Origin: Halorhodospira halophila SL1
GTDB taxonomy: Bacteria > Pseudomonadota > Gammaproteobacteria > Nitrococcales > Halorhodospiraceae
Assembly: GCF_000015585.1 (NCBI RefSeq)
Contig: NC_008789.1
Coordinates: 2,490,001-2,522,000 of the forward strand
DNA: 32,000 bases
Direction: 5' to 3'
Within the stretch, counting starts at the first letter, position 1; each line of letters opens with the position of its first letter. The notes beneath the pieces were generated by a model, which ran no database searches, had not been told where the DNA came from, and was given only the letters and a program-made list of their open reading frames with translations. Below are positions 1-32,000 of this stretch, in pieces. The position numbers and the translations under genes are program-made.

Positions 1-2
1 CC

Positions 3-272
3 CTGGCCGCCTTCTACCTCGATCCGACGAACCTGGAGGGCATGGACAACGCCGCCGTCGAACGGCTGATCGCCGACGGGCTGTGCCGAACCCTGGGCGC
101 GGGGGATCGGGATGCGGACCTGGCCGAGTTGGGGCTCTCGCCCGGCGCCCGACCGAGCGAGATCCGGCGCCGCTACCGCCGCCTGGCCATGCGCCACCAC
201 CCGGACCGCGGCGGCGATACCGCCACCCTGCAGCGGATCAACGACGCTTACCAGCGCCTGATGGCCCGCTGA
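3..272 (+). CDS. J-domain (DnaJ-like) protein, C-terminal part. The reading frame is open to the left window edge, so it is probably 5'-truncated.
   Basis: The C-terminal sequence RRRYRRLAMRHHPDRGGDTATLQRINDAYQRLMAR carries the HPD tripeptide and flanking helices of a J domain. There is no in-frame stop between position 3 and the first ATG at 42. Confidence 0.6.
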   Translation: MAAFYLDPTNLEGMDNAAVERLIADGLCRTLGAGDRDADLAELGLSPGARPSEIRRRYRRLAMRHHPDRGGDTATLQRINDAYQRLMAR

Positions 273-300
273 CCCGCCCCGCGCGGTCCGGCCCATCCAG

Positions 301-1740
301 TCAGCCCCGCGCCGTGGGCCGCAGACGCCCGCGCCCGCGGTCCGGCACCATGCGGCCGAAGTAGAGGAAGCCCAGGGCGAGCCAGGCCAGGGTGATGACC
401 GCGGCCAGGATCAGCACCGGAACCGGCCCGAACTGGTAGATCAAGGGCAGCGACGCAGCGGTGAACAACCCACCGCCGACGATGGGCTCAAAGAGCAGCT
501 GCTTGTAGCCGAAGCTCTCCAGGGCGCCGGAGCGGTTATTGGGGTCGGCCATGCGCATGAGCAGCACGCCGGTGACCGTCACGCCCATCGATTGACCGAA
601 GTCCCCCACACCACGCTCGAACCAGTCGAAGGGGATGACCCGCGGGGCGATCACCACCAGCACGAACAGCGACCAGGCGATCCCCGTGGCGGCGAGCAGC
701 AGGAAAGGCACCAGGTGCTCACCCAGGGCGGTCAGCGACAGGGTGGCCAGGGCGGCCACGATGGTGAAATCCAGTGCCGTGCCGGAGATCCGCGACATGG
801 TCCGTTCCGATACGTACTCGGCGTAGCCGGCCCGGGTGATGAGCACCTGGAGCAATACGCCGCCGAGCATGGCCATGGGGAACAGCGGCACGTGCTGGAG
901 GATCTCGACACCGCCGTCCCGGGCCCAGGTCACCGCCTCGAACCACTGCAGGGCCGAGAGCATGCCCCACCCCAGGACGACCGCCAGGGCCACCAGGCCG
1001 AGGTGGACGGTGAGCGGATCGGTGGTCTGACTCTCCTGCTGGCGGTCGCGGCGCAGCACGTAGAGCTCGCGCTCGCTGAAGCGATCCTGGTCGCCACCCG
1101 GCCCGTGACCGTTCTCCGGGTTGTCGATAATCCCCCGGCGCACCGCCAGGTTGATCAGGATGGTACCGACCACGACGCCACCGACCAGACCCACCGTGGC
1201 CAGCCCCAGGGCCAGGTCCGCACCGGCGGCGAAGCCCAGATCCTCAAAGGTCCCGGCCATCCCGGCGGCCGTGCCGTGGCCACCTTCGAAGCCGATCTCG
1301 ATCAACGCGCCGGCCATGGGGCTGAGACCGAAGACCGGCGTCAACACCAACAGCGCCAGCAGGATACCGACCACGTACTGCCCCCACGCCATGGTCTGCC
1401 CGACCACCACCTGGGGACCGGCCCGCAGCCAGATCTCGCGCACCCCGGGCAACGGCTTGCCGAGAAACAGTGCGGCGAAGACCACGCTGATCAGCAGGCC
1501 GGGGATGGCCGACCAGGTCTGATAGACGTAGTCCGGGAAGAGGCCCGCCCCGTCCTCGAACGGGCTGTCCATGAAACGGCCCAGCACCTCCGGGCCCAGC
1601 AGCAGCCCCGCGGCACCGGCGATGATCGAGGCGGGCAGGAACAGCCTCCGCGCCCAGAGTGTGTAAGCCCGCAGCACCGCGCTGGCCAGGACCAGCAGGC
1701 AGAGCAGCAGGATGGCGAGCAGGATCTCGGCAACGGCCAT
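301..1740 (-). CDS. gltS: Sodium/glutamate symporter family (GltS-like) polytopic membrane protein
   Basis: The 479-aa protein is hydrophobic throughout. The N-terminus (LLAILLLCLLVLASAVLR...) and the central motif EIGFEGGHGTAAGMAGTFEDLGF resemble the E. coli GltS segment ITLSGGHGTGAAW...ERYGF. The call is by recollection of the family, not by a search. Confidence 0.65.
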   Translation of the reverse strand: MAVAEILLAILLLCLLVLASAVLRAYTLWARRLFLPASIIAGAAGLLLGPEVLGRFMDSPFEDGAGLFPDYVYQTWSAIPGLLISVVFAALFLGKPLPGVREIWLRAGPQVVVGQTMAWGQYVVGILLALLVLTPVFGLSPMAGALIEIGFEGGHGTAAGMAGTFEDLGFAAGADLALGLATVGLVGGVVVGTILINLAVRRGIIDNPENGHGPGGDQDRFSERELYVLRRDRQQESQTTDPLTVHLGLVALAVVLGWGMLSALQWFEAVTWARDGGVEILQHVPLFPMAMLGGVLLQVLITRAGYAEYVSERTMSRISGTALDFTIVAALATLSLTALGEHLVPFLLLAATGIAWSLFVLVVIAPRVIPFDWFERGVGDFGQSMGVTVTGVLLMRMADPNNRSGALESFGYKQLLFEPIVGGGLFTAASLPLIYQFGPVPVLILAAVITLAWLALGFLYFGRMVPDRGRGRLRPTARG

Positions 1741-1814
1741 CGTGAGTCACCCCCGTTTGACACGACCCCGCATCCTACGAGGGCCGCGCCCCTCAGGGCC
1801 AGAGGGAGAGGCCC

Positions 1815-2777
1815 TTAGGTACCGGCGGCGAACTGCTCCATCGCCCAGGCGACCCGCTCCTCGGGCGTATGGTGCCGGCGCTCCAGGGCTTCGACGGCGC
1901 GCAGACGGGGCAGCAGCCCGCAACCGTTGGCGATCTGCACCGACAGGCCAGGGCGGGCGTTGAGTTCCAGCAGCTGCGGGCCACGATCACGGTCCAGGAC
2001 CAGGTCGGCCCCCAGGTAACCGAGGCCGCTCATCTCCTGACACCGGGCGGCCAGCTCCAGCAGCGAGCGCCAGTCGGGGATATCGATGGCGTCCAGCGTG
2101 ACCCCGGTGTCCGGGTGCTGATAGACCCGCTGGTCGTACTGCACCGCGTGGGCGCAGCGGCCGGTGGCGATATCCAGCCCGACCCCCACCGCCCCCTGGT
2201 GGAGATTGGCCTTGCCCTGGGAGTCCCGCGTGGAGAGACGCAGCATGGCCATCACCGGATAGCCGAGGAAGACCAAGACCCGGATGTCCGGGATGCCCTC
2301 GTAGGAGAGGGCCTCGAAGCGCGGGTCGAGGCGGATGCGGTCCTCAAACACCGCCGCATCCGGCATGCCGGCCAGCGAGTGCAGACCGGCCAGGGTGTTG
2401 GAGACGTGGCGCTGCAGGTCCTGCAGGGTCAATTCGCGCTCGCCGCTGGTGAGAAAGCGGTCACCGCGGCGGCCGGTCACCACCAGGATGCCCTTGCCAC
2501 CGGCCCCCTTGGCCGGCTTGATGACGAACTCGTCGACCCCTTCGAGACGCTGGGCCAGATCGCGCACCTCGTGCTGATGGCGGATGGTGAAGCGCAGCGA
2601 TGGCGTGCCGACCTGGTGCTCCTCCGCCAACAGCTTGGTACGCAGCTTGTCGTCGACCAGGGGGTAGAGCCGGCGGTCATTGTACTGGCCGATGTAGTGG
2701 ACGTTGCGCCGGTTCATCCCCAGGATCCCGGCCTGCCGCAGGCGCCGGGCGGTACGCCAGTACCGGCGGAGGATCAT
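1815..2777 (-). CDS. Alpha-L-glutamate ligase-like ATP-grasp protein (RimK-related, TIGR02291-type)
   Basis: The N-terminus GILGMNRRNVHYIGQYNDRRLYPLVDDKLRTKLLAEEHQV is characteristic of the alpha-L-glutamate ligase-like family. FVIKPAKGAGGKGILVV and LGADLVLDRDRGPQLLELNARPGL are ATP-grasp motifs. There is no signal peptide. The start overlaps the upstream stop by 4 nt (ATGA at 2774-2777). Confidence 0.85.
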   Translation of the reverse strand: MILRRYWRTARRLRQAGILGMNRRNVHYIGQYNDRRLYPLVDDKLRTKLLAEEHQVGTPSLRFTIRHQHEVRDLAQRLEGVDEFVIKPAKGAGGKGILVVTGRRGDRFLTSGERELTLQDLQRHVSNTLAGLHSLAGMPDAAVFEDRIRLDPRFEALSYEGIPDIRVLVFLGYPVMAMLRLSTRDSQGKANLHQGAVGVGLDIATGRCAHAVQYDQRVYQHPDTGVTLDAIDIPDWRSLLELAARCQEMSGLGYLGADLVLDRDRGPQLLELNARPGLSVQIANGCGLLPRLRAVEALERRHHTPEERVAWAMEQFAAGT

Positions 2778-4315
2778 CCCGAGGCCTCCCGGAAGGCACT
2801 AAAGCGCTTGAGCTCCACCAGCCGGTACCCGGTGTACTGCCCCATGAGCATGATCAGCGCCACCACCACCAGGTTGAGTTCGGGGAAGTTGAAGGTCAGA
2901 TGCTCGGCCAGCGGGCGGCTCATGAGCAGGTACGCGGCCAGTGCCACCACCAGGCTCCCGGTGCCCTGAGTGAGCACCTCGCGGGCCCCCTCCTCCTCCC
3001 AGAGGATGGACATGCGCTCGATGGTCCAGGCGATGATGATGATCGGGAAGAACGCCAGGGTCATGCCGGTGGCAAAGCCGAGCTGATAGCCGAGCAGACT
3101 CAACAGGCCGATCATGAAGACCACGATCACGATGACCGTGGCGATGCGCGCAACCAGCAGCAGGTTCAGCCGCGATAGGTAGCCGCGCAGCAGCAGGCCC
3201 AGGGCGACGATGCCGACGAAGCTGATCAGCCCGGCGACCAACTCCGTCTGCAGGAAGGCCAGAGCGATCAGCACCGGCATGAATGTCCCCGAGGTGCGGA
3301 TACCGACGATGATGCGCAGGAAGACCGTCACCAGGGCGCCCAAAGGCAGCAGGAGCAGGAGCTTGAACGCGGTCTGCTGCTCGATGGGCAGCTGATGCAC
3401 GCTGAGCACGCTCATCACCCCGGACGCCTCCTCCATCTGCGCCAGCTGTTCCGCCGGCACACTCTGGCGGTTCATGGAGAAAGCCACCCGGGCGTTCTGT
3501 CCGCCGAACAGGTCGATGAGCGAGGCCCCGCCGCGGTGCCAGAGCAGAACGTCGTCGTCGACCCCCTGCTGCCCCGTGGTCAGATCGAACGGCAGCCAGT
3601 GGTCGTCGACGAAGATTTCCACGAGCTGCACCGGCGTCTGGTTGCGCCGCCCATCCTCCAACTCCAGGGCCAGCGAGGTCCGCGCCGGCACGCCGGCGTC
3701 GTGGAGCAGCCGCTCGATCACCTCGGCGCGGTCATAGTTATCCAGCAGCAGGTCGGCGGCGCCGTCCCGGCCGGTGCCGAAGGCGTAGATCAGCTGGCGC
3801 GCCAGGCTCTGCGGGCTGGCGGAGGTCTCCCGGGCACGCTCGAGGATCTGCTCGGCGGCGGTCTCCTCCGCCCCGGACCAATTGGGCGAGGCCGGCTCAC
3901 CGGGCGGCTCTTCCAGCGGCCGGTCGCGGTGGTCGGAGCCGTCGGGCGTCGCGTGCACCTTGTAGTAGAGCGTCTGCTCGCCCTCGGCCTCGGCGATCGT
4001 CCACTCGCCGCGGACCACGCCGTCCTGCTCCACGGTGGAGAAGCCGTAACCGGGGGATGCGGTGTGCTCGAGCGAGAGCTCGAACCCCGGGGGACGATCG
4101 GGCACGTTGAAGCTGACCAGCACGGAGTCGCCCTGGGCCTCGAAGTCGATCCGCGCTTCGACCAGCCAGACCGGCTTCTGGGCACCGGGCACGAAGGGCA
4201 CGCCGGTGTCGATGTAGCGCCACGCAGCGGTGGCGGTCCCCACGATGATCAGCAGCGCCACCAGCGCGAAGAAGACCCTACGGGCAGTCACAACCGCACC
4301 CCTCGAGTCCCTCAC
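2774..4315 (-). CDS. Inactive transglutaminase-like domain fused to a C-terminal 7-TM module
   Basis: It has an N-terminal anchor helix (VFFALVALLIIVGTATAAW), a soluble region of about 300 aa, then a densely hydrophobic C-terminal third with multiple helices. I see no cysteine anywhere in the 513-aa translation, so a Cys-His-Asp transglutaminase triad is impossible. It sits between the DUF785 protease and the ATP-grasp gene, as in the known conserved triad. Confidence 0.75.
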   Translation of the reverse strand: MRDSRGAVVTARRVFFALVALLIIVGTATAAWRYIDTGVPFVPGAQKPVWLVEARIDFEAQGDSVLVSFNVPDRPPGFELSLEHTASPGYGFSTVEQDGVVRGEWTIAEAEGEQTLYYKVHATPDGSDHRDRPLEEPPGEPASPNWSGAEETAAEQILERARETSASPQSLARQLIYAFGTGRDGAADLLLDNYDRAEVIERLLHDAGVPARTSLALELEDGRRNQTPVQLVEIFVDDHWLPFDLTTGQQGVDDDVLLWHRGGASLIDLFGGQNARVAFSMNRQSVPAEQLAQMEEASGVMSVLSVHQLPIEQQTAFKLLLLLPLGALVTVFLRIIVGIRTSGTFMPVLIALAFLQTELVAGLISFVGIVALGLLLRGYLSRLNLLLVARIATVIVIVVFMIGLLSLLGYQLGFATGMTLAFFPIIIIAWTIERMSILWEEEGAREVLTQGTGSLVVALAAYLLMSRPLAEHLTFNFPELNLVVVALIMLMGQYTGYRLVELKRFSAFREASG

Positions 4316-4339
4316 GCCGCGGCGGACCGCCCGGCCCGC

Positions 4340-5266
4340 CTACTCGTCCTCGCCGTCATCCTCGTTCTCCCCCGCCTCGTCATCGTCACCGTTCTCGTCC
4401 CCGTCGTCGTCTTCGGTCTCCTCGTCGTCCTCGTCCTCGTCCTCCGGAATCTCCTCGACATGGTCATCGGCGTCGATGGCGTCGAGGTCGTCGTCATCCG
4501 GGGTCATGGGCTCGGTGGCGCGCTCCAGGCCGACATCCACCACGGCCACGTCGCGCAGCACATCGCGCCCGATCAGCACCGGAAAGGTCAGGTGGCTGCG
4601 GTCGGTCAGGGTGAATTCGGCCACCTCGGAGAACTCACCGATGGTCACGTGCAGTTCCACCACCGGCCGAGATTCCTCCCCGGAGGCCTGGACGATGCTG
4701 GCGCTGCGCACCTTGGGACGCTCGATGGCGATCCGGCCATCGCCCTCCGGGTGGATCATCTCGAAGCGAACCCAGGGGTCGCCGTCGCGTTCGAACTCTT
4801 CGATCTCGCGGGCATCCACGGAGGAGGTCGAGGCACCAGTATCGATCCGGGCATCGAAGAGCAGCCCGGGCGGATCCAGCTGGAGCTCCTCAATCTCGCC
4901 GAAGACGAGCATGCCGTCGGCACTGAGCTCCTGATCGGACTGGAGCTGGTCGTCGGGACAGCTCGGCTCCGGGCAGTCCGACTCGCCCAGATCAACGGGG
5001 CGCAGCGGCACCAGCCAGCGGTTCGCCGTCTGTGCCTCCATGGCACCGGCGATCCGCGCCAGCTGCGCCTCGCGCGCTACTCGTTGGGACTGCTCGTGGG
5101 CGTCGGCCAGGGCCTCCAGACGCTCATCCACGCCGTCGAAACGCTGTTCGAAGCGCTCCGTCTCAGCTTCTTCGATGAGCAGGTAATCCGGGGCCGCACA
5201 GCCGGCAGTGAGCAGCAGACCACCCGCCGCCAGGATGGCGGCGCGCGGCGAATTCATCACGGCCAT
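4340..5266 (-). CDS. Retropepsin-like protease of the DUF785 family (annotated 'ATP-dependent zinc protease', RimB-like). Predicted lipoprotein with an Asp/Glu-rich C-terminal tail.
   Basis: The core ARIDTGASTSSVDAREIEEFERDGDPWVRFEM...FTLTDRSHLTFPVLIGRDVL matches the DUF785 signature, including a D-T-G-A aspartic-protease motif. MAVMNSPRAAILAAGGLLLTAGC is a signal peptide with a lipobox. I prefer the start at 5266 (AAGAGG lies 10 nt upstream). ATG at 5257 is an alternative. The track start at 5371 is probably an artefactual extension that overlaps the upstream gene. Confidence 0.8.
   Translation of the reverse strand: MAVMNSPRAAILAAGGLLLTAGCAAPDYLLIEEAETERFEQRFDGVDERLEALADAHEQSQRVAREAQLARIAGAMEAQTANRWLVPLRPVDLGESDCPEPSCPDDQLQSDQELSADGMLVFGEIEELQLDPPGLLFDARIDTGASTSSVDAREIEEFERDGDPWVRFEMIHPEGDGRIAIERPKVRSASIVQASGEESRPVVELHVTIGEFSEVAEFTLTDRSHLTFPVLIGRDVLRDVAVVDVGLERATEPMTPDDDDLDAIDADDHVEEIPEDEDEDDEETEDDDGDENGDDDEAGENEDDGEDE
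4343..4504 (-). repeat. Low-complexity GAN-codon tract encoding the acidic tail of the protease
   Basis: The last 54 residues are TPDDDDLDAIDADDHVEEIPEDEDEDDEETEDDDGDENGDDDEAGENEDDGEDE. By my count 36 of 54 are D/E, and there is no K or R. The plus strand reads as gtc/ctc/atc runs. Confidence 0.8.
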
Positions 5267-5814
5267 ACCCTTCGGACCTCTTGGGTTGCGGTTTCGTTCC
5301 CGAGCTCGTCGCACGCCTCGCAGAGGATCCGGGCAATCGCTGAGACCGCTTCCGGATCGCAGGTCGGACACTTGCGGCGCACCACCACACCGGCATTCCA
5401 GGCGGCGTCGCGCCAGCGTTCGCTCTCCGCGGCGGCGGGAAGGTCCGCAGGCAGGTCTTGAAGGAACAGCTTCTGCTCGATCGCCTCGGCGCGAAGCTCG
5501 GCGGCGATCAGCTGCTTGCGAAGCTCGTGGTTGTCATCCGCCAGATCGCGGGGCGGATGCAGCTTGAGGTGACGCCGCAGGGCCCGGAGCGGGGCGATGA
5601 CCTCTCGATCCCACTCCTGGCCCCGGCGAATGGCACCTTCTGCACTGGAGACACCGAGCCGCCCCCGCCCCTCCAGGCCGCTCCAGACGGCGGCCAGGAG
5701 GAGCGATATGGACAGCCCGTAACGGGCCTGGAGCTTGAGGCATGCGGCCTCAACGCCCGGCCTGGCGTAGATATCCTCGGCGAAGCGCCAAAGCCGCTCG
5801 GACTCATCCAACAA
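5257..5814 (-). CDS. TIGR02444/DUF2390-like conserved hypothetical protein
   Basis: The N-terminus LWRFAEDIYARPGVEAACLKLQARYGLSISLLLAAVW resembles the TIGR02444 family signature as I recall it. It is co-directional with and abuts the protease gene. Confidence 0.55.
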   Translation of the reverse strand: MLDESERLWRFAEDIYARPGVEAACLKLQARYGLSISLLLAAVWSGLEGRGRLGVSSAEGAIRRGQEWDREVIAPLRALRRHLKLHPPRDLADDNHELRKQLIAAELRAEAIEQKLFLQDLPADLPAAAESERWRDAAWNAGVVVRRKCPTCDPEAVSAIARILCEACDELGNETATQEVRRVWP

Positions 5815-5848
5815 CCCGTTGCCTCCAGCAGACCGGCCCAGGGCCGGC

Positions 5849-7243
<1,395 letters not shown>

Positions 7244-7245
7244 GT

Positions 7246-7545
7246 TCAGCCGTCCTCCTTCTTGCTGCTCTTGAACATGTCGAGCATCCGCTCGGTGACG
7301 ACGTAGCCGCCGACGGCGTTGGCGGCGCCGAGCAGCACGGCGACAAAGCCGATGGCCTGCTCCAGCGGCGTCTCAGCGACACCGAGAGCGACCATGGCAC
7401 CGACGACGACGATACCGTGGATGAAGTTCGAACCGGACATCAGCGGCGTATGCAGGATGACCGGCACCCGGGTGATGACCTCGTAACCAGCCACCGCCGC
7501 GAGCATGAAGACGTACAGTGCGACGAGCCCGCCGACCTCGATCAT
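7246..7545 (-). CDS. pntAB: NAD(P) transhydrogenase subunit alpha part 2 (membrane part)
   Basis: The 99-aa hydrophobic protein contains HTPLMSGSNFIHGIVVVGA. It lies between pntAA and pntB, and its start overlaps the pntAA stop by 4 nt. Confidence 0.9.
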   Translation of the reverse strand: MIEVGGLVALYVFMLAAVAGYEVITRVPVILHTPLMSGSNFIHGIVVVGAMVALGVAETPLEQAIGFVAVLLGAANAVGGYVVTERMLDMFKSSKKEDG

Positions 7546-8681
7546 GACTTACCTCCTTCCAGGCGCTCCCGGGTGGCCCCGTGGCGAACCTGGCCGTCGT
7601 GGGTCAGACAGGTATCCGCGATCACCTGGTCGTCCCAGTTCAGAGTCAGGTCCCCCTCCTCGACCATCAGCGTGAGCAGGTTGTACAGGTTCTTGCTGTA
7701 CATCTCGCTGGTGTGGACGGCGACGCTGGCGGGGAGATTCTTCGGGCCGACCACCAGGACGCCGTTGTGGGTGACGTCCTTACCGGCCTTGGTGACCTCG
7801 CAGTTGCCACCGGTCTCGGCGGCCATGTCGACAATCACCGTACCACCGCCCATGCGCTCGACCGTCGCCTTGTCGATGATCTTCGGCGCCGGCCGACCGG
7901 GGATGGCCGCCGTGGTCACCACCACGTGGGCGTTGGCGATATGGTTGGCCAGCACCTCGGCCTGCTGCTGCTGCTCCTCGGCGGTCAGCTCACGGGCGTA
8001 CCCGCCCTCACCGACGGCCGAAACGCCGGTATCGATGAACTTGGCGCCGAGCGACTCCACCTGCTCCTTGGTCTCGGGGCGCACATCGTAGCCCTCGACC
8101 TGGGCACCCAGGCGGCGGCAGGTGGCGATGGCCTGCAGGCCGGCCACACCGGCGCCGACGACCACAGCCTTGGCCGGGCGGATGGTACCAGCCGCGGTGG
8201 TCAACATGGGGAAGAAGCGCGGGGAGCGCTCGGCGGCGATGAGCGCGGCCTTATAACCGGCGGCAGCCGCCTGGGAGGAGAGGGCGTCGATGGACTGGGC
8301 GCGGGTGATCCGCGGCACCAGCTCCATGGCGAAGGAGGTCACCTTGCGCTTGCACAGCGTCTGGATCCGCTCGTCGCCTTCGTGGGGCGTCAGGAAGCTG
8401 ATGACCACCGCCCCTTCCTTCAGCTGGCCGGTCTCCTTGACGCTCAGCGGCTGCACGCTGAGCAGGACATCGGCCTCCTTGAGCAACTCGTCGCGCGACT
8501 GGACGATGCGAACACCGCCGGCTTCATAATCGGCATCATCGAACCCGGCGCCCTCACCGGCTCCCGTCTCCAGGAGCAGCTCTACGCCGAGTTTGCCGAA
8601 CTGCTTCAGGACCCCAGGGACGAGCGCGACACGCCGCTCGCCGGGCCGGGTCTCCTTCGGCACGGCAACCTTGATGGCCAT
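7542..8681 (-). CDS. pntAA: NAD(P) transhydrogenase subunit alpha part 1 (dI, NAD(H)-binding)
   Basis: The N-terminus is MAIKVAVPKETRPGERRVALVPGV. A Rossmann motif VVGAGVAGLQAIATCRRLGA is present. A GGGGGA Shine-Dalgarno-like sequence lies about 8 nt upstream of the ATG. Confidence 0.95.
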   Translation of the reverse strand: MAIKVAVPKETRPGERRVALVPGVLKQFGKLGVELLLETGAGEGAGFDDADYEAGGVRIVQSRDELLKEADVLLSVQPLSVKETGQLKEGAVVISFLTPHEGDERIQTLCKRKVTSFAMELVPRITRAQSIDALSSQAAAAGYKAALIAAERSPRFFPMLTTAAGTIRPAKAVVVGAGVAGLQAIATCRRLGAQVEGYDVRPETKEQVESLGAKFIDTGVSAVGEGGYARELTAEEQQQQAEVLANHIANAHVVVTTAAIPGRPAPKIIDKATVERMGGGTVIVDMAAETGGNCEVTKAGKDVTHNGVLVVGPKNLPASVAVHTSEMYSKNLYNLLTLMVEEGDLTLNWDDQVIADTCLTHDGQVRHGATRERLEGGKS

Positions 8682-8880
8682 GGTTTGATCCCCCGTTTGC
8701 GGCAGTTGTTAGCCGTTAGTTGGTCCGTGACGACTGCCCGGGCAGGCCTGAAGCCCGACCCGGATCACGGCGCACGGGTATCGCCGCGCGCCCAGCCGAA
8801 CGGGCAGATGCTAGCGAATCGGCCCCGGGGTGTGAAGCGGCGCCGCGGTGCGGCAAAACCGCAACCCCGTTCGCAGACTG

Positions 8881-8910
8881 TTGTCAAGAGGCGTGCCAAC
8901 CGGCTATAAG
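8881..8910 (+). promoter_or_regulatory. Candidate sigma70-type promoter for the HNH gene
   Basis: TTGTCA (8881-8886) is separated by an 18-nt spacer from TATAAG (8905-8910), about 35 nt upstream of the ATG at 8946. This is a pattern match only. Confidence 0.3.
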
Positions 8911-8945
8911 TGGGCAAGCCCTAGCCTGACACCGGGGGGTGGGCA

Positions 8946-9530
8946 ATGCTCGAACATCGCATATTACGCACCGACATATCCGGCATGCCGCTGGAGTGGG
9001 TCGGCTTCGAAGAGGCGGTCCGCTACTACTACCTCGGCCAGGTGGCCTACGCCTGCGGTAGCACCCTTTATCGGGTCCGGGGCGGGTACAACTCGGCCAC
9101 CGGACGACGATCGTTCGTCGACCTGAACTCGATCATCGCCACCGAGGGAACCCGACAGGCATCGCTCAAGGGTCGTCCGGGCTACACGCCGCCCCTGAAC
9201 AACCCGACCCTCTTCCGCCGCGACGCCCACCTCTGCCTCTACTGCGGCCGCCGCTTCCGCACCTCCGACCTCTCTCGCGATCACGTCACCCCGGTCAGCC
9301 GCGGTGGTGCCAACACCTGGAACAACGTGGTCACCGCCTGCAAGCGCTGCAATAACCAAAAGAGCGACCGGACTCCGGAGGCGGCGGGCATGGAGCTGCT
9401 CGCGGTGCCCTTCACCCCGACCCACGCGGAGTACGTCTACCTGCAGGGCCGGCGGATCCTCGCCGACCAGATGGAGTTCCTGAAGTCGCACTTTCCCCGC
9501 CGCAGCCCGCTGCGGGTGCGCGAGCCCTAG
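8946..9530 (+). CDS. HNH endonuclease family protein
   Basis: CLYCGRRFRTSDLSRDHVTPVSRGGANTWNNVVTACKRCNNQKSDRTP carries the CxxC...H...N...CxxC HNH zinc-finger nuclease motif. It is preceded by an uncharacterised N-terminal region of about 95 aa. Confidence 0.85.
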   Translation: MLEHRILRTDISGMPLEWVGFEEAVRYYYLGQVAYACGSTLYRVRGGYNSATGRRSFVDLNSIIATEGTRQASLKGRPGYTPPLNNPTLFRRDAHLCLYCGRRFRTSDLSRDHVTPVSRGGANTWNNVVTACKRCNNQKSDRTPEAAGMELLAVPFTPTHAEYVYLQGRRILADQMEFLKSHFPRRSPLRVREP

Positions 9531-9554
9531 CCCGCCCACCCGGACTCCGCCGGT

Positions 9555-11993
9555 TCAGTCCTGCTGATCGATGCGCCGGCGCTCCTCGTAGAGCAGGTAG
9601 TCCTGCAACCTTGGCAGCCGGTGCTCGTCGCCGATGGCGCGCTCACCACCGATGACATGACCGGCACCGGGGTGGCCGGCGGGGCTGCGATCGGTGAGCC
9701 AGTCCCAGGTCATCTGCCCCGGGTAGATCAACCCGACCTCAGTCCACTCCACGTCGGCATCGTCCAGATCGCCCTCCGTGTGCGTGGCCACGATGTCGGC
9801 CTCCGGCGCATCCGCCGCTTCCTCGGCCAGGGCGAGCGTCTGCGGCAGTGAGACCCGGTGCCAGCGCTGGCCCACGCCCTCGTGAACGGCAAAGGCCACG
9901 TCGTAGACCCCGCCCGGCTCCAGGGTGTGGCTATCGGTGGGCTCCGGCGCCTCGAGCGAGCGGGTCAGGCGCACCCGCCAGGCACCGTCCTCATAGCCGC
10001 CAGCGGCGCGGATCGCCCCACGGCTCCCATCGGGCTCCTGCAGGAAGCGCTGGGGCAGGACGTCGCCGTCCTCCCAGTGGTGGTCCGGATCGAAGTCGGT
10101 GGCGTGCCCCTCGCTCAGGTAGTAGAGATCGTCCTGGTCATAGGCACCATCCAGTAGCCGGTCGCGCTCCAGGGCCCGGAAGCCCGCCTCGTCCGGGTCG
10201 TACATCCAACGGGGCTGATCGGCCTCGTCGTCCCAGTTGTCGGTGAACATCCCCCGCCCCTCGGAGCTGTGGCGGTACTCCAGGACGTAGCCGTTGTCGG
10301 CGTAGCCCAGCGGGTGGGAACGGTGGGCGCGCCACTGCCAGAGGTCGAGGAACTCGCCCCGCTCGCGCATGGCCTCGAGCTCGGCCTCATCACGCACGTC
10401 CTGCCAGTCCGCGCCACCGTTGTCCCCGTCCTCCCGCGATTGGGGGATGTACTTGCGCACGTCCGAGCGCCCCAGGGTCTCGCCCAGGTGGGGATGGGCC
10501 TCGACCTCCTCGGACTCGGCGGCCCCGGTGAGCCCGCGCATGCCCTCGTGGGCGGTCATGAAGCCGCCGTAGCGATCGAGCCCCAGATCCCCATCGTCGA
10601 GGAGCATGGAGATGCGATCCTCGTAGAGGCCGTGCTCATCGGGCTCCGGGCCGCCACTGCCGTATTGCACCCACTCGCCGCCGGTCCCGCGCCCCTCCAC
10701 CTCGTAGATCCAGTATTGGTGGTACCAGGACGGGGCCTCGGTGGCGAACTCGTAACGGATCTGGATCTCGTCATCGTTGTAGACGGCGCCCACGCGCAGG
10801 GTGCGCTCGAGTTCACCGCGCGGCGGGATGTAGACATTCCGTCCCGGGTCCGATGCCAGGGGCTGCTCCGGGTCCAGGCGGACGTCCAGCAGCGCCGAGG
10901 CCGCCCGCCAGAGCCGGACGCTGTCGAACAGTCCGCCCTCCAGGTCCACATGGGCGAGTCCGGCGCTGCGGTACAGGTGCGCATCCGGGGCAGCGGCCTC
11001 CAGCGCCTCACTGTGGGAGAAGGGCACCACCGGGTCGTTGGTGCCGTGGATCAGCAGCAACTCCGGGTGGTAGTCCGACCAGTCGTGGCGGGAGGGATCC
11101 AGCTCGTCCAGCGCCTCGCGGTACGCCGCGGGGATCTCCGCCAGGTCGTCATCGAAGGCCTCCGGGTCGTCGTTGACCAGCAGATCCACCAGGGCGGCTG
11201 CCTCCTCGCCCAGCGCCGCCCGTTCGGCGGTGATATCTGCCTCGGGATCGTCCAGGCGGCGTTCGGCGATGCGCTGCATCCACTCCCGGTCGTCCTCGTC
11301 CACCCGGGCCGCCAGCGCCTGCAGGAGGACCCAGCGGCTTTCCGGGCGGGGCTCCGGGTCGTCCCGGGCATCCGCCAGCGGGTCATGACCGGTGGTCACG
11401 TAGCGCAGCCACGCCTCGATGTCGTAATAGCCGCCAATCAGGGCGACGAACTCGACCCGCCGACGCAATTCGTCATCGGCGGTGGCGAGCAGCACCGGGC
11501 CGCTCATCAGGCTCAGGGTGCTGACCCCCAGGGGCAGACCGCGGCTCGCCTCCCGGTTGGCCATATGGCGCACCGCATCAGCCACGTCGTCGCGATTCTC
11601 CGGCCCCCAGCGCAGCTCACGGAGCTCCTCTACCTCGGGCACCAGGACCCGGTAACCGACCCGGGTCAGGCTCTCGGCCATCTCCACCAGTCGGCGATCG
11701 TCCTTGCCCTGCTCGGTCAGCCCGTGGATCAGCACCAGGTTCCCGCGGGCCTCGCCGTCGGGCCGGTAGAGGTCGGCCTCGCGCTCACCCTGGCCCTTGT
11801 CGTAGCGGACGGAGGTCACTTCCGGATCACCGCCGCGATCCTGCAGGCGGGTCTTTTCGTGGCCCTCGGCGCCTAGGTCGCTGAGCAGTAGGGCGGCCTC
11901 GTACTCCTCATCGAGGGCAGCGCAGCCGCTGGCCATCAGGGCCGCCGCGGCACTGGCAGTGAGCAAGGCGTGGGGACGGGGGAGTCGGGACAC
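9555..11993 (-). CDS. Predicted lipoprotein with an N-terminal alpha/beta-hydrolase fold fused to a C-terminal ethylbenzene-dehydrogenase-like (EB_dh, haem-binding/CBM9-like) domain
   Basis: The proposed start is GTG at 11993, with GAGG 6 nt upstream, giving (M)SRLPRPHALLTASAAAALMASGC (signal peptide plus lipobox). Hydrolase-type segments are LVLIHGLTEQG and LLLIHGTNDPVVPFSHSE...AGLAHVD. The C-terminal half has IQIRYEFATEAPSWYHQYW, DRISMLLDDG and LDLWQWRAHRSHPLGY, which resemble EB_dh family motifs. The track ORF extends to 12575 only as an antisense overlap with the neighbouring gene. Confidence 0.7.
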   Translation of the reverse strand: MSRLPRPHALLTASAAAALMASGCAALDEEYEAALLLSDLGAEGHEKTRLQDRGGDPEVTSVRYDKGQGEREADLYRPDGEARGNLVLIHGLTEQGKDDRRLVEMAESLTRVGYRVLVPEVEELRELRWGPENRDDVADAVRHMANREASRGLPLGVSTLSLMSGPVLLATADDELRRRVEFVALIGGYYDIEAWLRYVTTGHDPLADARDDPEPRPESRWVLLQALAARVDEDDREWMQRIAERRLDDPEADITAERAALGEEAAALVDLLVNDDPEAFDDDLAEIPAAYREALDELDPSRHDWSDYHPELLLIHGTNDPVVPFSHSEALEAAAPDAHLYRSAGLAHVDLEGGLFDSVRLWRAASALLDVRLDPEQPLASDPGRNVYIPPRGELERTLRVGAVYNDDEIQIRYEFATEAPSWYHQYWIYEVEGRGTGGEWVQYGSGGPEPDEHGLYEDRISMLLDDGDLGLDRYGGFMTAHEGMRGLTGAAESEEVEAHPHLGETLGRSDVRKYIPQSREDGDNGGADWQDVRDEAELEAMRERGEFLDLWQWRAHRSHPLGYADNGYVLEYRHSSEGRGMFTDNWDDEADQPRWMYDPDEAGFRALERDRLLDGAYDQDDLYYLSEGHATDFDPDHHWEDGDVLPQRFLQEPDGSRGAIRAAGGYEDGAWRVRLTRSLEAPEPTDSHTLEPGGVYDVAFAVHEGVGQRWHRVSLPQTLALAEEAADAPEADIVATHTEGDLDDADVEWTEVGLIYPGQMTWDWLTDRSPAGHPGAGHVIGGERAIGDEHRLPRLQDYLLYEERRRIDQQD

Positions 11994-12104
11994 GGGAGAC
12001 CTCGCTATCGATGGAACCGGGCACAGGAGACGCTTGAGTCGAAGGCGCCTATTCTGCACGTTGTCCTCCGGGCATCCGACCCCCGAGCAGCAGGAGTGCA
12101 TGCC

Positions 12105-12995
12105 ATGGATCTGCAACGCACCATCGAGACCGCCATCACCGAGGCCACCGGCGAACCCTTCGGGCCGGCCCGCCGGGGCGGCGCCGGAGGCGGCTGCATC
12201 AACGACGCGTTCGCGCTCAGCGATGAGCACCGGCGTTTCTTCGTCAAGGTCAACGATGCCGCCGGGGCCGAGCTGTTCGAGACGGAGGCCGACGCCCTGC
12301 GCGAGCTGGTCGCCGCCGAGGCGCTGCGGGTGCCGCGCCCCGTCGCCCAAGGTACGCACGGCGGACAGTACTTCCTGGTGCTGGAGCATGTGGACCTCTC
12401 CGGGCGGGGAGATACCGCCGGCTACCGGCGCCTGGGGGAGGGGCTGGCGGCCCTGCACGGGGTCACCGCCGCGGCGCACGGCTGGCACCGCGACAACTTC
12501 ATCGGCGCAACCCCGCAGCCCAACGGCTGGCACGACGAGTGGATCCCGTTCTTGCGCGAGCGGCGGCTCCGCCATCAGCTGCGCCTGGCCGCCGAACGCG
12601 GCGCGGGCCGACGCGTGATCGACGCCGGTGAGCGTCTGGCTGCGCGGCTGGAGGCACTCTTCCCCGGCTACACGCCGCCGCCCTCACTGCTGCACGGCGA
12701 CCTGTGGGGCGGCAATGCCGGTTTCGCCCGCGACGGCGCACCGGTCATCTACGACCCGGCCACCTACTACGGGGACCGCGAGACCGACCTGGCCATGACC
12801 GAGCTCTTCGGCGGCTTCCCGGCGTCCTTCCACGAAGGCTACGACGCCGTCTGGCCCCGGGACCCGGGATACGCCACCCGGCGGGACCTCTACCAGCTCT
12901 ACCACGTCCTCAACCACTTCAACCTGTTCGGCGGCATGTACCTGAGCCAATCGCAGCGCCTGATCGACCGGCTCCTCGCCGAGATCGGCGGCTGA
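12105..12995 (+). CDS. Fructosamine/ketosamine-3-kinase family protein
   Basis: LLHGDLWGGNAGF and DPATYYGDRETDLAMTELFGGF are the family's kinase motifs. The start is ATG at 12105, with AGGAG 9 nt upstream. The track start at 11970 would leave almost no divergent promoter space. Confidence 0.85.
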   Translation: MDLQRTIETAITEATGEPFGPARRGGAGGGCINDAFALSDEHRRFFVKVNDAAGAELFETEADALRELVAAEALRVPRPVAQGTHGGQYFLVLEHVDLSGRGDTAGYRRLGEGLAALHGVTAAAHGWHRDNFIGATPQPNGWHDEWIPFLRERRLRHQLRLAAERGAGRRVIDAGERLAARLEALFPGYTPPPSLLHGDLWGGNAGFARDGAPVIYDPATYYGDRETDLAMTELFGGFPASFHEGYDAVWPRDPGYATRRDLYQLYHVLNHFNLFGGMYLSQSQRLIDRLLAEIGG

Positions 12996-13021
12996 GCCAC
13001 CGAGCGCCCGGTGGCTCAGCC
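12990..13021. terminator. Perfect 13-bp inverted repeat with a 6-nt loop between convergent genes; candidate bidirectional terminator
   Basis: The left arm ggctgagccaccg (12990-13002), loop agcgcc, and right arm cggtggctcagcc (13009-13021) were read directly. The arms contain the TGA of the plus-strand gene (12993-12995) and the tca/TGA of the minus-strand gene (13016-13018). There is no U-tract. Confidence 0.55.
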
Positions 13022-14095
13022 CTGCCCCGACGAGCGGACCAGCGGCCGCGGCAAGCCGCGGCCACTCCAGGCCAGCACGGTGCGCATGGCCCAGTCGCGC
13101 TCGGCGGCGTAGTTGGTCAGTCCCGCCAGGCGGCGGACCTGGCGGCGACTGATCTTCACCTCGTCGCCGGACTTGAAGCCGGGGTGCCGCCGGATCTGCC
13201 GCAAGGTCGCCAGGGACATGGTCGCCGCCCAGGCACAGAAGCGGCGGATACCGGGCTGCGTCGGCGGGATGCGCAGGATGTAGGCGCGCGCCGCCTCCAT
13301 GTGCTCGACGCCGATCTCGATCATGCGACCGATGCCGCGATGGAACCCGGGATCCTCGCTCCAGTCGGCGTCCGGGCCCAGGCTGCAACCGGACTCGGTA
13401 AAGATCTCCCGCGGCAGCCAGCAGACGCCTCGCTCACGGTCGGCCCAGACGTCCTTGATGACATTGGTCGCCTGCAGCCCCAGGCCGAAGCGCCGCCCCA
13501 GGTCCATCATCTCGTCGCGATCGCCGTCGAAACCTTCGACCTCGAGGATGAACAGGTCCGTGAGCATCTCGCCCACCACGCCGGCGACGTAGTAACAGTA
13601 CTCTTCGAACTGCGCACGGTCGGCCAGCCCGACCGGCGAGCGCAGGCGCTGAAAGCGCGCCATGCCCTCGCCCATGATCGAGACGCAGCGGATCACCGGC
13701 CCCTGGTGGGCCTCCGGCAGGCCGCCGGTGACCGCGATCACCCGCGGCAGCGAGACGACCAGGTCACGCTCGGCGGGCGGCGTGTCCCAGTCGAGCACGG
13801 CTTCGATCTGACCGGCGAGCTGCTGGGGATCGCGGGCACCGTTCAGGGCCTCCTTGAGGCCGAGCATCAGGTCGTGTTTGACCTCCACGTCGGCGGCCGA
13901 ATGGTCTTCGATGGTATCCGCCACCCGACACAGCAGGTAGGCGTTGGTGACGGTATCGCGCAGCACCTCGGGCAGCTGCGGGATGGTCAGCGCAAAGGTA
14001 CGCGACACACCGGGCAGCGCTGCCTCCTGATAGGCGCGGTTCACCGCCCAGCGGTACGCCCTGTAGCGATCACTCGTGGCTGAAGTGGAATGCAT
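13016..14095 (-). CDS. Squalene/phytoene synthase family protein, SQS-like (farnesyl-diphosphate farnesyltransferase type)
   Basis: VSRTFALTIPQLPEVLRDTVTNAYLLCRVADTIEDH and LQATNVIKDVWADRERG resemble the two Asp-rich regions of SQS-type enzymes (DTxED and NxxxDxxxD) more than those of CrtB or HpnD. The start is uncertain. ATG at 14095 overlaps the upstream gene by 26 nt, and an in-frame GTG at 14044 is an alternative. Confidence 0.7.
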   Translation of the reverse strand: MHSTSATSDRYRAYRWAVNRAYQEAALPGVSRTFALTIPQLPEVLRDTVTNAYLLCRVADTIEDHSAADVEVKHDLMLGLKEALNGARDPQQLAGQIEAVLDWDTPPAERDLVVSLPRVIAVTGGLPEAHQGPVIRCVSIMGEGMARFQRLRSPVGLADRAQFEEYCYYVAGVVGEMLTDLFILEVEGFDGDRDEMMDLGRRFGLGLQATNVIKDVWADRERGVCWLPREIFTESGCSLGPDADWSEDPGFHRGIGRMIEIGVEHMEAARAYILRIPPTQPGIRRFCAWAATMSLATLRQIRRHPGFKSGDEVKISRRQVRRLAGLTNYAAERDWAMRTVLAWSGRGLPRPLVRSSGQG

Positions 14096-15077
14096 CGTAG
14101 AAGAGTCGCTCCGGGTTCAGTCCGTGCTCGAGAAAGGCCGCCCGCGCGGCCTCGGTCATCGGTGGCGGACCGCTCATGTAGACGTCGAAGCCCGAGAGGT
14201 CGGGGTAGTCGCACACAACGGCCTCGTGCACCCAACCGACCCGCCCGGCCCAGTGGTCCTCGGCGCGGGGCTCCGAAAGCACCGGGGTGTAGTCCACTTG
14301 GGGCTGGGCCTCGGCCCAGCCCCGGGCCAGGTCGTGGAGGTAGAGCCCGGCGCGCTCGCGCGTCCCCCAGTAGAGGTGGAGCGGACGTTGGTCGCCGCGG
14401 GCCAGGGCATGCTCCACGATGCCCTTGAGCGGACCGAAGCCGGTACCGCCACCGACCAGCAGGGCGGGCCGATCGCTGTCTTCGCGCAGGTAGAGCTGCC
14501 CCAGCGGGCCCTCGACGCGCAGCAGCTCGCCCTCACGCATCTCGTTGAAGACGTAATCGGTAAAACGCCCCCCAGGGATGTGCCGGATGTGCAGCTCGAG
14601 GTGCTCGTCGTCCAGCGGCGAGCTGGCCAGGGAGAAGGCGCGCCGCGCGCCGTCGCCGAGCAGGATCTCGATATACTGGCCCGGCCGGAAGGGCAGCCGC
14701 TTGCCCTCGGGCAGGCGCAGGAACAGGCGGCAGACCTCCGGCGCCAGATGCTCCAGGCGCGCCACCCGCGCCGGCAGGATCCGCGGCGGTGCCGCCGCAT
14801 CCCCCAGGGGCTCCAGGTCCACCGCCAGATCGCTGGTGGCCCGGGCCTGGCAGAGCAGGGCCACCCCGGCCGCCCGCTCAGCATCCTCCAGCGCCTTGGG
14901 CTGCCCCGCGGGATAGGCGATCTCGCCGGCACGCACCGGCGCCCGGCACGTCCCGCAGACGCCGTTGCGGCACCCGTAGGGCAACGAGATCCCCTGGCGC
15001 AGGGCCGCATCGAGGATCGCCTCATCCGACTCCACGCCGATTTCGGTGCCGTCACTGAAACGCACGGTATAGGTCAT
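14070..15077 (-). CDS. 2Fe-2S ferredoxin / FNR-type NAD(P)H oxidoreductase (Fre-like, often annotated CDP-6-deoxy-delta-3,4-glucoseen reductase)
   Basis: The N-terminus has plant-type ferredoxin cysteines (YGCRNGVCGTCRAP...LLCQA). It is followed by FAD/NAD-binding motifs (RAFSLAS, LLVGGGTGFGPL). It lies immediately downstream of ubiD, as fre does in enterobacteria. Confidence 0.85.
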   Translation of the reverse strand: MTYTVRFSDGTEIGVESDEAILDAALRQGISLPYGCRNGVCGTCRAPVRAGEIAYPAGQPKALEDAERAAGVALLCQARATSDLAVDLEPLGDAAAPPRILPARVARLEHLAPEVCRLFLRLPEGKRLPFRPGQYIEILLGDGARRAFSLASSPLDDEHLELHIRHIPGGRFTDYVFNEMREGELLRVEGPLGQLYLREDSDRPALLVGGGTGFGPLKGIVEHALARGDQRPLHLYWGTRERAGLYLHDLARGWAEAQPQVDYTPVLSEPRAEDHWAGRVGWVHEAVVCDYPDLSGFDVYMSGPPPMTEAARAAFLEHGLNPERLFYDAFHFSHE

Positions 15078-15113
15078 GAGCCTCTGCCTGGTTCGTGGGC
15101 GGTCGGCGCCGCA

Positions 15114-16580
15114 TCAATCAAGACCGAGTTCGGCCCAGTAGGCGTCCACCCGGGCCCGGGTGGCCTCGTCCATGGTAGCCGGGGTCCCCCAAGTGCGATC
15201 GGTCTCCCCGGGCCACTTATTGGTGGCGTCCAGCCCCATTTTCGACCCCAGCCCCGAGATGGGGGAAGCGAAATCGAGGTAATCGATCGGGCTGTGATCG
15301 ATGAAGGTGGCATCCCGGCGGGGGTCGCTGCGGGTGGTCAGCGCCCAGACCACCGCCTTCCAGTCACGGGCGTCCACGTCGCCGTCGGTGACGATGATGA
15401 ACTTGGTGTACATGAACTGGCGCAGGAACGACCAGACGCCGAGCATGACCCGCTTGGCGTGGCCCGGGTACTGCTTGCGGATGGTGACCACCGCCAGGCG
15501 GTACGAGCAGCCCTCCGGTGGCAGATAGAAATCCACGATCTCCGGGAACTGCTTGCGCAGGATCGGCACGAAGACCTCGTTGAGCGCCTCGCCAAGCACG
15601 GCCGGCTCGTCCGGCGGCCGGCCGGTGTAGGTGGAGTGGTAGATCGGGTCCGCGCGGTGCGTGATCCGATCAATGGTGAACACCGGGAAGGTCTCGGTCT
15701 CGTTGTAGTAACCGGTATGGTCGGCGAAAGGCCCCTCCTCGGCGGTATCGCCGGGGTGGATATGGCCCTCGAGCACCACCTCCGCCGATGCGGGCACCTG
15801 GAGCGAGGACCCCTTGCACGTCACCAGCTCCGTCTTCGAGCCACGGAGCAGACCGGCGAACGCATACTCGCTGATGGCGTCGGGCACCGGGGTCACGGCA
15901 CCGAGGATGGTCGCCGGATCCGCCCCCAGGGCCACGGCCACGGGGAAGGGCTCACCAGGGTAGTGACGCTGGTGCTCGGCGAAATCCAGTGCCCCGCCCC
16001 GGTGGGCCAGCCAGCGCATGATGACCCGGTTGCGGCCGATGACTTGCTGGCGATAGATGCCCAGGTTCTGGCGTTCCTTTTCCGGGCCCCGGGTAATCAC
16101 CAGGGCCCAGGTGATCAGCGGACCGGCGTCGCCGGGCCAGCAGGTCTGGATTGGCCAGCGGGACAGATCCACGTCCTCGCCCTCGATCACCCGCTCCTGG
16201 CACGGCGCCTTGCGCACCGTCTTCGGCGCCATGTCCAGCACCCGACGGAAGACCGGCAGCTGGTTCCAGGCATCGCGCATCCCCTTGGGCGGCTCGGGCT
16301 GTCGCAGGAACGCCAGCAGTTCGCCGATCTCGCGCAGCGCCGCAACCTCCTCGGCCCCCATGCCCAGGGCGACCCGGTGGGGCGTACCGAAGAGGTTGCC
16401 GAGCACCGGCGTATCGTAGCCACGCGGATGTTCGAACAGCAGCGCCGGCCCGCCGGCACGCAGGGTGCGGTCACACACCTCCGTCATCTCCAGATACGGA
16501 TCCACCGGGTGACGGATGCGCTTGAGCTCGCCCCGAGCCTCCAGATGGTGGAGGAATTCGCGCAGGTCGCGGTACTTCAT
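15114..16580 (-). CDS. ubiD: 4-hydroxy-3-polyprenylbenzoate decarboxylase (UbiD family)
   Basis: The sequence [22 protein letters not shown]...[19 protein letters not shown]...[12 protein letters not shown] is typical of UbiD. The start is taken at Met69 of the track ORF. That ATG overlaps the xthA stop by 4 nt (ATGA). The 68-aa upstream extension is Gly/Arg/Pro-rich and lies inside xthA. Confidence 0.93.
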
Positions 16581-17380
16581 GCCGACCTCTCGCCCTCGGC
16601 ACCCCCCAGCACCACGGGGTCGAACTCGGCCACCACCGGGGCGTGATCCGACGGGCGTTCCCAGCGGCGCGGCTCGACATCCACACGGGAGGCGACACAG
16701 GCCCGCGCCAGGGCGCTGCTGGCCAGGATCAGATCGATACGCAGGCCGCGGTTGCGCTTGAAGCTGTTGACCCGGTAGTCCCACCAGGAGAACTGCCCCT
16801 CGGGCTGCTCGAACAGCCGAAAGGTGTCAACCAGTCCCAGATTGAGCAGCCCGCGGAGCGCATCCCGCTCCGACTGACTGAACAGGACCTTGCCCTCCCA
16901 TTCGGCGGGGTCGTGGACGTCCGCCGCCTGCGGCGCGATGTTGAAGTCGCCCAGGACCACCACGTGCTCGTGGGCCTCCAGCTCCCGGGCTACCCAGTGG
17001 TGGAGGGCCTCCAGCCAGCGCAGCTTGTAGCCGTACTTCTCGGACCCCACCTCCTGGCCGTTGGGCACGTAGAGGTTGATCACCCGGACCCCGGAGACGG
17101 TGCAGGCGAGCACCCGACGCTGGGTATCGGCAAAGCCGGGCAGATCGGTCACCACGTCCTGCGGGGCGCTGCGGGCGAGGACGGCCACCCCATTGTAGGT
17201 CCGCTGGCCGGCGAAGGCGGCCCGATAGCCGGCCTCCTGCAACGCCTTGAGGGGGAATTGATCGTCGGGGACCTTCGTCTCCTGCAGGGCGATGACCGAC
17301 GGCGTCGCGCTCTGCGCCCACGCCTTGACCTGGGGCAGGCGGACCTTCAGCGAGTTCACGTTCCAAGAGGCGATCTTCAC
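16577..17380 (-). CDS. xthA: Exodeoxyribonuclease III
   Basis: The sequence (GTG)[17 protein letters not shown]...LQETK...[10 protein letters not shown]...WWDYR...RIDLILAS...SDHAPV carries the canonical ExoIII/APE1 motifs. Confidence 0.93.
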
Positions 17381-17512
17381 CGCGGTCTCCTTCTTCGGCG
17401 GTCGCCCTCAGCTTAACGGCTTGTCGACGCCGCCACGACCCCGCGGGGGGCTTGCCGTCGCCCCGTGCTGCCGGGACACTGAGCGGATCGCAGCCGACAG
17501 CAGGACACCCCC

Positions 17513-18553
17513 ATGGAATACCGCCCACTCGGTCACAGCGAGCTACGCGTCAGCGCCATCTGTCTGGGCACCATGACCTGGGGCGAACAGAACAGTGAGG
17601 CCGAGGCCCACGCCCAGCTCGACCTCGCCGCCGAGCACGGGGTGAACTTCATCGATGCGGCGGAGATGTATCCCGTGCCGCCCCGGGCCGAGACCGCCGG
17701 GCGCACCGAGGCGTACCTGGGCAACTGGCTGGCCCGCCAGCCACGCCGCGAGGATCTGGTCATCGCCACCAAGATCGCCGGCCCCGGGCTGGACTCGATC
17801 CGCGACGGCCAGCGCGCCTACACCCCCGAGCAGCTCCGCGAGGCGGTGGACGGCTCATTGCAGCGGCTGCGGACCGACTACATCGACCTCTACCAGCTGC
17901 ACTGGCCGGAGCGCCCCGCCAATTACTTCGGGCGACTCGACTACCCCTGCCCCGAGGACGACGGGCGGGAGCATGAGCGCATCCGGCGCGCCCTGGAGGG
18001 GCTGGCCGAGCTGGTCGACGCTGGCAAGATCCGCCACATCGGATTGTCCAACGAGACGCCCTGGGGCGCCATGCGCTTCATCGCCGAGGCCGAGCGCCTC
18101 GGTCTGCCGCGCATCGTCTCCATCCAGAACCCGTACAACCTGCTCAACCGCAGCTACGAGGTCGGACTCGCCGAGGTCAGCCACCGCGAGGGCTGCGGCT
18201 TGCTGGCCTACTCGCCCCTCGGCTTCGGCGTGCTCAGCGGCAAGTACCTGGATGGTCAACGCCCGGCCGAGGCCCGCCTGACCCTCTTCGAGCGCTTCCA
18301 GCGCTACACCGGCGAACGGGGCGTGACCGCCACCCGGGCCTACGTCGACCTCGCCCGGAAGCACGGCCTCGACCCGGCACAGATGGCCATCGCCTTCGCC
18401 ACCCAGCGGCCCTTCTGCACCAGCACGATCATCGGCGCCACGACCACCGAGCAGCTGCGCACCAATATGGAGGCCGGGGCGCTGGCCCTAGATGGGGCAC
18501 TCCTGCAGGAGATCGACACCCTCCACCAGGCCAACCCCAACCCCTGCCCATGA
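17513..18553 (+). CDS. NADP(H)-dependent aldo-keto reductase (Tas-like)
   Basis: The sequence MEYRPLGHSELRVSAICLGTMTWGEQNSEAEAHAQLDLAAEHGVNFIDAAEMYP...IDLYQLHWP is typical. The 346-aa length is full length for Tas-type AKRs. Confidence 0.9.
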   Translation: MEYRPLGHSELRVSAICLGTMTWGEQNSEAEAHAQLDLAAEHGVNFIDAAEMYPVPPRAETAGRTEAYLGNWLARQPRREDLVIATKIAGPGLDSIRDGQRAYTPEQLREAVDGSLQRLRTDYIDLYQLHWPERPANYFGRLDYPCPEDDGREHERIRRALEGLAELVDAGKIRHIGLSNETPWGAMRFIAEAERLGLPRIVSIQNPYNLLNRSYEVGLAEVSHREGCGLLAYSPLGFGVLSGKYLDGQRPAEARLTLFERFQRYTGERGVTATRAYVDLARKHGLDPAQMAIAFATQRPFCTSTIIGATTTEQLRTNMEAGALALDGALLQEIDTLHQANPNPCP

Positions 18554-18762
18554 CGGCCCCGTTGTACGACGGCGGCGAACGCATCGGGACCGTGCTGCGC
18601 ACCCGGGATCGAGCCCGCCCCGTGTACGTCTCACCGGGCCACCGCTTAGACTGCGCCACAGCGACGGAATGGGCTCTCGCCTGCTGCACGCGCTACCGTC
18701 TGCCTGAGCCCATCCGCAAAGCCGATCAATTGGCCGCGAAGGCCTCGGACCCAGTCACGTAG
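18550..18762 (+). pseudogene. nfi: C-terminal remnant of endonuclease V (nfi); roughly the last third of the protein only
   Basis: PLYDGGERIGTVLRTRDRARPVYVSPGHRLDCATATEWALACCTRYRLPEPIRKAD parallels the E. coli Nfi C-terminus ([56 protein letters not shown]). It is only 70 aa, against about 220 aa for intact Nfi. The N-terminal catalytic Asp and wedge region are absent. Confidence 0.7.
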
Positions 18763-18770
18763 GAGCAGTC

Positions 18771-19154
18771 ATGAACCTTGAGAAGGTCGTCTTCGGCTTC
18801 TTCATCCTGCTGGCGCTAACCCTGAATTTCGGGTTCGTCTACGGGACGATCGACAACCCGGACCACCACGCCGCCTGGGAGCTGTTCGCCGCCATCGTGG
18901 TCAACCTGATCGCCACGGTGCTCAAGTTCGGCGAGCGCACGCAGATCGGCGCCATCCTGCTGGCGGCCAGCCTGGTCGCCGACCTGCAGCTGATCGCCGC
19001 CGCCGTGCTCTGGGGCGTCGCGGTCTACGGCACTGGCGTGGGCCTGACCGACATGACCATGGCCAGCATCGTCTCCCTGGCCGGCGGCGCACTGGTCGCC
19101 AACGTCGTCTCGGTGACGCTGCTGATCATCGAGACGGTGAAGATCCACCGCTAA
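18771..19154 (+). CDS. Small integral membrane protein (about 4 TM), function unknown
   Basis: A strong AGGAG lies 6 nt upstream of the ATG. The 127-aa protein has four hydrophobic segments. It lies 16 nt upstream of the channel gene on the same strand. Confidence 0.55.
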   Translation: MNLEKVVFGFFILLALTLNFGFVYGTIDNPDHHAAWELFAAIVVNLIATVLKFGERTQIGAILLAASLVADLQLIAAAVLWGVAVYGTGVGLTDMTMASIVSLAGGALVANVVSVTLLIIETVKIHR

Positions 19155-19170
19155 GGCGCAGGACCGGTCC

Positions 19171-20861
19171 ATGGGCAACGCGGCCTTCTACATGGTGCTG
19201 CGCCGTATGCGTGGCCCGCTGTTGGTGCTGATCGGCAGCTACGCGCTCGGCATCCTGGTGCTCATGGCCATCCCCGGCGAGCACCCGGATGGCGAGCCGT
19301 GGCGGATGAACTTCATCGACGCCCTGTACTTCCTCACCTACACGGCGCCGACCATCGGCTTCGGCGAATACCCCCACGAGTTCAACTACGCCCAGCGCTT
19401 CGGCTACATGCTGGCCATCTACCCGCCGGTGATCGCCTGGTTCTACGCCATCGTGACCATCGTCGGACTGATCCAGGACCCGGTGTTCCGGCGGACCGTG
19501 GAGGCCGGCCGTTTCCGGCGGCGGGTCCGCCGGCTCTCCGACCCGTTCTGGATCGTCTGCGGCTACGGCGACACCGGCTCGTTGCTGGTCCGCTCGCTCA
19601 CCGAGCGCGGCTGGGAGGCCAGCGTGCTCGACACCGACCGCGAGCGCATCGCCGAGCTCGAGACCCGCGATCTGCGCCTGTTCGTCCCCGGCTGGCAGGC
19701 GGATGCCAACGGCACCGAGAACCTCCGCGCCGCCGGCCTCGACCACCCCCAGTGCGCCGGCGTGCTGGCGGTGACCAACGACGACCACACCAACCTGCAG
19801 ATCGCCATCACCGTCAAGCTCCTGCACCCCGAGCAGCGCGTCATCTGCCGGGCCGAGAACCGGGCGACGGCCGACAACATGGCCTCGTTCGGCACCGACC
19901 ACGTGGTCGACCCGTTCTCCTCCTTCGCCGACCGCCTGGCGCTGGCCATCACCAAGCCGGAGATGCACCGGGTCTACGAGTGGCTCTCGGGGATGCCCAA
20001 CACCCCGCTCTTCGAACCCCCGCGGCCGCCCTCGGGCCGATGGCTCATCTGCGGCTACGGGCGCTTCGGCAAGGCGGTCTGTCGCCGGCTCGACAAGGTC
20101 AACGTGCCCTACACTGTCATCGAGCGAACCCCGGAGCAGACCGGCGCCCCGGAGGGCACGATCTACGGCAAGGGCACTGAGGCCGTCACCCTGCGCGAGG
20201 CAGGCATCGAACGGGCCGAGGCAGTGCTCGCGGGCACCGACGACGACGCCGACAATCTCTCCATCGTCATGACCGCCCGGGACATCAAGCCGGACCTCTA
20301 CCTCACCGCCCGGGAGAATCAGATGGCCCACCGGCCGCTGTTCAAGGCGGCGCAATTGCAGATGCCGGTGGAACCGAGCTACCTGATCGCCACCCGCATG
20401 CTCAGCCTGATCACCGCACCGCTGCTGCCCGAGTTCCTGCGCATCGCCCGCGGCTTCGATCGCAGCTGGCACGCCGCGGTGGCCCGACGCATCCGCGAGG
20501 TGAGCGCCGGGCGTGTGCCGGAGATCTGGACCCTGACCGTCAGCGAGGACCGCAGCCCGGCGATCATTGAGCTACACCGTGAGGGGGCCGAGGTGTGCAT
20601 TGGCGACATCCTGGCCGACCCCCAGCAGAGCGGCCAGGGCATGAACGCCGTGGCCCTGCTGCTGGTCCGCCCGGAGGCCGTGGTGCCCCTGCCCGACTCT
20701 CAGGTCCCGCTGGAAGCGGGGGACCGGCTGCTGTGCTGCGGCACTTCCGAGGCCCGCGCACAGCTACGCTGGACGCTGTTCCACCGCAACACCCTGCGCT
20801 TCCTGATCACCGGCGAGCAGCGCCCGGACGGCAGCATCTGGCGCTGGCTGGGAGAACGCCG

Positions 20862-20865
<4 letters not shown>
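19171..20865 (+). CDS. 2-TM potassium-channel-like pore fused to two RCK/TrkA-N domains and a TrkA-C-like C-terminus
   Basis: The pore region is FIDALYFLTYTAPTIGFGEYP, flanked by two TM helices. Rossmann motifs are WIVCGYGDTGSLL and WLICGYGRFGKAV. A C-terminal EAGDRLLCCG segment resembles TrkA-C. Confidence 0.8.
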
Positions 20866-23298
<2,433 letters not shown>

Positions 23299-23308
23299 TC
23301 GACCCCGG

Positions 23309-23336
23309 GGGCTGATTGAGAATAGAGCCCGTTTTT
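23309..23336 (+). terminator. Weak candidate intrinsic terminator after trxB
   Basis: gggct (23309-23313) pairs with agccc (23326-23330) across a 12-nt loop, followed by gTTTTT (23331-23336). A T-run is unusual in this GC-rich context, but the stem is only 5 bp. Confidence 0.3.
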
Positions 23337-23409
23337 CACAGGCGCCGGGACCGCGGCCAAAAGCCGAACCGGCCACGCGCCGCCGAAAGGAAATCAAGCG
23401 GGAGGAGCC

Positions 23410-25179
<1,770 letters not shown>

Positions 25180-25224
25180 GCCGAAGGATCACGCAGCCAC
25201 CCCAACCAGGCGGGGCGCAACGGC

Positions 25225-27876
25225 ATGGAAGAGCATCAGGATAGCGACAGCGCCCTGCGCGAAGACATCCGGGACCTCGGCGAGCTCCTCGGTGCCACCC
25301 TGCGCGAGCAGGGCGGCACCGAGCTCTTCGAGACCGTCGAGCGGGTCCGGGTGCTGGCCAAGACGGCCCGCGCCGGGGACGACCAAGCTGCGCAGGAGCT
25401 CGAACGAACCCTTTCGGAACTGCCGCCCGAACAAGTCACGCCGGTGGCTCGGGCCTTCTCGCAGTTCCTCAACCTGGCCAATATCGCTGAGCAGCACCAC
25501 CGGGTCCGCCGCAGCCGCGAGTGGGCCCGCACCCCCGAGGCACAACCGCTGTTCGGCTCCCTGGCCGAGACCGTCCCCCGGCTGGCCGCAGATATGGAGC
25601 CCGAACAACTCCATGAGGCCATCTGCAGCATGGACATCAACCTGGTCTTCACCGCTCACCCCACCGAGGTGCAGCGACGGACCATGCTGCAGAAGTACAA
25701 CCGCATCGCCGGGTTGTTGGACAACCGCGACCGCTTCGGGCAGACGCCCACGGAGGTGGCCGAGACCCGTCTGGCGCTCAAGCGGGAGATCACCGCGGCC
25801 TGGCACAGCGACGAGATCCGGCGCCGCCGCCCCACCCCCCAGGATGAGGCACGCTGGGGCCTGGCGGTGGTGGAGCAGACGCTATGGGACGCGGTGCCAC
25901 GCTACCTGCGCAGCCTCGACCACACCCTGCGCGAGCACACCGGTCGCCCCCTGCCCCTGGACTGCGCCCCCATCACCTTCGGCTCCTGGATGGGCGGCGA
26001 CCGCGACGGCAACCCCAATGTGACCCACCGGGTCACCCGGGACGTCGCCATCCTGTCGCGCTGGATGGCCGCCTACCTCTACGAGCGGGACATCCAGCGA
26101 CTGGTCTCCACCCTGTCGCTGCAGGTCTGCGACGACGAGCTGCGCGATGAGGTCGGCGGCGAGGCGTGGGAACCCTACCGCGTGGTGCTCAAGCGACTGC
26201 GGGCGCGGCTGCGCCAGACCATGCGCTGGGCCGAGGCCAAGCTCCAAGGCGGACGACCGCCGGAGAGCGACATCCTCACCGAGGTCGAGGACCTGCGCCA
26301 GCCGCTGCTGCGCTGCTATTACTCCCTGCAGCGGGTCGGCGCCGGCGTGGTCGCCGAGGGCGAGTTGCTGGATACCATCCGCCGTGTGAGCTGCTTCGGC
26401 CTCACCCTGATGCCCATGGACATCCGCCAGCATGCGGATCGCCACACCGCGGCACTCGACGCCATCACCCAGGCGGTGGGCCTGGGCAGCTACTCCGAGT
26501 GGGACGAGGAGACCCGGCAGCAGTGGCTGTTCCAGGAGCTCTCCCACCGCCGGCCGCTGATCCCGCTGGACTTCAAGCCCGAGCGCGAGGTCCAGGAGGT
26601 GCTCGACACCATCCACATGCTCGAGGAGATCGGCCCCGACGCCGTGGGCGCGTATATCGTCTCCCACGCCTCGAAGCCCTCCGACATCCTCGCCGTGGAG
26701 CTGCTGCAGAAGGAGTGCGGGCTCACCCACCCCACCCGGGTGGTCCCCCTGTTCGAGACCCGCGACACGCTGGCCAGGGCGGCCGACACCATGGAGGTAC
26801 TGTTCAAGAGCGACTGGTACCGCCAGCGCATCGGCGGCCGCCAAGAGATCATGATCGGCTACTCCGACTCCACCAAGGACGCCGGTCACCTCACCGCCAC
26901 CTGGACGCTGTATCAGGCCCAGGAGCAGCTGGTGGCCCTCTCCCGCCGGCAGCGCGTCGACCTGACCCTGTTCCACGGCCGCGGCGGCAGCATCGGCCGC
27001 GGTGGCGGCCCCACCCACGCCGCCATCCTGGCCCAGCCGCCAGGCTCCGTCGACGGGACCCTGCGCGTCACCGAGCAGGGCGAGGTGATGCAGGCCAAGT
27101 TCGGCCTGCCGGGGATCGCCCTGCGGAACCTGGAGCTCTATACCACCTCGGTCCTGGAGGCGACCGTCCGCCCGCCGGAGCCACCGCCCAAGCGCTGGCG
27201 CGAGATCCTGGAGCGGCTCAGCGACCGGGCCATGACGGCCTATCGGCAGACCGTCAAGGAGCGCCCGGAGTTCATGGACTACTTCCAGGCGGCCACCCCC
27301 ATCGACGAGATCTCGCGGTTGACCATCGGCAGCCGGCCGGCCAAGCGCGCCCCGGACCAGATGACGGTGGACAGCCTGCGCGCCATCCCCTGGGTCTTCG
27401 CCTGGACACAGACCCGGTTGATGCTCCCCGCCTGGCTGGGGGTCGGCGAGGCCCTGGAGGAGGCCATCGAGGAGGGGCTCACCGAAGAGCTCCAGGAGAT
27501 GTTCGCCCGCTGGCCGTTCTTCGAGGCCTTCCTCGACATGGTGGAGATGGTGGTGGCCAAGGCGGAGCCCGGCGTCAACCGCCTCTATGAGCACGCCCTG
27601 GTCCCCGATGAGCTGCACAGCGTCGGCGATGAACTGCGCGATCGCTTCGCCCGCACCCGGGACGCCGTACTCACGGTCACCGGACACGAGGAGCCGCTGT
27701 CGGACTTCCCGGTGGTCAAGCGCGCCGTGGAGGTTCGTAACCCTTACGTCGATCCGCTCAACCTGCTGCAGGTGGAGCTGCTACGCCGCTCCCGGATGTG
27801 CGAGGACGACTCCCTGCGCCGCGGCCTGCAGGTGGTCATCAACGGGATCGCCGCGGGAATGCGCAACACGGGATAG
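25225..27876 (+). CDS. ppc: Phosphoenolpyruvate carboxylase
   Basis: The 883-aa protein contains VFTAHPTE, MIGYSDSTKDAGHL, FHGRGGSIGRGGGP and the invariant C-terminus GIAAGMRNTG. Confidence 0.96.
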   Translation: MEEHQDSDSALREDIRDLGELLGATLREQGGTELFETVERVRVLAKTARAGDDQAAQELERTLSELPPEQVTPVARAFSQFLNLANIAEQHHRVRRSREWARTPEAQPLFGSLAETVPRLAADMEPEQLHEAICSMDINLVFTAHPTEVQRRTMLQKYNRIAGLLDNRDRFGQTPTEVAETRLALKREITAAWHSDEIRRRRPTPQDEARWGLAVVEQTLWDAVPRYLRSLDHTLREHTGRPLPLDCAPITFGSWMGGDRDGNPNVTHRVTRDVAILSRWMAAYLYERDIQRLVSTLSLQVCDDELRDEVGGEAWEPYRVVLKRLRARLRQTMRWAEAKLQGGRPPESDILTEVEDLRQPLLRCYYSLQRVGAGVVAEGELLDTIRRVSCFGLTLMPMDIRQHADRHTAALDAITQAVGLGSYSEWDEETRQQWLFQELSHRRPLIPLDFKPEREVQEVLDTIHMLEEIGPDAVGAYIVSHASKPSDILAVELLQKECGLTHPTRVVPLFETRDTLARAADTMEVLFKSDWYRQRIGGRQEIMIGYSDSTKDAGHLTATWTLYQAQEQLVALSRRQRVDLTLFHGRGGSIGRGGGPTHAAILAQPPGSVDGTLRVTEQGEVMQAKFGLPGIALRNLELYTTSVLEATVRPPEPPPKRWREILERLSDRAMTAYRQTVKERPEFMDYFQAATPIDEISRLTIGSRPAKRAPDQMTVDSLRAIPWVFAWTQTRLMLPAWLGVGEALEEAIEEGLTEELQEMFARWPFFEAFLDMVEMVVAKAEPGVNRLYEHALVPDELHSVGDELRDRFARTRDAVLTVTGHEEPLSDFPVVKRAVEVRNPYVDPLNLLQVELLRRSRMCEDDSLRRGLQVVINGIAAGMRNTG

Positions 27877-27882
27877 ACCGCC

Positions 27883-28530
27883 ATGTACGAGTACCAAGAA
27901 GACTTCATCCGCTTCGCGCTGGACCGCGGGGTCCTGCGCTTCGGGCGGTTCACGCTCAAGTCCGGCCGCGAGAGCCCCTACTTCTTCAACACCGGGCTGT
28001 TCAACAGCGGCACGGCACTGAGCAAGCTCGGGCGCTGCTACGTGGAATCCCTGGTACGGGCGCAGATCGACTTCGATCTGGTCTTCGGCCCCGCCTACAA
28101 GGGCATCCCGTTGGCCACCGCGGTGGCCATGGCGCTGGCCGAGACGCGCAACCGCGACGTCCCGTACGCCTTCGACCGCAAAGAGGTCAAAGACCACGGC
28201 GAAGGCGGGCGACTGGTGGGTGCACCGGTGGAGGGTCGGCGCGCCGTGATCGTCGATGACGTCATCTCCTCGGGGATCTCCATCCGCGAGGCAGCGGAGC
28301 TGATCACCGCCGAGGGCGGCACCGTGGCCGCCGTGGCCATCGCCCTCGACCGCAAGGAGCGCGGCCGCGACGAGGTATCGGCCGTGCACGAGGTCGAGCA
28401 GACCCTGGGGGCGCCGGTGGTCCCGATCATCACCCTGGATCACCTCGAGACCTACCTGGCCGATCACGGCGGCAAGGGCGATACCCTGGACGCCATCCGC
28501 CAGTACCGGGCGCGCTACGGCGCGGCGTAG
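27883..28530 (+). CDS. pyrE: Orotate phosphoribosyltransferase
   Basis: It contains FALDRGVLRFGRFTLKSGRESPYFFN and the PRPP-binding motif AVIVDDVISSGISI. It starts 6 nt after the ppc stop. Confidence 0.95.
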   Translation: MYEYQEDFIRFALDRGVLRFGRFTLKSGRESPYFFNTGLFNSGTALSKLGRCYVESLVRAQIDFDLVFGPAYKGIPLATAVAMALAETRNRDVPYAFDRKEVKDHGEGGRLVGAPVEGRRAVIVDDVISSGISIREAAELITAEGGTVAAVAIALDRKERGRDEVSAVHEVEQTLGAPVVPIITLDHLETYLADHGGKGDTLDAIRQYRARYGAA

Positions 28531-28612
28531 CCGCGCCTCGGCTGGCAAGGGCCCCTCCGGGGCGATAGGATAGGCGCAGAACCTGATCCCTCCATCAGAT
28601 TGAAGGAACGCC

Positions 28613-29728
28613 ATGGATGCGCGGCTCCATCATGGACCCCGCCCGAGCCTGCGGGCAGCGGTCCTACTGGTCAGCGCCCTCGCCCTCGCCACCGGCTGCA
28701 CCGACCACGGCGCCGAGGAACCTCCCGACCAACGGCCCCGCCCGGTCCAGACCCTGATCCTAGAAGACCCCGATCAGCTCGCCGAGCGCCGCTTCACCAG
28801 CCGCGTGGCGGCGCAAAACCGGGCGTGGGTCTCGTTCCGCGTCGGCGGTGAGCTGGAGGGTGTCCACGCCGAGGTCGGCGACCGCGTCGCCGCCGGCGAG
28901 CGCCTCGCCGAACTGGACGACTCCGACCACGTCCGCGAGGTCGACGAGTTGGAGGCCCAGCTCGAGGCGGCACGGGCACGGCAAGCCTACGCCGCCACCG
29001 AGTACCTGCGCGCCGCGCAGCTGGTGGAGGAAGAGGCGATCACCCAGTCGGAATACGACCAGGCCGCCCGCCAGCGCGACGAGGCCCAGGCCGAAGCCGC
29101 CTCGCTGCAGGCCGGGCTGGCCCTGGCCCGGGATCGACTGGCCTACACCCGCCTGCGCGCCCCTTTCGACGGAGCCGTCGCCGAACGCCGCTTCGACACC
29201 CACGAGGCGGTGCCGCCCCAGGAACCGGTCTACCTGCTAGAGGACCTCTCGCAGCTGGAGGTCGAGGTCGGTATCCCCGAGGAGTTCATGGTCTACCGGG
29301 ACCATCTGCAGCAGGTGCAGGTCCGCATTCCGGCCCTCGACGCCGTGTACCCGGGGCGCATCCGCACCGTGGGCGTGGACGTGCTCCCCGAGCGCCAGAC
29401 CTACCCGGTCCAGGTCGCCCTGACCGAGCCCGGGGAGCAGTTGCTACCCGGCATGACTGCGGAGGTCATCTTCCACGCCGAGATGGACCCGAGCGAGGGG
29501 TTCCGCATCCCCCTAACCGCCCTCCACGAGCACGACAACGAACACCAGGTCTGGCTCCGCGGGGATGACGGCACGGTCCGTCGTCAGGCCGTGGAGCTCA
29601 TCGCCCTGGACCGGCGCAGCGCCCTGGTGGCGGACGGGCTGGAGACCGGTGACGAGGTGGTGACCGCCGGCGTGCACCACCTGGCCGAAGGCCAGCCCAC
29701 CCGGCGGATGGATCCGGAGGCGCCGTGA
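28613..29728 (+). CDS. Efflux RND transporter periplasmic adaptor (membrane fusion protein), lipoprotein
   Basis: The signal and lipobox are AAVLLVSALALATGC. Lipoyl-like and hairpin segments are present (VGGELEGVHAEVGDRVAAGERLAELD, coiled-coil LEAQLEAARARQ, YTRLRAPFDG). Confidence 0.85.
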   Translation: MDARLHHGPRPSLRAAVLLVSALALATGCTDHGAEEPPDQRPRPVQTLILEDPDQLAERRFTSRVAAQNRAWVSFRVGGELEGVHAEVGDRVAAGERLAELDDSDHVREVDELEAQLEAARARQAYAATEYLRAAQLVEEEAITQSEYDQAARQRDEAQAEAASLQAGLALARDRLAYTRLRAPFDGAVAERRFDTHEAVPPQEPVYLLEDLSQLEVEVGIPEEFMVYRDHLQQVQVRIPALDAVYPGRIRTVGVDVLPERQTYPVQVALTEPGEQLLPGMTAEVIFHAEMDPSEGFRIPLTALHEHDNEHQVWLRGDDGTVRRQAVELIALDRRSALVADGLETGDEVVTAGVHHLAEGQPTRRMDPEAP

Positions 29729-32000
29729 GCATCGGCGGCTGGAGCCTGGCGCGTGCCCGGCTGATCGTCTTCGCGACGGTCCTGATCGGGCTGTCCGGCC
29801 TGTGGGCCTACGGCCAGCTCGGGCAGCTCGAGGACCCCGACTTCACGATCCACACCGCTCTGGTCCAGGCCGAGTACCCCGGTGCCCGGGCCGAGCGGGT
29901 GGAGGCGGAGGTCACCGAGGTCCTGGAGCGGCATATCCAACAGCTGGAAGAGCTCGAGGAGATCGAGTCGGTCAGCCGCGACGGCGACGTGGTGATCTAC
30001 GTCGACGTCGACGAACGCTACTCCGGGGCGCGTCTGCGCCAGATCTGGGACGAGCTGAACAAGAAGGTCCAGCGCGCCAGCCTCGAGCTGCCCAACGAGG
30101 TACGCGGGCCGGTGGTGGACGACGACTACGGCGACGTCTTCGGGCTCCTCTACGCCGTCACCGGCGAGGGCTACAGCCTGCGCAAGATCGACGATTACGC
30201 CGATGAGCTCCGCCGCGAGCTGCTGCGCGTCCCCGGTGTGGCCCGCGCGGAGCTCTTCGGGCGCCAGGGCGAGCGGATCTTCATCGAGATCAGCCGTGAG
30301 CGGCTGTCGGCACTGAACCTCCACCCCGGGCAGATCGCCGAGACCCTGCAACGGCAGAACGTGGTCGCCCCGGCCGGCGCCATCGACCTGGACGACCACC
30401 GGGTGGGGCTGTTCGTCTCCGGGACCTTCGACAGTGTCGAGGACGTGCGCGGGCTGTCCATCCGCAACCCGGAGACCGACGAGCGGATCTACCTGCGCGA
30501 CATCGCCGATGTGCGCCGCGGCTTCGCCGATCCACCGGAGCGGGTCTTCCGCCACGACGGCGAGCCGGGTGTGGCCCTCGGGATCTCACCGGCTCCGGGG
30601 ACCAATGTCGTTGAACTCGGCGAGCGCATCGAGCAACGCCTGGCCGAACTCGAGCACGACCGCCCAGTGGGCATGACGTTGCATACCGTCAACGACCAAC
30701 CAGAGACGGTGCGCGGGGCCATCGCCGAGTTCGTGACCAACCTGGCCACTGCCGTGGTCATCGTGCTTGCCGTGCTGTTGATCGCCCTGGGCTGGCGAAC
30801 CGGTTTGATTGTCGGCGCAGGCGTGCCCCTGACCATCCTCGGCACCTTCCTGGTGATGTGGGTCACCGGCATCGACCTGCACCGCGTCTCACTGGGGGCG
30901 CTGATCGTCGTCCTGGGCATGCTGGTGGACAACGCCATCGTGGTCGCCGAGCTGACCATGACCCGAATCCAGCGTGGCGTCGAGCGGGCGAAGGCGGCCC
31001 GACAGGCGGTCAGCGAGACGGCCATACCGCTGCTGATCGGGACCGCCATCGCCGCCCTGGCCTTCTCGCCGATCAGCTTCACGCCGTCAGCGGTGGGCGA
31101 GTTCACCAGCTCCCTGTTCTGGGTGGTCGCCTTCGCCCTGGGCCTGAGCTGGATCCTGGCGGTGACCTTCACCACCCTGCTCGCCTACCGCTTCCTGCCG
31201 GCACCGACCAGCGGCGAGGCCCGTGACCCCCACGACACCCTCTGGCACCGGGCCTACCGGCGCGCCCTGGGCGGGATGCTGCGCTACCGCACCACCAGCC
31301 TGATCACCGTCCTGCTGGTGGTGGCCATCGCCGTGGCCGCCTTCACCCTGGTGCCACGGATCTTCTTTCCGGCCGCTGATCGCGATCAGTTCCTGATCGA
31401 CCACTGGCGCAGCGAGGGCACCCGCATCGAGGCAGTGGCCGACGAGACGGCGCGCCTCGAGGCCTTCCTCCGCGAACACGACGATGTGGCTCGGGTCACC
31501 ACCTTTGTCGGTGAGGGGGCGCCGCGCTTCTACCTGCCAATGATCCCCGAGCTGCCCAATCCAGCCTACGCCCAGCTGCTGGTCGGCACGGAACCGGACA
31601 GCGACCTGGATGCGGTTATGGCCGACGTGCGCGACTGGCTGGATGGGCGGTTCGCCGACGCGCAGCCACGGGTGCGACCGATGATGCTCGGGGACCCGGT
31701 ACGCTACCCGGTGGAACTGCGCGTGGCCGGCCCGCGTGACCACGCCGAGCTGCGCCAGGTCGCCGAGGAACTGCGCGACTGGCTGGCGGGCCAGCCGGAG
31801 ACCGCAGGCACGCGACACAATTGGCGCCAGCAGGCGCTATCTCTGGACGTCGAAGTCGACCAGGAGCGAGCCCGCGCCGCCGGGCTCTCCTCGGCCGAGG
31901 TGGCAGAAACCCTGGAGATGGCCTACGACGACGGCCCCATCGGGGTGCTCATCGATGGCGACCGCCACCTGCCCATCCACTGGTACCTGCCGGAGGTCGA
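29725..32000 (+). CDS. Efflux RND transporter permease (AcrB/HAE1-like), 3'-truncated by the window edge
   Basis: This ORF is not in the supplied track because it has no stop in the window. My manual translation from GTG 29725 (which overlaps the adaptor TGA, GTGA) gives VSIGGWSLARARLIVFATVLIGLSGLWAYGQLGQLEDPDFTIHTALVQAEYPGA... and later LGALIVVLGMLVDNAIVV. These are typical RND N-terminal and TM4 motifs. The frame stays open to position 32000. Confidence 0.85.
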   Translation, partial: MSIGGWSLARARLIVFATVLIGLSGLWAYGQLGQLEDPDFTIHTALVQAEYPGARAERVEAEVTEVLERHIQQLEELEEIESVSRDGDVVIYVDVDERYSGARLRQIWDELNKKVQRASLELPNEVRGPVVDDDYGDVFGLLYAVTGEGYSLRKIDDYADELRRELLRVPGVARAELFGRQGERIFIEISRERLSALNLHPGQIAETLQRQNVVAPAGAIDLDDHRVGLFVSGTFDSVEDVRGLSIRNPETDERIYLRDIADVRRGFADPPERVFRHDGEPGVALGISPAPGTNVVELGERIEQRLAELEHDRPVGMTLHTVNDQPETVRGAIAEFVTNLATAVVIVLAVLLIALGWRTGLIVGAGVPLTILGTFLVMWVTGIDLHRVSLGALIVVLGMLVDNAIVVAELTMTRIQRGVERAKAARQAVSETAIPLLIGTAIAALAFSPISFTPSAVGEFTSSLFWVVAFALGLSWILAVTFTTLLAYRFLPAPTSGEARDPHDTLWHRAYRRALGGMLRYRTTSLITVLLVVAIAVAAFTLVPRIFFPAADRDQFLIDHWRSEGTRIEAVADETARLEAFLREHDDVARVTTFVGEGAPRFYLPMIPELPNPAYAQLLVGTEPDSDLDAVMADVRDWLDGRFADAQPRVRPMMLGDPVRYPVELRVAGPRDHAELRQVAEELRDWLAGQPETAGTRHNWRQQALSLDVEVDQERARAAGLSSAEVAETLEMAYDDGPIGVLIDGDRHLPIHWYLPEV

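Follow-up and report, generated by a model that had tools for sequence, protein, structure and literature searches.

Gene content and order of the locus

The window, i.e. the whole stretch of 32,000 nucleotides from Halorhodospira halophila SL1 that was analysed, carries on its minus strand, between positions 1815 and 5814, a DUF2390/TIGR02444 gene followed by genes for a retropepsin-like lipoprotein (rloA), a Cys-free pseudo-transglutaminase (rloB) and a TIGR02291 ATP-grasp ligase (rloC). All four open reading frames were verified on this strand at the limits previously assigned to them. In the called frames of the cluster GC3 ranges from 0.80 to 0.92, and the order protease, membrane protein, ligase (A-B-C) is found in 77 out of 80 related genomes, with the remaining three loci ending at contig ends. 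Therefore, the cluster is not due to chance.

The junctions between the genes are tight. The ATG of rloA overlaps the stop codon of the DUF2390 gene by 10 nt, and rloB and rloC share the sequence ATGA, in which the ATG of rloC overlaps the rloB stop. The rloA stop and the first GTG in the rloB frame are 24 nt apart. However, the GTG at 4291 is the more likely start of rloB judged by its sequence context, because the orthologues are 505 aa long and a GAGGGG ribosome-binding site lies 7 nt upstream; the gap is then 48 nt. A reading of this DNA from the sequence alone had described three co-directional, nearly gapless genes forming a recurrent neighbourhood, preceded by a TIGR02444-like gene whose stop overlaps the protease start region. 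All of this is confirmed here, and each of its family assignments holds in Pfam and NCBIfam searches; its 24-nt gap applies to the first GTG and becomes 48 nt with the likelier start. A promoter and terminator scan of positions 1–9000 gave nothing above shuffle expectation within the cluster, and no paralogues of rloA, rloB or rloC were found elsewhere within the window.

The three encoded proteins

The gene rloA (4340..5266, minus strand; PF05618, 1.6e-33) codes for a predicted lipoprotein of 308 aa, counted from the conserved ATG at 5266. The frame as mechanically called (4340–5371) reaches up to a GTG at 5371. This longer version was rejected, since the orthologues begin at a conserved MAL/MAV just ahead of the signal peptide, as the Halorhodospira orthologues do with their 'MAV/MAL' start. 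The signal peptide (residues 1–22) and the lipobox LTAG|C with Cys23 occupy 5198..5266 (minus strand; MAVMNSPRAAILAAGGLLLTAGC). With an Arg in its n-region, a hydrophobic core and this lipobox, the N-terminus is a predicted export signal, unlike that of RimB. The Thr at position -3 is non-canonical but tolerated. A strict lipobox filter was passed by 70 of the 80 operon-linked RloA homologues, and the other ten show S/T/G-A/G-C lipobox-like motifs by eye.

A linker of about 95 residues (4910..5197, minus strand), with a CPEPSCP motif at 4955–4975, joins the Cys of the lipid anchor to the protease domain. Alignment of the mature part of 70 homologues revealed a conserved N-terminal C-[SA]-x-D-x-Y and a CPxxxCP motif at 80–90%. 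This conservation of the lipobox Cys and of CPxxxCP across orthologues indicates that the RloA N-terminus is translated and exported. The profiles of Pseudomonas RloA (159–178 positions) are without such a linker.

The retropepsin catalytic domain (4517..4909, minus strand) contains DTGA at 4832–4843 (residues 142–145) and aligns to the structures 9g58/9g59, with 'ARIDTGA' against 'AKLDTGA'. RloA structures are also its closest relatives in the PDB (9G58, 1.2e-17; 9G59), besides 2pma. The segments 'sRPVVEL' and 'LTDRS' match those holding R114 and R137 of the Pseudomonas protein, and the positions apparently corresponding to Pseudomonas K46, R114 and R137 are R, R and R in Halorhodospira. Metalloprotease families gave no match in the Pfam search, and fold and active site are those of an aspartic peptidase. 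This agrees with the suggestion made from the sequence that, despite its zinc label, the enzyme is an extracytoplasmic aspartic-type protease. PF05618 is labelled 'RimB-like' in newer Pfam releases; its old name was 'Zn_protease'.

The NCBIfam models RloA3, RloA2 and RloA score 111, 89 and 81 bits, below their respective cut-offs of 210, 250 and 280, and the RimB model NF052261 gives 54.9 bits against a cut-off of 200. By its sequence the protein is a homologue of RloA, yet not assignable to any single Pseudomonas paralogue. Its flap falls some 9 residues short of that in 9g58 and lacks the basic residues which Pseudomonas RloA has there, and the catalytic domain has a net charge of -15. Consequently, its specificity may differ from that in Pseudomonas.

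At the C-terminus follows a D/E-rich tail of 58 residues with a net charge of -37 (4343..4516, minus strand). Within the 80-locus set only the window and one further locus (L001) have it; it is present also in H. halochloris, H. abdelmalekii and a Halorhodospira MAG, with the conserved start TPDDDDL[DE]A[IV]xADxHVE. It was considered as a genuine substrate of RloA and judged unlikely, because its longest run of E is 2 and Pseudomonas RloA left DDDDEEEDDD uncleaved. In five Cellvibrio operons RloA is without the catalytic DTG, which implies that proteolysis by the operon-encoded copy is not always required.

The second gene, rloB (2774..4315, minus strand; PF14400, 1.6e-50; PF14402, 2.6e-102), codes for an inner-membrane protein with a TM helix at its N-terminus, a periplasmic part composed of a beta-sandwich and a transglutaminase-like domain free of Cys, and a bundle of 7 TM helices. 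The NCBIfam model NF052267 (RloB) matches over the full length with 332.9 bits, under its 900-bit 'exception' cut-off. Topology prediction and the AF2 model (pLDDT 82) agree on 1+7, i.e. eight TM helices. The soluble periplasmic domain plus 7-TM architecture read from the sequence is therefore right for the bundle and the ectodomain, which finds 3isr with Foldseek (E 7e-9), but one helix short in total. As also proposed in that reading, RloB cannot be a Cys-dependent transglutaminase or papain-like enzyme, as the nucleophilic Cys is absent: it contains no Cys at all, 73 out of 80 homologues are likewise Cys-free, and Cys stays below 20% in every alignment column. The invariant charged residues cluster, according to the model, on the predicted cytoplasmic face of the bundle. 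Among the conserved elements is the motif AWTIERMSILWEEEG (2987..3031, minus strand), whose columns are invariant or nearly so in 80 homologues and which topology prediction and model place at the cytoplasmic end of the sixth TM helix. The bundle itself had neither a sequence match nor a significant Foldseek match in the PDB; with no structural relative there, export of a product by RloB is something we purely infer.

The product of rloC (1815..2777, minus strand) is an ATP-grasp amidoligase of the TIGR02291/ATPgrasp_ST type (TIGR02291, 427.8 bits versus a cut-off of 314; PF14397, 8e-87). It has no TM segment or signal sequence, in line with the cytoplasmic location deduced before. Its ATP-grasp motifs are intact, with the K87-x-x-K-G-x-G-G-K-G loop and E271-L-N273 invariant in 25 homologues. 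The label 'RimK-like' is correct at the level of the superfamily but not of the family: TIGR00768 (RimK) scores 37.6 bits against a cut-off of 143.4, and RimK structures are matched only at E 6e-4 to 0.04. With the RloC family profile, D-Ala-D-Ala ligase (0.005), RimK (0.013) and TTLL7 (0.03) come out about equal. Thus, RloC is only remotely related to RimK and a specificity for glutamate is not established by sequence. Solved ATP-grasp enzymes were also tried as a guide to specificity and discarded, as they match at the level of generic motifs only. In Pfam, RloC belongs to an ATP-grasp family described as 'sugar-transfer associated' (ATPgrasp_ST). A product of RloC has been detected in no organism, and we found no later literature naming one.

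Neighbouring genes and relation to known systems

Upstream of rloA, the DUF2390/TIGR02444 gene (5257..5814, minus strand; PF09523, 3.9e-29; TIGR02444, 89 bits versus a cut-off of 48) is probably co-transcribed with rloABC in the window. As a fourth component of the module it had to be rejected: it does not adjoin rloABC in 79 out of 80 loci, and, away from rlo genes, Alkalispirillum has it beside pntAB while Pseudomonas and Halomonas have it next to a gene for an ABC-F ATPase. It is a lineage-specific neighbour outside the conserved module. The AF2 model of its product is all-alpha and confident (pLDDT 93.6), with no fold relative in the PDB, and no paper was found that discusses it. On the other side, 74 nt downstream of rloC, lies a gene for a Glt_symporter-like membrane protein of the ESS family (301..1740, minus strand; PF03616, 1.1e-14, 54 bits versus a cut-off of 26), which is 100% identical to a 'sodium/glutamate symporter' of H. 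halophila. All Halorhodospira loci have this gene after rloC, and in two of them (L081, L084) it starts within the called rloC frame. In other genera it is unlinked to rlo. Hence it was dismissed as a general partner and is a Halorhodospira-specific extension of the rlo cluster.

Judged by sequence, the triad is the rloABC operon of H. halophila, orthologous to PA14_41690/41710/41730 of Pseudomonas aeruginosa. This identity follows from the Pfam and NCBIfam matches, the full-length RloB match, 9G58/9G59 as nearest structures and the A-B-C order. The module had been taken for uncharacterised; it was, however, named and partly characterised in P. aeruginosa as an envelope stress operon in 2025, with crystal structures, an in vitro protease substrate, mutant phenotypes and epistasis (Lormand et al., mBio 2025, PMC12239564). 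Models for RloA and RloB already exist in NCBIfam. The locus is thus mostly a correct rediscovery of a known operon with a few local peculiarities.

Both systems share the three families and their order, the exported DTG retropepsin, the Cys-free pseudo-transglutaminase with its 7-TM part, the TIGR02291-type ATP-grasp enzyme and basic residues at the apparent polyE-binding positions K46, R114 and R137. Compared with its Pseudomonas counterpart, Halorhodospira RloA has in addition the lipid anchor, the linker with CPxxxCP and the acidic tail, while its flap is shorter and less basic. P. aeruginosa has three RloA paralogues, whereas there is no second RloA within the 32-kb window, and the symporter-like gene is attached downstream only in Halorhodospira. 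The lipoprotein RloA with its linker, the D/E tail and the symporter-like gene after rloC are not in Lormand et al., which makes no mention of lipoproteins (PMC12239564).

A related arrangement is the RimK-RimB(-RimA) module for polyglutamylation of ribosomal protein S6 in Pseudomonas (PMC4741518, PMC11957791), which also pairs an ATP-grasp ligase with a retropepsin-like peptidase cleaving poly-alpha-glutamate and has been proposed as the evolutionary source of rlo (PMC12239564). The Rim system, however, is wholly cytoplasmic, has no membrane component and targets RpsF, whereas the RloA peptidase of Halorhodospira is predicted to be exported and RloC stays below the RimK family cut-off.

In Bacillus, PgsBCA/CapBCA together with PgdS/CapD make polyglutamate at the membrane, export it and cut it by an extracytoplasmic hydrolase, with roles in osmoprotection. 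The likeness to rlo is by analogy only: the linkage is gamma and not alpha, PgsB is Mur-ligase-like and not an ATP-grasp enzyme, a retropepsin is lacking, and no homology to the rlo proteins was detected. The combination of an ATP-grasp enzyme, an inactive transglutaminase-7TM protein and a DUF785 peptidase was reportedly predicted on comparative-genomic grounds by Iyer, Abhiman, Burroughs and Aravind in Mol Biosyst in 2009, along with the idea of peptide ligation. The families PF14397, PF14400 and PF14402, all matched here, presumably originate from that study by Iyer and colleagues.

A possible mechanism and its alternatives

In vitro, Pseudomonas RloA cuts stretches of 8 or more consecutive alpha-Glu, and with the exchange R114A or R137A it loses its activity as well as its ability to complement (PMC12239564). 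Deletion of all three paralogues (delta-rloA1-3) is lethal in low-salt/low-osmolarity medium, but the cells survive when delta-rloB or delta-rloC is added; this role in hypo-osmotic tolerance and the epistasis of rloB and rloC to rloA were shown only in P. aeruginosa (PMC12239564). Transferring these results to Halorhodospira, we infer a sequence of synthesis by RloC, transfer or presentation by RloB and cleavage by RloA of an anionic peptide, which by analogy we consider moderately probable. RloC would use ATP to form the peptide, most likely poly-alpha-L-glutamate or a polyglutamylated carrier. RloB would then move it to, or present it at, the periplasmic face, for which the invariant charged cluster on the predicted cytoplasmic side of the 7-TM bundle would probably serve as entry or docking site and the dead transglutaminase domain as peptide-binding platform. 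There, RloA dimers held by the lipid anchor and the long linker would cleave it. A product made yet left uncleaved would lead to envelope failure under hypo-osmotic stress. In Halorhodospira, the symporter-like gene could supply or recover glutamate. Such a route, from synthesis in the cell via the membrane protein to processing outside, had been suggested from the sequence and matches the working model favoured by the published genetics and biochemistry.

A possible though rather doubtful alternative is that free polyglutamate is not the product and that RloC attaches glutamate or a different amino acid to one particular precursor of the envelope, such as a lipid-linked intermediate, a peptide related to peptidoglycan or a protein of the membrane or periplasm. 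RloB would then be a scaffold or flippase, and RloA would trim the modification and so tune cell-wall synthases or hydrolases. This would suit the Pseudomonas phenotypes in cell shape, beta-lactam sensitivity and osmotic lysis, for which the authors raise peptidoglycan homeostasis (PMC12239564), the altered output and size of membrane vesicles published for disruption of the Shewanella RloB homologue, the membership of RloC in ATPgrasp_ST and its similarity to D-Ala-D-Ala ligase, which is about that to RimK. It is difficult to reconcile with the in vitro requirement of RloA for the Glu stretch and with the need for the polyE-binding residues in vivo (PMC12239564). Moreover, no conserved glycosyltransferase or Mur-type gene was seen beside the triad in the 80 loci, which were screened by tblastn with the neighbouring genes of the window and matched only in L001, nor in the Halorhodospira gene tables. 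Pseudo-enzyme ectodomains commonly serve as binding modules, and RloB might instead be a receptor of the 7-TM kind, in which the dead transglutaminase ectodomain takes up a peptide ligand in the periplasm and controls RloC allosterically; RloA would make or destroy the ligand, and nothing would pass the membrane through RloB. RloC could dock at the charged cytoplasmic face, and the catalytically dead RloA of Cellvibrio would make sense as a ligand binder or a partner. We consider this unlikely, as loss of rloB compensates for the missing proteases like loss of rloC does, an epistasis most simply explained if both proteins jointly make a toxic species, and RloC has no recognisable signalling output domain.

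Two further readings concern Halorhodospira in particular. It appears very unlikely that DUF2390, rloA, rloB, rloC and the gltS-like gene form one five-gene unit, with the two outer genes as integral members and possibly a transcript shared with pntAB. In its favour, the window, L081 and L082 all retain the 10-nt overlap between DUF2390 and rloA, the gltS-like gene starts within the called rloC frame in the two loci named above, the gap from pntB to DUF2390 is just 34 nt, and the search for internal promoters and terminators gave no convincing candidate. Against this, both flanking genes are missing from rloABC loci outside the Halorhodospira lineage and occur elsewhere without rlo, conservation in a single genus may be inherited synteny, and in H. 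abdelmalekii 133 nt separate DUF2390 from rloA. Improbable, too, is a closed glutamate/polyglutamate cycle over the inner membrane with RloC polymerising, RloB exporting, RloA trimming and the symporter recovering glutamate. The periplasmic polyanion would be active osmotically and hold cations as a buffer, in a role like that of osmoregulated periplasmic glucans. Lipid-anchored RloA would set the chain length, with the conserved acidic tail as a pseudo-substrate brake, and the translationally coupled Na+/glutamate symporter would take back released glutamate. If true, an extreme halophile would adjust rapidly to salinity shifts via rlo.

Published work ties the Pseudomonas rlo genes to antibiotic tolerance, biofilm formation and osmotic survival. 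The question posed by the system concerns the product of the ATP-grasp enzyme and what the 7-TM pseudo-transglutaminase does with it; to this question the locus adds comparative clues rather than an answer. Operon-linked RloA proteins are mostly lipoproteins, with a long linker that carries a probable disulfide motif, and certain lineages retain a catalytically dead RloA. In one genus of halophiles a glutamate-symporter-like gene has become joined to rloC, which lends independent, if weak, support to glutamate as the currency of the system.

Gene order and conservation of the module

All genes of the cluster, from pntAA to a Glt_symporter-like gene, are located on the minus strand. The genes pntAA, pntAB and pntB (8681–5849) are followed, 34 nt after the end of pntB, by a DUF2390/TIGR02444 gene (5814–5257; PF09523/TIGR02444). 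Next come a protease gene, rloA (5266–4340; PF05618, 1.6e-33), a membrane-protein gene, rloB (4315–2774; PF14400, 1.6e-50, and PF14402, 2.6e-102), an ATP-grasp ligase gene, rloC (2777–1815; PF14397, 8e-87; TIGR02291, 427.8 bits against a cut-off of 314) and, after a gap of 74 nt, the symporter-like gene (1740–301). These strong profile matches bear out the families which the sequence-only reading had assigned to the three genes and their upstream neighbour. The GC3 of the frames, 0.80–0.92 in a genome of about 69% GC, is what one would expect of real genes. The name of PF05618 is 'Zn_protease' in the Pfam copy searched and 'RimB-like' in newer precomputed annotations.

The junctions, too, are as first described: rloB and rloC share an ATGA overlap, and the rloA stop is followed after 24 nt by the earliest GTG in the rloB ORF. 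Judging from the 505 aa of its orthologues and from a GAGGGG ribosome-binding site in front of GTG 4291, rloB probably starts there, which leaves a rloA–rloB gap of 48 nt. The DUF2390 gene and rloA overlap by 10 nt, from the ATG of rloA to the stop of DUF2390. An upstream GTG at 5371 was rejected as rloA start; a 'MAV/MAL' start is conserved in the Halorhodospira orthologues, therefore ATG 5266 was taken. Divergently oriented and upstream of pntAA lies an HNH endonuclease gene (8946–9530, plus strand), a position kept in Halorhodospira and Alkalispirillum, and beside it a gene for a 1006-aa protein with an ethylbenzene-dehydrogenase-like (EB_dh) domain (9555–12575, minus strand). Neither appears to be related to rloABC.

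One genome per species was scanned for relatives of the membrane protein, at least 599 genomes were positive, and the best 80 of these were inspected. Protease, membrane protein and ligase genes are adjacent and co-directional in 77 of these 80 loci, and the remaining three stop at a contig edge. The triad, proposed from sequence as a recurrent neighbourhood, is a genuine conserved module. The closest RloB homologue found belongs to an Ectothiorhodospiraceae MAG (94% identity); identity to the homologues of H. halochloris and H. abdelmalekii is 75%. Against proteins of H. halophila, identity is 100% for the symporter-like protein and 99% for the DUF2390 protein.

The two flanking genes were considered as further members. 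DUF2390 was rejected, as it adjoins rloABC only in the Halorhodospira lineage and has other partners elsewhere: in Alkalispirillum it comes after pntAB, with no rlo genes, and in Pseudomonas and Halomonas its neighbour is an ABC-F ATPase. Its AF2 model (window 5257–5814, minus strand; pLDDT 93.6), very confident and all-alpha with 8 helices, resembles no PDB structure (best E 2.3). W9, Y16, C25, Q29, R77, R80, E106 and E110 are among the invariant positions of the protein. The symporter-like gene, of the ESS family of Na+/glutamate symporters, follows rloC in every Halorhodospira locus (window 301–1740, minus strand; 8516–9958 in locus L081 and 7543–8982 in locus L084). As called in H. halochloris and H. 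abdelmalekii, rloC is extended at the C-terminus (343 aa and 382 aa, respectively), and the symporter-like gene begins inside it, with an overlap of 34 nt in one of the two species and an ATGA in the other. Close homologues in Aquisalimonas, Halomonas and Alkalilimnicola have no adjoining rlo genes. This gene is an operon extension at the genus level; it hints at a link to glutamate, but its position could instead be inherited synteny.

The published rloABC system

NCBIfam matches carry the names 'retropepsin-like aspartic peptidase RloA/RloA2/RloA3' and 'osmotic stress tolerance membrane protein RloB'. The Rlo names were introduced by Lormand et al., mBio 2025 (PMC12239564), for an operon of P. 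aeruginosa, rloA-rloB-rloC (PA14_41690/41710/41730), so that the label 'uncharacterised' given to the module is out of date. The P. aeruginosa RloA proteins are secreted, dimeric retropepsins whose substrate channel is positively charged; they cleave reporters with 8 or 10 consecutive Glu but not with six or fewer, and the R114A and R137A variants are inactive and fail to complement (PMC12239564). A delta-rloA1-3 triple mutant does not grow in salt-free LB, is also defective in shape, biofilm formation and beta-lactam tolerance, and is rescued by deletion of rloB or rloC (PMC12239564). For the physiological substrate the authors have only candidates, either proteins that carry polyglutamate or poly-alpha-glutamate in free form (PMC12239564). 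In a literature search we found no later paper identifying the RloC product.

A subtype of RloA with a predicted lipid anchor

Counted from ATG 5266, the N-terminus of RloA reads MAVMNSPRAAILAAGGLLLTAG|C, with the lipobox Cys23 in last place. When a strict lipobox filter was applied to 80 operon-linked RloA homologues, 70 passed and the other 10 were lipobox-like by eye; the motif is therefore no accident of the window sequence. A conserved C-[SA]-x-D-x-Y starts at the lipobox Cys, and the position following this Cys is S, A or T in 67 of 70 homologues and Asp in none. Conservation at the protein level precedes any alternative start, thus the predicted signal peptide is translated and a true start downstream of it does not apply. 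A linker of about 95–120 residues ends in a CPxxxCP motif (window 4955–4975, minus strand; aligned in 70 homologues, its two Cys 80–90% conserved), and in RloA of the lipoprotein type these cysteines probably form a periplasmic disulfide.

The nearest solved structures are the RloA crystal structures 9G58 and 9G59, and also 2PMA. The catalytic DTGA occupies residues 142–145. In the alignment to 9G58, R114 ('sRPVVEL') and R137 ('LTDRS') of Pseudomonas RloA appear to be kept, as does K46 in the form of R ('ARIDTG'). The flap is shortened by about 9 residues, and the basic ones of the Pseudomonas flap are absent. The Pseudomonas RloA profiles span 159–178 positions, and the window RloA matches them only from residue ~116 onward (counted from ATG 5266), so that predicted lipid anchor, linker and CPxxxCP define a subtype of RloA. 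This subtype is not described in PMC12239564, where neither 'lipoprotein' nor 'lipobox' occurs.

Mature RloA is very acidic (net charge −15 in the linker, −15 in the catalytic domain and −37 in the tail; RloC, +5). The tail comprises 58 C-terminal residues (window 4343–4516, minus strand). An Asp/Glu tail of 45–60 residues is common to all Halorhodospira RloA orthologues examined (4982–6004 in L081, 5029–5964 in L082, 3849–4790 in L084), starts with a conserved TPDDDDL[DE]A[IV]xADxHVE and is absent from RloA of the other genera examined. It may be a feature of halophilic solubility or a pseudo-substrate; as its longest Glu run in the window is 2, it is not a substrate by the Pseudomonas rules. 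RloA of some Cellvibrio loci has Pro/Gln/Lys-rich tails in this place.

In five operons of the Cellvibrio type the RloA homologue has lost the catalytic D-T/S-G, with lipobox, linker and remaining domain intact (6410–6868 in locus L004, 6403–6894 in L005, 6508–6849 in L008, 6420–6875 in L011, 6398–6844 in L022). The sequences ARINTNAAN, ARISTNVAN, ARVSTNVAN and AKITPQLSY are found instead. This form has the look of a conserved pseudo-protease; it may act non-catalytically, or the cells may depend on unlinked paralogues.

RloB, RloC and the working model

RloB of the window has no cysteine, as had been noticed before; 73 of 80 homologues have none either, hence this absence is a family trait. 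The other seven have a single Cys, and the share of Cys stays below 20% in every alignment column. In the AlphaFold2 model (pLDDT 82) the chain passes from an N-terminal TM helix through a beta-sandwich and a transglutaminase-like core into a helical bundle. Foldseek relates the ectodomain to 3ISR, a transglutaminase-like putative cysteine protease (E 7e-9); the 7-TM bundle (window 2831–3385, minus strand) gave no PDB match by sequence and nothing significant with Foldseek. Positive-inside counts predict a periplasmic ectodomain and a cytoplasmic C-terminus, in agreement with the earlier placement of the soluble domain; the TM helices number 1+7 and not 7. Some of the homologues (among P0006, P0054, P0072, P0115, P0038 and P0052 of the protein-database matches) bear the spurious record name 'gonadoliberin III', others 'UUP1 family membrane protein'.

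R334, R377, R390, E433, R434, E440, E479, E501 and R504 of RloB are invariant, and E441, E442 and E446 nearly so. Most of the invariant charged residues, including the AWTIERMSILWEEEG motif, lie at predicted cytoplasmic helix ends, an unusually dense set on this face of the bundle, which argues for an active role of RloB rather than that of a passive anchor. Such residues would suit a conduit and a sensor alike.

RloC contains no hydrophobic segment, in agreement with the lack of an export signal, and retains the glycine-rich Lys loop of ATP-grasp enzymes and an E-x-N metal site, both invariant in 25 homologues. It scores 37.6 bits against the RimK family, below the cut-off of 143, and its profile is about as distant from RimK as from D-Ala-D-Ala ligase and TTLL7, all three being poor matches; at sequence level the case for glutamate polymerisation is therefore weak.

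A product made inside the cell, handled by the 7-TM protein and processed outside, as the sequence-only reading had it, agrees with the current working model (PMC12239564). Here RloC would polymerise glutamate and RloB would translocate or present its product. By analogy with Pseudomonas, RloA may cleave polyE, and the uncleaved species depending on RloB and RloC may be toxic. Shown for Halorhodospira are what the three proteins are, the topology of each, and that their genes form a conserved module. The observation is confirmed and most of the earlier interpretation stands, although it had appeared in print in 2025. The locus in the window is another member of rloABC, whose subtype features are worth noting.
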